Part shown: positions 1-64,000 of the stretch, one piece after another
How the letters are laid out: each line of letters begins with the position of its first letter
How positions within the stretch are numbered: position 1 is the stretch's first letter
NCBI GenBank assembly: GCA_009995455.1
Contig: JAACPJ010000001.1
Location: 45,043-109,042 of the forward strand
Length of the DNA: 64,000 nt
Direction of reading: 5' to 3'
DNA from: a bacterium
GTDB taxonomy: Bacteria > Patescibacteriota > Gracilibacteria > UBA4473
Notes under the pieces: model-generated
What the model saw: the letters and a program-made list of their open reading frames with translations, nothing else
What the model was told of the DNA's origin: nothing
Databases searched by the model: none
Made by a program: the position numbers and the translations under genes

Positions 1-1235
1 TTATCAAGCTGCCAGTTAACCAGCTTTTGTTGCCCGATTCCAAACACGGTTGAAGTTAACCAGTAAATTCCAACTGCCGCTGGAAAAGTAGCGGTGAAAA
101 AACCGATCATCAATGGAAGCATCCAAAGCATCATTTTTTGCATTTGTTCCATTTGCTCTGCCATATCTGGGGATTTATCTTTCGTTTCTTTTTTCTTTTC
201 AACTATTTTCGGTCCTTGCTGTTTTTTAGCCGCCGACATAGAAAGCTTAATGGCTATGAACTGAGCCACTGCCACCAACACCGGTAAGACCCAAATATTC
301 GGAATTTCTAGGTTTAAGCCGAGGAAGTTAGTATCAACGATACTTAGGTCCACTCCAGAATGGAAAGGGTAAAGCAAGTGATTTAAATGCGGAGAAAGCC
401 CATCTTTAACCACCAAATAGATACCAATTAGAAACGGCATCTGTAACAGCATTGGAGCGCACGAGCTCATCGGATTAATTTTGTGCTTTTTGTAAAGCGC
501 CATAGTTTCCATCGCCAACATTTGTTGGTTCTCTTTGTGCTTTTTTCGAAGCGATTGAATATGCGGCTGAAGTTTCTGCAACTTTCTTTGCGACTTCATC
601 GCCTTTTGATTCGGCAAAAACAACAATATACGCACCGCAATTGTGAGAAGAATAATAGACCAACCAAGTGAATGAGTTGGCAACACTTCAATTAAAAAGA
701 CCAAACCATTAAATAAAGGCTGCGTTATAACCAAGCGGAAAGTTTTACGAAGCCATCCCGCTTGTTTTACTTCAAACTGAGTCGTGGTAAGAGTTTGTGT
801 TTCTTCGCCACTTTGCAAAGCCCATTCTAAACGATAATTTCCAGGGGCATTGAACAGACCCGTATTAAACTCTGGCAAGCTGTAAAGGACTGTACTTTGT
901 GGCGGAATAACCAGTGCGGATGGCGCAAAGTTTCCACAGCTAGGCTTTGTTACGGCAACTTCTTTACTGGCAACAATGGCGAGCAGTTCTAGTGAACTTG
1001 ATTGGTCACAAAAATGGAACCATTCCCAGGTTTCAGCGGTTTCATTCTTAAACCGGAACTGCACTAGCTGCCCTTGTACAGGCGTATTATCTACCAACTC
1101 CATACTAAGCAGACCGGCGGTTGTTGGAACTTCTGTTTCTGGAGCAAACCACCATTGGTAGGCGCTAACAACTAAGTAAAAAACACAGAACCAAATTAAT
1201 AAACTCTTCAGAAAACTTTTTATATTATCATTCAT
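1..1235 (-). CDS. yidC: membrane protein insertase YidC; C-terminal end cut by window edge
   Basis: Own translation of the minus strand from ATG at 1235 stays open to base 3. There is no in-window stop, which is why it is absent from the ORF track. Contains YidC/Oxa1-type segments NPMSSCAPMLLQMPFLIGIY and AAVGIYWLTSTVFGIGQQ. rpmH-rnpA-yidC order; start overlaps rnpA stop (ATGAATGA). Confidence 0.85.
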   Translation of the reverse strand, partial: MNDNIKSFLKSLLIWFCVFYLVVSAYQWWFAPETEVPTTAGLLSMELVDNTPVQGQLVQFRFKNETAETWEWFHFCDQSSSLELLAIVASKEVAVTKPSCGNFAPSALVIPPQSTVLYSLPEFNTGLFNAPGNYRLEWALQSGEETQTLTTTQFEVKQAGWLRKTFRLVITQPLFNGLVFLIEVLPTHSLGWSIILLTIAVRILLFLPNQKAMKSQRKLQKLQPHIQSLRKKHKENQQMLAMETMALYKKHKINPMSSCAPMLLQMPFLIGIYLVVKDGLSPHLNHLLYPFHSGVDLSIVDTNFLGLNLEIPNIWVLPVLVAVAQFIAIKLSMSAAKKQQGPKIVEKKKETKDKSPDMAEQMEQMQKMMLWMLPLMIGFFTATFPAAVGIYWLTSTVFGIGQQKLVNWQLD

Positions 1236-1584
1236 GGTGAAAACGTAAGTAATTTTTATCAACCGCGTAGGCTTTAAATTGCTGCCAGGCAACCGCCAAA
1301 TCGTCGGTATTCTCGGGGATAGATGCCCCTTTGTAAAGACAAACTAACGCGAGCGGCTTTTGGCTACGAATTAAATCCACTCCAACTAAATCATAAACCG
1401 TTCGACGCCAAGAATTTCTGGCCACCGCTCGTTTATCCACTTTTTTACTGATGACGGCCGCAAGCTTAGAGCCTCTTTGTAAAGGACAATAAAAAAACAA
1501 AAAATCCCCCGCCGAAAATTTTTTCATTTTCGGTCGGAGGAATGTAAAATCGCGCCGTGTAAAACGGTGCGTCTTAGAAATCAT
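1228..1584 (-). CDS. rnpA: ribonuclease P protein component
   Basis: 118-aa basic ORF wedged between rpmH and yidC; RnpA-like core ISKKVDKRAVARNSWRR. Confidence 0.8.
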   Translation of the reverse strand: MISKTHRFTRRDFTFLRPKMKKFSAGDFLFFYCPLQRGSKLAAVISKKVDKRAVARNSWRRTVYDLVGVDLIRSQKPLALVCLYKGASIPENTDDLAVAWQQFKAYAVDKNYLRFHHE

Positions 1585-1737
1585 CTACTTCCAAGAGTTT
1601 TCTTTTGGAGCCACTGATAGTGACTTTCGTCCCTTAGCTCGACGACGAGCTATGACACGACGACCCGTTTTAGTCTCCATACGAGCTCTGAAACCATGGG
1701 TTCGCATTCGTTTACGCCAACGTCTTTTTCCTAGCAT
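1585..1737 (-). CDS. rpmH: 50S ribosomal protein L34 with short C-terminal extension
   Basis: Hand-translated 50-aa ORF below the track cutoff: [50 protein letters not shown]. Classic L34 basic pattern; stop codon abuts the rnpA start. Confidence 0.85.
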
Positions 1738-1805
1738 ATGATAAATTTATTCAAAATTGCCGAGCGAATCTAGCTAATTGATACGCCTTGTCAAGACTTG
1801 TAAAT

Positions 1806-2459
1806 CTAAACTGAAGCTTGAGTAAAGGCCAGCTCTAAAGCCTCAAAAGCAAGCTGGATATCTTTTCGATCAATATAAACCGTGAATTCTGAAAAGGTAG
1901 AGGTCGCTTCAATCACGTTAACATTATGCAAAGCTAAGGTGCGCAGCACCGTATATAAAAACCCTGGCTGAGAAGAGTACTCTTTGGGAAACTTGATAAT
2001 CAAAGCGGACACCGAGTCATGCTCAAACTTTGGTTCTTCCTGAATATAAAGCTTAGAAATTTCTAAAAACCGGGCCTCAAATATGACGGCATGTTCGTTC
2101 ATACCTTCATTCCAACCAAAATACCCATTCCGTTCTCGAATCGCATGGCTTAAGGCCTCAACCTGCTTTTCCGTGCGATCATTTTTATAATAAGTCATCG
2201 TCACCAAGTTTGATTGAATGGTAATATTCTCAATTTGGAACTTTGGTTTCATGGCCGCCTCGTTTACATAATTTTGTTGAAGCCGAGAGAGGTTCATCAA
2301 AATGGCCGAAGGGCGCACTTCTTTTTTTAGCTTTGCTTCAATCATTGGCTGCAAAAATTGAGCCAACTGAGTTAAATTAAAAATTCGGTTGGCGAGTCCA
2401 AACGACAAATGAGGATTTTGCGCCACTAATTCTCGAACGACGTCTGATATTTTGATCAT
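1806..2459 (-). CDS. hypothetical protein, possible C-terminal ACT-like domain
   Basis: 217-aa clean ORF. The C-terminal beta-alpha-beta-like segment (PGFLYTVLRTLALHNVNVIEATSTFSEFTVYI) resembles ACT folds. Function not supported further. Confidence 0.45.
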   Translation of the reverse strand: MIKISDVVRELVAQNPHLSFGLANRIFNLTQLAQFLQPMIEAKLKKEVRPSAILMNLSRLQQNYVNEAAMKPKFQIENITIQSNLVTMTYYKNDRTEKQVEALSHAIRERNGYFGWNEGMNEHAVIFEARFLEISKLYIQEEPKFEHDSVSALIIKFPKEYSSQPGFLYTVLRTLALHNVNVIEATSTFSEFTVYIDRKDIQLAFEALELAFTQASV

Positions 2460-2594
2460 TTTGTTGTAAATACAGATTAAAATCTAAAAATTGTTTGATA
2501 ACCAGACAATAAACTAAAACAAAACTTTTTTACATAAATAATTAATTATTTATCTCTAGCCTTTATAAATGATGATGACTCACAAACAAAAATC

Positions 2595-2768
2595 ATGGTT
2601 ACTGACACTTTTCAAAAACGGCACCTTCACTATCAAGTGCTTTACGAGTATGCCTTGCTTGAATACGAGTTAAACCTGCAAGGCAAAGAAGTCCCGCGCT
2701 TGCCCTTAAAAGAGCCGCAAGATTTACTCCGACAAATTAAATCCCTGCGCCAACACTTAAACGTCTAA
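2595..2768 (+). CDS. small hypothetical protein (57 aa)
   Basis: Hand-found ORF MVTDTFQKRHLHYQVLYEYALLEYELNLQGKEVPRLPLKEPQDLLRQIKSLRQHLNV. It fills the gap before holB with a protein-like composition. Below the track cutoff. Confidence 0.3.
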   Translation: MVTDTFQKRHLHYQVLYEYALLEYELNLQGKEVPRLPLKEPQDLLRQIKSLRQHLNV

Positions 2769-2806
2769 CCTTCACAAAGTCTAAATTCTTTCTATGCTGA
2801 AGAGGC

Positions 2807-3529
2807 ATGTCAGCAGAAAAATTAAATCGATGGGTTTCAGAAAACCGTGTGCCACAAAGGCTCCTCCTTTCAGGCAGTGGCAACCTATTAGAATTAGGCT
2901 TAAAAACGGCTTCCTTAATTTTAGATGAACCTTTGATAAAAATAACCCAAGGCATTAATCAAGATGTAAAAGTTTCGGTTGATGATGAACAATCACTTAA
3001 AATTGGAGATCGACAAAACCCTGAATCACTTAGTGTTAGAGGTTTAATTAGATGGCTGCACCAAACGCCGGTTTCTAAAAGACGCGTGCTTGTTTTAGAA
3101 AATTTAGAAAGAACCTCTCGCGACGCCATGCACACCTGGTTAAAAATTCTTGAAGAGCCGCCAGAACGAGCTCAATTTATTTTAACGACTAAAAATCATC
3201 ACCAGCTTCCAACTACAATTTTGTCACGATTGACCGTTTTGCCCATTACCGACATTCCCGTTACAAACCACAGTACTGATGCGTCTGCCTTCCTGGCTTC
3301 AAAAGATTTGATAGACCAATTCCAAATCATTGACGCACTTGATAAAACCCACAAAGACGACCCAAAAATCGCGAAACGATTTATGGATGAATTACTGCAC
3401 GAAGCCAGGCAAAACCCGCAATACCAAAGACTTATTCCTGCCTTTTTTGATGCCTACACCGATATTCAACGTAATATCAACCGACGTTTAGTGCTGGAGC
3501 ATCTTGCGATTTATATGCAAAATCGTTAA
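2807..3529 (+). CDS. holB: DNA polymerase III delta-prime-like subunit (degenerate AAA+)
   Basis: Motifs NRVPQRLLLSGSG and LKILEEPPERAQFILTT...LPTTILSRL (sensor/SRC-like). Followed by a PSP1 gene as in holB-yaaT synteny. Confidence 0.7.
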   Translation: MSAEKLNRWVSENRVPQRLLLSGSGNLLELGLKTASLILDEPLIKITQGINQDVKVSVDDEQSLKIGDRQNPESLSVRGLIRWLHQTPVSKRRVLVLENLERTSRDAMHTWLKILEEPPERAQFILTTKNHHQLPTTILSRLTVLPITDIPVTNHSTDASAFLASKDLIDQFQIIDALDKTHKDDPKIAKRFMDELLHEARQNPQYQRLIPAFFDAYTDIQRNINRRLVLEHLAIYMQNR

Positions 3530-3540
3530 ATTTAAACCAT

Positions 3541-4413
3541 ATGGAAATCTTTCAAGCTCGTGATCTTCTGCGTTATAAAACTGTAACTTTAGCCATGCCA
3601 GAAAACATGGTTCTAAGCTATAAACAACCAATTTTGCTAAAAGGCGCACGCGAAAGCATAGTCGCTGAAGTTATCGGCATGCCCCGCACTTTACCTGGAG
3701 CGCGAACCGATGAAGACCTTGAATTTTCAAAAACCTTAAACTCAGACGAAATTAAAGCCTACGAGGATCTGCAAGAAAAAAGCCAAGACCTGCTAAACCA
3801 AGTTCAGGCTGCCGCCGATGAATTAAAACTGAAAATGTATTTCTTTCATGTGCAAATTGGTTGGGAAGAAAAAACAGTGGCCTGCTGGTTTACCTCAGAA
3901 CAACCGGTAGATTTCAGAGATTTACTAAAAGCCATCACGCCTAAATTTAAAGGCCGGATTCACCTGCAACGACTCGATCCGCGAGACCGAGCCGATATTA
4001 TCGGTGGCCCAAGATGTTGCGGCCGACCAGAATGTTGTGATGTGCGACTGAGCACCAAAAAGATTTCACTTGATGCGGTGCGAGACCAAGGCATTGTAAT
4101 TCGTGGGAACGATAAACTCTATGATGTGAGCGGAAAACTGAAACGATGTTTACTGCATGAAGTCGATATGTATAGGGCAAACCGAAAATACCTGCCTCAC
4201 ATCAAACAAAGTGTAATGGTCGATGGCAAAAAAGCTCAAGTACGAGGTTTAGATATTTTAAACCGCCGCGTTAAAGTGAGCTTTATGGATACCGACGTGA
4301 TTGAGTTTTACCCGGTCGCAGAAGTTGAATACCAAGGCAAACAAGAAAGCGTTGAAGAACCGTTAGATTTCACGATGCCAGAAATTGAGTTAGACGGCGC
4401 CTTACCCGTTTAA
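3541..4413 (+). CDS. PSP1 domain protein (RicT/YaaT-like)
   Basis: Cys cluster GGPRCCGRPECC plus a PSP1-like core; conserved position after holB. Confidence 0.75.
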   Translation: MEIFQARDLLRYKTVTLAMPENMVLSYKQPILLKGARESIVAEVIGMPRTLPGARTDEDLEFSKTLNSDEIKAYEDLQEKSQDLLNQVQAAADELKLKMYFFHVQIGWEEKTVACWFTSEQPVDFRDLLKAITPKFKGRIHLQRLDPRDRADIIGGPRCCGRPECCDVRLSTKKISLDAVRDQGIVIRGNDKLYDVSGKLKRCLLHEVDMYRANRKYLPHIKQSVMVDGKKAQVRGLDILNRRVKVSFMDTDVIEFYPVAEVEYQGKQESVEEPLDFTMPEIELDGALPV

Positions 4414-4440
4414 ATATATAAATTTCAGTTATTGAGCCAT

Positions 4441-4468
4441 AAAAAACCGCCTATGTGGCGGTTTTTTT
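4441..4468. terminator. bidirectional rho-independent terminator between convergent PSP1 gene and purH
   Basis: AAACCGCC-TATGT-GGCGGTTT hairpin flanked by an A-run and a T-run. Confidence 0.7.
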
Positions 4469-4491
4469 ATCTCTTTACGCTTTAAATTAAA

Positions 4492-6012
4492 TCAATGCAA
4501 AAAGGCTCGCATTCCTGTTAAAACAGTCGCTATCCCCATTTCATCGCACGCGGCAAAAACGTCTTTATCGCCTTGGGCGCCGCCCGGTTGAATAATTGCC
4601 GCAATCCCAGCCGCTCCAGCGGCTTCTACGCTATCAGGGAAAGGAAAGAAAGCATCGCTCGCAATAACCGCCCCTTTGGCGTTTTCTCCAGCGTGCCCAA
4701 GGGCAATTTCCATGGCTTCAACCCGTGAAGTTTGTCCGCCTCCTTTTCCAATCATTACCCCGTCTTTCACTACTACGATCGCGTTTGATTTTACAATTTT
4801 CACCATTTTCCAAGCCGCTACTAAATCTTGCATCTGAGACTCGGTTGGCTTGGTATTGGTTGTAATTTCTAAGCTCGCAAAGTCAGGCAAAGCGATGTCG
4901 GCTTCTTGCGCTAAAGTTCCACCTCGAACACGCTTTAGCACGAGGTCACGAGTTTGTCCTGCCTCAAAGTTTGGAATTTCCAGCACTCGTAAATTTTTCT
5001 TGGTTTTTAAAATTTCTAAAGCGTCTGCGTCAAACGCCGGCGCCATTACAATCTCATTAAAGAAAGTAACAATGTGTTCGGCGGTCGCTTTATCGCAAGT
5101 TCGGTTCAAAGCAATGACGCCTCCAAAGGCTGAAAGCGGATCAGCCTCGTACGCTTTTTTAAAGGCTTCTGAAATAGTTTCCCCAATCGCCGCCCCACAA
5201 GGCGTCGCGTGCTTAATAATGGTAGCAAAGGCCGGGGCGTCCTTTCCGGCAAAGCTAAGGGCCAATTCTAATGCGCCAGAGCTATCGCCAAAGTTATTGT
5301 AACTGAGAGGTTTCCCATTTAATTGTTTAGCTCCCACTAAAAGCGGACCACTCGCAAATGGGTCCACTAATGTGGCTGCCCCCTGATGCGGATTTTCTCC
5401 ATAACGTAATTGTCCTTTTTCTTCACTGTCTTTAGTGGTTTCTGCCCAAAACTTAGCGATTAACAAGTCGTAATGCGCCGTCATTTCAAACACTTTTGTC
5501 GCCAGCTCTTTACGAGTCGTCAGGCTAATATCACCCGAATCTAATTCAGAAATCAGTCTTGGATAATCTGAAGGATCCACCACGGCGGCACAAAACTCAT
5601 AGTTTTTAGCCGCCGCACGAATCATAGAAGGGCCACCGATATCAATGTTTTCGACTTTATCTTCAAAAGTTTTAACCGCGTCTTCGTAGGTCGCTTTAAA
5701 CGGATATAAATTCACGCACACAATATCGATATTTTCAATGCTGTTTTCAGTACAAAATTTTTGGTGTTCGACGTTATTTCTTAAGTTTAAAATCCCTCCA
5801 AAAATTTCTGGTGTCAGGGTTTTAATACGGCCTTCTAAACCTTCTGGAAACCCGGTGAAATCAGCGACTTCCATTAAATTCCCAACGCCCGCGGCTTGTA
5901 AGGCCTTAAAAGTTCCACCCGTTGAAAGTAAGCGGTAACCCAGTCGTTCAAGTTCTTGAGCAAACTCAACAACCCCAGTTTTATCGGAGACAGACAGCAG
6001 AGCGGTTTTCAT
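4492..6012 (-). CDS. purH: bifunctional AICAR transformylase / IMP cyclohydrolase
   Basis: 506 aa with an MGS-like N-terminus (ALLSVSDKTG...LLSTGGT) and an AICARFT core (RYGENPHQ, SNAIV..KDG..IG.GGGQ.SRV). Confidence 0.95.
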   Translation of the reverse strand: MKTALLSVSDKTGVVEFAQELERLGYRLLSTGGTFKALQAAGVGNLMEVADFTGFPEGLEGRIKTLTPEIFGGILNLRNNVEHQKFCTENSIENIDIVCVNLYPFKATYEDAVKTFEDKVENIDIGGPSMIRAAAKNYEFCAAVVDPSDYPRLISELDSGDISLTTRKELATKVFEMTAHYDLLIAKFWAETTKDSEEKGQLRYGENPHQGAATLVDPFASGPLLVGAKQLNGKPLSYNNFGDSSGALELALSFAGKDAPAFATIIKHATPCGAAIGETISEAFKKAYEADPLSAFGGVIALNRTCDKATAEHIVTFFNEIVMAPAFDADALEILKTKKNLRVLEIPNFEAGQTRDLVLKRVRGGTLAQEADIALPDFASLEITTNTKPTESQMQDLVAAWKMVKIVKSNAIVVVKDGVMIGKGGGQTSRVEAMEIALGHAGENAKGAVIASDAFFPFPDSVEAAGAAGIAAIIQPGGAQGDKDVFAACDEMGIATVLTGMRAFLH

Positions 6013-6032
6013 AAAAGAGATTTAATTAATAA

Positions 6033-7292
6033 TTAAGCGTTATAATCAGGATAGGCCAAAAACAAAGCTCCAGAGTTTGGATTGCAAAGCAGGCCATTTT
6101 TAAGCACCGTTTCAATTTGGTCAGCCGTTATTTTATCTTCAAAATGCCAGGCTTTTAAACGTCGAACGATTACCTTTTTCTTGAGCTGTTCGGTTAACTG
6201 ATCTGCCAAATGCAAAGCCGGATCATCTTCAAAAAATTCTACCAAAAGCTGCTGTGGTTTAGGCGTAAAAGGAACGAGTGTTTCTTTGTTCGGATTGGCA
6301 ATTAAACCAGTTCCCACTAAATCATCAACGCTTAAACTTTCAGCTTCAATGACGTACACAAAGCTTTTATCAAGTTGAAAATCAACGCCAAGCAAATCAC
6401 GAGCCGCTTGATTAACCGAAAAGCCTTCGTTGTCGGTAATAATTAAGGTCTTCTCCAGCACAATCGCGTTTTGGTTCACGCTAAAAGGCTTCACCACAGG
6501 CGCCACTTGGGCCGATAAATCACCAATCTGAACCGAGGCCGGCGACTGCCCCCCTTCAATCCACAATTTCATGGCTTTGAAAATTTGATCTCCATCACAT
6601 TCTAATGGGTAACGTTCAGGGTGCGGCATAATAGCCCCAACAGTGCCTTCTTTATTGACTATCATAGCTACAGCTGACATCGCTCCATTTGGGTTTTCTG
6701 GGTAACCTTGGGCGGTTTCACCCGCTTCATTACAGTAACGAAAAGCTACATGAGAACCAGATTCTAAAGCTAATTGAGCTGTTTTAGATCGAGTCGTAAA
6801 ACGACCTTCCCCGTGAGCCACCGGAACATTTAGAACTTTACCCGCTCCACTTGAAAAAGCGGTGTCAGCTCTTTCTGGTTTAATCGCACACCAAGTATTA
6901 TAATAGCCTGTTCCCATCACGTGATCATTTTCATCGCGCCGCACATTGTCAGCTAAAGCAAAGGGAAGTGGATCTTGCTCGACAGGAATCAATCCCGATT
7001 CCACCACCATTTGTGCCCCATTACAAATACCTAAGATAACTTTCCCCTTAGAAGCTTCTTCTCTCAGGGCTTTAAAAATAGGTTCTCGAGCCGCAATGGC
7101 TCCGGCTCGCCCTCGATCTTCAAACGAAAAACCACCCGGAAGCACGTACGCATCGTAGCTCCCAATTTTATCGACCTGGTTCCACCGAATAATTTCGGCC
7201 TTAAAGCCATTATTCTCGGCCGCTCTAGCGGTTTCAGTCTCACTATTATTACCCGGAAACGCAATGACAGCCAGTGTGGGAGTAGATTTCAC
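6033..7292 (-). CDS. purQ: FGAM synthase glutaminase subunit PurQ fused to two PurS-like repeats
   Basis: N-terminal GATase1 (AVIAFPGNNSE, VLPGGFSFEDR, GICNGAQ, HPER). The C-terminal ~180 aa carries two PurS-like ends (GLIANPNKE, GLLCNPNSG). Confidence 0.8.
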   Translation of the reverse strand: MKSTPTLAVIAFPGNNSETETARAAENNGFKAEIIRWNQVDKIGSYDAYVLPGGFSFEDRGRAGAIAAREPIFKALREEASKGKVILGICNGAQMVVESGLIPVEQDPLPFALADNVRRDENDHVMGTGYYNTWCAIKPERADTAFSSGAGKVLNVPVAHGEGRFTTRSKTAQLALESGSHVAFRYCNEAGETAQGYPENPNGAMSAVAMIVNKEGTVGAIMPHPERYPLECDGDQIFKAMKLWIEGGQSPASVQIGDLSAQVAPVVKPFSVNQNAIVLEKTLIITDNEGFSVNQAARDLLGVDFQLDKSFVYVIEAESLSVDDLVGTGLIANPNKETLVPFTPKPQQLLVEFFEDDPALHLADQLTEQLKKKVIVRRLKAWHFEDKITADQIETVLKNGLLCNPNSGALFLAYPDYNA

Positions 7293-7350
7293 ACAGGCAT
7301 ATTAAATATTTTCCCTCGTAGGTAAAGAAGCCCTCTACTAAAATTAGCCA

Positions 7351-7394
7351 CATCCCGGGATGGGGTGTAAAAATGTCCAAACCATCCCGGGATG
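7351..7394. repeat. REP-like doublet, 2 x CATCCCGGGATG
   Basis: Exact 12-bp palindromes at 7351-7362 and 7383-7394 (32-bp spacing). Intergenic, just 3' of the M42 peptidase gene. Confidence 0.85.
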
Positions 7395-7413
7395 TAAAAA
7401 CGAAAACTTAAGA

Positions 7414-8487
7414 CTAAACGTGTTTCCAATCGCCTTTATCTAAGTTTTCAACCGCCAGTTGTAATAAGTCTAATGTGGCCTTGATATCGGTTTGATGACA
7501 CATTTCTACTTCCTGATGCATGTTTCTTAACGGCACAGAAATCCCGCCGGTAATACAACCCTTTTCGGTCATCATTTGCATGGCGTGTGCATCCGTTCCT
7601 CCTACATCCATCGCTTCAACCTGGTAGATTATTTTTTTCTTATCAGCTAGACCCCGTAAATAATTCACCATTCGACGGTCTGCAATTACGCTGCTGTTCA
7701 TAACATCAATTGAAGCCCCTTTGCCCAGAGAATTAATTTGTTGATGACTTGGCACGCCCGGAATGTCGTTGGCCAACGTAACATCTAAACAAATTCCAAA
7801 ATCTGGTTGAATGCTGTGCACCGCCACTTTTGCGCCTCGCAAACCCACTTCTTCTTGCACGGTAAAAACCGCGTAAAAATCATGCGGAACTTTTTTCAGT
7901 CTTTTAAGAGTTTCAATTAATACAAAAACCAACATCCGGTTATCGAGTGATTTTCCATTCACACAATCACCCATTTCAACAAAGTGTCGTTGACGAGTAA
8001 TTGAATCTCCAACCGAAACGAGTTTATCGAGTTCCTTTTTATCAAGCCCCGTATCAATAAAATAATCTTTTAGCTGTGGGTTCACCTTCCGTTCTTCGGC
8101 CGACATTAAGTGCGCCGCTTTTCCGCCCAGAACCCCAATCACATCTTTTTTTCCATGAATAATAACGCGTTGTGAACTCAGTGTTTTAGGATCAAACCCC
8201 CCCAGCGGACAAAAATGAATAAAACCTTTATCGTCGATGTGTTGCACCATAAAACCAATTTCGTCCATATGAGCGGCCGCCATCAATTTCATCTTTCCTT
8301 TTTTCAGCGTCCCTTTTTTTAACGCAATTAAGTTTCCCATATTATCGACTTCCATCGAATCAACATGGCCTTTAAGTTCTCGTTTAACAATTTCGCGAAT
8401 TCGACCTTCAAAACCAGGTGCTCCGGCGGCTTCTGACAGTTCTTTTAATAATTTAATGTTTAGTTTTGGCGTTTTTTTTAAAGGCAT
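7414..8487 (-). CDS. M42 family metallopeptidase (glutamyl aminopeptidase/CelM-like)
   Basis: AAHMDEIGFMV and FTVQEEVGLRGA motifs; 357 aa. Confidence 0.85.
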   Translation of the reverse strand: MPLKKTPKLNIKLLKELSEAAGAPGFEGRIREIVKRELKGHVDSMEVDNMGNLIALKKGTLKKGKMKLMAAAHMDEIGFMVQHIDDKGFIHFCPLGGFDPKTLSSQRVIIHGKKDVIGVLGGKAAHLMSAEERKVNPQLKDYFIDTGLDKKELDKLVSVGDSITRQRHFVEMGDCVNGKSLDNRMLVFVLIETLKRLKKVPHDFYAVFTVQEEVGLRGAKVAVHSIQPDFGICLDVTLANDIPGVPSHQQINSLGKGASIDVMNSSVIADRRMVNYLRGLADKKKIIYQVEAMDVGGTDAHAMQMMTEKGCITGGISVPLRNMHQEVEMCHQTDIKATLDLLQLAVENLDKGDWKHV

Positions 8488-8614
8488 GAGGTAAAAAATT
8501 AAGTCCCTATGAGGTTAATTAAATCTCAAGAAAACTCCACCGTTATAGAACTATTATTGAGGACTTTCAGAACCTCATTGTTAGAAAAATAGATTTAACC
8601 TAAACTAACAAACG

Positions 8615-9358
8615 ATGTTTGAAAAAATTACCAAAAATATAAAAAATGTGGGCGAAGACGCTCAAAAAGAAAGATTTAAATGGTGGAGTTTTGTCCCCTT
8701 TAAACGAGACAAAAAAGCTCGTGAAGCAGTTGATAAACTTATGGAAAGCTCACGCCTAGAGCCAAGTTTTTTTGTAATGTCTGGGCTATCGGCCATTTTG
8801 GCAACGCTTGGTATTTTGCTCAATGATATTCCAATTTTAATTGCAGCTATGGTGCTAGCCCCCTTATTAAACCCGGTGCTCGCTTGCGCGGCCGGCTTTG
8901 CCATAAACAATAAAACTTTAGTGTGGTACGCCTTAAAAAGCTTTGTAGGTTCGGTTGTCTTCGTCATCCTGGTTTCAGCGATGTTAGTGTTTGTGCTTGA
9001 TAATATGGGCTACGATTTTGATATCACTACCTATGTAGATAAGTTTAAACGTTTCGACCATCTCCTCTTTTTAGCCGCCTTTGTTTCAGGATTTGCCGGT
9101 GTCTATTCTTGGTTAAAAGCCACCAACGCCAGTAATTTAGTGGGTGTGGCTATTGCGGTTTCTTTAATTCCGTTTGTCAGCTTTTTTGGCGTCTTGCTGG
9201 GGCTTCAAGAATTCAGCCTGATAAATTATTACTGGCAACCTTTTATGATTAATTTGGTTACTATTTTAGTGGGGGCCACTTCGGCTTTCCTGTTACTTGG
9301 GTTTTCCAGACAAAAAAGAGCCCTCGATCAAGAAGTAGAACAAAACAAAGAGGACTGA
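8615..9358 (+). CDS. DUF389-like integral membrane protein
   Basis: Multi-TM ORF with LAPLLNPVLACAAG-type motif. Confidence 0.55.
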   Translation: MFEKITKNIKNVGEDAQKERFKWWSFVPFKRDKKAREAVDKLMESSRLEPSFFVMSGLSAILATLGILLNDIPILIAAMVLAPLLNPVLACAAGFAINNKTLVWYALKSFVGSVVFVILVSAMLVFVLDNMGYDFDITTYVDKFKRFDHLLFLAAFVSGFAGVYSWLKATNASNLVGVAIAVSLIPFVSFFGVLLGLQEFSLINYYWQPFMINLVTILVGATSAFLLLGFSRQKRALDQEVEQNKED

Positions 9359-9364
9359 AGCTAC

Positions 9365-10228
9365 CTACAAAGGTTTCCAGAATACCTGGTTTGGAATTCT
9401 TAAGTCTACGTGTTCAAGCGGCTGCGTATAAAGATTGATTTCGTCACTGACTAAATCTATTTTACGCGCTTGTTGCAGCGTATCAGCTCTCAAATCAAAC
9501 CAAAAAGCCGTACCAGAATCTGAAACCAAGTGCACTTCATAAGCAATGGGTAAATACCGAATTTCTTCTACTGGGATTCTTAACTCTTCGGCAAACATCG
9601 TTCTAAGAGCGGTGATATCTTTCAATACTTGTGGGGTCGCAAATTTTTCTCTTGATTTAAGGGTTTGATCATAATTTAAAATTTTAAGTACTGGTAGGCC
9701 TTCGGCCGCTTCTTGCCGAAGCACGACTCCGTCTTCAGATAAAACCGAAAAGGTCGCATCGTATTCATTTAATACTTGGTAAAAAGGGGGAGATAAAACA
9801 ATCTCTACCACCAAAGTATCAGGCCAGTTCTCACTTAGTTTTACTTCTCTAAATTCTGGAAAGGTTTCCAGCAACCGTTGTTCAATGTTGCTTTGTGAAA
9901 TAAACAATAAATTCTGTCCGTAAAACTCTGCCATCAAGTTTTCAACGGCTTGCACATCGAGCGCGGGATTATCACGTTTTACTTCTACCTGTTTTAAATC
10001 AAAGTAGGGCGAAAAAAACGCAAACAAAGTAAACGCTAGCATAAAAATACACGCCAAAGTCAGCAGGGTAGAACCTTTTAAAAGACTCCCAAACTGTCTA
10101 AAAAAACGCAGCTTGGCCATAGCATTTAAAGCGCGATTTCTCGTCGTTTTTGGTTTTTTACGAACCGTTTGATTAGAGTCCAGCAAAAAATACTTACGAC
10201 GCTTGGCAGAGCTTTGTTTTTTTTTCAT
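9365..10228 (-). CDS. ftsQ: cell division protein FtsQ/DivIB-like (POTRA)
   Basis: Basic N-terminus, single TM, then a POTRA-like FDLKQVEVKRDNPALDVQAVENLM segment. Confidence 0.55.
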   Translation of the reverse strand: MKKKQSSAKRRKYFLLDSNQTVRKKPKTTRNRALNAMAKLRFFRQFGSLLKGSTLLTLACIFMLAFTLFAFFSPYFDLKQVEVKRDNPALDVQAVENLMAEFYGQNLLFISQSNIEQRLLETFPEFREVKLSENWPDTLVVEIVLSPPFYQVLNEYDATFSVLSEDGVVLRQEAAEGLPVLKILNYDQTLKSREKFATPQVLKDITALRTMFAEELRIPVEEIRYLPIAYEVHLVSDSGTAFWFDLRADTLQQARKIDLVSDEINLYTQPLEHVDLRIPNQVFWKPL

Positions 10229-10254
10229 CCAAAAATACTAAAAATCACCGCGGC

Positions 10255-10803
10255 TTAAACGGTTAAAATATCTTTTTCTTTTTGTTTTGCCCGTTCATCT
10301 ACACTCTGATTGGCTTGATCTACCTTTTCTTGAACTTTTTTCTCCATAGATTTTTGTTCATCTTCCGACAATTCGCCTTCTTCTTTCATCGCTTTAATCA
10401 TTTTAAGCTCATCATGACGAGCGTTCCGAATTGAAATTTTCGCTTTTTCCGCCAGTTCGTGCACAAACTTAACCATTTGTTTTCGACGATCTTCGGTCAT
10501 TGGAGGAATCGGTAAAAACAAGTGTTCTCCCATGTTTTGGGGGTTAATCCCAAGGTTTGCTTCTTGAATAGCTCTCTCAATATTACCGAGAACCGATTTA
10601 TCCCACGGCTCAATTTTGATCGTCTTTGGATCTGGACAAGAAATATTCGCCACACTTTTAAGTGGCATCATTGAACCATAACTTTCGACCTCAACGTCTT
10701 CAACCAAGAGCGTGCTAGCCCGCCCAATTTGCAAAGCGGAAAACTCTTTTTGTAAATGACTAATAGCATTATCTAGTTGATTGGCGAGAGAAGATGGGTT
10801 CAT
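10255..10803 (-). CDS. frr: ribosome recycling factor
   Basis: 182 aa with GRASTLLVEDVEVESYGSMMPLKSVANI and IRNARHD motifs. Confidence 0.95.
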   Translation of the reverse strand: MNPSSLANQLDNAISHLQKEFSALQIGRASTLLVEDVEVESYGSMMPLKSVANISCPDPKTIKIEPWDKSVLGNIERAIQEANLGINPQNMGEHLFLPIPPMTEDRRKQMVKFVHELAEKAKISIRNARHDELKMIKAMKEEGELSEDEQKSMEKKVQEKVDQANQSVDERAKQKEKDILTV

Positions 10804-10874
10804 AAAACATTCTTAAAATACGGCTTCATCCTATAAAAAAAGGGTGATTGTGCAAGCCTCTGTCGCACCAGTTT

Positions 10875-12212
10875 TTAGCCTTCTACTTTTAATGATTCAG
10901 AGGGTTTTGTCGCCACCGCAAACTGCAACACTTCTCGCGCTACAACTCGATCATCAAACGGTATTTTTTTATCACCAATGGTTTGTTCTTTTTCGTGGCC
11001 ACGTCCGGCTATGACTACACAATCACCCGGCTCAGCGATGAAAATAGCGTAACGAATCGCTTCGTAGCGATCTTCAATTTCATAAAAATTATCGCCTTCG
11101 GCGCGACTCATATTGCTTCGAATCAGTTTAGCGATTTCTTTTGGATTGTCGTTTAGTGGGTCGTCAGTCGTCAGTACAAATTCATCGGCATTTTGTTCAA
11201 TAATTCGTACAGACTCGGCATAGTAAGCCTCATCTAGACTTCGGCCCCCCAAACCACCCCAAACACAGATAACTCTCCCCGAAACCATTTCATGCAACGT
11301 TTTTAATACCGCCTGTAGCCCGCTAGGTTTATAAGAAAAATCAACCACAACTGAAAAGTCCTGGCCGGCATTAACCGGTTCAAGTCGCCCAGGAATTCCC
11401 GGAAAATCAACCAACAGTTCTTCAATTTTTTTCACCGTTACTCCGTTAGCCGCCACCGTAGCCACCGCCGCCAGTAAATTAAAAATATTATGCCGCCCAA
11501 CTATTGGGGTTTTAATTTCTAAATTATGATTCGGTAAACGCACCGAAAATTCTGTACCACTCGCACTTAATTCTAAATTTTCGGCTTTTACTTCTGATGG
11601 TTTTTTTAAACTGTAACTCCAACGCTTATCGGCCGGCAACTCTTGAAAAACCTCATAGTTCGCGTCATCCCGATTTAAAATACTCACCTTTGGCACGCCT
11701 GGTTTTCGGTAACTGTTATTAAGACTTCTAAAAAGTTTCGCTTTTGAACGAACATATTCAGCAAAACTGCCGTGATAATCTAGATGCTCTAAGTCATAAA
11801 TATTGGTGAGTACCGCGGTATCAATCGCCACACCCCATAAACGGTTTTGATCTAAAGCGTGCGAAGAGACTTCAATCACCGCAAACTCACAGCCGGCACG
11901 AACCATTTGCCGTAAAAGCTTTTGCATATGCCAAGGCCGCAGGCTCGTGCGCAAAGTACCGTTATGCATTGATTTATCGCCAATGTTAAACTGAATCCCT
12001 GAAATAGACCCCGTTTTGACCCCTGAGTTTTGGAGTAAATAATGAATTAGTTCAACCGTAGTAGATTTACCAGAGGTCCCAGTAACCCCGATGACGGTCA
12101 TTTTATTTCCTGGAAATCGATAAAAAAGCGCGGCCAGCATCGCACTATAGCGATGATAAGCTAGGCGCAATGGGGAGCGTTCAGGAATGAGTTCTCGCAA
12201 CTTCTGTAACAT
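10875..12212 (-). CDS. Mur ligase family protein (MurE-like)
   Basis: VIGVTGTSGKSTT P-loop, Mur ligase middle and C-terminal domains, TTDDPLNDNP near the C-terminus. Confidence 0.75.
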   Translation of the reverse strand: MLQKLRELIPERSPLRLAYHRYSAMLAALFYRFPGNKMTVIGVTGTSGKSTTVELIHYLLQNSGVKTGSISGIQFNIGDKSMHNGTLRTSLRPWHMQKLLRQMVRAGCEFAVIEVSSHALDQNRLWGVAIDTAVLTNIYDLEHLDYHGSFAEYVRSKAKLFRSLNNSYRKPGVPKVSILNRDDANYEVFQELPADKRWSYSLKKPSEVKAENLELSASGTEFSVRLPNHNLEIKTPIVGRHNIFNLLAAVATVAANGVTVKKIEELLVDFPGIPGRLEPVNAGQDFSVVVDFSYKPSGLQAVLKTLHEMVSGRVICVWGGLGGRSLDEAYYAESVRIIEQNADEFVLTTDDPLNDNPKEIAKLIRSNMSRAEGDNFYEIEDRYEAIRYAIFIAEPGDCVVIAGRGHEKEQTIGDKKIPFDDRVVAREVLQFAVATKPSESLKVEG

Positions 12213-12260
12213 CGAGGCTTATTATCGCGTAAAGCGCTTAAAGTGACAAGCGACTCATCT

Positions 12261-12307
12261 CATCCCGGGATGTAATTTTTAAATTTGAGCGCAAACATCC
12301 TGGGAGG
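12261..12307. repeat. REP-like doublet (one exact, one degenerate copy)
   Basis: CATCCCGGGATG at 12261-12272 and CATCCTGGGAGG at 12296-12307. Intergenic, 3' of der. Confidence 0.75.
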
Positions 12308-12317
12308 CAAAAACTAG

Positions 12318-13760
12318 TTAATCTTCCTTTTCTTCTTCGCCTCGAGCGCGCCAACTAGCCATAGCGTCTTTAAGTTCCACAATAATAGGCGTGCCAGCAA
12401 AACCGTATTTCTCACGGATTTTGTTTTCCATGTACCGTTTATAAGAAAAGTGAAAAGCTTGAATGTTGTTCACAAAGAATAAAAACTTTGGGGGCGAAGT
12501 GTCGACTTGGCTCACATATTTAATTTTACCCTGTTTTAGCCCGTGTGAGGGTGTTACGTGTCCGTAATAGATATCTTTAGCCAATAAATTTAATTCACGC
12601 GTAGGAACGCGCTTTGAGCGTTCGGCGTTCACTGAAATTAATGATTCTAGAATTTTGTCGGTCCCTTTTCCGTTTTGCGCTGAAAAGAACAGCACCGGCG
12701 CCCACGGCAAGAAACTAATTTTATTATGCAGATAACTTAAATATCGGCTGCGAATATCAGCGATATCTTTATCCCACATCGGAACGGCTTCAAGTTCTCG
12801 GTCATCGGTTTCGTCATTGGTTCGAGATTTATCACGCGCCAAATCGAATTTATTAACCCCAATTAACAAAGCCTTTCCCGCATCTACAATCTGACCTGCT
12901 AAAGCCAAATCTTGATGCGTCACTCCATCTAAAGCGTCTAATAGTAATATACACACGTCAGCCCTTTCAATTGCCTGGCGTGTACGCACTACCATCCAAT
13001 ATTCCATTTCTCGGCCAATTTTCCCCGGGCGTCGCACTCCGGCGGTATCAATAAACCTAAACTGCGTTCCGTCTGGGGAGGTCCAATCGGTATCAATCGC
13101 ATCACGAGTGGTTCCCGCCACGTCAGAAACCACGCTCCGTTCTTCACCAATCATTTGGTTAAACAAAGTAGATTTTCCCACATTTGGTCGGCCCACTAAA
13201 GCCACCTTAATTCGTTCTGGGGCTTCCACTAAAGCGCTATCAATTGGTTCAAAACCCAGTTCTTGTAACCGCTCTTGAATGACTTCGGTTAAATCCCAAA
13301 AACCAAAGTTGTTTTTCGCAGAGATAATAGCGGGAACGCCAAAACCCAGTTCTGCCAGTTCATAACCTCGCATGGCTTGCCCGTCATCAATCTTATTGGC
13401 CACAAACAAGACTTTTTTGCTGACGCGTCGTAGCTTATCAGCAATATCGTAATCATCCTGAGTCAATTCCACTTTGGCATCTACCATCCACAAAATCATA
13501 TCCGCGTTGTGCAGTGCCAGTTCGGCTTGCACCTGAATCGCTGTTTCCAGTGAATTATCACCAAAGTCAGTCAGTCCAGCCGTATCCACCGCCCAATAAG
13601 TAATGGGGCCCAAGTTATCAATTTTTTCGGTCACGCTATCACGAGTAGTTCCCGCAATATCAGAAACAATCGCCCGGCGTTCACCCACCAACGAATTAAA
13701 CAAGGTTGATTTACCAACATTAGGACGCCCCACGATAGCCACAATAGGATATGATTTCAT
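12318..13760 (-). CDS. der: ribosome-associated GTPase Der/EngA
   Basis: Two tandem G domains (GRPNVGKST twice, DTAG twice, NKxD twice) plus a KH-like C-terminus. Confidence 0.95.
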   Translation of the reverse strand: MKSYPIVAIVGRPNVGKSTLFNSLVGERRAIVSDIAGTTRDSVTEKIDNLGPITYWAVDTAGLTDFGDNSLETAIQVQAELALHNADMILWMVDAKVELTQDDYDIADKLRRVSKKVLFVANKIDDGQAMRGYELAELGFGVPAIISAKNNFGFWDLTEVIQERLQELGFEPIDSALVEAPERIKVALVGRPNVGKSTLFNQMIGEERSVVSDVAGTTRDAIDTDWTSPDGTQFRFIDTAGVRRPGKIGREMEYWMVVRTRQAIERADVCILLLDALDGVTHQDLALAGQIVDAGKALLIGVNKFDLARDKSRTNDETDDRELEAVPMWDKDIADIRSRYLSYLHNKISFLPWAPVLFFSAQNGKGTDKILESLISVNAERSKRVPTRELNLLAKDIYYGHVTPSHGLKQGKIKYVSQVDTSPPKFLFFVNNIQAFHFSYKRYMENKIREKYGFAGTPIIVELKDAMASWRARGEEEKED

Positions 13761-13826
13761 TACTTGACCAACGTAGCTAAAAGGCGCGCTTAGTAAAGGG
13801 TATTAAAATAAGGAAGCGCGAATTCG

Positions 13827-13838
13827 CATCCCGGGATG
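13827..13838. repeat. REP-like palindrome flanking the RAYT gene 3' end
   Basis: Exact CATCCCGGGATG, 16 bp beyond the RAYT stop. Confidence 0.8.
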
Positions 13839-13853
13839 AAATTTAAGAACCTT

Positions 13854-14369
13854 CTAATCAAAGTCAGCAAAGAAATCTTTTTCTAAACTAAAGGTCTTCC
13901 CTGGCTCCCAACTGGTGTAAGGCCAATGCTTTATATCAGAAACAATTTCATGTTTAACGGCATTCCCTTCAATGTAATTCACTAATTGTGATAAATAGGC
14001 CTCATCTAAAACTTCTTTCGCTTTAAAACGCCCTTCAAACACCGGAGATTTTAGGCCTGGATTTAATTTACTGCCATAACGCTCTGAAAAATAGCGCGCA
14101 TACGCTACCTGTAAACGATTCATAAACTTAGAAATAGTCATCCCGGGATGGTTTTCTGAAGCAATATCAATTAACAATAAATGAAAATGATTCGGTAGAA
14201 CGCAAAAGCACTTAATAGATAGGCTTTTATACGCCGGTTTTAAATCTATTAACTTGTTAAGAAAGCGTTCGTAATCATGATTTTTATAAAATAAGGTCTG
14301 TTTGTTATAGCCACGGTTATAAACATGATAATAGGTATCGGAATCTAAAGTTCTTCTTGGCATGTTCAT
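13854..14369 (-). CDS. REP-associated tyrosine transposase (RAYT, IS200/IS605 Y1 family)
   Basis: HUH motif in VLPNHFHLLL and a Tyr region NYIEGNAVKHEIV...WPYTSW. By eye these align with E. coli RayT VLPEHMHCIW / YIYINPVKHGWV...WPFSTF. Flanked by REP-like palindromes on both sides. Confidence 0.85.
   Translation of the reverse strand: MNMPRRTLDSDTYYHVYNRGYNKQTLFYKNHDYERFLNKLIDLKPAYKSLSIKCFCVLPNHFHLLLIDIASENHPGMTISKFMNRLQVAYARYFSERYGSKLNPGLKSPVFEGRFKAKEVLDEAYLSQLVNYIEGNAVKHEIVSDIKHWPYTSWEPGKTFSLEKDFFADFD
14139..14150. repeat. REP-like palindrome inside the RAYT coding sequence
   Basis: Exact CATCCCGGGATG encoding HPGM. This is the only copy in the window that is fully internal to a coding sequence. 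Confidence 0.8.
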
Positions 14370-14497
14370 CCCGGGATGGGTAAAGCGGTTTTAGGTTACA
14401 TCCCGGGATGTATAACAGCAGAAAGACGCCGTTAGGGGAATAACCGAGCTTAATCTAAATTTCATCCCGGGATGGTTTTCCACGTCATCCCGGGATG
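14367..14497. repeat. cluster of four REP-like palindromes (two doublets)
   Basis: Exact copies at 14367-14378 (overlapping the RAYT start codon), 14399-14410, 14463-14474 and 14486-14497. Confidence 0.9.
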
Positions 14498-14512
14498 TAA
14501 AATTTCCCAAAC

Positions 14513-14555
14513 ACAAAAAAACCCCCTGCGAGTCCGAAGACCCGAGGGGGTTTTT
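14513..14555 (-). terminator. rho-independent terminator of the S-layer gene
   Basis: GC-rich hairpin CCCCCUCGGGUC-UUCG-GACUCGCAGGGGG (minus strand) followed by a U-run, 40 nt after the stop at 14596. Confidence 0.75.
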
Positions 14556-14595
14556 GAGTTTAGTCACAAAGCTGTGATTAACGTTCGATTAAAAA

Positions 14596-17500
14596 TTAAT
14601 CTTGGTTAACAAGAGCTGTTGTGTCTTGATCAAGTAGGAAACCATTGAAGAAATCATTGTTTCCACCATTAGCAGATTCATCAGCCCAAACAATGTTGTT
14701 TGTTGTAGGACTTAGAAGTGCGAATGTACTTGGACCAGCTTGTGCAGCATCCGTAGGGATAGTTACAGAAACTGAATCGTCATCAGCTAAACCACCAGCA
14801 GTATTGATAGTTGCATCGAATAGAAGCGCGTAAGTTCGAGAAGAACCAGCCGCCACGATTTGATTAGCAAAATCAATATCAACTAATGCTGTAGTAGTCG
14901 CATCACCAACCGGAGTTGCAACACGAGCCGCTGAAGTATTGATTGGAGTAGCCGTAGCTACAACAGATGAAGTATCCAATGTACCATCAGTTTTCACTTG
15001 AAGTACTCGGAAATCAACAACGTTATTTCCATTAGATGCAAGCGTAGTATCAAACTCCATACCTTGTAGAGCTACTGCAAGAGTCATTTGACCTAATTCA
15101 ACAGAGTTAGCTGCGTCAGCAGATAATGTGAATCGGTAGAACTCTTGTTCAGATAGCGAAGGATCAGCGAATGAAGGCTGAGTAGTCGCGTGACGTGCTG
15201 TCATTTGAGTTTTCAAGATCAAGAAATCTTGAGAAAGAACTCCAGCAGTCGTAACGTCAGCAGCAGCAAGATCAGAACCAGTAGCGGCAGTAACAGCTTC
15301 AACACCGTTATCACCTAATGCTGTGTCTAGATCAAGATCAAGTACTTTCCCAGATTGAGCCACACTTGAAATGTTTTTCACATCAACTCGTACAGAAACA
15401 GTAGTGTTACCGTCTTTAGGTACTCGAATTCGTGAAGTGTTTCCTAGTTCAAATTGAATTTTACCGTTAACGGCAGTTTCAGTTTGGATTAGAGCGCCAG
15501 CTGCGTTGTAAAGTTTGTACGTTACTCGGTCAGAGGCATCAGTGTTTGTAGATTTGAAGTATAGGTCAGAAACTTGTACTTCGTCATCTTCTGCAGAAAG
15601 ACGTACTTTCAAGATTTCTACATCAGTTTGGTTAGCTACAAGAATATTAGAGAAAACCGTTTCTCCTAGTTCAATAGATAGTTTACCAGAAAGTAGAATA
15701 TCGAAAGCCGCTCCACATAGAGTGTTAGCTACAGACGTATCTAAAGCATCAGTATCACAATTGGCGTCACCAGAAACAGTTTCGTCAATTGTAGCGCCTA
15801 GAGCTTCGTCGTTTTCGTTAACAATTACTTCTTGACCGTTTTCTACGTTGTCTGCGTTAACCGCAGTAACTCGAACACGGAAAGTAGAGTTAGCATTTTG
15901 TTGTGTAACCGCGTTTCCAATTGGAACAGCCGTTGCAAGAGTGTCTACAACAGTAGTATTTCCTTCTTCACCTAAACCAATAACGTTACCGCTAATAGTT
16001 CGAACAGCGAAGTCAGTTGGAGTAACAGCACCACCGGTAGCACCGATAATACGGATAGTATCACCAACTTTTAGGTCTTTAGCATCAGCTACAGTAACTG
16101 AATTAGCCGTACCTGGGTATTCAGTTGTAACGATCGAAACAGCATTAGCTGTATGACCAACACTGAAAGCTTGAGTAACCGTAATAACGGGTTGACCAGC
16201 AGCAACAGCAGTAGCAACCGTTCGAACCTCAGCACCGGCTGCAGTAGCAGTACCATCAGTTGAGATTACGATTTGATCACCAGCAGCAAGAGGCACAAGC
16301 GTTCCTCCACCACCAACATTGATAATAGTTGAAGCAGCAGCAGCAGAAGCGAACTCCTCACCACCCTCTTGAGCGCCATTACCAGCTGTACCACCACCAT
16401 TACCATCATCTCCAGACGCAACGTCTTTAGCGGAAGCAACATTAGTTTGAGTACCAGCACCATTAGCAAGCGTTGTAGAAACAGGGTTTCCAGCCGCAGC
16501 AGAAGTGTTAGTATCGAATACTACTTCGAATTCTTTTTGTGAAGCTGAATCAATAACCACAGATAGGTCGTTGAAAGTAGCAGCCCCGTTAGTATCTAGG
16601 TTTCGAGATGAACCTTGTTGAGTTCCCCCAACGAAGATTGCAGCTGTGAAATCTTGGATGTTTGCTAGAGCGTTACCAGTTGCAAGAGCAGAAACAGTAA
16701 CAGATGTAACATTAACGTCTCCTGAATCATTGTTATCGAGAACAAATTTCAACATAGAAACATCATCTACACCAGCAACAATTTCTTCAGCACCGTCGGC
16801 AAAACCGTCAGTTCGAGAAATTGTAAGGATAGATTCTTCAACTTCTACGAAAGAAGCTTCAGCAGAACCAAGAACTGTTTCGATTTGATCACCAGTTGAG
16901 ATGTATTCAGGAGAATCGAAAGCAGTATCAAGTACTTGCATTTTGATTGAACCACCAGTTACGGCGTTATCTTGAATATTCCCTACTAATTTAAGGATAG
17001 ACGTACCAGCAATTTCAAACGTAGTGTTGAAAGCTAAGTTAGCGTCAGCCAAAGTAGTACCAGAGAAATCGTTTTCAGTATCGATCAATTTGTCGTTTAG
17101 GTATAAACGGAAATTGTCGAAGTAAAGATTCATTTGAGCCAACGTCATGTTAGTTGTTTTAGCTCGATCAGTGAAAGCTTCTTTAACGTCGATTGTAACA
17201 CCATCAGTAATGATAGGTTGATCAACCACTAGACGAGCTGTAAGGAATACAACATCGTTAGAACCAGGAGCGTACTCTTGGTTGTTTAGAGAAGATGGAT
17301 CTCGTGAAATTGTAAGATCACCAGCTTCGATAAGGTAAGCTCGAAGACGAGCACAGTTATCTTCTGCTGATTCACCAGTACAAGAGTTACCAGAATCTAC
17401 AGTTTTAGTACCAGATAAAGTTCGACCGTTACCAGTGTCTGAAATGGCTTTAACACCAAATGCAGTACCGATTTCGATACCTACGATATCTTCGAAGTTA

Positions 17501-18972
17501 TCGACTTTGAAGTTGATAACATCGTCTTTTTCAGCAGAAACGATGTCTGCACGAATAGAGAAGATTCGAGAATCACCGTCTTCAACAATATAACCACCAG
17601 TTACACCATTATCTAAACGGAAAGTCATGTAATCACCATCAATAATAGTTTCAGCAGAAACTTGTTCACCAGAAACGTAAAGACCTACGTTTTCTAAGTT
17701 ATCTTCAAGTTCAGCTGTACCATCATTTTTGAAAGTAATAGCTCGAAGTTCAACATCTTTGTTGGTGTCTGAAGCGTTAAGCATTCGGAATTTACCAAGT
17801 TCGATGAAAGAATCTCCTACATCCACATTAGTATCAGAACCAAGTGGAGAGAATTTTAATTGAGTAACTTCGTAAGAAGCCACTTCCATTTCTTCACCTT
17901 CAATCGGGAAGTCACCCGCAATGTTGTCAGCAGATGAAACAATGTCATCAGCAGAAACAAGTACGAATCGGTTGTGGTGTCCTACATTTTTATCGTTTTC
18001 AGTGAACTTCATAGAAGCTACAACGTCAGCGATAATAGTTTGACCAGCAGGGATTACGATTGGTGGGTTGAATCGAAGTTCAACAACATCATCGTTATTT
18101 ACTGATTTGTCGTTACCAACTTTGAATCCGTCGATTTCTAACCAAACGTTATCAAAGTCGTCGTTATCCCCAAGACCAAGACGAGTGAAAGTCACTGAAG
18201 AGATTTCAATGTCTGCATCGTCAGAAGCTGTCATTTCAACAGTTGTGAAAGGAACAGAAGTCGCGTTGAAAGGGATGTTAGTACCTCGTGGAGTTTCGTT
18301 TGAAAGCATAACTTCCAAAGTTCCTTCCGCGATACCAGTGAAGGTACCAAGAGCTACTAATTGAGCATCGTAAACGATTTTAGCGGTTTCAGCACGAGTA
18401 ACAGCGTTACCAGGACCGAAAGTACCATCACCGTAACCACGCATAGCGCCGTTATTGTAAACCGTTTCGATGTAACCGTAGAACCAATCACCAGCGTTAA
18501 CATCATCGAAATGAGGAGCGCCAGATAGATCTTGGTCTAAAGCAAAACCGTTAACTACCATTTTAGCAATTTCGGCTCGGTTGATTCCAACACCAGGACG
18601 GAACATTCCATCAGGGTATCCGTTGATCCAACCTTCGTTGTACATAGTTTCAATGTAATCGTAGAACCAAGCAGATTGGTCTACATCAGGGAAGTGAGGA
18701 CCACCAGTAGTATCAATATCTACACCAGTAGCCAACACGATAATTTTAGAAACTTCAGCACGATTCAATTGTCGGTTAGGAGCAAAAGAACCATCATCGT
18801 TTCCAGAAAGAACGCCTTGATCCATAAGTTCTTCGATAGCTTCAGTAGCCCATGTAGGGATCTGAGCATCGTCTGTAAATCCAAGATCTTGCGCATTTGC
18901 AAAACCCATAAGAGCTACAGAAGAAAGAGCTACAGACGCAAGACCTTGTCGCAAAAAAGCAAACAAATTCAT
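14596..18972 (-). CDS. S-layer-type surface protein with N-terminal signal peptide and three SLH domains
   Basis: 1458 aa. Signal peptide ends ...GFANAQD. Three SLH repeats are visible: WATEAIEELMDQGVLSGNDDGSFAPNRQLNRAEVSKIIV, WFYDYIETMYNEGWINGYPDGMFRPGVGINRAEIAKMVV and WFYGYIETVYNNGAMRGYGDGTFGPGNAVTRAETAKIVY. The rest is long, Thr/Val/Asp/Asn-rich and beta-type, with a Gly-rich linker. Many antisense ORFs are typical of a biased gene. Confidence 0.85.
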   Translation of the reverse strand: MNLFAFLRQGLASVALSSVALMGFANAQDLGFTDDAQIPTWATEAIEELMDQGVLSGNDDGSFAPNRQLNRAEVSKIIVLATGVDIDTTGGPHFPDVDQSAWFYDYIETMYNEGWINGYPDGMFRPGVGINRAEIAKMVVNGFALDQDLSGAPHFDDVNAGDWFYGYIETVYNNGAMRGYGDGTFGPGNAVTRAETAKIVYDAQLVALGTFTGIAEGTLEVMLSNETPRGTNIPFNATSVPFTTVEMTASDDADIEISSVTFTRLGLGDNDDFDNVWLEIDGFKVGNDKSVNNDDVVELRFNPPIVIPAGQTIIADVVASMKFTENDKNVGHHNRFVLVSADDIVSSADNIAGDFPIEGEEMEVASYEVTQLKFSPLGSDTNVDVGDSFIELGKFRMLNASDTNKDVELRAITFKNDGTAELEDNLENVGLYVSGEQVSAETIIDGDYMTFRLDNGVTGGYIVEDGDSRIFSIRADIVSAEKDDVINFKVDNFEDIVGIEIGTAFGVKAISDTGNGRTLSGTKTVDSGNSCTGESAEDNCARLRAYLIEAGDLTISRDPSSLNNQEYAPGSNDVVFLTARLVVDQPIITDGVTIDVKEAFTDRAKTTNMTLAQMNLYFDNFRLYLNDKLIDTENDFSGTTLADANLAFNTTFEIAGTSILKLVGNIQDNAVTGGSIKMQVLDTAFDSPEYISTGDQIETVLGSAEASFVEVEESILTISRTDGFADGAEEIVAGVDDVSMLKFVLDNNDSGDVNVTSVTVSALATGNALANIQDFTAAIFVGGTQQGSSRNLDTNGAATFNDLSVVIDSASQKEFEVVFDTNTSAAAGNPVSTTLANGAGTQTNVASAKDVASGDDGNGGGTAGNGAQEGGEEFASAAAASTIINVGGGGTLVPLAAGDQIVISTDGTATAAGAEVRTVATAVAAGQPVITVTQAFSVGHTANAVSIVTTEYPGTANSVTVADAKDLKVGDTIRIIGATGGAVTPTDFAVRTISGNVIGLGEEGNTTVVDTLATAVPIGNAVTQQNANSTFRVRVTAVNADNVENGQEVIVNENDEALGATIDETVSGDANCDTDALDTSVANTLCGAAFDILLSGKLSIELGETVFSNILVANQTDVEILKVRLSAEDDEVQVSDLYFKSTNTDASDRVTYKLYNAAGALIQTETAVNGKIQFELGNTSRIRVPKDGNTTVSVRVDVKNISSVAQSGKVLDLDLDTALGDNGVEAVTAATGSDLAAADVTTAGVLSQDFLILKTQMTARHATTQPSFADPSLSEQEFYRFTLSADAANSVELGQMTLAVALQGMEFDTTLASNGNNVVDFRVLQVKTDGTLDTSSVVATATPINTSAARVATPVGDATTTALVDIDFANQIVAAGSSRTYALLFDATINTAGGLADDDSVSVTIPTDAAQAGPSTFALLSPTTNNIVWADESANGGNNDFFNGFLLDQDTTALVNQD

Positions 18973-19290
18973 GGTTTATAGTTTTAAAAAGTATTATTTT
19001 TGAGAATTCGAATAAATTCGGATTCCTCTATACAAAATTGATAAGCTCAATGTTAAAAGCTGTGCTCAAGCCAAAAGGCTAAAGCCACAAAGCGAAACAT
19101 TCTCTGTATTAAAAGAAAGTCGCTGCCATTTTCTAGAAAGGTTGCACCTTGCACGGGCAATTGGCTTTCCGGCTGTTTGAATCAAAGATCAAATCCTTTT
19201 ATCACTAACGCACAAAATGCACGCAGCGAACCGAGAGCCTTTCTGCTTTGTTAAAGCGGAACTCGTGGCAAGTCGGTCGGAAGTGAATAA

Positions 19291-19318
19291 ATGTTAGTCT
19301 CTGAAAGCTTAAAGTCAA
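19291..19318 (-). promoter_or_regulatory. candidate sigma70-like promoter of the S-layer gene
   Basis: Minus strand TTGACT (19318-19313), 16-nt spacer, TAACAT (19296-19291). Implies a ~310-nt 5' UTR. Confidence 0.4.
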
Positions 19319-19399
19319 GCCTTCACAAGAGCCACTTCACTCACGATGCCAAGAACGAGAGGTCCCCACACTTTGTTACAAAAAAAGCAGGGTTTTGAA

Positions 19400-19464
19400 G
19401 CACAAAGAATTGCACAAAATGACAATCATTTTAATTTGAGTTTGCAGTACTGTTGCACAAAGAA
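19400..19464. promoter_or_regulatory. repeated GCACAAA(G/A)(A/T) motifs upstream of the S-layer promoter
   Basis: GCACAAAGAA at 19400 and 19455, GCACAAAATG at 19412. A further GCACAAAATG lies at 19210 inside the leader. Confidence 0.35.
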
Positions 19465-19609
19465 CTGTAAAACCTATTAGCAAGAGTTAACACAATTTAT
19501 ATAAAACCATTTAAAGGGATTTTAAAAATTCTAAAAATTAAAAAAGCCAACCCGTGAAAAAAGGGCTAAAAATAAAAAACAGAAAATGCAAAAATGTGGC
19601 AAAAAGCCT

Positions 19610-20038
19610 CTAATCACTAGCAGAGCCTGAAACTGAGCCCTTTAAATTTGCACCAGCTTCGCTTAAGTTATCTAAGGCCTCTTTCGTTTCATTCAAAGCT
19701 TCCTTAGCCTCAATTAAGTTGTTTTGTACTTCTTCAAACTTAGCTTGCCCTTGCGCTGCCGCAGTTTCTAAAGCGATTTGCCAACCCTGCACTTCTGCAT
19801 TTAGCTGGGCGTAACGCTCTTGCAAATCTTCCTGTTTCCAATCTTCCAAGTCTCGTTCTAAAGCGCTCGTTACAAACCCTGGCACATATTGGGCCGTGTC
19901 AGGATTTTCATCTAAAAAACCGAGAATCGTTTCACGGTATAAAAAAAGCACGGCTAAAGCGCATACAATTAAAATAACGATTGGAATAAAGCCCACGCCC
20001 CTACGACGCTGACGATAACGGTCGTAGTAACGTCTCAT
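19610..20038 (-). CDS. membrane-anchored coiled-coil protein, hypothetical
   Basis: Basic N-terminus, one TM (FIPIVILIVCALAVLFLY), then heptad-like Glu/Ala/Gln-rich sequence. Start overlaps the upstream stop (TAATG). Confidence 0.6.
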   Translation of the reverse strand: MRRYYDRYRQRRRGVGFIPIVILIVCALAVLFLYRETILGFLDENPDTAQYVPGFVTSALERDLEDWKQEDLQERYAQLNAEVQGWQIALETAAAQGQAKFEEVQNNLIEAKEALNETKEALDNLSEAGANLKGSVSGSASD

Positions 20039-20418
20039 TACTCTTCAAACAGTGATTTGATATCAGAACCCTTAAACCCACTCAGTTTAGATTTAATCTC
20101 AGTGAGCTGGTCAACATTTAGTTTTGGCTGTGGTAATTCAATCCCAGGCACGGGTCGTTTTAATTTAATATCTGGCGGGGCAATGTTCGCCAGCGGAGCC
20201 ACAACCGGACCAACCGGCGGAACAACATTAGGACCACTAATTTCCGCTGAAATTTGAGAACGAGCCTTACACTCAGCACATTCAGCCGAAAATTCGACTT
20301 GATGCCCTTTAACCCCTTGTATTTCAATTTTCTCTTTAGCAAAGGGCGCCTTACATTTAGGGCAGTGAATTTGCGTTTGAATACGAGCGATGATTTTTTG
20401 TAAATATTCAAGTTTCAT
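20038..20418 (-). CDS. zinc-ribbon protein, hypothetical
   Basis: CPKC...CAEC pairs followed by a Pro-rich tail. Start refined to the ATG at 20418 (MKLEYLQK...), which is more plausible than the longest ORF. Confidence 0.55.
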   Translation of the reverse strand: MKLEYLQKIIARIQTQIHCPKCKAPFAKEKIEIQGVKGHQVEFSAECAECKARSQISAEISGPNVVPPVGPVVAPLANIAPPDIKLKRPVPGIELPQPKLNVDQLTEIKSKLSGFKGSDIKSLFEE

Positions 20419-20495
20419 AGTTCTATTATTTAAACTAATTTGCAGAAAATGCACAATTTTTTTTGGGCAATGAGACGGGGCTAATTTAATAAGTT

Positions 20496-21968
20496 CTAAA
20501 CGTATCCTCGGTAATTCGGAGCATCTTTTAGAATACCAACATCATGTGGATGGGACTCTCGTAGTCCCGCTCCCGTAATTTGTACCATTTGGGCTTTGGC
20601 CTGAAATTCAGCAATGTCTTTGGCGCCAGAATATCCCATAGCACTTCGAATACCGCCACAGAGCTGAAAAATTTCACCGGCCAGTTTTCCTTTTAATAAA
20701 ATTTTACCCTCAATACCCTCTGGCACTAGCTTGTCATCTGCTACGTTTGACTGAGCGTACCGTTCTTTACCCCCTTTTTTCATAGCGGCAATAGATCCCA
20801 TACCTCGATAGTATTTGTAAGTTTGTCCTTCAGAATAAATTATTTCCCCCGGACTTTCTTCCGTTCCGGCCAGCAAAGAGCCAACCATGACCGTATGCGC
20901 ACCGCCAGCCAAAGCTTTAGCCATATCACCAGAATACTTTAAACCGCCATCAGCAATAACCGGTACACCTAACTCTTTAGCTTTAGCCGCCGTATTCATA
21001 ACAGCGGTCAATTGTGGCACCCCCACACCCGCGATAATTCGGGTGGTACAAATTGAACCAGGGCCGATTCCTACCTTAACGGCATCGGCTCCGGCTTTTA
21101 CTAAAGCTTCGCACGCCTCTGGAGTAGCAATATTTCCCCCCACGACATCAATGTGAGCGTAGTTCTTTTTAATATAAGTTACCGTATCAAGAACGCCTTG
21201 CGAGTGTCCGTGAGCCGTATCAACAATTAGAATATCGACCCCAGCCGTAATTAGTTTCTGCACTCGTTCTTCCATGTTATGGGCCGGACCAACCGCTGCC
21301 GCTACCATCAATCTTTTTTGTGAATCTTTAGCCGCATGTGGATAATCTTCGTTTTTTTCTATATCACGTCGGGTCATCAAGGCGTGCAAGGTACCATCAT
21401 CGTTTAAAATAAGTAACTTAGAGTGTTTTGATTCTTCTAGTACATCATTTGCTTCACTCAGGGTTATTGGAGCTTGCGCCGTCAATAAATTCATTACCGC
21501 TCGCATTCTTTCGCCTATTTTTTGATGTGCGTGCTTATGCCCTAGATAATCGTTACGAGTCAGAAGTCCCACGACTTTTGTTTTAAGGGTTCCATCTTCC
21601 GTAATAGGCACCGCTTTAAATCCATGTTCATCTCTAATTTTCACTGCATCTGAAATAGAATGATTCGGAGACAAAACCATAGGCTCACGAATAAAGCCAT
21701 TTTCATAACGCTTAACTCGTGCCACCATGAAGGCTTGTTCATCTGGATCACAATTTTTGTGAATTACACCGATTCCACCTTGTAAGGCCATCGCTATCGC
21801 CATTCTATCTTCAGTCACGGTATCCATAGCCGCAGAAACGATTGGAATATTCAAAGTGATATTTCGCGTAAACTGAGTTTTTAAAGAAACCGCTTTTGGC
21901 AAAATATTAGAATACTGGGGAACCAGTAAAACATCATCAAACGTTAAGGCCATTGGAATATTGGGCAT
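20496..21968 (-). CDS. guaB: IMP dehydrogenase
   Basis: 490 aa with a CBS pair insert and the catalytic loop [11 protein letters not shown]. Confidence 0.95.
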
Positions 21969-21991
21969 GTGTGCAGGAAGTTATTTGCGCC

Positions 21992-22020
21992 AAACTAGGG
22001 GAATAAAAAAAATTCGTCAA
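21992..22020 (-). promoter_or_regulatory. candidate guaB promoter
   Basis: Minus strand TTGACG, 17 nt, TAGTTT. Confidence 0.35.
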
Positions 22021-22070
22021 GTAGTCCTACCGAAACTTTTAAGACGAAGGGGCAAGGGTGAAAATTAAAA

Positions 22071-23423
22071 TTAAAACAAGAAGTTCAATTTTTGAGCTAA
22101 AGCTTCGGCCAAATCTGGCGCTAAGCGGGCTTGTAGGCTGGTTAAAAAAGCCTCAGAGGCCTCATTTCTTGGCAGCGCTTCTACTTGAGAGTTCAAGTAA
22201 GCCAGCTGTTCCATTTTAATGGGTGATTGTTGGACCTTGCGCAGCACACTTACCACATAGTTTTCAGCTAAAGTATGTAAGGCGGCTGCTTGGTCTGGAT
22301 TCGCCACAGAAGCTAAATAATGCAGTAAAACATAGCGATTATAAGCCGTTATCTCGGTTTCAACCGGAGCAAAAGCGAGGCTGTTTTTATTTTGTTCAAG
22401 CACCGTAAACAACTGCTCTAAGGCATACGCTTCAGTTAAAATGTCGATTCGATCTGTTTTAAAGGCCAGGCTTGGGTAAACATCTTTAACGGCCACTGAA
22501 TCTAAATTCACGCGACGATTAATAGTCATATCTCGACCGCGATCGAGAATTTGAGTTACTGACCGGAAACTTTGTTCCGCCGATACAATTTCATCATGCG
22601 CTTGTCCACGCTTGCCAAGCAACATATTTTCAATACCCGTTAGCGCTTTCGTTCGAGCAATGATAAGTTTTCCAATTATGGCTTCAATTTGTGCATTTGA
22701 AAGCCCTAGATCATCCGGCATAATTTCAGACTGTCGAAGCACTGTATCACTGCTTAAAACAATTCTTTCTCCGGCCTTAGCCATAACTTCGCCATCATTT
22801 AGGTCGTAAACCGTCACATTCAAATAGCCCGGCAAAACTCTCGTTTCACCCGTTTCTGAAACTTCTACGACGACTTCACTTCCATAATCATTTTGTACTA
22901 AACCACGATCGGTTTTTATTTGTGAGTTTTGCGAAGCCGTATTATGAACTTTCCCTCTATCAAGAAAAATTCGACCCGCTCTTTCTACTTTTAACCAACT
23001 GCCAGACTCTACTTCAGATACAAAATGATCGGTGGTAATTGAGGCTTGTCCTCGATGTCCCACCCGAACCCAATCACCTTTTCTTAGATCCTGCGTCCCA
23101 GAGACCAGTAAACTTTCGTCCCCACGAATAATTTCAACCACACCTCCTTGGCTTTCAATCTCACCGACAACTCGGTTTGGTAAAAACGGGGCATCAACAA
23201 AACCAATCATGCTGAGCATAAATGCACTCAACGCCGTGTAAGATAAGCCTTTTGCAAAGTGACCTCTAAATCTAAGCCACCGGTAAGGTTTGGTTTGAAT
23301 TTGATACTGGTGCAGTGTGCGCTCACGCAAGCCAGCCTTAAATGAAGGTTCGGCTTTTGGCTTAACCTTTTCAAAGATAAATTTAAGTCGTGATTCTAAG
23401 TCTTCAAATACCATGTTCACCAC
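22071..23423 (-). CDS. hypothetical single-pass membrane protein with FecR-like domain
   Basis: 450 aa. Cytoplasmic N-terminus, one TM, a beta-rich segment resembling FecR-type sensors, then a helical C-terminus. Weak assignment. Confidence 0.4.
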   Translation of the reverse strand: MVNMVFEDLESRLKFIFEKVKPKAEPSFKAGLRERTLHQYQIQTKPYRWLRFRGHFAKGLSYTALSAFMLSMIGFVDAPFLPNRVVGEIESQGGVVEIIRGDESLLVSGTQDLRKGDWVRVGHRGQASITTDHFVSEVESGSWLKVERAGRIFLDRGKVHNTASQNSQIKTDRGLVQNDYGSEVVVEVSETGETRVLPGYLNVTVYDLNDGEVMAKAGERIVLSSDTVLRQSEIMPDDLGLSNAQIEAIIGKLIIARTKALTGIENMLLGKRGQAHDEIVSAEQSFRSVTQILDRGRDMTINRRVNLDSVAVKDVYPSLAFKTDRIDILTEAYALEQLFTVLEQNKNSLAFAPVETEITAYNRYVLLHYLASVANPDQAAALHTLAENYVVSVLRKVQQSPIKMEQLAYLNSQVEALPRNEASEAFLTSLQARLAPDLAEALAQKLNFLF

Positions 23424-23448
23424 AGCAAACGACTTATAATCTAAAACG

Positions 23449-23907
23449 TTACAAGTTTTCCAACAATTCTTTACCTTCTCCCGCGTACCGGGTTAAAGCA
23501 AAATCAAGCAAGGCTCCCCAGATTAAACCTTCAATTGCTAATTGAATAATTGGCATTGAGTTTGAAAACTGAAATTCTGAATAGTGTGAAAAAGCTTGAA
23601 TCATGTTGTCATGTACCAAACAAGCTAAAATAAGGTTTAAGCCAAAACCGATTGAGGCCCCACGCAAAATCGAAGGGAGCCCCCAGCCCAATAAGGGGTA
23701 TTTAGTATAAACTCCCGCAAAGCCAATAATCGCGCCAAAAATCATGTACCAACCAATCATTCCAAATCGTAATGCGATATCAATATTCGCTTGAAGCGCT
23801 GGCAATGAGAAAAAAACCATTAAGCCGATTAGGCCTCCAAGTATTTTCCCCAGTCCGATTCTAAAAGTTAAAGAATCTTTACAAGTGTGTTTTTGTGTTT
23901 TAGCCAT
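23449..23907 (-). CDS. hypothetical 4-TM membrane protein
   Basis: Hydrophobic 152-aa ORF. Confidence 0.5.
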   Translation of the reverse strand: MAKTQKHTCKDSLTFRIGLGKILGGLIGLMVFFSLPALQANIDIALRFGMIGWYMIFGAIIGFAGVYTKYPLLGWGLPSILRGASIGFGLNLILACLVHDNMIQAFSHYSEFQFSNSMPIIQLAIEGLIWGALLDFALTRYAGEGKELLENL

Positions 23908-23939
23908 TTATTTTAAAACTATGTTAGGCCATTGTAACA

Positions 23940-24494
23940 CTAAAAGCTCACCGATTCAATAATAACTGGTTCTAAAGGTCGATCCATCATATCAGTTGGA
24001 ACAGCGGCAATTTTATCTACGATATCCATTCCTTCGGTTACATGGCCAAAAATAGTATGTTTACCATCTAGGTAAGCGGTATCAGGTGCGTGCACAATAA
24101 AGAATTGTGAACCATTTGTCTTTGGGCCACGATTTGCCATAGAGATTACTCCACGAACATGTGACAGCTCTGGCACAATTTCGTCTTCAAATTCATCGCC
24201 CCAAATACTTTTACCACCAGTCCCGTTTTGATTTTCGTAATCTCCACCTTGAATCATGAAGTTTTCAATCACTCGGTGAAAAGGCGTTCCATCGTATTTT
24301 CCTTCTTTGGCTAAACCAATAAAGTTTTCGACCGTTTTAGGAGTTTTATCAGCGTAAAGTTCAAGCGTAACATCGCCTTGATTCGTATTCAGAGTTACTG
24401 TTTGGGTCATTTTAGAATTAGAATTTAGTGAATTACAACCAGTCATAGCGAGAACGACAAGTGCACACAAAGCCAGTTTCGTTAAGTTTTTCAT
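23940..24494 (-). CDS. cyclophilin-type peptidyl-prolyl isomerase, lipoprotein
   Basis: HRVIENFMIQGGD, SMANRGPKTNGSQFFI. Start refined to MKNLTKLALCALVVLAMTGC (lipobox), which removes the overlap with the upstream ORF. Confidence 0.9.
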   Translation of the reverse strand: MKNLTKLALCALVVLAMTGCNSLNSNSKMTQTVTLNTNQGDVTLELYADKTPKTVENFIGLAKEGKYDGTPFHRVIENFMIQGGDYENQNGTGGKSIWGDEFEDEIVPELSHVRGVISMANRGPKTNGSQFFIVHAPDTAYLDGKHTIFGHVTEGMDIVDKIAAVPTDMMDRPLEPVIIESVSF

Positions 24495-24549
24495 GGTGAG
24501 CCCATTGTAATAAGCAAAACGCCCAAGTCCAAAAAAAACAAGAAAACCT

Positions 24550-24990
24550 CTATTTAACCAGCTTAGAAGCCACAAATCCCGCCGCAATGGCCGCTTCTTT
24601 TGTCGGAAAAAATCGGCGCTTAGAAGGTTCTGTTCCTCGGGCAGCGTAAGTATTGCTTGGGTAAAATTTCATGGTTCCGGCATTACCAGCATACGCAAAG
24701 TTACGAAAATCTTGATCGTGCTCGCTCGGCAGTTGCGCCAGCGCTACTAAATGTTCACCGTCACCTTCGACAAAATCTTCATTCCAAACTAAACGCGCTG
24801 CGCCATTTATAGAGGCTTTAAGACTATCACCTTCTAAGGCTTTCAGCTCGACTATCGCTATTTCTTGGTATTTACTTTCAAAGCACATTGGGGCCGCCTT
24901 AACTTTTTTATCGAGCACCGAAAATCCACCTAAAACAAAACAGCTAATCGCTATAACCAAAGTCGGCAAAACACTTTTAATAAAACGCAT
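24550..24990 (-). CDS. hypothetical secreted/anchored protein
   Basis: N-terminal hydrophobic segment; no recognisable catalytic motif. Confidence 0.45.
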   Translation of the reverse strand: MRFIKSVLPTLVIAISCFVLGGFSVLDKKVKAAPMCFESKYQEIAIVELKALEGDSLKASINGAARLVWNEDFVEGDGEHLVALAQLPSEHDQDFRNFAYAGNAGTMKFYPSNTYAARGTEPSKRRFFPTKEAAIAAGFVASKLVK

Positions 24991-25140
24991 ACGCTGTAAC
25001 TACCGGCTTTTTAAGTCATTTATCAAGACACAAACTTAAACCAATCTTCATGATTGGGTTTCACATTTAGACCAATGCGAGTCTCGTTGACTTTTAAGGC
25101 TAACGGGGCACAATCGCGCTTGATTAATTTAGATTTAAAT

Positions 25141-26901
25141 ATGCTCCGCACGCATCACTGTAACCAACTTCGTCCTTCAGATATTGATACTAAAGTCACT
25201 TTATCTGGCTGGGTAAATAACCGACGAGATCACGGTGGAATCATTTTTGTAGATTTACGAGATGCCAAAGGAATTACGCAAATTGTTCTTGATCCGAGTA
25301 TTAACCCCGAAGCGCATGCGGCCGCAGAGCACGTTCGAGCCGAATGGGTTTTAAAGGCCACTGGAACGGTACGAGCCCGAGGTGAAGGCTTAAATAACCC
25401 AAAACTTGAAACGGGTGAAATTGAAATCGCGATTGATAATTTAGAAATCCTCAACCAAGCGCAAACGCCTCCGTTTGAGTTAAATATTGAACAAGAAGTT
25501 CGTGAAGATTTAAGACTTGAATACCGTTATTTAGACTTACGACGCGCTAAAATGCAGCGTAATCTTCGTTTACGCCATGATATGGTAAAAGTTATTCGAA
25601 ATTATTTTGATGCCGCCGGCTTCATGGATGTTGAAACGCCAATTATGGTTAAAGGAACGCCTGAAGGCTCACGCGAGTACCTAGTCCCATCGCGGCTACA
25701 CCGTGGTGAGTTTTACGTTTTACCACAATCACCACAACAGCTTAAACAATTGCTGATGTGTGGAGGGGTTGATAAATATTTTCAGATTGCTCGATGTTTT
25801 AGAGATGAAGACCTGCGAGGAGACCGACAACCAGAATTTACTCAATTCGAGATTGAAATGGCTTTCTGTCAGCAAGAAGATGTGATGGAAGTAATTGAAA
25901 ATTGTTTTCATGAACTGACTGAAAAATGTGCGAAAGACAAGGAATGGAAAAGTTATTTAGAAAATAGGCGATTTAAGCAAATCACCTGGCAAACGGCTTT
26001 AGAAAACTATGGTTCTGATAAACCAGATTTACGCTTTGGCTTAGAGTTTGTTGATATGACCGAAGAAGCTAAAACTTGTGGTTTTGGGGTATTTGAAAGC
26101 GTTGATAGTGTGCGTGTAATGCGTGTACCAGAAGGCGGAAAACTAAGCCGAAAAGATATTGATGATTTAACTGATTTAGCCCGCAAACACGGCGCCGGTG
26201 GTTTAGCCTGGGTTCGAGTTGGCGAAGACAGCGGCCCGGTAATGAAAAACTCTAAACCAGAATTTATTAAAGCTTTAATTGAAAAAACACAGTCACAAGA
26301 AGGGGACTTAATTTTCTTTGGCGCTGGAACTTTCCTGCAAAGTGTCGAACCGCTCGGACAAGTTCGTTTGGCGGTAGCCGATAAATTCGGTCTCAAAGAC
26401 CCAAACCATTTTGCCTACGCTTGGGTAATTGATTTCCCGATGTTCGAACAAAAAGAAGACGGCAGCATGCAAGCGGCCCATCATCCGTTTACCCGACCAA
26501 ACAAAGAAGATATTGATAGGCTCGAATCTGACCCAATGAGCGTCCGTTCTTACGCCTATGACGTGGTATTAAATGGGGTTGAATTAGGCGGAGGCTCTAT
26601 TCGAATTCACGAGCCAGAACTACAAGCGAAAATGTTTGAAGTGTTAGGCTTAAGCAAAGAAGAAACCGAAATGAAGTTTGGTCATATTCTAAAAGCTTTT
26701 AAATTTGGAACGCCTCCACACGGAGGGTGCGCGATGGGACTTGATCGCGTAGTGATGCTGTTTGCTGGCGAACCAAATATTCGTGAAGTTATGGCTTTTC
26801 CAAAAAACCAATCCGCGCAAGACTTAATGCTGGGCGCACCTTCGCCAATGCCAGAAAAAGAACTCGAAGAACAAAACATTCGAGTTATTGAAGAGGACTA
26901 A
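25141..26901 (+). CDS. aspS: aspartyl-tRNA synthetase
   Basis: Start set at MLRTHHCNQLRPSDI..., which aligns with the E. coli MRTEYCGQLR. Class II motifs (FRDEDLRGDRQPEFTQ, GGGSIRIH, GLDR). Confidence 0.95.
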   Translation: MLRTHHCNQLRPSDIDTKVTLSGWVNNRRDHGGIIFVDLRDAKGITQIVLDPSINPEAHAAAEHVRAEWVLKATGTVRARGEGLNNPKLETGEIEIAIDNLEILNQAQTPPFELNIEQEVREDLRLEYRYLDLRRAKMQRNLRLRHDMVKVIRNYFDAAGFMDVETPIMVKGTPEGSREYLVPSRLHRGEFYVLPQSPQQLKQLLMCGGVDKYFQIARCFRDEDLRGDRQPEFTQFEIEMAFCQQEDVMEVIENCFHELTEKCAKDKEWKSYLENRRFKQITWQTALENYGSDKPDLRFGLEFVDMTEEAKTCGFGVFESVDSVRVMRVPEGGKLSRKDIDDLTDLARKHGAGGLAWVRVGEDSGPVMKNSKPEFIKALIEKTQSQEGDLIFFGAGTFLQSVEPLGQVRLAVADKFGLKDPNHFAYAWVIDFPMFEQKEDGSMQAAHHPFTRPNKEDIDRLESDPMSVRSYAYDVVLNGVELGGGSIRIHEPELQAKMFEVLGLSKEETEMKFGHILKAFKFGTPPHGGCAMGLDRVVMLFAGEPNIREVMAFPKNQSAQDLMLGAPSPMPEKELEEQNIRVIEED

Positions 26902-26925
26902 AAAAGATAATTTAACCGTGTGAGA

Positions 26926-26965
26926 AGAGGCGGCACCCGTGCAGGATGTCGCCTCTTTATTTTTT
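26926..26965 (+). terminator. rho-independent terminator of aspS
   Basis: AGAGGCG...CGCCTCT stem followed by TTATTTTTT. Confidence 0.7.
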
Positions 26966-26979
26966 GAAACCACCGTTGG

Positions 26980-27345
26980 TCAGAAAAGGAAACTTCGTCG
27001 ATAGTCAGTTTCCTCGCGTTTTATCTTCACACGCTGACCGCAATGATCGCAGTCGTGAGTTTCCCCCCAAGTCGATACATCGTGGTTAATGCGCCGGCAG
27101 ATCGGACAATTGTAACGCTGATTCTCGTCCAACGTCGCCACCGGCAAATTTTCCATTGGGCGAGGCGGAGCTGCGAGGGAGGCTCGCAAGGCCTGACCTG
27201 TGGGCTGGTAGCGCACCAACGCAGTGGAACGCTGCCGAGCTTTGCCAGACGGCGTAAAGGGCGAGGCCTCAACTCGCAATTGCTTGCGAGATTTTCGCTG
27301 GCGCTTGCGCGCCCGCTTTCCCCCTAGGGGATTTTTTCGTACCAA
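26980..27345 (-). CDS. GC-rich orphan ORF: basic N-terminus plus C-terminal zinc ribbon (possibly foreign; could instead be a structured RNA)
   Basis: TTG start 5 nt after AGGAGG. CPIC...CDHC motif and a KRARKRQRKSRK tract. About 59% GC by my hand count over 27061-27360. Three mutually overlapping ORFs, as expected for GC-rich DNA. Confidence 0.4.
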   Translation of the reverse strand: MVRKNPLGGKRARKRQRKSRKQLRVEASPFTPSGKARQRSTALVRYQPTGQALRASLAAPPRPMENLPVATLDENQRYNCPICRRINHDVSTWGETHDCDHCGQRVKIKREETDYRRSFLF

Positions 27346-27476
27346 TGCAACCTCCTGTGTTCAGGCCATAACAGCCAAGTTTCAAAATTAACTCCCGGAT
27401 TAGAACCTTCTTGCAAAGTGAAAAAATCACAAAGAGCTTTGCACTTTTTAAAATTTAACCGCAAAATAGTCAAGTA

Positions 27477-27950
27477 ATGTTCTATAACCTTAGCCGCTAT
27501 CTAGCCTCAAACACCGAACGAGTGATTTACCAGTTTGGAATCAGTCTGCGCTACGTGATAACCGTTATAACCTTAGCCACTCTTTTACTGGGCGGCCTTT
27601 CCTATCTGCTACAACAACTTGAAGTCGGTGATGTGCTAGAACGCGCACCGCTGATAATCTTAGCTTTAATAACGCTCTACTATACACTTTATTTTTTAAC
27701 CACGGTCTATTTTGTAACCGATCAAAAAATCTACAAACGCGAAGGCATTGGTTTTGCAAAAGTTACCAGCGCCAAACACACTGAAATTGACGACATGAAA
27801 GTGCAGCAGGGGTTTTTAGAAAAGGTGTTGTTTAATACCGGAACCCTTAAATTTAATACCCCCGGGAGCGCTGGATTTGAAATTATTTTGCCCCGCGTCG
27901 GCGAACCATTTGGTATGAAGAAAACTTTATATGAAGCGTGGAATAAGTAG
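27477..27950 (+). CDS. bacterial PH domain (bPH_2/YdbS-like) membrane protein
   Basis: Two TM helices followed by TDQKIYKREGIGFAKVTSAKHTEIDDMKVQQGFLEKVLFNTGTL. Confidence 0.65.
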   Translation: MFYNLSRYLASNTERVIYQFGISLRYVITVITLATLLLGGLSYLLQQLEVGDVLERAPLIILALITLYYTLYFLTTVYFVTDQKIYKREGIGFAKVTSAKHTEIDDMKVQQGFLEKVLFNTGTLKFNTPGSAGFEIILPRVGEPFGMKKTLYEAWNK

Positions 27951-27960
27951 TTTGGAAAGG

Positions 27961-28629
27961 ATGAAAATAATTGTTCCCATTCGCCCTCGGTCTGTCGCAG
28001 AACTGGAGATTTTACTACGCAAAATAGAGAAGCAAGTAGATATAATTGAAATTTGGTTCGACACAGTCGTCCAAGAATTAATGATCGCCCCCAGCTTAAT
28101 TCACCAAGTGCAAAGCCTTTTAACTAAAGCCAAAATTGAGCAGCAAGTGCAACTTTTAGGGGTTTGTAAAACAGCGGCCGAAAAAGGGGCTTTCCCAGGT
28201 ACTGCCAGCCAAAGAGTTGAACTTTTAACTGAGTTTTTAAAATTAGGCGGACAATTTGTTGATTTAGACATAACGCAAAATAGTGCCGCTTTAATTTCGC
28301 AAATAGAACCCGAAAAACTATGGCTGAGCTATCACGACTTCCAAACCGTTCCCACGGATTTAGCCGACATAAAAGCCAGCATGGAAACCTTTACTCCACA
28401 GCTCTATAAGTTCGCCGTAACGCCTCAAAACCAAGAACAGTTAGACCGCTTTGTTAACTTTGCCAAATCGTTTGATAAACCGGCCATATTTACCACTATG
28501 GGCCCTTTAGGGCTAAGAGGCAGAGAGCAATTAAAACCTCACACTTGGGGCAGTTTTTATGCCATTTCAAGTGAATACACTACCGCTACTGGACAACCTA
28601 CTTTGGCTGATTTAAACGATTCAATGTAA
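27961..28629 (+). CDS. aroD: type I 3-dehydroquinate dehydratase
   Basis: MKIIVPIRPRS...DIIEIWFD and LYKFAVTP pattern. Start refined to the ATG at 27961. Confidence 0.7.
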   Translation: MKIIVPIRPRSVAELEILLRKIEKQVDIIEIWFDTVVQELMIAPSLIHQVQSLLTKAKIEQQVQLLGVCKTAAEKGAFPGTASQRVELLTEFLKLGGQFVDLDITQNSAALISQIEPEKLWLSYHDFQTVPTDLADIKASMETFTPQLYKFAVTPQNQEQLDRFVNFAKSFDKPAIFTTMGPLGLRGREQLKPHTWGSFYAISSEYTTATGQPTLADLNDSM

Positions 28630-28701
28630 GTGATAATCGTCACCAATTTGCGCTTATCTCGTCAGTCTTCTAAGATATTAGAAATTAAAACCTCAATCCA
28701 A

Positions 28702-29715
28702 ATGGGCATCAAATCTGGCTTAAAATCGATCAATCACTTCCTAGCGCAATACGCGTTTGTGATTCTTTTAGTAGGTGGCGCCGGCTACTACTTTTTAGCG
28801 CAAGACAAAAATTTTCCATCTCCAAGATTTTTAACCGAAAGTCGACAATCAACTAGTTTTGACGGTTATGCCGGCAACGACGTGATGGAGGAAAGTATGG
28901 CTTACGACATGGCCGCCTCCCCCGTAGCCAGCCGCGCTAAAATGACCGTTAGTGATATGATTCGACCACCAGAAGTAAATGCCCAAGGATTTGACCCTGA
29001 AGGACTTGAAGATAGAAAAATAATTAGAAATGGTTCTTTGCAGTTAGAAGTTGAAGACACTGAAGAAAGTTTAGCCATTATAGAAGCTGAACTTTTTAGC
29101 CAACAGGCTTATATTACGCATCAAGATTCATGGGAAGTGCGACGTGGTACTCTGGCATACAATTTAACCATTCGCGTTCCAGCTGAAAAACTAGATGTAT
29201 TAAGTGAGAACCTAGAAAAAATTGGTCTCAAAAAATCAGAAAGTTATTCCACCCAAGATATCACCGCCCAATACCGAGATACAGATAACCGTATTACAAA
29301 CCTAGAAAGCCGACGTGATCGATTGCGAGAATTAATGGAACGAGAAACCGAAACCATTACCGATGTACTAGAAATTGATCGCGAACTCGCCAATGTCCAA
29401 GACGAACTAGACCGTTTAAATGCCACACAGAAAAGCAGAGACACCGATGTATCTTACTCGACTCTACAATTATCCCTTACGCCTCAACCCGAAATTGGTG
29501 ACTTTAGTAGCCCAGATTGGAATTTAGAATCAACTTGGAAATCAGCCGTTAACGACTTTATTTATGATGCTCGCGATGTGGTTGATAAACTTATTAGAGC
29601 CTTTGTTTACACGCCAATTTGGCTGCCAATGCTACTGATTTTATGGGGTCTAAAGCGCTGGTTATTTGGCAGCGGCAAACCCAAAAAAGAAAAGAAAACC
29701 AAGACTGAAAAATAA
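28702..29715 (+). CDS. DUF4349-like protein with coiled coil and C-terminal TM
   Basis: N-terminal TM, central RITNLESRRDRLRELMERE coiled coil, C-terminal TM and Lys-rich tail. The ATG at 28702 is preferred over the GTG at 28630. Confidence 0.55.
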   Translation: MGIKSGLKSINHFLAQYAFVILLVGGAGYYFLAQDKNFPSPRFLTESRQSTSFDGYAGNDVMEESMAYDMAASPVASRAKMTVSDMIRPPEVNAQGFDPEGLEDRKIIRNGSLQLEVEDTEESLAIIEAELFSQQAYITHQDSWEVRRGTLAYNLTIRVPAEKLDVLSENLEKIGLKKSESYSTQDITAQYRDTDNRITNLESRRDRLRELMERETETITDVLEIDRELANVQDELDRLNATQKSRDTDVSYSTLQLSLTPQPEIGDFSSPDWNLESTWKSAVNDFIYDARDVVDKLIRAFVYTPIWLPMLLILWGLKRWLFGSGKPKKEKKTKTEK

Positions 29716-29794
29716 ATTTTTAAAATGATCAATGCCTCGCTTGTCCGAAAAAGATAAGCTAGGCATTTAAGCGAAGGCCGCTAAAGTGTTTCTG

Positions 29795-30568
29795 ATGACA
29801 ATACTAGAAAAAATTATTGCCCAGAAAGAGCGAGAAGTCTCTGGCCTGGAGAGAACGCTTAAAAATGCCAAGCCGCTCAAAAATCATCGGAGTTTTTTGC
29901 AGGCTTTAAAAAGAAATAAAGGTGAAGCCGTAAAACTTATTGCTGAAATCAAAAAAGCGTCGCCGAGCAAAGGGGCAATTGCACCCGAGGCTGATGTGGT
30001 AGAGATTGGTCTTATTTACGAGGAGAACGGAGCCGCGGCAATTTCTGTACTAACGGACTACGAATTTTTTCAAGGGTCGCTTTCAGATTTAAACAACGTT
30101 GTTCGGGAAGTAGAAATTCCAGTGCTACGTAAAGATTTTATTATCGATAAAGGGCAAATTTTAGAAGCGAGACTCAGTGAAGCCAGTGCGGTTTTACTGA
30201 TGACCTCAGTCCTTAAAACAACCGAAAAATTAAAAGAATTCAGAGAGTACGCCGAAAGCCTTGGCATGGACGCTTTAGTGGAAACCCAAGACGAAGCCGA
30301 AATTCAAATCGCCCTCGCGAGTGGCGCTAAAATTATGGGGGTTAATGCTCGCCATTTTTCAGATTTATCAGTTGATATTAAACGGGTTCCACCACTCCTG
30401 CAGCTTATTCCAAATAATATTATAAAAGTCGCCGAATCAGGTATTTCCACCAAAGCCGATGTCGATTTAGTTTCGCCGTATTGCGATGCGGTGCTAATTG
30501 GCAGCAGTTTTATGAGTGGCGACCCAAGAACTATAAAAGCTAAAATTGACGCCCTATTATGCATTTAA
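29795..30568 (+). CDS. trpC: indole-3-glycerol-phosphate synthase
   Basis: IAEIKKASPSKG, ISVLTD..FFQGS, LRKDFIID motifs. Confidence 0.9.
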   Translation: MTILEKIIAQKEREVSGLERTLKNAKPLKNHRSFLQALKRNKGEAVKLIAEIKKASPSKGAIAPEADVVEIGLIYEENGAAAISVLTDYEFFQGSLSDLNNVVREVEIPVLRKDFIIDKGQILEARLSEASAVLLMTSVLKTTEKLKEFREYAESLGMDALVETQDEAEIQIALASGAKIMGVNARHFSDLSVDIKRVPPLLQLIPNNIIKVAESGISTKADVDLVSPYCDAVLIGSSFMSGDPRTIKAKIDALLCI

Positions 30569-31197
30569 AAGTTTGTGGTGTCAGAACCATGCCAATGGCC
30601 CAAAGCTGCCAAGATTTAAGCGTGCCTTACGTTGGTTTTAATTTTGTACCCACTTCTAAAAGATACATAGCCCCAATTTCAGCTCAAAACTTAAGTCACG
30701 CTTACACCGGTCAAAAAGTGGGAGTATTTCAAAATGAAACCTTAGAAAAAATTTTCGAAACCTGCCAATTGGTTGATTTAGACATCATTCAGCTCCACGG
30801 CCAAGAAACACCCGAAATGATTGAAACGCTAAAGAACGAACTTAAAAAAATTAAACCTTTTAAAATCTGGAAAGCCTTTAGCGTAGACGAAAGCTTCGAT
30901 TTCCGCCAATTGCAACAATACGGCAAAAACTGTGATTTATTTTTATTTGATGGGGCAAACCCAGGATCAGGAACACAAATAGTAAACACTAGCACGTTGC
31001 ATGACGCGATTAGTGAAACACAAAAACTAAGCATTCCCTTCGCCTTAGCCGGCGGTATAAACCCTAATACGGCCGCTAAATCACTCGATTTATTCCCTAC
31101 TGCCACGTTGTTCGACACCGCTTCCGGCGTCGAGACAAACCAAGAATTTAAAGCCGAAAAATTAAAACAATTACTAGAAATATTAAAAGATGAGTAA
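30559..31197 (+). CDS. trpF: phosphoribosylanthranilate isomerase
   Basis: LKVCGV...; IQLHG; FALAGGINP. Overlaps the trpC end. Confidence 0.85.
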   Translation: MHLKVCGVRTMPMAQSCQDLSVPYVGFNFVPTSKRYIAPISAQNLSHAYTGQKVGVFQNETLEKIFETCQLVDLDIIQLHGQETPEMIETLKNELKKIKPFKIWKAFSVDESFDFRQLQQYGKNCDLFLFDGANPGSGTQIVNTSTLHDAISETQKLSIPFALAGGINPNTAAKSLDLFPTATLFDTASGVETNQEFKAEKLKQLLEILKDE

Positions 31198-31816
31198 ACC
31201 AATTTTGTTGTGGGATTTTGATGGCGTGATGGCAGATTCAACCCAGTTTGTGTTTTCATACTGGCGCCAAGAAATGAAAAAAGCGGGTATTGATTTTAAA
31301 CTCAGTGATTACCAAGCGACCTTTACCCATAAATTTCCTTTTGAATATTTAGCCGAAAACTACCCAACTGTTGCGGAAGACATAAAAACCAAATATTCAT
31401 TATATGAAGAAAATTATTACCCCGTTAAAGTAAAAGCTTTTCCAAATTTCATCTCTAATTTTTTAGAAATTTCGCCTAATTTTGAGCATCACATTATCTC
31501 TTCAAATTTAAAAAGTGTCATTGATTCTTGGCTAAAAATTCAAGGCTTAACACCGTATTTTAAGTCCGTAGTAGGACGAGAAACCGAGGGGTATAAAGAT
31601 GAAAAAATTAACCACTTACTGCGGCGCTTACACCGCAATAAAAGTGAGGCCCTTTTTATTGGGGACACCATTAGTGACATTGAACACGCCCAGGCGGCTG
31701 GTGTAAAAAATATTGCGGTTAGCTGGGGCGTCCATTCCAAAGATCAGCTAAAAAAAGCTCAGCCCGATATGATTTGTGATACAATTGAGGAGCTTTTTAG
31801 CACTTTAAAAAAATGA
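31190..31816 (+). CDS. HAD-superfamily phosphatase
   Basis: Motif I LWDFDGVMADS and motif IV-like FIGDTISD. Overlaps trpF by 8 nt. Confidence 0.8.
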   Translation: MSKPILLWDFDGVMADSTQFVFSYWRQEMKKAGIDFKLSDYQATFTHKFPFEYLAENYPTVAEDIKTKYSLYEENYYPVKVKAFPNFISNFLEISPNFEHHIISSNLKSVIDSWLKIQGLTPYFKSVVGRETEGYKDEKINHLLRRLHRNKSEALFIGDTISDIEHAQAAGVKNIAVSWGVHSKDQLKKAQPDMICDTIEELFSTLKK

Positions 31817-32301
31817 GTTTTGAAATTAACGATAACCTATTAGCCCTCATTTATTTAGTGGGCTTTGGCATATTGTGGGTTGGATTTATGACGCTGCTCG
31901 CCAAAGTAACTGGGTGGTCTAGACTCTATGCACAACTCGGTTCACACGCTTCACCACAAATTATTGGCGGCAAACAAAAAACTTACCGATTTGTTTCGGG
32001 CTACATTAATAAAACGCAGTATAAGAACTTTCTTAAAGTAATTACGACTCCGTACTGCTTAAGTGTTAAAGCTTTTTTTCCCTTTAATATTGGACACAAG
32101 CCACTCGTGATTCCATGGGATAAAATAAGTTCTATTAGAGAAGATCGAACTATTTTTTATAACTCCGCCATCGTAAAGCTAATCTCTCCGCTAAATGACG
32201 AACTCAAGCTCCCCAAAAAGATCTTCCTTAATAATGAGCATTTACCAGAAAGACTTTCTATTTCGCCCACTATAAATTTGCATGAAAATCCATATCAATA
32301 A
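31813..32301 (+). CDS. hypothetical membrane protein
   Basis: One N-terminal TM; ATGA overlap with the HAD gene. Confidence 0.45.
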   Translation: MSFEINDNLLALIYLVGFGILWVGFMTLLAKVTGWSRLYAQLGSHASPQIIGGKQKTYRFVSGYINKTQYKNFLKVITTPYCLSVKAFFPFNIGHKPLVIPWDKISSIREDRTIFYNSAIVKLISPLNDELKLPKKIFLNNEHLPERLSISPTINLHENPYQ

Positions 32302-33049
32302 AGAACCATTTGCCCTTATCACCGGGGCTTCTAGCGGTATTGGAAAAGCCACTGCCATCTCTTTGGCCGCGCTCGGTAAAAACCTGATTATTGTGGCTAG
32401 GCGTCAAGAAAGGCTTGATAAATTGAAACAGGAATTAGAAAATTCTTATGCTATAGAAGTAATTACATACGCCTTAGATGTATCTGATCTAAAAGCGGTT
32501 GAAACTTTTTACCAGACTATTGCAGAAGAAAAAATTGATATACTAATTAACAATGCCGGGCTTTCGCGCGGGAAAGAATCATTTGAAAAGTACGACTTTT
32601 CTGACTGGGAAGAAATGATTGATATAAACATCAAAGGTTTCTTAAAAGTCGCTCAGCTGTGCATTCCTTTTTTAAAAGACACAAAAGGTCACATAGTTAA
32701 CTTAAGTTCTACCGCTGGTCTTGAAGCCTATGAAGGGGGAAATGTTTATGGCGGCACAAAAAGCTTTGTACAAATGATTTCTAAGTCGCTGCGTATTGAT
32801 TTACTCGGGACCAGCATCCGAGTGACAGACATTGCCCCTGGGGCCGTAAATACTGAATTTTCAACCGTCCGCTTTCATGGAGACAAAACCAAAGCCGATA
32901 CGGTCTATCAAGGCTTTACCGAATTAACCGCCGAAGACATAGCCGATAACATAGTTTACTGCGTCACCAGACCTCCACACGTTAATATTGAAAGTTTAGT
33001 CGTCTATCCAACCGCGCAAGCCAGCCCGCGTATTTTTCATAAAAAATAA
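32282..33049 (+). CDS. short-chain dehydrogenase/reductase (YdfG-like)
   Basis: TGASSGIGKA, NNAG, S...YGGTK catalytic pattern. Confidence 0.85.
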   Translation: MKIHINKEPFALITGASSGIGKATAISLAALGKNLIIVARRQERLDKLKQELENSYAIEVITYALDVSDLKAVETFYQTIAEEKIDILINNAGLSRGKESFEKYDFSDWEEMIDINIKGFLKVAQLCIPFLKDTKGHIVNLSSTAGLEAYEGGNVYGGTKSFVQMISKSLRIDLLGTSIRVTDIAPGAVNTEFSTVRFHGDKTKADTVYQGFTELTAEDIADNIVYCVTRPPHVNIESLVVYPTAQASPRIFHKK

Positions 33050-33093
33050 GCTTGATTTCAGCAAAAAGCTATGTACCGTTGCACCGGTACAAC

Positions 33094-34275
33094 ATGACAA
33101 ACTTTATTGAAAATTCCGGTGGACACTTTGGCGAATTTGGTGGCTGTTTTGCCCCTGAATTACTGCAGCCAGTACTGCGTAAGGTCACACAAACTTTTGA
33201 AAAATTTAAAACTTCAACCACGCTGCAAAGCGAATTTAATGAGTTGCTGCGAAATTTTGCGGGGCGACCAACGCCTATTTATCACGCTAAAAACTATAGC
33301 CCCAAGAACGGTGCCCAAATATGGGTAAAACGAGAAGATTTGCTGCATGGTGGAGCCCACAAAACCAACAATGTGATTGGGCAGGCTTTGATTGCTCGCG
33401 AAATGGGAGCCAAATATTTAATTGCCGAAACCGGTGCTGGGCAACATGGTATTGCCACCGCTATGGCTGGAGCTCATTTTAATTTACCAGTTAAAGTATT
33501 TATGGGCGCAAAAGATGTGGCCCGGCAACAGGTTAATGTCGAAAGAATGAGACTGTTAGGCGCAGAAGTGATTAGTGTCGACACCGGCTCTTCATCGCTT
33601 AAAGATGCCATAAACGAAGCCATGCGTTACTGGATTTCTCATGCCGAAGACACCTATTACATGTTTGGAACTGCCGCTGGTCCGCACCCATTCCCAGAAT
33701 TAGTGGCGCGTTTCCAACGGGTCATTGGCGATGAAGCGAGAGCGCAAATACTGGAACAAACCGGTAAACTCCCCGCTCAAGTGCTGGCTTGTGTAGGAGG
33801 CGGTTCAAACGCTATTGGGATTTTTCAGGCTTTTTTAGAAGATAAAGAAACAAAACTCGTTGGCGTAGAACCCGCCGGCGACAACATTAAACACGGCCTT
33901 ACTATTGGTCGCGGAGTCACCGGCTGTTTGCACGGCAGTATTAGCAAAGTGAACTGTGACGAGAACGGCCAGATTGAGGAAAGTCACTCAATTTCTGCGG
34001 GGCTCGATTACCCTGGGGTTTCACCAATACACGCTTATTTAGATCAACTGGGTGACGCCCAGTACGTGGGAATAACCGATGACGAAGCGATGGAAGCTTT
34101 ACTTAAATTCTCACGATGCGAAGGCATCATTCCGGCGCTAGAATCCTCACACGCTTTAGCGGAAGCTTTTAAACGAGCCGATAAAATGAACGCAGATGAA
34201 ATTTTAATGGTAAATTTGTCGGGCCGAGGGGATAAAGATTTACACACCGTGTTTGAATATTTAGAAAAATCGTAA
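33094..34275 (+). CDS. trpB: tryptophan synthase beta chain
   Basis: GHFGEFGG, REDLLHGGAHKTNN, GGGSNAIG. Start refined to the ATG at 33094. Confidence 0.95.
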   Translation: MTNFIENSGGHFGEFGGCFAPELLQPVLRKVTQTFEKFKTSTTLQSEFNELLRNFAGRPTPIYHAKNYSPKNGAQIWVKREDLLHGGAHKTNNVIGQALIAREMGAKYLIAETGAGQHGIATAMAGAHFNLPVKVFMGAKDVARQQVNVERMRLLGAEVISVDTGSSSLKDAINEAMRYWISHAEDTYYMFGTAAGPHPFPELVARFQRVIGDEARAQILEQTGKLPAQVLACVGGGSNAIGIFQAFLEDKETKLVGVEPAGDNIKHGLTIGRGVTGCLHGSISKVNCDENGQIEESHSISAGLDYPGVSPIHAYLDQLGDAQYVGITDDEAMEALLKFSRCEGIIPALESSHALAEAFKRADKMNADEILMVNLSGRGDKDLHTVFEYLEKS

Positions 34276-34276
34276 T

Positions 34277-35056
34277 ATGAACCGCTACCAACAAACTTTC
34301 GAACGCTTAAAAAAAGAAGATAAAATTGCTTTTATTCCTTTCTGGATGCTCGGGGACCCGAATCCTGAAGCGTCGCTCGAAGCCGTAAAAACTATTGCGG
34401 AGCAAGCCGATATTTTAGAACTTGGTCTGCCCTTCTCTGACCCGCTGGCGGATGGCCCAACGATACAAGCAGCGGTGAATCGAAGCTTACAAGCTGGAAT
34501 GAATACAGAAAAATGCTTAGAACAAATTATGATTATCAGAGCTGATTTTCCAGAAAAACCAATTGGCTTGCTCGTCTATTTAAATCTAGTGCTACAATAT
34601 GGCATTAATCGATTTTTTACTGATTGTAAAAAGACTGGCATTGATTCAATTTTGATTCCAGAAATGCCGGTTGAAGAAATAAAGCTCGTTGAAAGTGCGG
34701 CCCAAGAAAACCAAATTGATTTAGTGTTTTTACTTTCAACCAATACACCACAAGATAGAAGACAAAAGATTTACGATCATTCTGGTGGATTTGTCTACAC
34801 GGTTTCTAAACCGTCTATTACAGGAGCTAAAACCGATTTATCGGATGACACTCTGGCATTAGTTCAAGAACTTAAATCTCAAACTGATTTACCCATTTGT
34901 GTGGGTTTTGGAATCTCGACCCCAGAACACATTAAAGCCCTTAAAAAAGCCGGCGCTGATGGAGCCATTATTGGTTCAGAGTTGATTAATATCTATCAAA
35001 AAGAAGGACTTGAAGCCTTAAATGACTTCGCCCTATCTTGCGCTTCAAGCACTTAG
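34277..35056 (+). CDS. trpA: tryptophan synthase alpha chain
   Basis: ILELGLPFSDPLADGPTIQ motif. Confidence 0.95.
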   Translation: MNRYQQTFERLKKEDKIAFIPFWMLGDPNPEASLEAVKTIAEQADILELGLPFSDPLADGPTIQAAVNRSLQAGMNTEKCLEQIMIIRADFPEKPIGLLVYLNLVLQYGINRFFTDCKKTGIDSILIPEMPVEEIKLVESAAQENQIDLVFLLSTNTPQDRRQKIYDHSGGFVYTVSKPSITGAKTDLSDDTLALVQELKSQTDLPICVGFGISTPEHIKALKKAGADGAIIGSELINIYQKEGLEALNDFALSCASST

Positions 35057-35065
35057 TTTTTACTT

Positions 35066-36019
35066 TTACTCGCTAACAACTTCTTCTGTTACTAGTGGTC
35101 GGTAAGTCGAAGCAAAGCTCTCCTCTTCAGCACTTTCAGCAAAATTAACATTCCGTTTCCAAATAGCCGATAGTCGACCGTCATAGCCTTCCCAGTGTTT
35201 AGTTTTTTCTATGCTCACTTGGCGCGTGTCTTTAGTTCCGTAGAAAACGGTAATCATTTTTTCATCCCGCATGGCAAACTTCATCAAAATGTCACCGGGC
35301 GTGTTATTGGTAAACTGCAAATCAATCACTCCTAGGTAAATAGTCGCATCTAAACCGGCTGGTTCATATTTTTCAAATCGCACAGAGTGCGCTCTACGTT
35401 GTTCAATCGTCAAACCTGCATTTAAAGCGGCTCGAAATACGTTGGTTGATATTTGGCAAACCCCACCTCCAAGCCCCCAAGCATTGGCGCTATTTCGAAG
35501 CACACGTGCATAAGTAAACCCTTCCTCTTCGGTTACATCGCCCAGTTGTTCATTGAATGAAAACGTTTCACCCCGTTTAATAATTACCCCGTCAAACTTA
35601 GCGATAGTCGCATTAATGTTTTGCATTCGTCGAGCATCTGAACCAGCATAATCACTCACTCCCACCGAAAGTACTTCCTTAATCCCTCTCTCCCGTAGAA
35701 AAGGCTCTTGCACCGCTTGTTCTAGTTGATTATTAAACTGTGGATCAAAATGAGCGCCTTCTTTAACCCAAAACTCACTATTTAAAGCGCGATTAATCAA
35801 AGCCGCTGAAACCGTAAAACCAGGATATGAAGAAAATGGCTCACTCTTAATCTCAGGCGTATTGGCCGGTTGGGCTTCACTCATTCGATTTCTTTCTTGT
35901 AGTTGCGCTCTGATATGAGTTGAAACATCAAAGCCTGGATTTCGCGGCGTACTTGCCACTACGTCACTCGGAGTTACGGCGGCAGTTCCAAATACGAGAG
36001 CGGTTAATCCTAAAATCAT
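35066..36019 (-). CDS. VanW family protein
   Basis: GGGVCQISTNVFRAALNAGL core. Confidence 0.75.
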   Translation of the reverse strand: MILGLTALVFGTAAVTPSDVVASTPRNPGFDVSTHIRAQLQERNRMSEAQPANTPEIKSEPFSSYPGFTVSAALINRALNSEFWVKEGAHFDPQFNNQLEQAVQEPFLRERGIKEVLSVGVSDYAGSDARRMQNINATIAKFDGVIIKRGETFSFNEQLGDVTEEEGFTYARVLRNSANAWGLGGGVCQISTNVFRAALNAGLTIEQRRAHSVRFEKYEPAGLDATIYLGVIDLQFTNNTPGDILMKFAMRDEKMITVFYGTKDTRQVSIEKTKHWEGYDGRLSAIWKRNVNFAESAEEESFASTYRPLVTEEVVSE

Positions 36020-36085
36020 CGGGCGATTGTAACAGATTTAAACCCTTATTTCAAGTAAGTATTTTTTTAATTACTCTAAATTCAT

Positions 36086-36116
36086 AAAAAAAGCGCCTTT
36101 TAAAATAAAAGACGCT
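36086..36116 (-). terminator. rho-independent terminator of efp
   Basis: Minus-strand AGCGUCUUUU-AUUUU-AAAAGGCGCU (10 bp including G-U) followed by a U7 run. Confidence 0.75.
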
Positions 36117-36141
36117 TAAATAAAAAATTTTTCGATAAGGT

Positions 36142-36702
36142 TTATTTAGCTCGTTCTACGTATTCTCCACTTAAGGTATTAACTACCACTTTGTCTCCCA
36201 CTTCAATAAATGGAGGTACTTTTAAAACTAAACCCGTACTAATAGTCGCATCTTTGGTTACATTCCCAGCCGTGTTTCCTTTAACTCCAGGGTCGGTTTC
36301 AATAATTTCAAAGGTCATTTTTGGCTGAACGCTGACATTGATTGGGTTTCCGTTAAAGTACTGAACATCCGCTTCCATTCCGTCAGAAAGATAATTGATA
36401 GTATCACCTAGCTGCTCAGCCGTAAAAGCCATTTGCTCATAGGTTTCGTTATCCATAAATTCGTAATCGTCACCCGTGGCGTATAAAAACTGTGCTCTTT
36501 TATAAGTAATTTCGGCCGGTTCGGCTTTTTCAGAGCCAGAGAAAGTCCGCTCCATCGTTGACCCAGTCAATAAGTTTTTAAGTTTTGTTTTCATATGGCC
36601 TCCCTGTCTGGCCGTTTTCCCAAATTGATTCCAAGTCACCGTGTAGGGTTGACCATCGATTTCAATATGCACTCCGGTTTTAATTTCTGAAATACTAAGC
36701 AT
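36142..36702 (-). CDS. efp: elongation factor P
   Basis: 186 aa, MLSISEIKTGVHIEIDGQPY...KPGKG-like loop (HMKTK...). Confidence 0.95.
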   Translation of the reverse strand: MLSISEIKTGVHIEIDGQPYTVTWNQFGKTARQGGHMKTKLKNLLTGSTMERTFSGSEKAEPAEITYKRAQFLYATGDDYEFMDNETYEQMAFTAEQLGDTINYLSDGMEADVQYFNGNPINVSVQPKMTFEIIETDPGVKGNTAGNVTKDATISTGLVLKVPPFIEVGDKVVVNTLSGEYVERAK

Positions 36703-36764
36703 AAGATAAATTTAAAAAGTTAATTCCCCTGCATCATAGAAAATGTGTCTGAAAGTGTACAGTT

Positions 36765-37607
36765 TTACTGCACTTCAAGTTCATTTTTGAAACTATAAAA
36801 GTTAACCCCAAACACTAAACCAAACACTAGTAAGCTAGAAAAAGGTAAAACTCCAATACTTAAAAGCAGCAATATAGATTCAAACGCTAACACAATCACG
36901 TAAAAATTGAGCACACTTAAGTAACTTTTACCGTAACTCCAATCTGGAATTTTAGCCAAAACACCGACGCCCCAGAAAACTAAAGCCCACCAAGCAGCAC
37001 TGATTAGTCGTATCAAACTCAACCAGATCCATATACAGACAAACATAAACCCAACAGCAAATGATAGAAGCGTTGGTTTAACGCTATAATAACCGTTTTG
37101 AACATCCATTTTAGTAAAGGAAAAATCTTCTTCAATTTCGCTAAAATTAAAACTGCGGTATTCTCCGGTATCTTCCCGTACCACCATTTTGTCGGCCGTT
37201 ACAACTAAACCACCAGCATAATCTTCTAAACTGGCTTCACTGAAAGTAATTTCTTGCGTATCAATAACCGCAATAAATTCTTCATCTTCATAAATAATGT
37301 AGGGTTCTGGCAGATTGGTAGATAAAACACCATCCGTCACACTCGCCTCAAATTCAGGCACCGTATTCCACCAGTCATTTTCTAGCCAATTAACCCAGTT
37401 TTGAGCGAGTAAAAACCAAATCGCGACCGTTGCCACAACCGAAATCAAACTGTTCCATACAAACCAAAATACCCAGGTTCGGCTAACCGCCTTTTCTTTT
37501 TCAGCGTATAAAACAGTCTGAATAAAGTTAGGATTTGTCCAAACTTGAGCCATACGAGCCCAAACATTAATTTTTGGAATTACGATTTCTGGAGTTTGTT
37601 TTTTCAT
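36765..37607 (-). CDS. DUF1189-like polytopic membrane protein
   Basis: N-terminal TM, an extracytoplasmic insert, then a 4-TM C-terminus. Confidence 0.5.
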   Translation of the reverse strand: MKKQTPEIVIPKINVWARMAQVWTNPNFIQTVLYAEKEKAVSRTWVFWFVWNSLISVVATVAIWFLLAQNWVNWLENDWWNTVPEFEASVTDGVLSTNLPEPYIIYEDEEFIAVIDTQEITFSEASLEDYAGGLVVTADKMVVREDTGEYRSFNFSEIEEDFSFTKMDVQNGYYSVKPTLLSFAVGFMFVCIWIWLSLIRLISAAWWALVFWGVGVLAKIPDWSYGKSYLSVLNFYVIVLAFESILLLLSIGVLPFSSLLVFGLVFGVNFYSFKNELEVQ

Positions 37608-37683
37608 AAATTCTTAAAGTTAAGGCTTTAGCAATGTACAATTACACTTGGCAAAGTAAGTAAAATTTATAGGATCGCGACTG

Positions 37684-38166
37684 ATGAATCAAAAGAAAAC
37701 AGATGCAAAGCCAAACCCGCTTGAAGAGAAAATTTTAGCTTTAGAAAGTGAGTTAGAATTAGCCCAGAACCAAGCAAATGAAGCTAAAGCCTCTAGTTTA
37801 CGGGCTTTAGCCGATTTAGAAAACTACCGCAGACGCCTTAGTGGCGAGCAAACTAAGTGGTCTGATCAAGCGGTAACTCAGTTTTTACGCAAAGCGCTGC
37901 CTTCATTTTTAGAGCTCAGTTTAGGGGCCAGCCATAGTAGCGATGAAACCATGCAACAAGTCGTCGAAAAATTCTTTGAAACCATGCGAGCTCAAGGTTT
38001 AAACCACATTACGCCAAAAGCTGGCGAAGTCATTAACCCTGATTTTCATGAAGTTTTAATGGTAGAAGAAGGGACGGCTGGAACCGTCGTTCATTGCCTC
38101 GAAATTGGTTGGGAATATAACGGCCAAGTTATTCAGCCCGCCAAGGTTTCAGGCGCGCAAAGCTAA
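37684..38166 (+). CDS. grpE: nucleotide exchange factor GrpE
   Basis: LRALADLENYRRR and FHEVLMVEE motifs. Confidence 0.9.
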   Translation: MNQKKTDAKPNPLEEKILALESELELAQNQANEAKASSLRALADLENYRRRLSGEQTKWSDQAVTQFLRKALPSFLELSLGASHSSDETMQQVVEKFFETMRAQGLNHITPKAGEVINPDFHEVLMVEEGTAGTVVHCLEIGWEYNGQVIQPAKVSGAQS

Positions 38167-38229
38167 AGGCTTAACTTGACTTAAAGTCACTAAAAATTAA
38201 ATCTGTAATTGAAATAAATCTCACCCACT

Positions 38230-38322
38230 ATGAAAGTTAAGAAACAAACCACTTTTAAAATTATTACCGGCATCATTCTGCTTATGTTTGTTATGAGCAG
38301 CGCCGTTATGTTCTTGGTGTAA
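38230..38322 (+). CDS. 30-aa single-TM miniprotein, hypothetical
   Basis: MKVKKQTTFKIITGIILLMFVMSSAVMFLV, preceded by TTGACT-16-TAAATC. Below the track cutoff. Confidence 0.3.
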   Translation: MKVKKQTTFKIITGIILLMFVMSSAVMFLV

Positions 38323-38335
38323 TCCACGCACGTTT

Positions 38336-39415
38336 ATGACAAAAAAAAGAGTCGTCGTCGGTTTATCCGGCGGCGTTGATTCAAGCGTTACCGCCAAACT
38401 TTTAATCGACCAAGGCTATGAAGTTATTGGGGTTTTTATGAAAAACTGGGATGACAAAGACGACCCCCATTGTCCAGCTGCAGTTGATGCCATGGACGCG
38501 CGAAACGTAGCTGACCATTTAGGGATTCCCTTTTATAGTTTTAACTTTGCGGCTGAATATTGGCGCGATGTATTTGATTATTTTCTCGAACAACATCGCT
38601 TGTTCAGAACGCCGAACCCCGATATCTTGTGTAACCAATTTATTAAATTCAAAGTCTTTTTAGAAGCGGCAGAGAAACTAGGCGCCGATTTCATTGCCAC
38701 CGGACATTACGCTAAAAACCACTTTAACACCGAGACCGGTCTCTTTGAACTACAAGTACCGAACGACGCAAACAAAGACCAAACCTATTTTCTCTATACG
38801 CTGAAGCAGAAAGCGTTAGCCAAAACCCTCTTCCCATTAGCCGACTTACCCAAACCTCGAATCCGAGAAATCGCTTTAGAATCTGGTTTTCATAACGCTA
38901 AAAAGAAAGACTCTACTGGTATTTGCTTTGTGGGGGAACGAGACCACATGGAGTTTTTAAAAAAGTACCTCGAACAAACGCCCGGCGACATTATTACCGA
39001 AAAAAGCGACGTTATTGGGAAGCATATTGGGCTCAGTTTCTATACCATTGGTCAACGACGAAACCTAAACATTGGCGGCGTTAAAGGTTACAGCGAAGCC
39101 CCTTGGTTTGTGCTGGTGAAAGACACTGATAAAAACCAAATCATTGTTTGCCAGAACGATGACAACCCAAGACTTTTTCAAACTGAACTAAAAGCCAATA
39201 GACTCAGTTGGGTCAGTGGGAAAGCCCCAAGTGAAACTCATTTAACGGCCAAAATTCGTTATCGGCAAGATTTTCAAGACTGCACTGCCAGAATGGAAGG
39301 GGAGGAAATTCACGTAACTTTTAAAGACCCCCAACGTGCTGTTACCCCGGGGCAGTCAATTGTGTTTTACGACGAAGCCGAGAAAGTTTGTTTAGGGGGT
39401 GGTGAGATTTGTTAA
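38336..39415 (+). CDS. mnmA: tRNA 2-thiouridine(34) synthase
   Basis: VVVGLSGGVDSSV PP-loop, NPDILCN, GICF motifs. Confidence 0.95.
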   Translation: MTKKRVVVGLSGGVDSSVTAKLLIDQGYEVIGVFMKNWDDKDDPHCPAAVDAMDARNVADHLGIPFYSFNFAAEYWRDVFDYFLEQHRLFRTPNPDILCNQFIKFKVFLEAAEKLGADFIATGHYAKNHFNTETGLFELQVPNDANKDQTYFLYTLKQKALAKTLFPLADLPKPRIREIALESGFHNAKKKDSTGICFVGERDHMEFLKKYLEQTPGDIITEKSDVIGKHIGLSFYTIGQRRNLNIGGVKGYSEAPWFVLVKDTDKNQIIVCQNDDNPRLFQTELKANRLSWVSGKAPSETHLTAKIRYRQDFQDCTARMEGEEIHVTFKDPQRAVTPGQSIVFYDEAEKVCLGGGEIC

Positions 39416-39423
39416 AACATGTC

Positions 39424-40137
39424 TTATGGCTTGAACCGTTTTGGCTCTGACCGCTTCTGGTCCCAACATATAATTAAAGTGACCATGGTGTGTAAAAGAT
39501 GTTCTCTACCACTCTTAAAATCCATTTCGCCCAGCTTTAAAAGCTCGTCTTTTTGAGTCACAAATCGATCATCGATCCTACCTTCTGCATTCAAATGTTT
39601 CATAATAGAAGACTCTGGATTGAGATCTCTAACCGAATGAAACCATTGAGAAACACCCGGCAACGAACTAATTTCTGAAGAGCCACTAAGCGGGGCAGAC
39701 AAAGTCACTATTTTACCAATCCTACTTGAGGTTTGGCTTTTGTTTTTTTCAATCACTTGGGCATAAGCAGCCACGATTCCTCCCAAACTGTGACCAACCA
39801 AATCAACCACCTCACCTTCAGGCATCTTATAAAGAGTGTCCAATAATTGATGGGCTCTTTCTTCAATTCCTTTACGACTCGTAATCGCTTGCAATCCCTC
39901 TGGTAAATCTGTGACTTGTAACAAATTAAAATCAGCATTTACCGCGCTAATTAAATCACCATAATTATTAGTTCCACAAGAAAGACCTGGCAAAACGACT
40001 AATAATCTTTTATTAGCTGAAGCAGGATAATCTGGAAGAGGGGCTTTTAAGGTTTGCAAAAATTGCGGTACTTGATAACGATGATAAGAAGGCGTCGCTA
40101 ATATCTGGGCACCACGCTTCCAATTCTCAAGTGCCAT
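39424..40137 (-). CDS. alpha/beta hydrolase (lipase/esterase-like)
   Basis: GHSLGG nucleophile elbow. Start refined to MALENWKRG at 40137. Confidence 0.65.
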   Translation of the reverse strand: MALENWKRGAQILATPSYHRYQVPQFLQTLKAPLPDYPASANKRLLVVLPGLSCGTNNYGDLISAVNADFNLLQVTDLPEGLQAITSRKGIEERAHQLLDTLYKMPEGEVVDLVGHSLGGIVAAYAQVIEKNKSQTSSRIGKIVTLSAPLSGSSEISSLPGVSQWFHSVRDLNPESSIMKHLNAEGRIDDRFVTQKDELLKLGEMDFKSGREHLLHTMVTLIICWDQKRSEPKRFKP

Positions 40138-40215
40138 ATTGTAATTATAACACAAAAAACAATAAAAGCTATTGTAACAAAAAAGCCCCACATTCGCAGG
40201 GCTTCTTATTTAACT

Positions 40216-40259
40216 GATCCCGGGATGAAAATATTTACTGTAAATTACATCCCGGGATC
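40216..40259. repeat. REP-like doublet (each copy one mismatch)
   Basis: GATCCCGGGATG at 40216-40227 and CATCCCGGGATC at 40248-40259, 32-bp spacing, just 3' of glyA. Confidence 0.75.
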
Positions 40260-40265
40260 TATTCT

Positions 40266-41546
40266 CTACTTCACAAAACTATCTGGAATTGGAAAAGCGT
40301 GTGCAATACCACGAATTTCTTCACGAATCTCTTCTTTCTTCGCTTGATCATCTTTGTGCTTCATCGCTTCAATCATCAGCTCTGCAACTCTTGCGCTTTC
40401 TTTTTCTTTCAACCCACGAGTGGTAATCGCTGGCGTTCCAAAACGAATCCCAGATGGGTCAAACATTGACCGTGTTTCACCCGCAATAGAGTTTTTATTA
40501 AGTGTGATACCCACTTCATCTAAAACCGTTTCGGCTTCTTGCCCCGTCACGTTTAATGAACCGTAAACATCCGCTAAAATAAGATGATTTTCCGTTCCAC
40601 CACCTAGCATTCGCACGTTTTCTCGTTCAAATACATCCGCCATCGCTTTCGCATTTTTTAAAATTTGTTGCGCGTACGCTTTAAATTCTGGCTTCAGGGC
40701 CTCGCCAAACGCAACGGCTTTAGCGGCAATGTTGTTCATGTGTGGGCCGCCTTGCAACCCAGGGAATACTGCTCGATTAACTTTTTTGAAAATATCTTCA
40801 CTATCTTTAATCAAAATCATCCCACCTCGTGGCCCTCTTAGCGATTTGTGCGTCGTCGTAAGAATTACGTCAAAACCATAGTCGAACGGATTTTTAAGCG
40901 CTCCAGCCGCAATTAAACCAGCAATATGGGCCATATCTGCGACTGCGTAAGCCCCAACTTCTTTAGCGATATCGGCAAATTTTTGGTAATCAAGTTCACG
41001 GCTGTAAGCCGAGAAACCCGCAATGATAATTTTTGGTTTTTCCGCTAATGCGGTTTCCCGCATTTCATCAAAATCAATTTCGCCCGTATCAGGATCTTTC
41101 ATCCCGTAAGTCACAAAGTTATATATTTTAGCCGAATGCGTATGAGGATTTCCGTGAGTTAAGTGCCCTCCATGTGAAAGGTCCATTCCCATAATTGTGT
41201 CACCTGGTTTCATCAATGCTGAATACACCGCTAAATTAGCTGGCGCCCCAGATAAAGGCTGCACATTAGCGTATTTACAGTTAAAAAGTTTACAGGCTCG
41301 TTCGATACAAATGTTTTCAATAACATCTGTAAATTCTTGGCCACCATAGTAACGTTTGCCCGGTAATCCTTCAGAGTATTTATTGGTAAAAGAACTTCCC
41401 AAGGCTTCATGAGTGGCTTTAGAAACGTAATTTTCAGATGGAACTAATTCTAAACCATTGGCTTCGCGGTCTTCTTCTCCTCGGATAGCCGCCGCAATGG
41501 CTGGATCTTGAGCTTCGATAAAAGGAATTTGTTGAGCGGTAGACAT
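40266..41546 (-). CDS. glyA: serine hydroxymethyltransferase
   Basis: LELVPSENY, TTTHKSLRGPRGG (PLP Lys). Confidence 0.95.
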   Translation of the reverse strand: MSTAQQIPFIEAQDPAIAAAIRGEEDREANGLELVPSENYVSKATHEALGSSFTNKYSEGLPGKRYYGGQEFTDVIENICIERACKLFNCKYANVQPLSGAPANLAVYSALMKPGDTIMGMDLSHGGHLTHGNPHTHSAKIYNFVTYGMKDPDTGEIDFDEMRETALAEKPKIIIAGFSAYSRELDYQKFADIAKEVGAYAVADMAHIAGLIAAGALKNPFDYGFDVILTTTHKSLRGPRGGMILIKDSEDIFKKVNRAVFPGLQGGPHMNNIAAKAVAFGEALKPEFKAYAQQILKNAKAMADVFERENVRMLGGGTENHLILADVYGSLNVTGQEAETVLDEVGITLNKNSIAGETRSMFDPSGIRFGTPAITTRGLKEKESARVAELMIEAMKHKDDQAKKEEIREEIRGIAHAFPIPDSFVK

Positions 41547-41566
41547 TTTTAAGGGGGGATTAAGTT

Positions 41567-41600
41567 AAATAAAAAGACCGCCCCAGAATTCGAGGCGATC
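41567..41600 (-). terminator. intrinsic terminator inside the glyA 5' leader (attenuator/riboswitch expression platform candidate)
   Basis: Minus-strand GAUCGCCUCG-AAUUC-UGGGGCGGUC (10 bp, 3 G-U) then UCUUUUUAUUU, ending ~20 nt before the glyA ATG. Confidence 0.6.
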
Positions 41601-41701
41601 AGAAAAGACTGCGCAGAAAGACTATACTTCTTTTCGGCCTTTGCCAGAAGGTCTGCGAGCCGCAACTGGAGTGGATAAAATGTGGGTCATTTTTCGCTCC
41701 C

Positions 41702-41731
41702 AATGTACCGTAAATCCTCTGGTTGCGTCAA
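41702..41731 (-). promoter_or_regulatory. candidate glyA promoter
   Basis: Minus-strand TTGACG (41731-41726), 18 nt, TACATT (41707-41702). The hexamers are the same as at metA. Confidence 0.5.
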
Positions 41732-41749
41732 ACAAATTACGTTTCAGTT

Positions 41750-42238
41750 TTAGAAATTTAGATTTCGAATCTCACTCCTCTCAAAAAAGTGCACCAGGAT
41801 TTTTTCCAGCCAGATTTTATCGGTCTCATTAAAAGACGCTTTTTCGGTACTATCAACATCGAAAACCGCTATTAAGTTTTTTTGAGGATCAAAAACCGGC
41901 ACTACAATTTCTGAATTTGAGGCGCTATCGCAGGCAATATGCCCCGGAAAAGCGTGCACATCTTCTACCAATTGTGTTTCACGTGTCTTGGCAGAAGCAC
42001 CACACACGCCTTTACCAAAATCAATATGCAAACAACCAAGAGTACCTTGGTAAGGCCCCACAATTAATTTTTGTGGTTCTGACACCAAATAAAATCCGAC
42101 CCAAAAGTAATACGGAAAATTTGTTTTCAGCACGCAATTAATCGTACTCATTTTAGTGATCCAGTTATCTTCGGTTTTCAGTAGATTTTGTAACTGCTTA
42201 AAAGAGAGTTCGTAAGCTTTAGTTTTAGAAAAAGTCAT
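41750..42238 (-). CDS. msrC: free methionine-(R)-sulfoxide reductase (GAF domain, YebR/MsrC-like)
   Basis: GPYQGTLGCLHIDFGKGVCGAS and VEDVHAFPGHIACDSASNSEIVVPV closely mirror E. coli YebR GPFQGKIACVRIPVGRGVCGTA / IEDVHVFDGHIACDAASNSEIVLPL. Confidence 0.8.
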   Translation of the reverse strand: MTFSKTKAYELSFKQLQNLLKTEDNWITKMSTINCVLKTNFPYYFWVGFYLVSEPQKLIVGPYQGTLGCLHIDFGKGVCGASAKTRETQLVEDVHAFPGHIACDSASNSEIVVPVFDPQKNLIAVFDVDSTEKASFNETDKIWLEKILVHFFERSEIRNLNF

Positions 42239-42266
42239 AGTTATAAAAAGTTAAAAAAATAATAAA

Positions 42267-43565
42267 TTAAGAAAGAACGGCCAGCAAACGACGAGCCACC
42301 TCTTGGTGATAAAAATTAGCCGAATGCAGGCGCACTCCTAGTTTCGCAGCTAGGGCCTCACCCCCTAAATCGGCTTCTGGTAACAATCCGCCCGCAATAC
42401 CAATCGCTCCCGCTTGTGGAATAATTTTTCCCGTTTCGTTGTGCAATAAACCATTCCGATCAACGGCGTATTCGCCCTTACTGAGCTTCGGATTTATTGG
42501 TTCACCAGCCGCATCAAATAAGGGGATTTGATTCGCCATTAAACCCGTCGCCCAAATAAGATGTTCCGGGGCTTCATAAGCCGCGTTTGCTTGAGAAACA
42601 ATTTCAAATGGCGACGAAAAGTTATGAGCTTCAGCTTGGATACGTCTTCCAATTTCCCCCGCTTTACCTCGAGCGCCCGTATACCGAAAGGCGCGATTCG
42701 TTTGGGGGCACACTTCAGATTCTGCAAAATATTGCTGACTCGCTTTATCCCTAAAAAGCAACTTCGAGCCACTTTCAACCGTCTCAATTTGGCTTTCAGC
42801 GCGAAAGGTCTTTATGGGTTGGCCGTTGGTATAAATCTTAAATGAATTTGGTCGTAAATCACGGCCTTGAAATTCTAAATTTTCCACCAACAAAGCCAGG
42901 CAAAGAAGACCAGAGTGACCAGCCCCGACAATGCCTAAATCTTTGCCTGAAGTGTATTTATCAATTAAATCCGCCAAAGCTTCTTCATTAAAAATTGCTT
43001 CTGCCAACGTAAAGCGATCGGCCTCCCAAGTACTGGGTGGAAGTTTGGCTTGAGCGCCCGTGGCAAGAATTAAGTTTTTAACCCGATGTTTTTCGGCTTT
43101 CTCAGTAACAATATCCCAAGCAAGACCATCAGGCTCTTCAACCATTTGCGCACAAGCAATTCTGGTTTCGGTAATGACTTGGCTAGGTGAATTATCGACT
43201 TCCCAAGTGGCTTTTAAAACCCGGCCCACTTGGTTATAAAATTTTGCCACCACTAGCAATGGAACCGTAACCGCCTCTGGGTCATCAATATATTGCTGTA
43301 ACTGTTTGCCTTCTGGCGTGTTCAGACTTTCGGCTAAGGGTGAATTTGGAGAAATGGTTAAAAACTCCGAAGGTAAAGAGTTACTTGGAATACCATTGTA
43401 GTTTCCCAAATTTCCACCCCCCAAAGTGGTCTCGTCGCCTTTTTCAAAAATTAAAACGCCCCGGTGTGATAAATCATTAAAACTTTCTAAATCTGGTTGC
43501 GAAACCGGCAAAGCAATGCCGCCGGTTCCTCCTCCTATAATGCCGAATTCGGCTGCGTATTTCAT
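42267..43565 (-). CDS. FAD/NAD(P)-binding flavoprotein, class B monooxygenase (FMO/N-hydroxylase)-like
   Basis: Two GxGxxG motifs (GIIGGGTGG, LGIVGAGHSG) and LIWATG near the C-terminus. Confidence 0.6.
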   Translation of the reverse strand: MKYAAEFGIIGGGTGGIALPVSQPDLESFNDLSHRGVLIFEKGDETTLGGGNLGNYNGIPSNSLPSEFLTISPNSPLAESLNTPEGKQLQQYIDDPEAVTVPLLVVAKFYNQVGRVLKATWEVDNSPSQVITETRIACAQMVEEPDGLAWDIVTEKAEKHRVKNLILATGAQAKLPPSTWEADRFTLAEAIFNEEALADLIDKYTSGKDLGIVGAGHSGLLCLALLVENLEFQGRDLRPNSFKIYTNGQPIKTFRAESQIETVESGSKLLFRDKASQQYFAESEVCPQTNRAFRYTGARGKAGEIGRRIQAEAHNFSSPFEIVSQANAAYEAPEHLIWATGLMANQIPLFDAAGEPINPKLSKGEYAVDRNGLLHNETGKIIPQAGAIGIAGGLLPEADLGGEALAAKLGVRLHSANFYHQEVARRLLAVLS

Positions 43566-43589
43566 GTTGTAAATTAAGCTTAAATATTA

Positions 43590-43617
43590 AAAAAATCCCC
43601 AGCTTCAGAGGCCGGGG
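43590..43617 (-). terminator. intrinsic terminator between the metA-like gene and the flavoprotein gene
   Basis: Minus-strand CCCCGGC-CUCUGAA-GCUGGGG followed by AUUUUUUU. It pairs fully (one G-U) only on the minus strand. Confidence 0.65.
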
Positions 43618-43646
43618 AAAACTTAAATTGAAATTAATAATGTATC

Positions 43647-43727
43647 TCAATTTAGGCTCACCGCGACCACCGAAACTTTCATTTCGGTTCGCATCAAGGC
43701 CTGCATCATTAAAAAATTAAAGTACAT
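43647..43727 (-). CDS. Met-rich mini-ORF (26 aa), possible second leader peptide
   Basis: MYFNFLMMQALMRTEMKVSVVAVSLN (5 Met). Starts 8 nt after the metA stop and ends 29 nt before the terminator hairpin. Confidence 0.25.
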   Translation of the reverse strand: MYFNFLMMQALMRTEMKVSVVAVSLN

Positions 43728-43735
43728 TTGTGGGT

Positions 43736-44812
43736 TTATTGATTAAAGAGTGCCAGCGGATTTTCCGGATCAACACCTTTCATGTATTTTCGATGTCTGT
43801 CGTAACTGGTAAGTTTTAAAACCGAGCTCACCCAACGGTGAATTAAAGCCGTTCCAGGAGCTTTCCAGGTCACTTTAACCTCTGGCTCAATTTCACCATA
43901 AAATTCTCTTCTAGCCCGCGAACCAACCACGCCAGAGGCGGTAAATTCCCTTAAAAGCAACTCGCCTTCAGGTGTCAAAAATGTGGGAAATGTCGGTTCG
44001 GCTAATTTACCCTCTTTAAATAAATTCAAGTCCCGTAAATACTCTTTAAGTAAACCCAAAGAATCATATTCAGAGTGAGTTTGAATCCCTACAAAATTCA
44101 TTTTTGGATCCGTCGCCGCTCCAACCGATTGGCGCACATTTTCAGCTTGGTTGAGTACTATAAAACCCGCTTGTTCCGCTTGTTCGGCGCTAATGTCTCC
44201 CCAACGCGAAGAAAGGGCATTAAAGTTTGTGTCACCACCACGTGTTAACACGTGCTTTCGAGCAGATTTTGGGACAAAGTGAGGAATTACTCCCCAGTTT
44301 TTTTCATCTCCATTCTCCGGCACCCCGAGTGTTCTTTGCACTCCATATTTTGTCTCTAACAGCGTGTGAAAAGCAAAACAAGAGAATAACCCCGAGGTTA
44401 CTGGCCCCTCTTCAATAGCCTTAACAAGCTTTTGAAAATCTGGTAAATAGGGCACCTCATTTAAAGTTTTGAAATCATGTTCGGTATTAGCACCCGTAAA
44501 AATTAAAGCATCCAAACCTTCATCTAAAACCGCATCAACTCGTCGTCCAAATTGAGCCGCATGTTCGGCCGCTTTTCCGGCTCTCACAACCCCTTCTAGA
44601 TTTACATAATGCAGGTGAATTTGTAAGGATTGATCCGCTAAATTTATTAACTGAGCCCAGTCTTTAATCGTTTGGAAATAAGCACTATCAGGCATCAAAT
44701 TTACTAAACCAAAATGTAATTCCCGAAAGCGGGCCGTTTCCCCACGTGCTTTATCTTCCACTCCTGGCAATCCATCTAAGGTTTTATCTCCTAAGTAATT
44801 AATTAACGACAT
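43736..44812 (-). CDS. metA: MetA-family homoserine O-acyltransferase
   Basis: By-eye alignment to E. coli MetA. LVNLMPDS vs LNLMPKK, LIFTGAN vs LIVTGAP, catalytic Cys in LFSCFAF vs LFVCWAV, and His/Glu in IQTHSEYD vs TGHPEYD. Confidence 0.85.
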   Translation of the reverse strand: MSLINYLGDKTLDGLPGVEDKARGETARFRELHFGLVNLMPDSAYFQTIKDWAQLINLADQSLQIHLHYVNLEGVVRAGKAAEHAAQFGRRVDAVLDEGLDALIFTGANTEHDFKTLNEVPYLPDFQKLVKAIEEGPVTSGLFSCFAFHTLLETKYGVQRTLGVPENGDEKNWGVIPHFVPKSARKHVLTRGGDTNFNALSSRWGDISAEQAEQAGFIVLNQAENVRQSVGAATDPKMNFVGIQTHSEYDSLGLLKEYLRDLNLFKEGKLAEPTFPTFLTPEGELLLREFTASGVVGSRARREFYGEIEPEVKVTWKAPGTALIHRWVSSVLKLTSYDRHRKYMKGVDPENPLALFNQ

Positions 44813-44828
44813 ATTCTAGTTTTAAATA

Positions 44829-44857
44829 ATAAAAAAACCGCCTAGAGCAGGCGGTTT
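44829..44857 (-). terminator. intrinsic terminator inside the metA 5' leader
   Basis: Minus-strand AAACCGCC-UGCUCUA-GGCGGUUU plus a U-run, ending ~17 nt before the metA ATG. No upstream minus-strand gene is available for it to terminate. Confidence 0.65.
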
Positions 44858-44881
44858 AATGTTTAAAGCTTTATTTTTTAG

Positions 44882-44935
44882 CTACACACTAATCCGACTA
44901 CCCTTTTGCAAGAGCATCATCATAGCCATAGCCAT
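44882..44935 (-). CDS. Met-codon leader peptide MAMAMMMLLQKGSRISV
   Basis: ATG GCT ATG GCT ATG ATG ATG CTC TTG CAA AAG GGT AGT CGG ATT AGT GTG TAG. It lies between the promoter and the leader terminator of metA. Confidence 0.55.
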   Translation of the reverse strand: MAMAMMMLLQKGSRISV

Positions 44936-44956
44936 CAATAAATAATTCACGAGCAC

Positions 44957-44985
44957 AATGTAATCAGATTCTTTACAATCGTCAA
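44957..44985 (-). promoter_or_regulatory. candidate metA promoter
   Basis: Minus-strand TTGACG (44985-44980), 17 nt, TACATT (44962-44957). Confidence 0.5.
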
Positions 44986-45021
44986 ATTGCATTTTATCCA
45001 TCTAGCGGTATTAACTCACTA

Positions 45022-45237
45022 ATGAATGGCGAAAAAGGCTTTATGGAAAAAGGGTTAGCCGATCTTTTAGGATTTATTTTACCAGAAGAAAACAAAGAAG
45101 CTAAGGTAAATTTAATAGCCGAAGTAGTACGGGCCTGCCAAGAAGTTATTGAACAATCTGATAAAGATATTTGTGTCATTACCCGTGGTGGGTCGACCCA
45201 AACACTTCTCAAGTTTAGTAAAATTAATACCCTGTGA
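45022..45237 (+). CDS. hypothetical 71-aa protein
   Basis: Protein-like composition, stop 4 nt before the trmB start. Preferred over the overlapping junk-like minus ORF 44994-45326. Confidence 0.5.
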   Translation: MNGEKGFMEKGLADLLGFILPEENKEAKVNLIAEVVRACQEVIEQSDKDICVITRGGSTQTLLKFSKINTL

Positions 45238-45241
45238 CGCG

Positions 45242-45838
45242 ATGAATAAAAGAACCAGAACCCATTCCAACCCACTGGCGAATCTGCAAGAAATACACTT
45301 TGAAGGTTTTGGAAACGATAACCCAATATTTGTCGATGTAGGTGCGTTTAAGGGGGAATTTATGGAAAAACTAGCTGAAAAATTCCCGAATCATAATTTT
45401 ATTTGTTTTGAAATACGCACTCCAATCGCGGAAGCGTTAAAAGAAAAGTTTAAAGATAAGCCTAATTTTAGAGTCTTTGAAGGTGACGCCGCCCGCAACT
45501 TTAAAAATATTCTAGAACCGTGTCTCAATGAGGGCGCTTCCATTGAACAAATTTTTGTAAATTTCCCTGACCCGTGGTTTAAAGACCGCCATAAAAAGCG
45601 CCGTTTTATCACCACCAAGTTTTGCAATGATCTGGCACAATGGTTTCCAGCCAAAACCGAGATTGTATTTCAAACCGATCAACAATTCTTATTTGAAGAA
45701 ACACTCGAATACTTAAAAGAAACACCATACAAAGGCATTAATCAATTTGAAGGCTCTGTGCATGGCATTCCCACCGACTGGGAAACAGCTAAACTGGCAA
45801 AAGGGGAAAAAATCTGGCGCATGAAATTTACGCGTTAG
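45242..45838 (+). CDS. trmB: tRNA (guanine-N7)-methyltransferase
   Basis: VDVGAFKGEF, FVNFPDPWFKDRHKKRR motifs. Start refined to the ATG at 45242. Confidence 0.85.
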   Translation: MNKRTRTHSNPLANLQEIHFEGFGNDNPIFVDVGAFKGEFMEKLAEKFPNHNFICFEIRTPIAEALKEKFKDKPNFRVFEGDAARNFKNILEPCLNEGASIEQIFVNFPDPWFKDRHKKRRFITTKFCNDLAQWFPAKTEIVFQTDQQFLFEETLEYLKETPYKGINQFEGSVHGIPTDWETAKLAKGEKIWRMKFTR

Positions 45839-45856
45839 CTTTATTAATAAAATATG

Positions 45857-45896
45857 AAAAAAGCTTAGGGGTTAGCTGGGTTCCCTAAGCTTTTTT
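45857..45896. terminator. bidirectional terminator between trmB and rny
   Basis: AAGCTTAGGG-12 nt-CCCTAAGCTT flanked by an A-run and a T-run. Confidence 0.75.
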
Positions 45897-45936
45897 AAGT
45901 TCCTTATTAAAAGGGGAAAACATCTCCCCTTCGGCT

Positions 45937-47478
45937 CTATCGCGCCACCCCTTCAAATCGAGCGTCACGAATAACAATGACTTTTACTTGCCCAGGGTAT
46001 TGCATTCCTTGTTCAACTTTTTGGGCAATTTCTAAGGCTAGTTTTTCCGATTCAACGTCTGTTACTTCTTGCGAATTAACAAACACACGAACTTCTCGTC
46101 CGGCTTGAATCGCAAACACCTTCTCAACGCCTTTAAATGAACCCGCAATAGCCTCTAGCTCTTTCAAACGTTTAATGTACTTCTCCATGGTTTCACGTCG
46201 CGCTCCTGGGCGTGAAGCCGAGATAGCATCAGCCGCTTGAAGAATTCGTGCTTCAAGAGATTCGTAAGGGAAATCTTCGTGATGAGATTTCATGGCCGTG
46301 ACCACTGGTTCTTCAATTCCAAATTTTTGTAGAATTTCCATCCCAATAACCGCGTGTCCACCTTCAACTTCATGTGAAACGGCTTTACCAATGTCATGTA
46401 GAAGACCCGCTTTTTTAAGCATTTCTGCATCGGCTCCTGGTAGATAGTGCGCAATCCCTTCGGCCAAGTAAGCCACTTCAATGGAATGTTGTAAAACATT
46501 CTGCCCGTAAGAACTTCTGAATCGCAGTTTTCCAACAAGTTTTAAAATCGCTTCTGGTAGGCCAGAAACGCCTAATTCAAGCGCCGCTTTTTGCCCAATT
46601 TCAATCAACAGCTTTTCACCTTTACTTTCAGCTGCTTGCACCGCTTCTTCAATCTTAGAAGGATGAATTCGACCATCTTTCACCAAATTCTCTAAAGCGA
46701 TTTTGGCAATAAAACGTCGGAAAGTGTCGTAAGACGATAGGGTGATCGTTCCCGGGGTATCATCGACAATTACATCAACACCCGTCAGCATTTCAAAGGC
46801 ATTAATATTACGTCCTTCTCGACCAATAATTTTCCCCTTAATATCGTCTGAATCGATTTTAACCACCGTTACCGTAGACTCTGAAGTTACGTTTGAGGCA
46901 AATCTTTGAATCGACTGTACGATAATGTTTGAACCTTCTTCGTCAGCCGCCTTTTCAATCGACTCAATCTTACGTCGCATAGAGTCCGCGAGCTCTAGTT
47001 CACATTGCTCTTCAATTCGAGCCAAAAGTAAATCTTTTGCTTCTTCTTTCTTCAGTTGAGCAATTTTCTCAAGCTCTTTATTTTGAGCATCTAAACGAGA
47101 TTGTAATTCCTCTTTTTTAACGTCTAAGTCTTTTACAGACTGTTGATACTCTTCTCTCGCTTTTTCGGCTTTCTCTACTTTTACTTCTAGTTGTTCTTCT
47201 TTACGCACTAAACGCTCATCGGCTTGCTCTTGCAAACGCTGTAAACGCTCTCGCATTTGATTTTCTTCACGCTTGGCCGTTTCTTTTAGCTGATCAGAGT
47301 ACTTTCTTCCATCATCTAAAATTCGTTCCGCTTCGGTTTCTGCATTTCTACGAATTCGCTCAGCTTCGCCTTTAGCGGTTTCTTCGAGCAATTTGGCTCG
47401 TGGTCGTACAAATAGGTACGAGACCACAGCGCCCAGGGCTACGCCCCCCAAGGCCAAAATAATATATAAAATGTCCAT
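45937..47478 (-). CDS. rny: ribonuclease Y
   Basis: N-terminal TM, long coiled coil, KH (IIGREGRNI), HD domain (LLHDIGKA). Confidence 0.95.
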   Translation of the reverse strand: MDILYIILALGGVALGAVVSYLFVRPRAKLLEETAKGEAERIRRNAETEAERILDDGRKYSDQLKETAKREENQMRERLQRLQEQADERLVRKEEQLEVKVEKAEKAREEYQQSVKDLDVKKEELQSRLDAQNKELEKIAQLKKEEAKDLLLARIEEQCELELADSMRRKIESIEKAADEEGSNIIVQSIQRFASNVTSESTVTVVKIDSDDIKGKIIGREGRNINAFEMLTGVDVIVDDTPGTITLSSYDTFRRFIAKIALENLVKDGRIHPSKIEEAVQAAESKGEKLLIEIGQKAALELGVSGLPEAILKLVGKLRFRSSYGQNVLQHSIEVAYLAEGIAHYLPGADAEMLKKAGLLHDIGKAVSHEVEGGHAVIGMEILQKFGIEEPVVTAMKSHHEDFPYESLEARILQAADAISASRPGARRETMEKYIKRLKELEAIAGSFKGVEKVFAIQAGREVRVFVNSQEVTDVESEKLALEIAQKVEQGMQYPGQVKVIVIRDARFEGVAR

Positions 47479-47690
47479 AGCTTAAAATAGGATTAATGAA
47501 TGAAACGCTTTCAAACTCATCTGTTTTAACTTCAACTTTAGATTTTCCAGACACATAAAAGCCTATCACATCGTAAAAACGAGCCATAAGGCGGGTTAAA
47601 AAATCTATAAACTGACGAATTAAAATCATCTCAAAAGTAGTCTACCAAAGGGCGGACAAAAGTCAATCTCTGGCACTATTCCGCCAATTT

Positions 47691-48125
47691 TTAACGACAA
47701 TTTCGACACGTTCCCAAGAAGCCTAAATGAACTTTCTTAAGCAAGAATTGTTTTTCACGCGCTAGCTGGTCTGAAATCGCCTCGTGATAATCCAGAAAAA
47801 TCTCCTCTGCACTGCCACAACTCTCGCATATCAAAAAATGATGCGACTCGGTTTGATTGTCGCAATCAGAACAAAGACGCCATTTCCCCTGAAATTCGTG
47901 CACTAAACGTACTTCCTGCAACTTTTCTAGCACGCGGTAAATAGTAGTTACATCAAGCGTGTGACCTAAGATTTTTTCGATTTCATGCGCCGATAAAAAG
48001 TAGTCATGAGACTCAAGTATCCGTAACACTTCACGAACCCCAAGAGTCACTCTCCAACGGCGAGCAGTAAAGGCAGCTTCGACAGGGGCTAAATTTTGAT
48101 TCATATTCCCAAGCATAGTACTCAT
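47691..48125 (-). CDS. Fur-family metalloregulator
   Basis: Winged helix plus HHFLICESCG...CRNC metal sites. ATG at 48125 preferred. Confidence 0.8.
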   Translation of the reverse strand: MSTMLGNMNQNLAPVEAAFTARRWRVTLGVREVLRILESHDYFLSAHEIEKILGHTLDVTTIYRVLEKLQEVRLVHEFQGKWRLCSDCDNQTESHHFLICESCGSAEEIFLDYHEAISDQLAREKQFLLKKVHLGFLGTCRNCR

Positions 48126-48203
48126 AAACAAAAGGGGAGGCTAGTCAGTCTCGCTAGACTTTTGCACTCAATGGCGGATAAGTGACACTCTAAATTAATA
48201 CGC

Positions 48204-49022
48204 TTAAGCAAAGAACGAAGTTAATCTTTCTGAATCATAGAGAAGCAATAATCCAATCACTATCAATATCACGCCACCCACTAAATTAGCCATTTGCGTA
48301 ATTTTTGGACTAAACACCTTCAATGACATGGTTTTAATAGCAATCGTAAACACGACTAAATCATCTAAAATATAAGCAAAATCGTAGATCAAAATGGCTG
48401 AAATTTTTTGCCACCAATCTAGTTCTAATGCGACCAGCGTAGAGGTAAAAACCGTTGGTATGGCGAAAGAACACAAAAGCTCAAAGGCATTTACCGAAAA
48501 GGCCAACAATATCATTCCGGCAAGGACCAACCACAATTGTTCTCGTTCCAAGATTGCGCCAAGTTTTTGGTGAAATTTTTTCTTACTCGCCGCATCTCGC
48601 ACATCACACTCGATCCCTTTAGTTCGGTAGGTATAAACCGCCCAGCCACCTGCCGCAATCGACATTAAACCAATCAACATAAACACATAAGTCATTGATT
48701 TAGTAGCAATCATCGTTGTGATAGCCTGAAATCCAATCAAATAGGTAAACAAAGCGGCCAAATATATAAGCCCAGAGCTCGCAATAAAAACACCGCCGAT
48801 TAACCAACGCTTACGCTGATCTTCCATGGTTAACAGGAAGCCTAGTAAAATAAACAAAGTCCACATGGCACAAGGATTGAAACCATCAATCAGCCCCAAA
48901 ACCAAACTCATCAAAGGCCAAGAGTAATCAAGAAACCCACTCCACCAAGCTTCAGATGAAGATTGAGCAAAGGCCAAAGCCGGCCACAAAAAACCGAAAG
49001 CTAGGGCAAATAAACTTTTCAT
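48204..49022 (-). CDS. CcdA/DsbD-like thiol-disulfide transfer membrane protein
   Basis: Polytopic, with a GFNPCAMW motif in an early TM. Paired with the adjacent thioredoxin-fold gene. Confidence 0.6.
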   Translation of the reverse strand: MKSLFALAFGFLWPALAFAQSSSEAWWSGFLDYSWPLMSLVLGLIDGFNPCAMWTLFILLGFLLTMEDQRKRWLIGGVFIASSGLIYLAALFTYLIGFQAITTMIATKSMTYVFMLIGLMSIAAGGWAVYTYRTKGIECDVRDAASKKKFHQKLGAILEREQLWLVLAGMILLAFSVNAFELLCSFAIPTVFTSTLVALELDWWQKISAILIYDFAYILDDLVVFTIAIKTMSLKVFSPKITQMANLVGGVILIVIGLLLLYDSERLTSFFA

Positions 49023-49032
49023 AAAACGAGGT

Positions 49033-49539
49033 TTAAGATTTTTTTCCTAAAAAGGCAATCCCTCCAGCCAGACCAATCCCTCCTAAAACAATTAAGATCA
49101 AAATAATGTCTAGACCTTTCGATTCCTCTTCTTGAATTTCAATCGTAGATACATCCACCGCTGGAGGTCCGTAATTAGCCTCCATGGCCGCCAAAATGTG
49201 ATCTGGCGCAAATCCAGTAATAAGCTGATCGCCAATTACATTTGATGGCACACCAGATGGCGTTTCACCGATTTCGGCTAATCGTGTTGCCCATAAAGCT
49301 TGATTTTCAGTGTCATGCCAAACTTCATATTCATTGATCACAATATCTGGGTAAGCTTCTCGTAAAGTTGGCAGCCACTTTCTTTGGTTTTGACAATGAG
49401 GACATTCACGTCCGTGGAAAAAGTCTAAAGTAGGAATCTGTTGCGCAGAAACCGTAAAGTTAAGGGCCACAAAGCCAAAAATTGAAAGCAATCCGTATTG
49501 TAATAATTTCATCATCGACACTTTAAAGACCGAATTCAA
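49033..49539 (-). CDS. secreted thioredoxin/glutaredoxin-fold protein with C-terminal TM anchor
   Basis: Signal-like N-terminus, CPHC active site, C-terminal hydrophobic anchor. Confidence 0.6.
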   Translation of the reverse strand: MNSVFKVSMMKLLQYGLLSIFGFVALNFTVSAQQIPTLDFFHGRECPHCQNQRKWLPTLREAYPDIVINEYEVWHDTENQALWATRLAEIGETPSGVPSNVIGDQLITGFAPDHILAAMEANYGPPAVDVSTIEIQEEESKGLDIILILIVLGGIGLAGGIAFLGKKS

Positions 49540-49589
49540 TTTCGCAAATCAATTGCGGCTCCCTTAAATATAACCATAATAAATTTTAG

Positions 49590-50285
49590 ATGCTCACTTT
49601 TAAAAACGTTAGTCTAAAAATAGGCAAATCAAACGTTCTCTCAGAACTTGATTTCAGTGTTAAGCCAGGCGAAATTGTCGCTGTACTAGGAGCTTCTGGA
49701 GCTGGGAAATCTTCTTTGTTTAGCCTATTAATTGGTGAAAAAAAGCCCAGCAGCGGTGAGATTTTATTAGATGAAATATCGCTTGGCGATTTGTCATTTA
49801 CCAGTGTGCAACAATACCGACGCCAAATCGGCATTATTTTCCAAGACTTTAGACTGTTACCCCAAAAAACTGTTTTTGAAAACATCGCCTTTGCCCTAGA
49901 AATTTGCGGTAAGGCAAACCAAGTACGCAACCGAGTACCAGAGTTACTTAAATTAGTAGGACTCGAGAACAAGCAAGACCGATTTCCAAGAGAACTGTCT
50001 GGCGGAGAAAGACAAAGGGTGTCTATCGCACGTTCGCTGGCCCACAACCCCAAGATGCTTATTGCCGATGAGGCCACGGGGAACTTAGATCCGAAAAACT
50101 CCAGAGAAATTTCCGAGCTCCTGCTTTACTTAAACCAAAAAACGAATTTAACACTTCTTTTTGCGACTCATGATCCGGTTATGGTGCAAAAGCTAAATCC
50201 ACGTGTTATTCGCTTAGAAGCAGGGCGAATACGGTTTGATAAACAGACTTGCGCACTCTCCGAAGCGTTTGCAGATCTATTATAA
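49590..50285 (+). CDS. ftsE: cell-division ABC ATPase FtsE-like
   Basis: Walker A GASGAGKSS, signature LSGGERQR, Walker B LIADE. Confidence 0.8.
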   Translation: MLTFKNVSLKIGKSNVLSELDFSVKPGEIVAVLGASGAGKSSLFSLLIGEKKPSSGEILLDEISLGDLSFTSVQQYRRQIGIIFQDFRLLPQKTVFENIAFALEICGKANQVRNRVPELLKLVGLENKQDRFPRELSGGERQRVSIARSLAHNPKMLIADEATGNLDPKNSREISELLLYLNQKTNLTLLFATHDPVMVQKLNPRVIRLEAGRIRFDKQTCALSEAFADLL

Positions 50286-50290
50286 AAAGT

Positions 50291-50350
50291 TTGACAAGTA
50301 AGTGACAAATCCTTAAATTTTTGACTAGTAAGTTAGTTGTGTTTTATTTT
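50291..50350 (+). promoter_or_regulatory. tandem duplicated promoter-like elements
   Basis: TTGACAAGTAAGT (50291) with TAAATT at 17 nt, and TTGACTAGTAAGT (50321) with TATTTT at 18 nt. Confidence 0.4.
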
Positions 50351-50364
50351 ATTTAGAGTCCTTA

Positions 50365-51462
50365 ATGACGCAAAAACAAATCGTTGATGTTAACTTTTCC
50401 GAGCTGATGTCTCGGCTACTTGATCTCTTGAGTCCAAAAGAGAGAGATGTGGTAGAGCGACGTTTTTCGCTTGGCGGAAATAAAAAAGAAACCCTAGATA
50501 AAATTGGTAAAAGCTATTCTATCACTCGTGAAAGAGTGCGACAGATTGAGGCGGTAGCGATTAAAAAGCTGGCTCGTATTTCAATGGATCCGTCAATGAG
50601 ACAGATTCACAATTTGGCCTACGAAATTTTATGCGATCACGGTCGTGTTATGGCCGAAGACCAACTAGTTTCTGAAATGCTCAAAAACATGGCGAATGCC
50701 AAGAAATTAGACACAAATGCTATTAAATTAGCGATGCGCGTTTCAGACCGCATGACAAAACAAGAGAAAAATCAATTTTACCGACCGTTCTGGAGAACGT
50801 CAGAACTTTCGTTGATGGATGTTAAAACAGTTATCAAAGGCATTCAAAAGATTATGCGAAAGCAAGGCGACGTAATGAATGTTGAAGATATTACCGAAAA
50901 ACTTGAAGGCAAGTACCCACAAGAAATGGTGAACTCTGTATTATACGTTGACTGGAGTTTTAAACGGATTGATGATCAATGGGGCTTAACCACATGGCGT
51001 CACATCAATCCTCGATCTATTAAAGATAAAATTACTATTGTGTTTAAAAACACGGGTAAACCACTCCACTTTACTGAAATTGTAAATCACGTTTTAAGTG
51101 ATTTCGATGCTAAGAAAATGGTAACGCACCAAGCGATTCATAATGAACTGATTCGTCACGATGAATTCGTGCTAGTTGGCCGTGGAGTTTACGCTCTTTC
51201 TGAGTGGGGTCTTCCATCAGGAACGGTTTGTGATCTAATCAAACAAGTGCTTGAAGAAAACGGAGAGCCAATGAAACGACAAGAAATTATCAACTCAGTA
51301 CTTAAAAAACGAGATATTCGAGTTGGTACAATCTCACTAAATCTTCAGAAGTATCCTTTCTTCCGACGAGTGGGACGAGCGGTTTACGAATACGCTGGTG
51401 AACTAGACAATCGTCGACGTCATAAAAAAGCTCAAGCCAAAAAAGCCGCTAAAGCCGAGTAA
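50365..51462 (+). CDS. sigma-70 region-4-like HTH protein with HARE-HTH-like C-terminal domains
   Basis: TRERVRQIEAVAIKKLAR (region 4.2-like). Later HFTEIVNHVL...LVGRGVYALSEW (HARE-HTH-like), and a Lys/Ala tail. Confidence 0.6.
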   Translation: MTQKQIVDVNFSELMSRLLDLLSPKERDVVERRFSLGGNKKETLDKIGKSYSITRERVRQIEAVAIKKLARISMDPSMRQIHNLAYEILCDHGRVMAEDQLVSEMLKNMANAKKLDTNAIKLAMRVSDRMTKQEKNQFYRPFWRTSELSLMDVKTVIKGIQKIMRKQGDVMNVEDITEKLEGKYPQEMVNSVLYVDWSFKRIDDQWGLTTWRHINPRSIKDKITIVFKNTGKPLHFTEIVNHVLSDFDAKKMVTHQAIHNELIRHDEFVLVGRGVYALSEWGLPSGTVCDLIKQVLEENGEPMKRQEIINSVLKKRDIRVGTISLNLQKYPFFRRVGRAVYEYAGELDNRRRHKKAQAKKAAKAE

Positions 51463-52552
51463 AGGGCGGTTCTATCAAAGATTCATTACTAAAGCGGCGT
51501 TTTACTAAAACGCCGTTTTCTTGTAGTAGTTGTTTATGATGGAGCAAACCAACCACCACAAACATCATCATGCCCACCATAGGGAGTGCAAAAGAGACAT
51601 AACCAAACTCTAGCAAAGAATTATAGATTCCATGTAAAACCATTGCCAGTAAAACACCTTCCATCATCTTTTGTTCGTGAAACAGCACTTCCCCTTTTAA
51701 ATGGATGATTTGATGTATCTTTTCCATAATTGGATGACGATTTTCTAGGACTTCGCGCTGATAGATATTATTCGCAAATTTAGCCACACCATAGAAGTAA
51801 CCTAAGATAGCTGAAAAGCTAACATGCGCTCCTACCGATACCAGTGATCGAAGGGCCACAAGCATCATAAACTCAGGCCAAGAGAACAAACTCATTCCGC
51901 TGATATTTGTGAAGTATTGAAGATTTTCTACAAAAGCAAAACCTAAGGCTACCACAATCGAAAACTGAATCGCCTCGCCAACAGAATGTATTTTTTCTTC
52001 ATTGGAAAATCTTAACACCAGGTGCTTGGTAAATTCTTCAAGTATTCCAACAATCATAAAGAGCCAAACTTTTTCATGCATTGAAAGCGTTCCCGCAAAC
52101 GCGACTAATCCACAGATAATTCCAACGGATATAAAGAAGAAGGGCGCTTCTAAAATCTTTCGGAACTTACGCCTAAATACCACGAAACTATTATCTCCGG
52201 TCATGGTTTCAAGCACCATCATTATCAAAGCGACAAAGGTAAAAATACCAAAAACAACCATTACTGTAGCCGTAATATATGCCAGCAGTGCACTAGCGCT
52301 ATTGGAAGAGACGAGGTCTCCCAAATAAACAAATAAGTTTGTATGCGCTAAAAAAACAACGCCTTGATCCCAATATTTTTCATAGAGCTTAATCGGTAAT
52401 ACCGATAACATTCCGGCAATAAAAGTCAGCACTAAATAGTGCTTATTCTTCGGTAAATTATTTCGGAAGAAGAACAGCCAAAGCAAAATAGGCAGCAAAG
52501 AAATAGTGCCAAAAAACAACCAATTTTGCGTTAAACTCTCAAACAAACTCAT
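51449..52552 (-). CDS. PrsW-family intramembrane protease
   Basis: Polytopic, with GILEEFTKH and HGIYN motifs. Confidence 0.7.
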   Translation of the reverse strand: MSLFESLTQNWLFFGTISLLPILLWLFFFRNNLPKNKHYLVLTFIAGMLSVLPIKLYEKYWDQGVVFLAHTNLFVYLGDLVSSNSASALLAYITATVMVVFGIFTFVALIMMVLETMTGDNSFVVFRRKFRKILEAPFFFISVGIICGLVAFAGTLSMHEKVWLFMIVGILEEFTKHLVLRFSNEEKIHSVGEAIQFSIVVALGFAFVENLQYFTNISGMSLFSWPEFMMLVALRSLVSVGAHVSFSAILGYFYGVAKFANNIYQREVLENRHPIMEKIHQIIHLKGEVLFHEQKMMEGVLLAMVLHGIYNSLLEFGYVSFALPMVGMMMFVVVGLLHHKQLLQENGVLVKRRFSNESLIEPPFTRL

Positions 52553-52676
52553 ATAATTTTAAATTGAATAATTATTACATTATACAATTTTTTTAAATAA
52601 AAGCAATAAATCAAAAGTGTTCGTTGCAAACTGGCTCAGTTTCTTTAAGATTGGCTCACTTAAAACCTTTAAAGAT

Positions 52677-54008
52677 ATGGCCCTTTCACCATTAGATGAC
52701 CGGTACGCAAAAAAAGTAGAAATTCTAAACTCAATTTTTTCTGAATTTGGACTGATGAAATTTCGAACCATTGTTGAAATTCAATGGCTCTTGGCTTTAT
52801 GTGAGAAAGGCATTGCCCCTAAGCTTCCGGAAGACGTAAAAATCGGTTTAGAAACTTTATGTGATAATTTTACAGCCGAAGAATACGCGGCCATAAAAGT
52901 ATTTGAAGCCACGACAAACCACGATGTTAAAGCGGTTGAGTACTTCATCCGTGAGCTAGTTCCACAAAGTCATTGGAGCTGGATCCACTTTGCCTGTACC
53001 AGCGAAGATATCAACAACCTATCCTACGGCTTAATGCTGAGTCATGGACGAGAGGCCGTTCTTTGCGTGGTTGATAACTTGTTAGAAGACTTAAAACAAA
53101 AAAGTATAGACTGGAAAGCGATCCCAATGCTTTGTCGAACCCACGGACAAACAGCTACACCATCAACTATGGGAAAAGAATGGGCCGTCTTCTGGGATAG
53201 AGCTCAAACGATCAGCCAAAGCATTGAAGGCGTACCAATTACCGGAAAAATTAATGGGGCCACCGGAACTTATTCTGCCCACGTAGCGGCCAAGGCAGAT
53301 ATTGATTGGATTGAATTTAGCCACGATTTTGTAACCGAAAGACTCGGACTTACCTGGAATGCGCTTACCACCCAAATTGAACCACACGATCAGCAAGCCT
53401 TACTGTTAAATGAAATGAGTCGCCTCAGTAATGTCTTAATCGATTTGTGTCGTGACGTATGGGGTTACATTTCTTTAGGCTATTTTGGCCAAAGAACCGT
53501 CGCTGGAGAAGTAGGCTCTTCCACTATGCCGCATAAGGTTAACCCAATTGACTTTGAAAATGCAGAAGGGAACTTCAAGTTGGCTCGAGGTCTTGCCAGA
53601 ACGTTGAGCGACGAGTTACCCGTTTCCCGTTGGCAACGTGATTTAACGGACTCAACGCTGCAAAGAAATTTTGGAATTGTGTTTGGCCATTTTTATTTAG
53701 CCCTTAAATCTCTGCAAAAAGGTTTAGGAAAGTTAGAACTTAAAGAAGAGAAACTAGCGGCCGATCTAGAATCAGCTCCAGAGGTTCTAACCGAAGCCGT
53801 TCAAACCGTTTTAAGAGCTTATGGTCACCATGATGCCTATGAACAATTAAAAAACTTCTCCCGCGGGCAAGCGCTTAATTTAGAACAAGTTTATGAATTT
53901 GTTGACCAGTCAGACCTGCCAGATGAAGAAAAAGCGAAACTAAAAAAACTAATTCCGGCCACTTATACCGGCTTGGCTGAGGCCTTGGTTGATAAATTTG
54001 TCGTTTAA
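52677..54008 (+). CDS. purB: adenylosuccinate lyase
   Basis: LSPLDDRY start, GSSTMPHKVNP signature. ATG at 52677 preferred over the GTG at 52617. Confidence 0.95.
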   Translation: MALSPLDDRYAKKVEILNSIFSEFGLMKFRTIVEIQWLLALCEKGIAPKLPEDVKIGLETLCDNFTAEEYAAIKVFEATTNHDVKAVEYFIRELVPQSHWSWIHFACTSEDINNLSYGLMLSHGREAVLCVVDNLLEDLKQKSIDWKAIPMLCRTHGQTATPSTMGKEWAVFWDRAQTISQSIEGVPITGKINGATGTYSAHVAAKADIDWIEFSHDFVTERLGLTWNALTTQIEPHDQQALLLNEMSRLSNVLIDLCRDVWGYISLGYFGQRTVAGEVGSSTMPHKVNPIDFENAEGNFKLARGLARTLSDELPVSRWQRDLTDSTLQRNFGIVFGHFYLALKSLQKGLGKLELKEEKLAADLESAPEVLTEAVQTVLRAYGHHDAYEQLKNFSRGQALNLEQVYEFVDQSDLPDEEKAKLKKLIPATYTGLAEALVDKFVV

Positions 54009-54010
54009 TA

Positions 54011-54520
54011 ATGATTTTTATAGGCCTTGGCTCTTCTGTTGGGGACGCTCAGGCTTACTTTGACCAAGCCCAAAAATTATTAAAAATTTCGAGCATTGAG
54101 GTTTTACAGCAATCAAAGCCACTTAGAAATCCTCCCCAAGGCGGTGTGGCCAAAAATGAATTTACAAACGCGGTTTGGGAAATTGCATTCCCTGAAACCA
54201 AATGGGAAAAAATAAACTGGATATTACTGCCAAAATGGCGTCGCGAAAAACTAAAAGCTTTAAAACTTTTAAAAATACTACAATCTTGCGAAAACGTGTG
54301 TGCGCGTTCTAGAGAAAAGAGATGGGACGACAGAACCTTAGATTTAGATATCTTAATGTTCCATGCTATTAGGATTAATAGCCATCACTTAACGATTCCT
54401 CATCCATTAATCCCAGAGCGAAACTTTGTACTATTGCCGTGGCAAGAATTAGTCGACAAAAACTTTGAAATCCCTAAGTTCGGAAAGATCAGTGACCTGA
54501 TACAACGCTTAAACGATTAA
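54011..54520 (+). CDS. folK: 6-hydroxymethyl-7,8-dihydropterin pyrophosphokinase
   Basis: IGLGSSVGD, RTLDLDIL, LTIPHP motifs. Confidence 0.85.
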   Translation: MIFIGLGSSVGDAQAYFDQAQKLLKISSIEVLQQSKPLRNPPQGGVAKNEFTNAVWEIAFPETKWEKINWILLPKWRREKLKALKLLKILQSCENVCARSREKRWDDRTLDLDILMFHAIRINSHHLTIPHPLIPERNFVLLPWQELVDKNFEIPKFGKISDLIQRLND

Positions 54521-54523
54521 ATC

Positions 54524-55072
54524 ATGACCACAGAAGAAGCCATTCGCGCCATCCTAAAAAACATAGGAGAAGATCCAGACCGAGAAGGTTTACTGGAGAC
54601 GCCTAAGCGAGTAGCTAAAGCGCACTCGGAACTATTTTCTGGCTACACGGTAGACGCGAGTAAGCTGTTAAAAACATTCACCAACGAAGGTTATGATGAA
54701 ATGATTGTGGTGAAAGACATTGAGTACTATTCAAACTGTGAGCATCACATGTTACCTTTTTTTGGAAAAGCCCATGTCGCTTATATTCCGGATAAAAAAA
54801 TCACCGGACTTTCAAAACTACCAAGGCTGGTAGAAGTTTTCGCCAGAAGACTGCAAAACCAAGAACGTTTAACCGTACAAGTGGCCAATACTTTAATGGA
54901 AAGTTTGAGCCCAATCGGAGTGGCCGTTCAATTTTCGGGTCTGCATATGTGTATGTGTAGCCGAGGGGTTGGACAATCAAAATCAGAAACTATATCTACC
55001 TGTTTTAAAGGAAAATTTAAAGAAGATCCAAGCCTACGAGCTGATTTTTTCAATCAAATAAAAACCAGCTAA
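54524..55072 (+). CDS. folE: GTP cyclohydrolase I
   Basis: SNCEHHMLPFFGKAHVAYIP and RLQNQERLT. Confidence 0.95.
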   Translation: MTTEEAIRAILKNIGEDPDREGLLETPKRVAKAHSELFSGYTVDASKLLKTFTNEGYDEMIVVKDIEYYSNCEHHMLPFFGKAHVAYIPDKKITGLSKLPRLVEVFARRLQNQERLTVQVANTLMESLSPIGVAVQFSGLHMCMCSRGVGQSKSETISTCFKGKFKEDPSLRADFFNQIKTS

Positions 55073-56097
55073 AGCTGTAGTCGCGGCAGGGCTTCAATAT
55101 ATTGAACCGCCGCTTTCGATTTTTGTTCTGACTGCATTTGCCAATAAGCGGCCGCTCCGATCATGGCGGCATTATCGGTAGAATATTCTATTTTAACGGG
55201 GGTTTTTAAATTAATGCCATACTTATGCATAAACACTGAAAACACTTTATTTAAGTATTTATTAGCCGACACTCCACCGACAAAATAAAAAGATTTAACT
55301 TCTGGGTAGCGCTCTAGAACCGTTTGGAATTTTTTTAAAAATATACGACCGCAGGTTTCTTCAAAGCTGGCACAAACATCATTAATAAATTTATCGCTGA
55401 GCAAGCCTTTTTCATTTTCTTCCAATTCAATTAATCGTCTAACCGCCGACTTGACGCCCGAGAATGATAAATCAAGACTGTTTTTTCCTAGATTGGGAAT
55501 GGGAAAATTATATTTTTTTCGATCGCCCGTTTCAGCTCTTTTGGAAATCAATGGCCCCCCTGGGTATCCCAAATTTAGCATCTTAGCCACTTTATCAAAA
55601 GCCTCTCCAACCGCATCATCTAAACTTCCGCCAAGTTTTTGCCAGGTTAACGCATTTTTCCATAAATAAAATTCAGTGTGTCCACCAGAAGCCGTTAAGA
55701 CCAAAGCCGGAAACTCAATATCACTCGATTCTCGCTCTAAAAAAACCGAACATAAATGCCCGTAAACATGATGAACCGGTATTAAGGGTAAACCGTAAAG
55801 CAAAGATAAAAAACTAGCGGCCGTGGTGCCACTCAAAAGAGATGTCTGAAGCCCTGGCCCTTGCGTCACAGCAATAGCATCTATCTCAGTTATTTCTATT
55901 TTAGCCTGATTTAAGGCCTGCTCTAAAACCGGTCTCCAGGCTTCTGCATGCAGCCGAGCGGCAATTTCAGGCACCACTCCCCCCCAGGCCTCATGTTCAA
56001 GCTGTGAAACCCGCACGGAGCTTAAAACCCGACAACCATTTTCAATAATGGCGACCGCCGTATCATCACACGAAGTTTCAAAGGCAAGAATTTTCAT
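55069..56097 (-). CDS. tsaD: tRNA N6-threonylcarbamoyladenosine synthase TsaD
   Basis: ILAFETSCDDTAVA, HHVYGH, GGVSAN motifs. Confidence 0.95.
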   Translation of the reverse strand: MKILAFETSCDDTAVAIIENGCRVLSSVRVSQLEHEAWGGVVPEIAARLHAEAWRPVLEQALNQAKIEITEIDAIAVTQGPGLQTSLLSGTTAASFLSLLYGLPLIPVHHVYGHLCSVFLERESSDIEFPALVLTASGGHTEFYLWKNALTWQKLGGSLDDAVGEAFDKVAKMLNLGYPGGPLISKRAETGDRKKYNFPIPNLGKNSLDLSFSGVKSAVRRLIELEENEKGLLSDKFINDVCASFEETCGRIFLKKFQTVLERYPEVKSFYFVGGVSANKYLNKVFSVFMHKYGINLKTPVKIEYSTDNAAMIGAAAYWQMQSEQKSKAAVQYIEALPRLQL

Positions 56098-56126
56098 ATT
56101 CTTTCAAAGCGTAGCTAGATTAAGGC

Positions 56127-56158
56127 AAAAAAAAAGAGCCAACTTTAAAGCTGACTCT
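56127..56158 (-). terminator. rho-independent terminator of the RNase J gene
   Basis: Minus-strand AGAGUCAGC-UUUAAA-GUUGGCUCU followed by a U9 run. Confidence 0.75.
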
Positions 56159-56180
56159 CTATTTTTAATTTAGAAAATGA

Positions 56181-58175
56181 TTAAATCATTACCTCAATCA
56201 CGTAGTCTTTTCGAAAACGCTTATAAAGAATTTTCTCCGCCATCACTTTCATCGCAGACTCTAAACCTTTTTCAGGTCGAGCTGAATCATATTGACGAGT
56301 CCAAACATCTCGAAGCTCTTTTTCTAGTAACTGGAAAATTTCATTTTTTGGATCGGTAAACTGAAAACCACGAGCGCGCAGCTCCATATTTTTAATTTTT
56401 CCTTTTTCGTGTTCTACATTCACAATAATAATCCCCGTTTCCGAAATATCTTGTCGATCTTTCAGCACACTTTCTTGTACTTTTTCACCATTTTGAATTA
56501 ACACATTTTTTTGTGGAATAGCTTCTTTCTCGGTCATCAAACGAACCCCTTTGGAAGTCACAACCGCACCACGCCCATTTTTCATCACAATTACGTTTTC
56601 TGGTTTGTAACCTAAGTCACGCACCACCATTTCACCATGACCTTTTCGCATATAAACTTCACCATGAATTGGAGCCATGTATTTAGGATTTAAAAGCGCA
56701 CACATAAGCTTACACTCCTCGGCATTTCCATGCCCAGAAACATGCGTGTTCATATCTTTATGATCAATCACCTTGCAACCAATATCGGCTAAGTTGTTTA
56801 ATACTGAAACCACCGCCATATCATTCCCAGGGATTGGAGAAGAGGCAAACACCACCGTATCTTCTTTGCGAAGTGTTACTTTTGGATGTGTACCAGCGGC
56901 CATTCGGGTTAAGGCGGCTAATGTTTCTCCTTGTGATCCCGTAGAAAGAATCATCACTTTACTTGGGTCCATTTTATCGGCCTTCGGGCTCATAATCTGC
57001 AAAGTCTTTTCTTTACACTTAAGGTAGTTCAATTTTCGAGCTACCGCGATATTTCGCTCCATTGACCGCCCCGATAAAAACACCGTTCTTCCATCGGCTT
57101 CAGCCGCTTCAACGGCTTTCGCAACTCGACCAATATTTGAGGCAAATGTCGCCATTAAAATACGGCCTTTGCTACTCTTAATAATCTTAGCAATATCTTC
57201 AGCAATCACTCTTTCTGAAATAGTGTGTCCTGATTTAAGAGAATTCGTTGAATCAATCATTCCGAGAACCACTCCACGTCTACCAATTTCGGCAATTCGG
57301 CCTAAATCAGCCGGCTGATCATCGGCTGGATTATGATCAAATTTAAAATCTGAGCTATCAACAATTGCCCCATAAGGCGTGTTAACCACGATTCCAACCC
57401 CGTCAGGAATTGAGTGGTTTACGTGGAAAAACTCAACTTCGAATTTTCCCGCTTTAATCTTAGATTTTGGCGTTATTTCGGTGATTTTAAGTTTGTTTCG
57501 ATCTAAATGTTCATCGCACGTTAGTACTAAAAGTTCTTTCGTTAAACGGGTCGCAAATAAAGGTGGGTAACCTAAGTCTGGTAAAATATAAGGCGCGCCT
57601 CCAATATGATCCAAATGACCATGCGTATAGAAAACTCCTTTAATTTTATGCTTGTTTTTCACCAAATAAGTTAAATCTGGAACCACGGCATCGATACCTA
57701 AATGTTCTGGTGAGGCAAAAACAAGTCCCGTATCAATAATGATAATCGTGTCATCCCACTCAATAAACATCATGTTCATTCCGACTTGCTCCATTCCACC
57801 AATTGGAACCACTCTAATTTCGCCAGAAGGCGCAGACTTTATAAAGTTGGTTGGGTGAAATTTATCCCTTTTTTCAGCCGTTGGACGGTGAAAAGTTGGA
57901 TCATTACTGGTTGGTTTAGCCGACAAATTTGGTCGTCTAAAACCACCGCCTCCGCCGCCACTTTTATTACCGTTTCCGTTTTGGTTGCGGTTGTTGTTCG
58001 GGCGAGGTTTGCGATCAGCGTTATTATTTTGCGGAGTTGTATCGGTTGTTTTTTCGGTGTTAGTCGAAGTGGTTTCGTTTTTTTCAGCGGGCTTTGCTGC
58101 TGGGGCTGCAGTGGTTTTCTTTTTTCCAAAAAGTCCTTCTTTGTTCAGCCAATTTCCTAGTTTGTCTTCTGACAT
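56181..58175 (-). CDS. rnj: ribonuclease J with ~110-aa low-complexity N-terminal extension
   Basis: Beta-lactamase/beta-CASP core (YTHGHLDHIGG). Canonical start region IRVVPIGGMEQVGMN, preceded by an Asn/Gly/Thr/Pro/Lys-rich tract. Confidence 0.95.
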   Translation of the reverse strand: MSEDKLGNWLNKEGLFGKKKTTAAPAAKPAEKNETTSTNTEKTTDTTPQNNNADRKPRPNNNRNQNGNGNKSGGGGGGFRRPNLSAKPTSNDPTFHRPTAEKRDKFHPTNFIKSAPSGEIRVVPIGGMEQVGMNMMFIEWDDTIIIIDTGLVFASPEHLGIDAVVPDLTYLVKNKHKIKGVFYTHGHLDHIGGAPYILPDLGYPPLFATRLTKELLVLTCDEHLDRNKLKITEITPKSKIKAGKFEVEFFHVNHSIPDGVGIVVNTPYGAIVDSSDFKFDHNPADDQPADLGRIAEIGRRGVVLGMIDSTNSLKSGHTISERVIAEDIAKIIKSSKGRILMATFASNIGRVAKAVEAAEADGRTVFLSGRSMERNIAVARKLNYLKCKEKTLQIMSPKADKMDPSKVMILSTGSQGETLAALTRMAAGTHPKVTLRKEDTVVFASSPIPGNDMAVVSVLNNLADIGCKVIDHKDMNTHVSGHGNAEECKLMCALLNPKYMAPIHGEVYMRKGHGEMVVRDLGYKPENVIVMKNGRGAVVTSKGVRLMTEKEAIPQKNVLIQNGEKVQESVLKDRQDISETGIIIVNVEHEKGKIKNMELRARGFQFTDPKNEIFQLLEKELRDVWTRQYDSARPEKGLESAMKVMAEKILYKRFRKDYVIEVMI

Positions 58176-58390
58176 CTTATAAATGTATTAGTAAATTTTG
58201 ATTTATAGTGTCTCGGGCTTACAAATTAATTTTTCCTTTAGGCTTCCCTTTTACGTTTTAAGGAAGTTTGAATTTTAAATCTGTTCAGCTCTTTGAGCAC
58301 TTTTGTCTGCACTTTGGCAGAATGTTTGAGAATGGGTGCGCCCTGCTAAGCAAGACTGCTAAACCGAAATTCTCTATTTAAATCTGGTCT

Positions 58391-58419
58391 AGTGTAGGGC
58401 AATTGAAGGCATAAGTCAA
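58391..58419 (-). promoter_or_regulatory. candidate RNase J promoter
   Basis: Minus-strand TTGACT (58419-58414), 17 nt, TACACT (58396-58391). Implies a ~215-nt leader. Confidence 0.45.
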
Positions 58420-58467
58420 ACAAGCTCCACCATTAGAACTGGTAATGCGTCTTAAAATGTGTCGGTT

Positions 58468-58707
58468 TTATCCCAGTTTTCCGGCTGACTCTAAAGCGTA
58501 TAATTCACTATTACCGCCTACAAAGTTTCCATCTAAAAAAATCATAGGAACTGTCGGATAGCCACCAACCGAATCAGAGATTTTTTTTCTTAACCCAGGG
58601 TTTTTTGAAATGTCATGATCTTCAAATTCAATCCCTTTAATGTGCAAAAGGTCTTTTGCCATAATGCAGTAAGGACAAGTTGGTTTCGTATAAAGCACGG
58701 CTTTCAT
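58468..58707 (-). CDS. glutaredoxin
   Basis: 79 aa, CPYC active site, TVPMIFLDG motif. Confidence 0.85.
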   Translation of the reverse strand: MKAVLYTKPTCPYCIMAKDLLHIKGIEFEDHDISKNPGLRKKISDSVGGYPTVPMIFLDGNFVGGNSELYALESAGKLG

Positions 58708-58719
58708 ATTAAAAATAAA

Positions 58720-59019
58720 TTAAAAATCGTTACATATGACTAAGCCTGGAGCGGCAGGAAGAAGTTCCGGAGCACTACATTTATCGGATTTGCAGCCCGC
58801 CGCTTTACAGCCTGATTGAGCACTAGTGTAACATCTATTTTCGCCTTCAATATGCAAACAGAAAACCGTCGGGGGATTTTGCGCATCTTCATTCGAGTTA
58901 ATTTCCCACACAATATAATCTGGTTCGTTTAATGTAGTATTGCTAGATTCACTCATTGAAGGGGATTGTGCGCAAGCACTTAAGCCTAAACTCAATCCCA
59001 ACAATAAGTAATTTTTCAT
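58720..59019 (-). CDS. Cys-rich lipoprotein, hypothetical
   Basis: Lipobox LGLSAC; 7 further Cys in the mature part. Confidence 0.55.
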   Translation of the reverse strand: MKNYLLLGLSLGLSACAQSPSMSESSNTTLNEPDYIVWEINSNEDAQNPPTVFCLHIEGENRCYTSAQSGCKAAGCKSDKCSAPELLPAAPGLVICNDF

Positions 59020-59022
59020 AAA

Positions 59023-60027
59023 TTAAAGTTTTTCAACCAGTTCTACTAAACGACTTGAATATCCCCATTCGTTATCGTACCAAGCTAAAACTTTCACCAA
59101 ATCACCCATCACCATAGTTTCAGCCGCATCTACAATCGAAGATCTAGAATCTTGCTTGTAATCACTTGAAACTAAAGGACGAGTCTCAAATCCTAGGATA
59201 TGAGGCATTTTATCCGAAGCTGCCTTTAAGGCCGCATTCACTTCTTCCGCCGTGGCTCGCTTTTTAACCTGAACGGTTAGATCAACCAGTGATACGGTTG
59301 GAGTCGGAACCCGAACCGAAGTTCCAGTCATTTTTCCTTTTAATTCTGGAATTACCAAAGCTACAGCTTTAGCGGCACCGGTTGAAGTTGGGATAATATT
59401 TAAAGCCGCTGCTCGAGCGCGACGTAAATCACTATGACCCACATCTAAAATTCGTTGATCATTGGTGTAAGAATGGATTGTAGTCATTAACCCCGCTTCA
59501 ATACCAAAGCTATCATTAAGTACTTTAGCTACCGGAGCTAAACAATTTGTCGTACAAGAAGCACAAGAAAGAAGAGTTTCTTTACCCGTGATTGAATCAC
59601 AATTAACCCCAATTACGAAGGTAGAAAATCCGTCCCCTTTTGCCGGAGCCGAAAGCACTACTTTTTTAGCTCCTTGATCAATATGAGGCTGCGCGGTTTC
59701 AACGGTTCTAAAAACCCCCGTACATTCAAGCACGACGTCGATTTCTAGTTCTTTCCAAGGGAGTTCAGTGATGCTACGAGAACCAAAACTTCGAATCCGA
59801 TCATCACCAACCTGTAAAAATTCTTTCCCCTCTTCTTCAACGACTGAAACTTCTTTCCCTAGTCGCCCAAAGTTACTATCAAATTGAAACAGCAGCGCTG
59901 TTTGTTCTGATGGAGAAGGATCATTAATCGCTACTAATTCAAGGGTGTCTCGATGATCGGCCAGAATTATTCGAGCCGCAGCTCGTCCAATTCGTCCAAA
60001 TCCGTTAATGGCCACGCGTTTTTTCAT
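59023..60027 (-). CDS. gap: glyceraldehyde-3-phosphate dehydrogenase
   Basis: INGFGRIGR, SCASCTTNCLAP active site. Confidence 0.95.
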   Translation of the reverse strand: MKKRVAINGFGRIGRAAARIILADHRDTLELVAINDPSPSEQTALLFQFDSNFGRLGKEVSVVEEEGKEFLQVGDDRIRSFGSRSITELPWKELEIDVVLECTGVFRTVETAQPHIDQGAKKVVLSAPAKGDGFSTFVIGVNCDSITGKETLLSCASCTTNCLAPVAKVLNDSFGIEAGLMTTIHSYTNDQRILDVGHSDLRRARAAALNIIPTSTGAAKAVALVIPELKGKMTGTSVRVPTPTVSLVDLTVQVKKRATAEEVNAALKAASDKMPHILGFETRPLVSSDYKQDSRSSIVDAAETMVMGDLVKVLAWYDNEWGYSSRLVELVEKL

Positions 60028-60093
60028 GTGTATTTTGAAGATAAAATTCTGCCGTATTATACCCGAATTCAGCCTTTATGTGAACCCAAAACT

Positions 60094-60122
60094 TTGACAT
60101 TTAACCGAGTAAAATTTAATCT
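60094..60122 (+). promoter_or_regulatory. candidate thrS promoter
   Basis: TTGACA (60094-60099), 17 nt, TAATCT (60117-60122). Confidence 0.5.
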
Positions 60123-60130
60123 TTTATTCG

Positions 60131-60175
60131 ATGTTAAACTGCACCACCACCACGCTGACCCGTAAAACCGAATAA
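60131..60175 (+). CDS. Thr-codon leader peptide MLNCTTTTLTRKTE
   Basis: ATG TTA AAC TGC ACC ACC ACC ACG CTG ACC CGT AAA ACC GAA TAA, which is 6 Thr in 14 codons. It sits 8-9 nt after the -10 hexamer and 80 nt before thrS. Confidence 0.6.
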   Translation: MLNCTTTTLTRKTE

Positions 60176-60245
60176 ACGGCAGGTTTTGGTGACTTATATT
60201 TTACCCCAATGCTCCTGCCAAAAACTGCTGGAGACTTCTTTAATT
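60164..60245 (+). promoter_or_regulatory. candidate transcription attenuator (alternative 1:2 / 2:3 / 3:4 helices)
   Basis: Three mutually exclusive pairings. AAAACC (60164-69) pairs with GGUUUU (60182-87). GGCAGG (60178-83) pairs with CCUGCC (60214-19). CUCCUGC (60212-18) pairs with GCUGGAG (60227-33), followed by ACUUCUUUAAUU. Confidence 0.45.
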
Positions 60246-60255
60246 GAAAAATCCT

Positions 60256-62013
60256 ATGAACGCTTCTGAATTAACCCTTGAAGAACGACGCCGTCATACC
60301 GGCTCCCATGTCTTATCTTACGCCGTCGGAATGGCCTTCAAAGACGTTAAAAGAGGTGTAGGACCACATACAGAAACGGGTTTTTACCAAGATTTTGATT
60401 TTGGCGACCAAGACGTTTCAGACAAAGATTTTAAAGCAATCGAAAAAAAGATGCGCTGGATTGTAAACAAAGACTTTAAAGTTGTACGTGAAGAAAAAAC
60501 ACCAGCCGAAGCTCGCGAGTATTTTGCCAATGATGAATATAAACTCGAACTTATCGACGAAATTGAGGCTCGGGGAGAAACGCTTACTTTTCATAATTTT
60601 GTAAATGAAGGTGGTGAACCGGTCTATCAAGACTTATGTATGGGCGGACATTTAAACTCAACCGGTGAACTAGGGGTTTTCAAGCTGACTAAAATGGCCG
60701 GCGCTTACTGGCGCGGTTATAGCGACCGCACCATGATGAATCGAATCTATGGTGTGGCTTTTAAAGACGAAGCCGAACTTAAAGCCTATCAAGAATTATT
60801 AGAAGAAGCGGCCAAACGCGACCACCGTAAACTTGGAGCGGAACTAGATTTATTCACTTTTTCTGAAAAAGTTGGTTCTGGTTTGCCGCTTTTTACGCCA
60901 AAAGGGGCCTTTATGCGCAACCAAATCAAAAACACAATTATGGATATTCAAGGCCAGTATGGCTTTGAAGAAGTGTATATTCCTCATATTACTAAAAAAG
61001 AGCTGTACGAAACCTCAGGGCATTGGGATAAATTTAAAGACGACTTATTCCACGTAAAGGGCAAAGGCGATACTGAGTTTGTGATGAAGCCAATGAACTG
61101 TCCGCATCACACTCAAATCTACGCTTCACAAATGCGTTCTTACCGAGATTTACCGATTCGTTACGCGGAAACCACCACCTGTTACCGTGATGAGCTACCG
61201 GGAGAACTACTTGGATTGAGCCGCGTTCGTGCCCTCACTCAAGATGATGGACATGTTTTTTGTACCAATGATCAAGTGGGTGAAGAAGTACAAAATTTAG
61301 TAAAAGTGGTTCGTGAGTTTTACACCAAATTAGGCATGTGGAGCGAAGATCAATTTTGGGTGAGTTTATCGGTTCGTGATATGGCTAATAAAGAGAAATA
61401 TTTAGGGCAAGATGAACACTGGAGCCAAGCCGAAGATTTTTTAGAATCCGTAGCACAAGGCGAAAAATTACCTTACAAAAGAGTCGAAGGAGAGGCAGCC
61501 TTTTATGGACCAAAATTAGATTTTCAATTCAAAGATGCCATTGGCCGTGAATGGCAATTGGCTACCATTCAAATAGATTTTGTACAACCAGAACGGTTTG
61601 AGCTGGAGTACATTAATGCCAAAGGTGAAAAAGAACGTCCCGTTATGATTCACCGCGCCATTGCCGGAAGTCTAGAACGATTTATGAGTGTGATTATTGA
61701 ACATTTTGCCGGCGCTTTCCCGGCTTGGCTCGCTCCAGTACAAGCTCATATTTTACCCGTAAACCAAGTGCACGAAGACTTTGCCTATAACTTAGCGGCT
61801 CAGTTAAAAGACGCTGGTGGAAGAGTAGAGGTTTACAATCCAACCGACAGTTTAGGCAAAAGAATTCGTAACTCTCAAACCAAGAAAATTCCATACACAC
61901 TTGTTGTGGGAGATAACGAAATGAATTCAGGAAAAGTGAACGTCCGCTCTTACGGCAGTGAAAAAGAAGAAACCATGGGACTCGACCAATTTATTGAACG
62001 ACTGAACGCTTAA
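60256..62013 (+). CDS. thrS: threonyl-tRNA synthetase (no TGS domain)
   Basis: Starts in the editing domain (RRHTGSHVLSYAV). Class II core (MNCPHH, FRDLPIRY-like, GSLERF) and an anticodon-binding C-terminus. Confidence 0.95.
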   Translation: MNASELTLEERRRHTGSHVLSYAVGMAFKDVKRGVGPHTETGFYQDFDFGDQDVSDKDFKAIEKKMRWIVNKDFKVVREEKTPAEAREYFANDEYKLELIDEIEARGETLTFHNFVNEGGEPVYQDLCMGGHLNSTGELGVFKLTKMAGAYWRGYSDRTMMNRIYGVAFKDEAELKAYQELLEEAAKRDHRKLGAELDLFTFSEKVGSGLPLFTPKGAFMRNQIKNTIMDIQGQYGFEEVYIPHITKKELYETSGHWDKFKDDLFHVKGKGDTEFVMKPMNCPHHTQIYASQMRSYRDLPIRYAETTTCYRDELPGELLGLSRVRALTQDDGHVFCTNDQVGEEVQNLVKVVREFYTKLGMWSEDQFWVSLSVRDMANKEKYLGQDEHWSQAEDFLESVAQGEKLPYKRVEGEAAFYGPKLDFQFKDAIGREWQLATIQIDFVQPERFELEYINAKGEKERPVMIHRAIAGSLERFMSVIIEHFAGAFPAWLAPVQAHILPVNQVHEDFAYNLAAQLKDAGGRVEVYNPTDSLGKRIRNSQTKKIPYTLVVGDNEMNSGKVNVRSYGSEKEETMGLDQFIERLNA

Positions 62014-62952
62014 ATGCTGAATTCTATACCGGTACAGTGGCGAGGCTTTAGCCTGGCCGCTTTGGCCATGATTTCTTTTACCATTGGTTCACTTGGAACT
62101 AAGTTAGCCCTTAATGCCAGCGCTATAGATTTTTACAGTATAGCCATTTGGGGCTGGGGAAGTGGGATGGTCGCCGCTACGCTCTTTTTTTTCTTGCCCC
62201 TTAAAAGTCAACGAGAAGAATTGTTACCCGAATTAAAAAAACATAAACAATTCTTTGGAATTATTTCCGTTTTAACCCTTATTAACGGCTCCACTTGGTT
62301 TTATGGTATGTCGCAAATTAACGGCGGTGTAGTGGCTTTGCTCGATCAAAATGTGATTGTTTGGTCATTTTTACTAGGAGCATTATTTTTAGGGGAACGT
62401 TTTAGCTGGCGGCAACTCTCGGCTATTTCTATTACCATTCTAGGTCTTGTAATCATCTCCAATTTAAAAGGGGAAGTCACTCTTCTGGGTATTCTTTGCT
62501 TACTGACTTGTGGGCTTTCAATTTCACTACAAAGTTTACTGATTAAAAAATATAAACTGCCATTTAATGCCTTGGCATTAGCCTTTTGGCGGGGTTGGGC
62601 CATGGTCATATTTTCATTCCTCATTAGTTTATCACTCGGTATTTTTCAATCGCAAATTGAACTCTATGCCTTAATAACCGTGGGTGTGGCTCAATTTTTT
62701 GGGCTTTTTGTGGGTCGAGCCGCCTACATTAAAGCGCATGAGTTTTTACCCATGTCACATTTAAGTTTTTTGATGCTAGGAATCCCAATAATCGTGCTTC
62801 TAAGCAGTTTTGTCGTTTTAAATGAACCAGTCAGTCTGCAAAAAATCATCGGCGCTCTCGTCATGCTTTCTGGGCTTATTTGGTTTTTCACTCGAAAAGC
62901 GAAAAGAGCCAAACAAAAAAAAGCCGAACCACTCGTGTCCGGCTTAAACTAA
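62014..62952 (+). CDS. EamA/DMT-family transporter
   Basis: 10-TM-like, two EamA halves. The ATG directly follows the thrS stop (TAAATG). Confidence 0.75.
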   Translation: MLNSIPVQWRGFSLAALAMISFTIGSLGTKLALNASAIDFYSIAIWGWGSGMVAATLFFFLPLKSQREELLPELKKHKQFFGIISVLTLINGSTWFYGMSQINGGVVALLDQNVIVWSFLLGALFLGERFSWRQLSAISITILGLVIISNLKGEVTLLGILCLLTCGLSISLQSLLIKKYKLPFNALALAFWRGWAMVIFSFLISLSLGIFQSQIELYALITVGVAQFFGLFVGRAAYIKAHEFLPMSHLSFLMLGIPIIVLLSSFVVLNEPVSLQKIIGALVMLSGLIWFFTRKAKRAKQKKAEPLVSGLN

Positions 62953-62971
62953 ACGCTGAAGTGTATTTACT

Positions 62972-63265
62972 TTAAAAAGGTAAGTCTTCTGGTTGAAGAT
63001 CTTCTTGCGCTGGCGCTGGTTTAGCGGCTTTTGGCGCCTCTTCGCTATTTCCACCACTTGGTTTCCAGGTATCAACTTCTAAATAATGTGTCATTCCACC
63101 CGCTGATGGTTCTCGACGTTCTTTAACGTTCAAATTAATCCAACCATTACTTAAATTAGCCTGCATCTTTTCAAGATCTTCGGCTGTTAAGCTCAACTTC
63201 ATTAGGTCACCATACTGTGTAGTTATTTTTTTTCCGTTACCGACATAAATTTTTTCTTCTGACAT
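62972..63265 (-). CDS. small protein with SSB-like acidic C-terminal tip (EDLPF)
   Basis: 97 aa. Globular N-terminal ~70 aa, a Pro/Ala/Lys linker, and the C-terminus ...QEDLQPEDLPF, resembling the DDDIPF tip of bacterial SSB. Confidence 0.45.
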   Translation of the reverse strand: MSEEKIYVGNGKKITTQYGDLMKLSLTAEDLEKMQANLSNGWINLNVKERREPSAGGMTHYLEVDTWKPSGGNSEEAPKAAKPAPAQEDLQPEDLPF

Positions 63266-63371
63266 GAATATTTGGGGTTATTTCAGGATTCATAATATAC
63301 AAAAATCTAAGTCTTACGAGAAACCTTTTTAATGTTTTTTTAATTTAAGTAGAGCTTTCTTTTTAAAATAA

Positions 63372-63399
63372 TAAAAAAAAACCGATCTTAAGACCGGTT
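63372..63399 (-). terminator. rho-independent terminator of rpsG
   Basis: Minus-strand AACCGGUC-UUAA-GAUCGGUU plus a U-run. It pairs fully (one G-U) only on the minus strand. Confidence 0.7.
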
Positions 63400-63425
63400 T
63401 TAGTTTTGAAGTTGAAATAAATTTC

Positions 63426-63962
63426 TTAGTAACGAGCCAAGTGAGCAAAAGCTTTATTAGCTTGAGCCATTCGGTGAACGTCTTCTTTACGTCCGTAGGC
63501 AAAACCCGTTTCGTTTGAAGCGTCTAAAAGTTCAGCGGCTAATCTTTTAAACATTGGCTGTCCTTTCTTTTTACGAGCCCCTTCAAGTACCCAACGAATA
63601 CAAAGTGATTGTTGTCGTTTCTCGGTTACTTCCATTGGAATTTGGTAAACCGCCCCACCGATACGTTTGGCTTTTACTTCCATCGCTGGAGTGGCGTTTT
63701 TAAGCGCTAATTCAAAACACTTTAATGGATCATCTTGTCCACGTCTGTGCATTTCTTCAAGGGTGTCTTTTAAAATTTTAACGGCCACCGTTTTTTTACC
63801 GTTTTTCATAATACAGTTCACAAATTTGTCTTGCAGAGGATCGGCAAAAGAAAATTGGCTTACGTATTTTTTTCGCGGTTTAGCCGCAGCTTTTTCGGTT
63901 GTTTGAGCGGTGCTTTTTTCAGGCGCTGCTTTGCTCTTTGGCGCTACTTTTTTGTCTGACAT
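63426..63962 (-). CDS. rpsG: 30S ribosomal protein S7 with Lys/Ala-rich N-terminal extension
   Basis: DKFVNCIMKNGKKTVAVKIL and AFAHLARY. About 28 extra N-terminal residues relative to E. coli S7. Confidence 0.95.
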   Translation of the reverse strand: MSDKKVAPKSKAAPEKSTAQTTEKAAAKPRKKYVSQFSFADPLQDKFVNCIMKNGKKTVAVKILKDTLEEMHRRGQDDPLKCFELALKNATPAMEVKAKRIGGAVYQIPMEVTEKRQQSLCIRWVLEGARKKKGQPMFKRLAAELLDASNETGFAYGRKEDVHRMAQANKAFAHLARY

Positions 63963-64000
63963 TGTCGTACAATTAATAAATAAATTATAAAAAAAAGGGA

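Follow-up and report, generated by a model that had tools for sequence, protein, structure and literature searches.

A candidate methionine-sensing transcription attenuator of the trp type upstream of a MetA-family gene in a Gracilibacteria-type bacterium

Introduction

Attenuation by a leader peptide is documented for trp, his, leu, thr, ilv and phe and, in a translational form, for cysteine. Methionine is normally sensed by means of SAM riboswitches, T-boxes or repressor proteins, and it has sometimes been assumed to be unsuitable for attenuation, as AUG is also the start codon and the initiator tRNA needs the same amino acid. No established methionine attenuator of the leader-peptide type was found in the searched literature.

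The leader analysed here precedes a MetA-family gene on the minus strand of a 64-kb stretch of DNA (hereafter the window, i.e. the whole stretch that was analysed). Like the trpL, his, phe, leu, thr and ilv leaders of E. coli (Rfam families Trp_leader RF00513 and Phe_leader RF01859), it carries a run of cognate codons in region 1, can form mutually exclusive 1:2, 2:3 and 3:4 helices, has a stop codon at which a terminating ribosome would block region 2, ends with an intrinsic terminator located just 5' of the first structural gene and encodes a peptide that does not seem to be under selection. Unlike these classical attenuators, it concerns methionine, has no Shine-Dalgarno sequence, carries its ORF nearly at the 5' end, belongs to a host from the candidate phyla radiation (CPR; Gracilibacteria-type) and is one of two unrelated Met leaders found in series in one operon. 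It belongs to none of the Rfam leader families. The SAM riboswitches (SAM-I to SAM-VI and SAM/SAH) and the Met T-boxes share with it the control of metA or other methionine-supply genes, often with a terminator/antiterminator output, but they sense SAM or uncharged tRNA directly through conserved aptamer or T-box folds.

Two systems based on short 5'-end ORFs are also comparable in some respects. The polycysteine leaderless short-ORF attenuators of mycobacteria, which constitute the 'Cys ribulon' (Canestrari et al., bioRxiv 10.1101/834739), also have AUG- or GUG-initiated ORFs with consecutive codons for the amino acid with which the operon deals, at which a stalled ribosome remodels the downstream RNA, and they also respond at several loci to a common signal. 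The leader described here differs from them by its intrinsic terminator output, by its genes devoid of Shine-Dalgarno sites, by the amino acid concerned and by the phylum. In Streptomyces lividans, a leaderless short ORF with Met codons, 'metL', was proposed upstream of the methionine-related operon metNIQ and viewed by its authors as a methionine-dependent attenuator. In the accessible part of that report (PMC8079986), the peptide, MSTTSDRTPATEATTTPGARCMCRRMCAF, has only two internal and non-adjacent Met codons, according to the authors no typical terminator is present and the mechanism of termination is unclear, and the support comes from a single genome with no covariation evidence.

Organization of the leader region

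All the parts of the leader are on the minus strand. A consensus scan recovers the promoter described in an earlier note on this DNA, TTGACG (44985..44980) and TACATT (44962..44957) separated by a 17-nt spacer (44985..44957). Taken alone, promoter-like sites are at chance level in the leader region (4 found for 4.7 expected). A GTG located 6 nt past the -10 box, at 44950, opens a frame of 22 codons that ends with TAG (44950..44882; (GTG)NYLLMAMAMMMLLQKGSRISV). The 17-codon ORF reported by the same note does exist (44935..44882), but it is only a shorter version that begins at the ATG corresponding to codon 6, the conserved frame starting five codons upstream at the GTG.

Codons 10–12, AUGAUGAUG (44923..44915), are putative regulatory Met codons. 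As ATG represents 2.1% of the internal codons of the long ORFs of the window, three given consecutive ATG codons have a p of ~1e-5, and ATGATGATG is found only 3 times in the 64-kb window, both strands counted. The Met run does coincide, as had been pointed out, with a CAT/CATAGC simple repeat, but this repeat does not behave as a random microsatellite since AUGAUGAUG is invariant in the nine homologous leaders considered below. Another copy of ATGATGATG, at position 2569 (plus strand), starts a 34-aa ORF without terminator and was set aside; the gene located 3' of this ORF appears by eye to be holB-like.

Region 1, UGGCUAUGGCUAUGAUGAUGCUCUU (44934..44910), is the 5' strand of a hairpin supported by the minimum free energy (MFE) fold, RNAalifold and pair counts, and referred to as the anti-antiterminator; its loop is GCAA (44909..44906). 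Region 2, AAGGGUAGUCGGAUUAGUGUGUAGCUA (44905..44879), holds the TAG and the six sense codons that precede it, and its partner in predicted folds is either region 1 or, via 44904..44886, region 3. Region 3, ACAUUAAACCGCCUGCUCU (44862..44844), consists of the bases directly 5' of the terminator together with the 5' arm and loop of the latter. Regions 3:4 constitute the intrinsic terminator (44857..44824), in which a terminator scan finds a hairpin (44857..44835; AAACCGCC-UGCUCUA-GGCGGUUU, -13.6 kcal/mol) followed by a U-rich run that ends about 12–16 nt before the ATG of metA. This is the hairpin already noticed by eye, with arms given as AAACCGCC/GGCGGTTT. A minus-strand ORF does lie upstream of the leader, a mechanical ORF of 110 aa (44994..45326). 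It has no Pfam match and is antisense to a plus-strand 71-aa ORF and to trmB, so that the terminator serves no upstream gene, as had been stated.

Conservation of the leader in related genomes

Homologous leaders were located via relatives of MetA, an exact-motif scan of large collections and relatives of TrmB. Eight further distinct versions were recovered from related metagenomic genomes of the Gracilibacteria type, giving nine with that of the window. All nine have the promoter, a frame of 22 or 23 codons, Met-Met-Met at codons 10–12, the TAG and the terminator, so that the mini-ORF proposed earlier is conserved in its frame, Met run and stop codon. The promoter is always at the same place and includes a TTGAC box, a spacer of 16–17 nt and a TAxxxT box. 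Likewise, a hairpin followed by a U-run is found at the same place in every leader (-7 to -15 kcal/mol), with stem sequences that differ. The frame has 22 codons in seven leaders and 23 in two, the difference being an in-frame indel of 3 nt, and it is the only open frame in eight of the nine. It contains 4–6 ATG. Codon 1, which is ATG in six leaders and GTG in three, lies 6–12 nt past the -10 box, a location compatible with a leaderless or nearly leaderless mRNA. Given the GTG at codon 1 in three leaders, the start codon may be either codon 1 or codon 6. The absence of a ribosome-binding site is no objection to such an ORF, as these genomes are nearly devoid of Shine-Dalgarno sites (motif found in 1 of 40 long genes).

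Variable columns show no preference for any of the three codon positions (5/5/4 and 9/7/7), which suggests an absence of selection on the amino acid sequence of the leader peptide, as would be expected in an attenuator. In a neighbouring ORF, also of 22 codons and likewise 11 nt away from a -10 box, the distribution is 1/0/9 and points to clear selection at the protein level, in keeping with translation in the absence of a Shine-Dalgarno sequence being normal in this lineage.

The leader family seems to be confined to a narrow clade, as the loci of L020 and L021, whose TrmB relatives are 65–68% identical, have no leader or no synteny; the neighbouring TrmB proteins of the leader-bearing genomes are 70–83% identical where measured. 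The nine sequences therefore represent few independent changes, and part of the comparative support rests on MAFFT alignments of short sequences. In the terminator region, MAFFT alignments lacked structural consistency and were rejected as a basis for a covariance model. The exact-motif scans yielded four copies of the L001 sequence (L007–L010) and a single new leader (L011); two other matches, L006 and L012 (Fibrobacter), have no flanking similarity and were rejected as due to chance. Among the MetA relatives, that of L003 (67% identical) is on a short contig without leader, with a GAF gene 33 nt upstream, and those of L004 and L005 (45% identical) have no leader but an overlapping RNase T gene. 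L004 and L005 do not translate with table 11.

The leader persists where another gene has taken the place of metA: in four related genomes, it is followed first by a gene encoding a SAM-dependent methyltransferase. As this is not a methionine-supply gene, it would argue against a methionine-sensing device.

Mutually exclusive RNA structures

Both the MFE fold and RNAalifold predict the anti-antiterminator hairpin, in which the strand bearing the Met codons pairs with region 2. In alignment A2, 92% of its cells are paired (27–49% in slid controls) and six pairs are changed on both sides; the covariation score reaches 0.347, a value attained by only 1 of 500 shuffles (0.235 in shuffles). The upper part of the hairpin has been entirely rebuilt from one genome to another (CUCUU/AAGGG, CGCUC/GAGCG, ACUUCUC/GAGAAGU and CCCG/CGGG). 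In the helix that includes the Met run, all the variation is on the partner strand and at times breaks pairs, although the neighbouring helices covary freely. As only the partner strand varies, the Met run appears to be constrained beyond pairing.

No convincing antiterminator had been found by eye. The present comparison identifies one, in which GGGUAGUCGGAUUAGUG pairs with the 5' arm and loop of the terminator. Its pairing covaries (single positions being for example UG/CG/UA, AU/GC/GU or UA/CG), with 85.7% of cells paired versus 28–48% in slid controls and four pairs changed on both sides, and its core is predicted independently by RNAalifold. The region 2 x region 3 duplex is more stable than shuffles in eight of the nine leaders (z = -2.2 to -4.8; -4.4 in the window), the antiterminator of L013 being weak (z = -1.1). 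The best partner of region 3 is its own region 2 in L017 and L019, and region 2 ranks second in L018.

Predicted folds switch with the position of the ribosome. Co-transcriptional folds, in which region 4 is not yet made, were taken as the relevant test rather than the MFE folds of full-length leaders. When a ribosome masks Met10 or Met12 in such nascent transcripts, the antiterminator is obtained in all nine cases with -14 to -23 kcal/mol, the terminators being weaker (-7 to -15 kcal/mol). In full-length leaders, the terminator is the minimum-energy fold in all nine with a ribosome on the stop codon, and likewise without ribosome; it also persists in L013, L018 and L019 when the Met run is masked. 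In nascent transcripts without ribosome, regions 2:3 are already paired in the MFE of five of the nine leaders (window, L002, L011, L013 and L017), so that termination in the absence of stalling relies on a kinetic argument, i.e. the 1:2 hairpin forming first.

These data bear on two explanations that involve no stalled ribosome. The first one is that the leader senses nothing and is a constitutive leaky terminator or an insulator between divergent promoters, its ORF and alternative pairings being incidental and inherited within the clade. Shared ancestry does account for part of the conservation, as one clade holds all nine leaders, and shuffle controls can be exceeded by related sequences that have no structure at all. 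However, neighbouring proteins are only 67–83% identical while a block of 19 nt, which intergenic DNA free of constraint should not have kept, is identical in five leaders, three different helices have stems remodelled by two-sided changes, region 2 tracks the changing sequence of the terminator stem and the leader is retained despite replacement of its downstream gene, all of which makes an absence of sensing very improbable.

The second one is that a protein responding to Met or SAM reads the spaced AUG-GCU-AUG-GCU-AUG-AUG-AUG in the manner of TRAP or PyrR. Five AUG spaced by 3–6 nt are reminiscent of the (G/U)AG repeats to which TRAP binds in the B. subtilis trp leader (PMC3064811), and the alternative structures would suit any effector acting on region 1. 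But the outer AUG triplets vary (UUG..GCG in L001, UAC in L013, CUG in L019) and only the run of three is kept; furthermore, occupancy of region 1 leads to antitermination, which would imply binding when methionine is scarce, the reverse of known co-repressor logic. This explanation also leaves the conserved frame and stop codon unaccounted for, and no candidate gene is linked to the locus. Such a protein is thus a very doubtful effector.

Search for known riboswitches

A scan of the whole 64-kb window did not detect any Rfam family at the gathering score. In leader 1, leader 2 (see below) and the leaders of L018, no SAM or T-box family was found at E<=10, in keeping with the earlier reading of the locus as something other than a known methionine riboswitch. 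More generally, any matches obtained in permissive Rfam scans of these leaders and of the glyA leader are sub-threshold and mostly driven by hairpins or terminators. This is the case of Trp_leader (23.6 bits in the window and 27.8 in L018, for a gathering score of 41) and Phe_leader (25.2 for 55), both matches being terminator-driven.

A sensor independent of translation, riboswitch or T-box-like, would make the ORF a mere by-product of AUG repeats: the internal loop formed by AUGAUGAUG opposite GUCGGAUUAG would bind Met, SAM, SAH or the CAU anticodon of tRNA-Met, and the bound ligand would tip the choice between antiterminator and terminator. In favour of such a sensor, SAM riboswitches and T-boxes are the usual regulators of methionine genes, both strands of the loop are almost invariant while the flanking stems covary, as in a ligand pocket, and, given AUGAUGAUG, about ten further open codons are not improbable. 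Several observations nevertheless make this sensor unlikely. Besides the lack of any SAM, SAM/SAH or T-box model match at E<=10 and of any T-box-like sequence that was noticed, the hairpin is stable without ligand (-9 to -27 kcal/mol) and forms first, so that a ligand-dependent OFF switch would add nothing. The 3' side of the pocket is changed at several positions in L016 and L019, whereas AUGAUGAUG never is. The frame is kept in all nine leaders, despite an indel that is itself in-frame, and so are a start codon close to where transcription begins and the location of the stop. Finally, the second leader, unrelated to the first one, is also rich in Met codons, and it is unlikely that two new classes would both happen to have Met-rich ORFs. 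One form of this explanation, i.e. a new class in which the AUGAUGAUG/GUCGGAUUAG loop binds Met, a derivative or the CAU anticodon without T-box sequence and the ORF is secondary, is slightly less likely still.

A model for methionine-dependent attenuation

Taken together, the conservation of the leader, the absence of known riboswitches and the alternative structures, with an antiterminator predicted exactly when the Met run is occupied, support the reading of the earlier note: the leader is probably a ribosome-mediated, methionine-sensing transcription attenuator of the trp type. From this anatomy, conservation, covariation and predicted fold switching, we infer that the leader ORF is translated, that ribosome and RNA polymerase are coupled and that read-through responds to the charging of the elongator tRNA-Met.

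The following model can be proposed. Transcription would begin ~7 nt past the -10 box. The leader ORF would be at the 5' end of the transcript or a few bases from it, and its translation would require no Shine-Dalgarno sequence in this lineage. Region 1 bears Met codons 6, 8 and 10–12; 1:2 would act as anti-antiterminator, 2:3 as antiterminator and 3:4 as an intrinsic terminator located ~16 nt before metA. When charged elongator tRNA-Met is plentiful, the ribosome would reach the UAG and hide the UCGG core of region 2, leading to formation of the terminator and release of a leader RNA of ~120 nt. In the absence of ribosome, the 1:2 hairpin would form first and the terminator would follow. When Met-tRNA is scarce, the ribosome would stall at AUG-AUG-AUG over region 1 and free region 2, which would pair with region 3 before region 4 is made, allowing RNA polymerase to enter the methionine-supply genes. 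A second Met-codon leader with its own terminator would repeat the decision before the oxidoreductase and Met-sulfoxide reductase genes. The signal could be blunted, as methionine limitation also lowers the charging of the initiator tRNA.

If this model is correct, the leader would be the first well-supported methionine-codon attenuator found in the searched literature, used twice in series in a CPR bacterium without Shine-Dalgarno sites. It would provide a covariation-supported case in which ribosome stalling on AUG runs serves as a methionine gauge, and it would indicate that the four-region design can function on a nearly leaderless transcript devoid of Shine-Dalgarno sites. It would also be among the few cis-regulatory RNA mechanisms defined in bacteria of the candidate phyla radiation, whose regulation is largely unknown. 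As the design is short (~120 nt), it is directly testable in heterologous or cell-free systems.

Putatively regulated genes and second Met-rich leader

The first gene past the leader (44812..43736, minus strand, with an ATG at 44812) encodes a 358-aa protein of the MetA family of homoserine O-acyltransferases, as had been proposed from the sequence (PF04204, HTS/MetA, E=1.1e-36 on residues 21–335). This protein matches NCBIfam NF003776 over its full length with 202 bits, under the equivalog cut-off of 358 bits. It aligns with MetA of E. coli (PDB 7CBE), the segments lfsCfa/lfvCwa and tHsEyd/gHpEyd being kept; on this reading of the alignment, the catalytic Cys and His/Glu motifs (FxC and HxEYD) appear to be conserved. 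The two following genes, on the same strand, encode a 432-aa flavin/NAD(P) oxidoreductase-like protein (43565..42267; weak Pfam match to Pyr_redox_2) and a 162-aa GAF protein of the free methionine-R-sulfoxide reductase family (42238..41750; Pfam GAF_2). The latter matches the PDB entries 3MMH (Met-R-sulfoxide reductase), 3KSF, 1F5M and 1VHM with E = 1e-29 to 1e-35. The regulated set (MetA-like enzyme, oxidoreductase and free Met-R-sulfoxide reductase) would thus be devoted to methionine supply, so that the control of methionine biosynthesis suggested earlier applies to a supply set rather than to the full biosynthetic pathway.

The second Met-rich leader (43727..43589, minus strand) lies within the operon between metA, the stop codon of which is 8 nt upstream, and the 432-aa gene. 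Its sequence is unrelated to that of the first leader. It includes an ORF, MYFNFLMMQALMRTEMKVSVVAVSLN followed by a stop codon (43727..43647), a switching strand (43676..43656) and a terminator (43618..43596 plus a U-run). L013 and L018 also have it, and the oxidoreductase gene follows it in each case. When Met codons 10–12 are masked, an antiterminator is predicted, and in the window and L013 the terminator is obtained with a ribosome at the stop codon; in L018, an antiterminator-like helix is the predicted fold even without ribosome and no good terminator was found. A generic scan, which is only illustrative, looked for short ORFs that are enriched in a single amino acid and precede a terminator; it detected the second leader and missed the first one, probably because in-frame alternative starts located upstream lengthen the ORF of the latter past the limit.

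A third conserved upstream ORF precedes glyA. In its leader, masked folds revealed no antiterminator. The occurrence of two unrelated Met leaders in series and of this third conserved ORF suggests that the lineage leans heavily on regulation by upstream ORFs.

Anatomy of the metA leader and its locus

Upstream of a gene with its ATG at 44812, the minus strand carries, in this order, a promoter TTGACG-17-TACATT (44985..44957, found by sequence scan), the short ORF ATG GCT ATG GCT ATG ATG ATG CTC TTG CAA AAG GGT AGT CGG ATT AGT GTG TAG (44935..44882), an A-rich spacer and an intrinsic terminator, AAACCGCC-TGCTCTA-GGCGGTTT followed by a T-run (44857..44835). An earlier note made from the sequence alone had described this promoter, Met-rich mini-ORF, hairpin with U-run and MetA-family gene, and all are found in place; the whole is called leader 1 here. 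The gene product (358 aa) matches Pfam PF04204 (E=1.1e-36), matches the NCBIfam MetA models over its full length with a score below the equivalog cut-off, and aligns to E. coli MetA (PDB 7CBE) with the Cys and His-x-Glu motifs retained (alignment read by eye). These sequence matches place it in the HTS/MetA family. Downstream of it lie the genes of a 432-aa flavin/NAD(P)-oxidoreductase-like protein and of a 162-aa GAF protein, then glyA. Solved structures of free methionine-R-sulfoxide reductases match the GAF protein (3MMH, also 3KSF, 1F5M and 1VHM; E = 1e-29 to 1e-35), and the unit therefore concerns methionine supply.

The region upstream of leader 1 is a divergent intergenic one, where a 71-aa ORF without family match (45022..45237, plus strand) separates the promoter from trmB (plus strand, to 45838; Pfam Methyltransf_4). 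On the minus strand, a mechanically predicted 110-aa ORF (44994..45326) is antisense to both and has no family match, so that the terminator has no upstream gene to serve, as had been claimed. No gene was called between trmB and the leader at the related loci inspected (e.g. L001, L002 and L013-L019).

Distribution of the leader

MetA relatives are rare, and two of them (loci L001 and L002) bear leader 1. An exact 18-mer from the leader occurs once in the window; in large sequence collections, it retrieves further copies of L001, two chance matches and one new genome (L011). Since the leader always adjoins a divergent trmB, TrmB relatives were used to fetch further loci, which added L013, L016, L017, L018 (on a 1.3-Mb contig) and L019 and, with the window, brought the set to nine distinct leaders. 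It is absent from L020 and L021, whose TrmB proteins are 65-68% identical, so that the family is confined to one narrow clade. At L020, a different leader (1473..1690, minus strand) with a short ORF (MMPVTHENFSY*) and a terminator precedes glyA, and a Trp_repressor-family gene (2204..2482, plus strand) adjoins trmB.

The first gene after the leader is metA in the window, L001, L002 and L014/L015. In L011 (896..1528), L016 (3148..3801, minus strand), L017 (3082..3699, minus strand) and L018 (3184..3804, minus strand), metA is replaced by a gene for a small class I SAM-dependent methyltransferase (MTS/PrmA-like), which suggests that the methionine leader signal also governs a SAM-consuming enzyme in these four genomes. 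In L013, a second Met-rich leader and the oxidoreductase gene follow directly.

The leader ORF

The earlier note's proposal to look for Met-codon runs upstream of metA in related genomes is answered by the nine leaders. The 17-codon ORF that it described is present, but the conserved frame is longer and includes these codons as its codons 6-22. This frame has 22 codons (23 in L018 and L019, by an in-frame 3-nt indel) and is the sole open frame in eight of the nine sequences. Codon 1, located 6-12 nt downstream of the -10 box, is ATG in six leaders and GTG in three; codons 10-12 are ATG ATG ATG and the stop codon is TAG in every one, ATG making up 2.1% of internal codons in window genes. The encoded peptides are (V)NYLLMAMAMMMLLQKGSRISV in the window, MNLQTLVATMMMPLQTGSRISV in L001, MKNLLMAMPMMMLLQKGSRISV in L002 and L011, MQKFEMSYIMMMPLTEGSRISI in L013, MQNLLMAMTMMMPRAGGSRIGV in L016, (V)AKQLMAMIMMMRSDERGRISV in L017, (V)QNLSMAMTMMMTSLKRSGRISA in L018 and MQNLMMALEMMMIPFLRGGLNFA in L019. 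Variable columns are spread evenly across codon positions (5/5/4 and 9/7/7), which indicates that the peptide itself is not under selection; none is expected on the peptides of attenuator leaders. For a TRAP-like protein to act through the AUG triplets, its binding would have to occur under methionine scarcity, and conservation does not extend to the outer triplets. Between genes, the window has just one further ATGATGATG; it starts a 34-aa ORF, MMMTHKQ... (2569..2673, plus strand), which overlaps a 57-aa ORF, has no terminator after it and precedes a gene (at 2807) that looks holB-like by eye.

RNA structures and the proposed ribosome switch

A long hairpin and the terminator make up the predicted fold of the free leader (-36.6 kcal/mol, z = -2.4). 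In the long hairpin (1:2, the anti-antiterminator), region 1, UGGCUAUGGCUAUGAUGAUGCUCUU (44934..44910), pairs with region 2, AAGGGUAGUCGGAUUAGUGUGUAGCUA (44905..44879), with GCAA as the loop. The nine sequences give the same hairpin in RNAalifold, with 92% of alignment cells paired (27-49% in slid controls), six pairs changed on both sides and a covariation score of 0.347 versus 0.235 in shuffles (1/500). Its top is wholly rebuilt between genomes and the peptide there is altered too. In the helix formed by the Met run, variation affects the opposite strand only, at times breaking pairs, and pairing is thus not the only constraint on the AUG run.

A second complement of region 2 is region 3, ACAUUAAACCGCCUGCUCU (44862..44844), made up of the bases preceding the terminator plus the terminator's 5' arm and loop. 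The earlier note had found no convincing antiterminator by eye; the core of this 2:3 helix is predicted independently by RNAalifold from the nine sequences and supported by compensatory changes. In the extended helix, four pairs are changed on both sides and paired cells make up 85.7% (slid controls, 28-48%), with UG/CG/UA, AU/GC/GU and UA/CG at single positions of the per-sequence pair table. The duplex of regions 2 and 3 beats shuffles in eight of nine leaders (z = -2.2 to -4.8; -1.1 in L013), and region 3 finds its best partner in the region 2 of its own leader in L017 and L019, and its second best in L018. L019 carries an AACCGCC motif twice (~3770..3810, minus strand; AAACCGCCUGUAAUUCAACCGCCCACUGAGCGGUUU), which gives region 2 two possible partners, one of them outside the terminator. 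Compensatory changes in three helices, and the survival of the leader when the downstream gene was replaced, contradict the idea that it was purely inherited, without function.

A ribosome was mimicked by masking a footprint of ~30 nt, alternative structures being among the checks that had been proposed. When the mask places the A site at the Met run, full-length folds give the antiterminator in all four closely related leaders and in six of nine overall; with region 4 (the 3' arm of the 3:4 terminator) untranscribed, as at the moment of decision, it forms in all nine (-14 to -23 kcal/mol, the terminators being weaker at -7 to -15 kcal/mol). All nine full-length leaders have the terminator in their minimum-energy structure when the A site is placed at the stop codon or the ribosome is left out. 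One caveat is that, even without a ribosome, the minimum-energy fold of five of the nine nascent transcripts already pairs region 2 with region 3; the model hence relies on hairpin 1:2, which would form before 2:3 in the unstalled state. A first-forming 1:2 hairpin is usual in attenuators, as in the trp leader.

The main rival is a new riboswitch or tRNA sensor, for which the strong conservation of the hairpin's internal loop would speak. However, the hairpin is stable alone and would form first, L016 and L019 differ on the 3' side of the loop with AUGAUGAUG unchanged, and the frame, start codon and stop codon are kept. Moreover, the Rfam comparison suggested earlier to exclude a riboswitch returned no SAM or T-box match to the leader, no Rfam family reaches its gathering score in the 64-kb window, and a second, unrelated Met-rich leader is present.

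A second Met-rich leader

Leader 2 (43589..43727, minus strand), situated between metA and the oxidoreductase gene, shows no evident resemblance to leader 1 in sequence. Its ORF, MYFNFLMMQALMRTEMKVSVVAVSLN* (43727..43647, minus strand), starts 8 nt after the metA stop codon; its terminator, UCCCCGGCC-UCUGAAG-CUGGGGA (43618..43596, minus strand), is followed by the oxidoreductase gene, which it always precedes (window, L013 and L018). The ORF reads MNFLLLMMFMMRNLMRVSVVAVSLH in L013 (~3640..3777, minus strand), where both leaders stand in tandem, and MFSLRELMMYMMTEMSVSVVAVNLRC in L018 (~3040..3170, minus strand). Masking Met codons 10-12 frees GUUUCGGUGGUCGCGGUGAGC, which pairs with the terminator 5' arm and loop; with the ribosome at the stop codon, the terminator forms in the window and L013, that of L018 being poor. 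Two unrelated leaders having only Met-codon enrichment and switch logic in common are hard to explain otherwise than by ribosome sensing.

Predicted translation without Shine-Dalgarno sites

Among 40 long ORFs (at least 200 aa) of the whole window, only one has a Shine-Dalgarno-like motif upstream; the absence of such a site is thus no objection to translation of the leader ORF. Upstream regions of the long genes are A/U-rich instead. The glyA leader (41571..41731, minus strand) has a promoter TTGACG-18-TACATT (41731..41702) and, 11 nt after it, a 22-codon ORF, MTHILS...RPSGKGRKEV* (41690..41622), then a terminator ~25-30 nt before glyA; it also precedes glyA in L011, L013, L014, L016, L017 and L018. 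Variation in the last ten codons is almost only third-position (variable columns 1/0/9), with residues kept, a clear sign of protein-level selection. This argues that an ORF so placed relative to the -10 box is translated in this lineage, and translation of the leader 1 ORF itself is predicted. The glyA leader, which has no amino-acid run, no Rfam match and no antiterminator in simple masked folds, may be a peptide-dependent attenuator or encode a small protein.

Taken as a whole, the comparative and structural evidence supports the ribosome-mediated Met-sensing attenuator proposed initially: leader 1 is probably a Met-specific leader-peptide attenuator, operating without Shine-Dalgarno site on a transcript predicted to be nearly leaderless, and with leader 2 this device would be used twice in one CPR operon.

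Comparison with known systems and host context

Leader 1 is predicted to work like the trp, his, phe, leu and thr leaders, with which it agrees in every structural criterion testable in silico; it belongs to none of the Rfam leader families (Trp_leader, 23.6-27.8 bits versus a threshold of 41). No established methionine attenuator was found in the searchable literature, whose coverage of subscription journals is incomplete, and no RNA element for methionine operons emerged from a 2005 survey of Actinobacteria (PMC1262725). The nearest known items are the 'metL' proposed before metNIQ in Streptomyces lividans, whose two internal Met codons are scattered and which lacks a typical terminator (PMC8079986), and the mycobacterial polycysteine leaderless short ORFs, whose target is translation of the following gene (bioRxiv 10.1101/834739).

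The window has a G+C content of ~41% and no tRNA genes in its 64 kb. Its proteins have close relatives in metagenomes and in genomes labelled Candidatus Gracilibacteria; a more distant TrmB relative carries the label Candidatus Peregrinibacteria. The 40 long ORFs end in TAA (28), TAG (9) and only three times in TGA. For the more distant MetA relative on L004/L005, the table 11 translation disagrees with the database protein, a hint that the genetic code may be altered in a neighbouring lineage.

Follow-up and report, generated by a model that had tools for sequence, protein, structure and literature searches.

Ribosome-mediated control by a leader peptide is the principle of the trp, his, thr and pheST attenuators. 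Like the thrS locus described here, E. coli pheST is an aminoacyl-tRNA synthetase (aaRS) operon preceded by a short leader ORF rich in cognate codons (pheM) and by a terminator/antiterminator pair, and it senses the charged cognate tRNA; it differs in its amino acid, is unrelated in sequence and has a 5′ UTR with a Shine-Dalgarno (SD) sequence, whereas the start codon of our locus lies 8 nt past the -10 hexamer and has no SD. Enterobacterial thrL (Rfam RF00506, Thr_leader) likewise combines a Thr(/Ile)-rich leader peptide with a four-segment attenuator, but it controls thrABC biosynthesis rather than thrS, and uses Ile codons too. The T-boxes found at thrS in Firmicutes, and also in Chloroflexi and some CPR, have in common with our locus the gene, the tRNA-Thr charging signal and the terminator/antiterminator output, but they read uncharged tRNA directly, without translation. 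In E. coli, feedback on threonyl-tRNA synthetase (ThrRS) likewise acts on the thrS mRNA via its 5′ leader, in this case through an operator beside the SD that mimics the tRNA-Thr anticodon arm and is bound by ThrRS.

Leader peptides with a start codon at the 5′ end of the transcript, and with attenuation as their predicted function, are described at aaRS genes (cysS, trpS, leuS and alaS) and amino-acid genes of Actinobacteria and Deinococcus deserti, in other phyla and, among the cases covered here, at other synthetases (PMC1262725, PMC8079986, PMC4007540). Those at trpS/leuS come from Streptomyces (PMC1262725), and those predicted at aaRS genes in D. deserti belong to a list of 14 leader peptides, supplementary table S9 of that study (PMC4007540). 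For thrS, the one earlier leader-peptide case found in our literature search is thrL of Streptomyces lividans, a leaderless mini-ORF proposed to act as a Thr-dependent attenuator (Droste et al. 2021, PMC8079986), whose peptide, MKRVRPFLETTPGFVPAR, has only two Thr and for which the authors saw no clear terminator. A preliminary description of our locus had presented a Thr leader controlling thrS as a mechanism not known to be described, a statement that this proposal, weak as it is, and the leaderless aaRS leaders of D. deserti (PMC4007540) oblige us to withdraw. The same search found no report of a leader-peptide attenuator in CPR.

We analyzed a 64-kb stretch of DNA, hereafter the window, and all coordinates are positions within it. 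The host genome belongs to the CPR/Patescibacteria, its closest ThrRS relatives being metagenome-assembled genomes (MAGs) that carry the labels Gracilibacteria, Peribacteria, Peregrinibacteria or Altimarinota. The window is compatible with the standard genetic code, table-11 ORFs covering 83% of it and TGA being a rare stop (3/52). The product of thrS has the tRNA_SAD, class II core and anticodon domains, with no TGS domain found by Pfam, and gapA lies divergently upstream of the thrS leader behind its own promoter-like TTCACA-17-TATAAT on the minus strand. Between the two genes is an element (Table 1) that is, on the sequence and folding evidence given below, likely to be a functional, or recently functional, ribosome-mediated Thr-sensing leader-peptide transcription attenuator of thrS, and probably of eamA as well, and that would set expression by the supply of charged tRNA-Thr. 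Rfam returned only spurious eukaryotic lncRNA/snoRNA matches for the whole window at gathering score and for 59950-60400 at E ≤ 10, with the same outcome for the related locus L083, and Thr_leader (RF00506) had no match in the window or in three related loci (L003, L005 and L083). No second cognate leader emerged elsewhere in the window: aspS, at 25141-26901, shows a promoter-like site but lacks an Asp-rich ORF. A His-rich frame at 51530-51613 runs antisense within a gene and was taken as chance.

Table 1. Features of the thrS leader region and the genes downstream of it.
Feature	Position	Strand	Basis or remark
-35 hexamer TTGACA of the putative leader/thrS promoter	60094..60099	+	sequence read; TTGAC(A/T) kept at the same place in relatives
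-10 hexamer TAATCT, 17-nt spacer; ends 8 nt 5′ of the leader ATG	60117..60122	+	sequence read
Leader ORF (thrL-like), 14 codons, MLNCTTTTLTRKTE and stop	ATG 60131 to TAA 60173-60175	+	sequence read; Thr-rich homologues at 28 distinct loci
Segment 1	60145..60163	+	holds Thr codons 5-8 and 10; pairs with segment 2 over 14 bp in MFE folds
Segment 2, ACGGCAGGUUUUGGUG	60176..60191	+	pairs with segment 1, or via GGCAGG (60178-60183) with CCUGCC of segment 3
Segment 3, CUCCUGCC	60212..60219	+	5′ arm of predicted terminator; 3′ arm of predicted antiterminator
Segment 4, GCUGGAG	60227..60233	+	3′ arm of predicted terminator hairpin
U-rich tail ACUUCUUUAAUU, weak, interrupted	60234..60245	+	sequence read; relatives have T4-T9 here
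thrS, threonine--tRNA ligase, 585 aa	60256..62013	+	TIGR00418, 648 bits (cutoff 384)
EamA/DMT transporter gene	62014..62952	+	ATG on the base directly after the thrS TAA

On reading the sequence we found all the elements named in the preliminary description, namely TTGACA-17-TAATCT, the 14-codon ORF with its six Thr, GGCAGG, segments 3 and 4, and the U-rich tail. The promoter had been called sigma70-like; its -10 hexamer TAATCT is a poor match, agreeing with TATAAT at only 3/6 positions, and for this reason the promoter is missing from a consensus-scan listing. Thr makes up 43% of the leader ORF (6 of its 14 codons) versus 5.7% of the window proteins, the codons being ACC ACC ACC ACG at 60143-60154, ACC at 60158-60160 and ACC at 60167-60169.

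The helices 1:2, 2:3 and 3:4 of the window leader are mutually exclusive in the segments that they share. Free RNA is predicted to fold into the 14-bp 1:2 helix (a duplex of -15.7 kcal/mol) together with the 3:4 hairpin, at -19.9 kcal/mol overall. AAAACC, first proposed as segment 1, sits in the loop of this MFE fold, and the pairing partner of segment 2 is instead the longer stretch given in Table 1. The predicted 3:4 terminator hairpin has 6 bp and a U-U mismatch (-6.1 kcal/mol), is followed by the tail ACUUCUUUAA and ends 22 nt 5′ of the thrS AUG. With a ribosome placed on the Thr run, the 2:3 helix GGCAGG:CCUGCC foreseen in the preliminary description becomes the MFE once 60219 has been transcribed (-12.5 to -13.7 kcal/mol), at -13.7 versus -12.5 kcal/mol for the best fold that holds the terminator, and another antiterminating fold reaches -15.2 kcal/mol. 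The alternative folds, which were computed as that description had advised, thus predict a switch in the window, with small gaps of 1-3 kcal/mol between conformers.

We then computed the probability of the terminator pairs while blocking the RNA that a ribosome would cover (first nucleotide of the A site + 13). For the window leader it amounts to 0.95 in free RNA, reaches 0.97-0.98 when the ribosome stands at the stop codon, and falls to 0.00-0.03 with the ribosome on Thr codon 5, 6, 7, 8 or 10; varying the footprint from 9 to 17 nt does not alter this pattern, the probability on Thr codons 5-10 being at most 0.06. Taking as a switch a terminator probability of at least 0.7 at the stop and at most 0.2 when stalled, at the best Thr position picked for each locus, the same behavior is predicted for 18 of 23 loci and is missing in the other five. 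Because automatic terminator detection paired A-runs with the T-tract in 6 loci, we set the hairpins manually. When the spacer was dinucleotide-shuffled, the terminator stayed intact, with a median probability of ~0.9, and the observed value was matched by 0-10 of 200 shuffles at 15/23 loci and by 4/200 for the window.

For comparison we used 160 thrS loci, 80 from species-representative genomes and 80 from metagenomes, the related genomes being uncultured MAGs. A short Thr-rich ORF stands upstream of thrS at 28 distinct loci of Gracilibacteria/Peregrinibacteria-type CPR, a count that overstates the number of independent events since the loci are phylogenetically related. These ORFs have 11-16 codons (median 14) with 4-10 Thr (median 7), or 51% Thr residues, as in MQQMTTTTTTTTH (L005), MINVTATTTTT (L010), VKTTTTTTGTTTTE (L063), MLAITTTTTTTTA (L029) and MKNSTTTTLICTSL (L002). 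Only frame 0 gives one dominant residue, and all four ACN codons are used across the 28 leaders (61/51/44/28), which points to a constraint on Thr decoding rather than on a nucleotide string. The peptides share no sequence beyond Thr, and the last Thr codon lies 1-2 codons 5′ of the stop at 26/28 loci. Within the genome set, the element is present at 20 of the 25 loci labelled Gracilibacteria, Peribacteria, Peregrinibacteria or Altimarinota and at two loci with other labels (L016 and L029, the latter Paceibacterota), and is absent from the remaining ~50 other-lineage loci.

The RNA around these ORFs follows a common plan with locus-specific sequences. The end of the ORF, from its final sense codons through the stop, folds with the sequence just downstream into a small hairpin that has the stop in its loop (for example CCGAAUAAAAUUCGG), and the downstream arm of this hairpin extends into segment 2, for which YNGGAGRUUU is a frequent sequence. 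The complement of segment 2 is segment 3 (AUCUCC...), which can pair instead with segment 4 (..GGRGAU), and a T5-T9 tract comes next. Because both are complementary to segment 3, segments 2 and 4 are near-repeats within a locus, and their sequences vary among loci (CUGGAG, CGCGGGAU, GGCAGUUUU, AGCGGUU, CUCGRG). Conservation in relatives thus extends to the mini-ORF and its Thr run, to the terminator and T-tract, and to the antiterminator that competes with this terminator, and with them to the Thr-codon leader with four-segment attenuator logic that had been proposed for thrS. Most Thr codons have been lost in two genomes, L001, the closest relative with a different leader (90% ThrRS identity), which keeps the ORF with only 2 Thr (MKNCATLTLIKKIA), and L044, in which the L041 leader frame persists but has 2 Thr, suggesting that the element is dispensable or decaying in some genomes.

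The promoters of the relatives bear on how the leader would be translated. They read TTGACx-16/17-TAnnnT, the TAnnnT -10 box ends 6-10 nt 5′ of the leader AUG/GUG in 19 of 24 related loci, and no SD was found ahead of the leader start codon in these 24 loci. From this spacing and the lack of an SD we infer a 5′ UTR of 0-3 nt; the leader is thus probably translated leaderless, or with at most 3 nt of 5′ UTR, in keeping with the near-leaderless transcript suggested earlier. A 5′ UTR of the same length, 0-3 nt, is reported for leader peptides of Streptomyces (PMC8079986) and Deinococcus (PMC4007540). In the window, SD-like motifs precede only 2/52 genes and none was found before thrS, and a crude test for widespread leaderless genes was not significant (6/52 versus 2.9 expected).

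Taken together, these elements suggest the following model. Transcription would start at, or a few nucleotides from, the leader AUG, initiation would be SD-independent, and the 14-codon ORF would be translated while RNA polymerase moves on. When Thr-tRNA(Thr) is plentiful, the ribosome would reach the stop codon and cover segment 2, which starts 1 nt after that codon, or, if the ribosome has already gone, segment 1 would hold segment 2; in either case 3:4 would pair, and the hairpin with its U-rich tail would stop transcription before thrS. When Thr-tRNA(Thr) is scarce, the ribosome would stall on the ACC/ACG run (60143-60160) and cover segment 1, leaving segment 2 free to pair through GGCAGG:CCUGCC with segment 3 as it is made, such that no terminator would form and polymerase would read through into thrS-eamA. 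The physiological logic, the same as in the pheST attenuator and in T-box control of aaRS genes, supports this reading.

The output step of the model is where an alternative fares best. The predicted terminator of the window is the weakest of the family, relatives having hairpins of -7 to -11 kcal/mol with T5-T9 tracts, and the close relatives L002, L081 and L001 likewise have short T4-T5 tracts; the U-U mismatch and the interrupted U tract had been noted from the outset as a weakness of 3:4, and the computed stability agrees. Intrinsic termination is badly served by a hairpin and U tract of this kind, and the hairpin ends close to the start of a thrS that has no SD, both of which would suit a leader ORF and hairpins acting mainly on thrS translation or mRNA stability, or via Rho- or NusA/NusG-assisted termination. 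Factor-stimulated weak terminators are known in Bacillus, and termination in the window may need factors too; another possibility is an additional effect of the hairpin on the nearby thrS start. As the main mode of action we nevertheless consider this alternative unlikely, given that T5-T9 stands directly 3′ of the hairpin in most relatives, a signature of intrinsic termination, and that the thrS start lies outside the hairpin at all loci, 15-90 nt downstream.

From the window sequence alone, the leader element stands only weakly above chance. Its ORF is the sole ATG-started intergenic mini-ORF in the 64 kb with at least 6 of one residue per 10 codons; a count of 6 Thr in 14 codons has a binomial chance of ~6e-5 per ORF, to be set against ~1500 small ORFs in the window, and the overall folding energy of the 136-nt leader region is not unusual (z = -1.27; 25/200 shuffles fold at least as well), so that the case for more than chance depends on the comparative data. 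These figures, with the weak terminator, are what a chance mini-ORF in an ordinary 5′ UTR with incidental hairpins would predict, thrS then being constitutive from the leader promoter. The comparative data make this highly improbable: the Thr-rich ORF, its stop geometry, the terminator and the antiterminator recur at the 28 loci, across ThrRS identities down to ~47%, and the loci are not assembly duplicates, as their sequences differ throughout. When both strands of all 161 sequences were scanned without bias for mini-ORFs adjacent to a promoter in which a single residue occurs five times or more and makes up 33% or more, 43 matches emerged; 31 of them were Thr, and 29 of these 31 share the strand of thrS and lie a short way upstream of it. 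The ORFs dominated by other residues (S, L, K, F and N) were isolated, scattered cases. Likewise, a covariance model (R1) built on helices 1:2 and 3:4 from 16 loci, a seed chosen among ORF-bearing loci, matched 21 distinct loci in ~1.3 Mb, every one on the same strand as thrS and upstream of it, directly so in 19 cases and with another gene between in two (L004 and L009). Beyond the seed there were six matches, that is, five distinct loci (L029, L041, L004, L009 and L098) and L104, a duplicate of L041; R1 had no match in ~78 thrS loci of other lineages.

The base pairs themselves were examined for compensatory change, a check proposed along with the preliminary description, with a result that differs between the helices. 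On the model alignment, helices 1:2 and 3:4 covary (0.345 versus 0.170 in shuffles, 0/500), beat every slid register and change on both sides in 11/13 pairs. Helix 2:3, to which the alignment was not fitted, is paired at 70.9%, its register is the best of seven tested and its covariation is marginal (0.252 versus 0.205 in shuffles, 25/500); on a plain MAFFT alignment it does not rise above shuffles. The helices of the window itself were assessed by folding, because in both alignments segment 3 of the window row is shifted by one column.

An untranslated RNA sensor, either a reduced T-box-like element with an ACC specifier or, as at E. coli thrS, an anticodon-arm mimic bound by ThrRS, might also be considered, since other CPR lineages do have T-boxes at thrS and since segment 2 contains anticodon-like GGU/UGU strings (UUUUGGUG). 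The strings, however, follow from the complementarity of segment 2 to Thr codons, and the predicted loops (AAAACCGAAUAA, CAAAAACU and CUUAUAUU) contain none of the Thr anticodons GGU, UGU or CGU; compared with the E. coli operator, the window has neither an SD nor an anticodon-like loop, and has a putative translated ORF instead. The T-box model (RF00230) found no match in the window even at E ≤ 10, in L083 at E ≤ 5, or in 17 loci at gathering score, and the motif TGGNACCRCG (in the T-box sequence, ..GGUGGNACCGCG..) is absent upstream of all leader-bearing loci. T-boxes were found upstream of thrS in two Chloroflexi MAGs (L056 and L061, 86-91 bits) and, in reduced form, at the CPR loci L020, L031 and L032 (39-44 bits, E 1e-5 to 1e-8), the latter scoring below the Rfam gathering threshold and seen only by permissive search. 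Moreover, the leaders contain 4-10 Thr codons rather than one specifier, free at the third position and in a single frame between a promoter-proximal AUG/GUG and a stop at a fixed position, which leaves an untranslated sensor with very little probability. A functional Thr-rich micropeptide, with the hairpin merely as its terminator, would account for the conserved length and position of the ORF and is scarcely credible, as the peptides are alike in Thr only and have no signal or modification context, the terminator is in every case accompanied by an antiterminator that competes with it and is positioned with reference to the stop codon, and what follows downstream is without exception thrS or an operon with thrS as its last gene.

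If the attenuator acts as proposed, its output may extend beyond thrS, since the thrS stop and eamA start codons abut and the two genes are therefore probably co-transcribed. An EamA gene also follows thrS in six other loci (L001, L003, L010, L034, L081 and L082, with 35-87% identity) and is absent from this place in most other loci with enough flank. The adjacency pointed out in the preliminary description thus recurs. As for the Thr/homoserine exporters named there as members of the family, we rejected an assignment as an RhtA-like threonine exporter, NCBIfam giving only weak generic DMT matches far below cutoffs; nothing we found ties the EamA protein to threonine, and such a tie is speculation.

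The Thr leaders of these CPR are new in the combination of target and lineage and as a sequence family; they are not new in mechanism, which is already known from pheST and from the leaderless aaRS leader peptides of Streptomyces, including the weak thrL-thrS case, and of Deinococcus. Set against the lone S. lividans thrL, with 4-10 Thr, a T-tract terminator plus antiterminator and ~28 genomes of another phylum, they are a much stronger example of Thr-leader control at thrS, and they constitute a candidate RNA family absent from Rfam. A wider claim would be that this is a previously undescribed class-wide cis-regulatory family and the first ribosome-mediated attenuator recognised in CPR, having taken over at thrS in Gracilibacteria/Peregrinibacteria the position of the T-box of other CPR lineages, and that the co-transcribed EamA/DMT protein is a threonine-related transporter; we regard that claim, taken as a whole, as doubtful. 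If true, the switch would couple charging as well as transport to how much host-derived threonine reaches these auxotrophic epibionts, and the partial thrS-eamA linkage is in any case a clue to what this uncharacterised transporter carries.

In the CPR/Patescibacteria, whose genomes are tiny, gene regulation is almost unknown, and a conserved attenuator opens it to experiment. Within this one radiation, a single gene, thrS, would have received two solutions, the T-box and the leader peptide. Conservation of a leader-peptide attenuator would imply that transcription and translation are coupled in CPR cells, and that ribosomes initiate efficiently enough for sensing on a start codon that has no SD and is probably leaderless. 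It would further imply, as a prediction, that at least one class of CPR monitors the charging of tRNA-Thr to tune its ThrRS.

Among the thrS loci fetched from other genomes and metagenomes, two carry a Thr leader that is separated from thrS by another gene. In L009, the leader (VKNTTTANTTTTSE) and segment 2, which can pair with either of its neighbors, are both intact, and a gene encoding a 220-aa NYN-domain protein lies between them and thrS, flanked on either side by CGCGGGAU segment copies, an arrangement that resembles the insertion of a gene into the attenuator. In L004, a leader (MQKNTTATKTTIQA) and terminator are followed by an extra ORF (about 170–190 aa, without Pfam match) and then by thrS, an order that would place a two-gene operon under predicted attenuator control.

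In two further loci the leader is decayed, encoding MKNCATLTLIKKIA in L001, whose ThrRS is 90% identical to that of the window, and MKGKRTNITIVMGF in L044. Each peptide contains only 2 Thr, while the reading frame of the ORF and the hairpin at the stop codon are retained in both leaders, which suggests that the control has been lost or relaxed in some genomes.

Other lineages carry T-box leaders upstream of thrS, scoring 86–91 bits in two Chloroflexi MAGs and just 39–44 bits in three CPR loci (labeled Kaiserbacteria or Saccharibacteria), far below the Rfam gathering score of 93. The GGGUGGNACCGCG box and a terminator are still present in all three CPR elements, which look like reduced T-boxes, liable to be missed by standard annotation.

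Coordinates of features in the window and in thrS loci from other genomes (L handles; positions within each locus)
Feature	Location	Strand	Remark
gapA	window 59023-60027	-	divergent from thrS
gapA promoter-like site	window 60056-60084	-	TTCACA-17-TATAAT, 11/12, good match
aspS	window 25141-26901	+	AspRS with GAD domain; upstream region 24991-25140
Hairpin	window 62921-62945		within final eamA codons
His-rich frame	window 51530-51613	+	antisense within gene 51449-52552
Separated leader to thrS	L009:2934-3855		NYN-domain gene 3086-3748
Separated leader to thrS	L004:3291-4001		extra ORF
Decayed leader	L001:101-227
Decayed leader	L044:3885-4000
Leader with TGA stop	L041:3886-3930
Leader with TGA stop	L104/L105:2386-2430
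T-box	L020:986-1158		CPR locus
T-box	L031:3743-3918		CPR locus
T-box	L032:1-146		CPR locus
T-box	L056:3630-3868		Chloroflexi MAG
T-box	L061:3605-3866		Chloroflexi MAG

In the window, the promoter-like site of gapA stands back to back with the thrS leader promoter, 10 nt apart, and the divergent gapA-thrS arrangement is conserved in at least 18 related loci. At the other end of the unit, AAGCCGGACACGAGTGGTTCGGCTT forms a strong hairpin with a T-run after it on the minus strand, and resembles a terminator for the convergent genes of that strand. It lacks a plus-strand T-tract, so it is not obvious where the thrS-eamA transcript ends.

Apart from thrS, aspS is the sole synthetase gene within the window. 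A promoter-like TTGACT site precedes it, and its upstream region contains neither an Asp-rich mini-ORF nor an obvious attenuator, so leader-peptide control is not a general feature of the synthetase genes here. The His-rich frame (..NHHKHHHAHH..) is probably due to chance, because it lacks both an ATG start and an intergenic setting.

Shine-Dalgarno motifs precede only 2 of the 52 long ORFs of the window, the genome being almost SD-free, and TAA is the stop codon of 36 of these genes and TGA of merely 3. TGA is also the leader stop in L041 and in L104/L105 (peptide MNVTTTTTTTTTGF). Some Gracilibacteria use code 25, in which UGA encodes Gly. If these genomes do so, the leader ORF would be 7 codons longer and would stop at a TAG within segment 2, thus altering the geometry of the switch.
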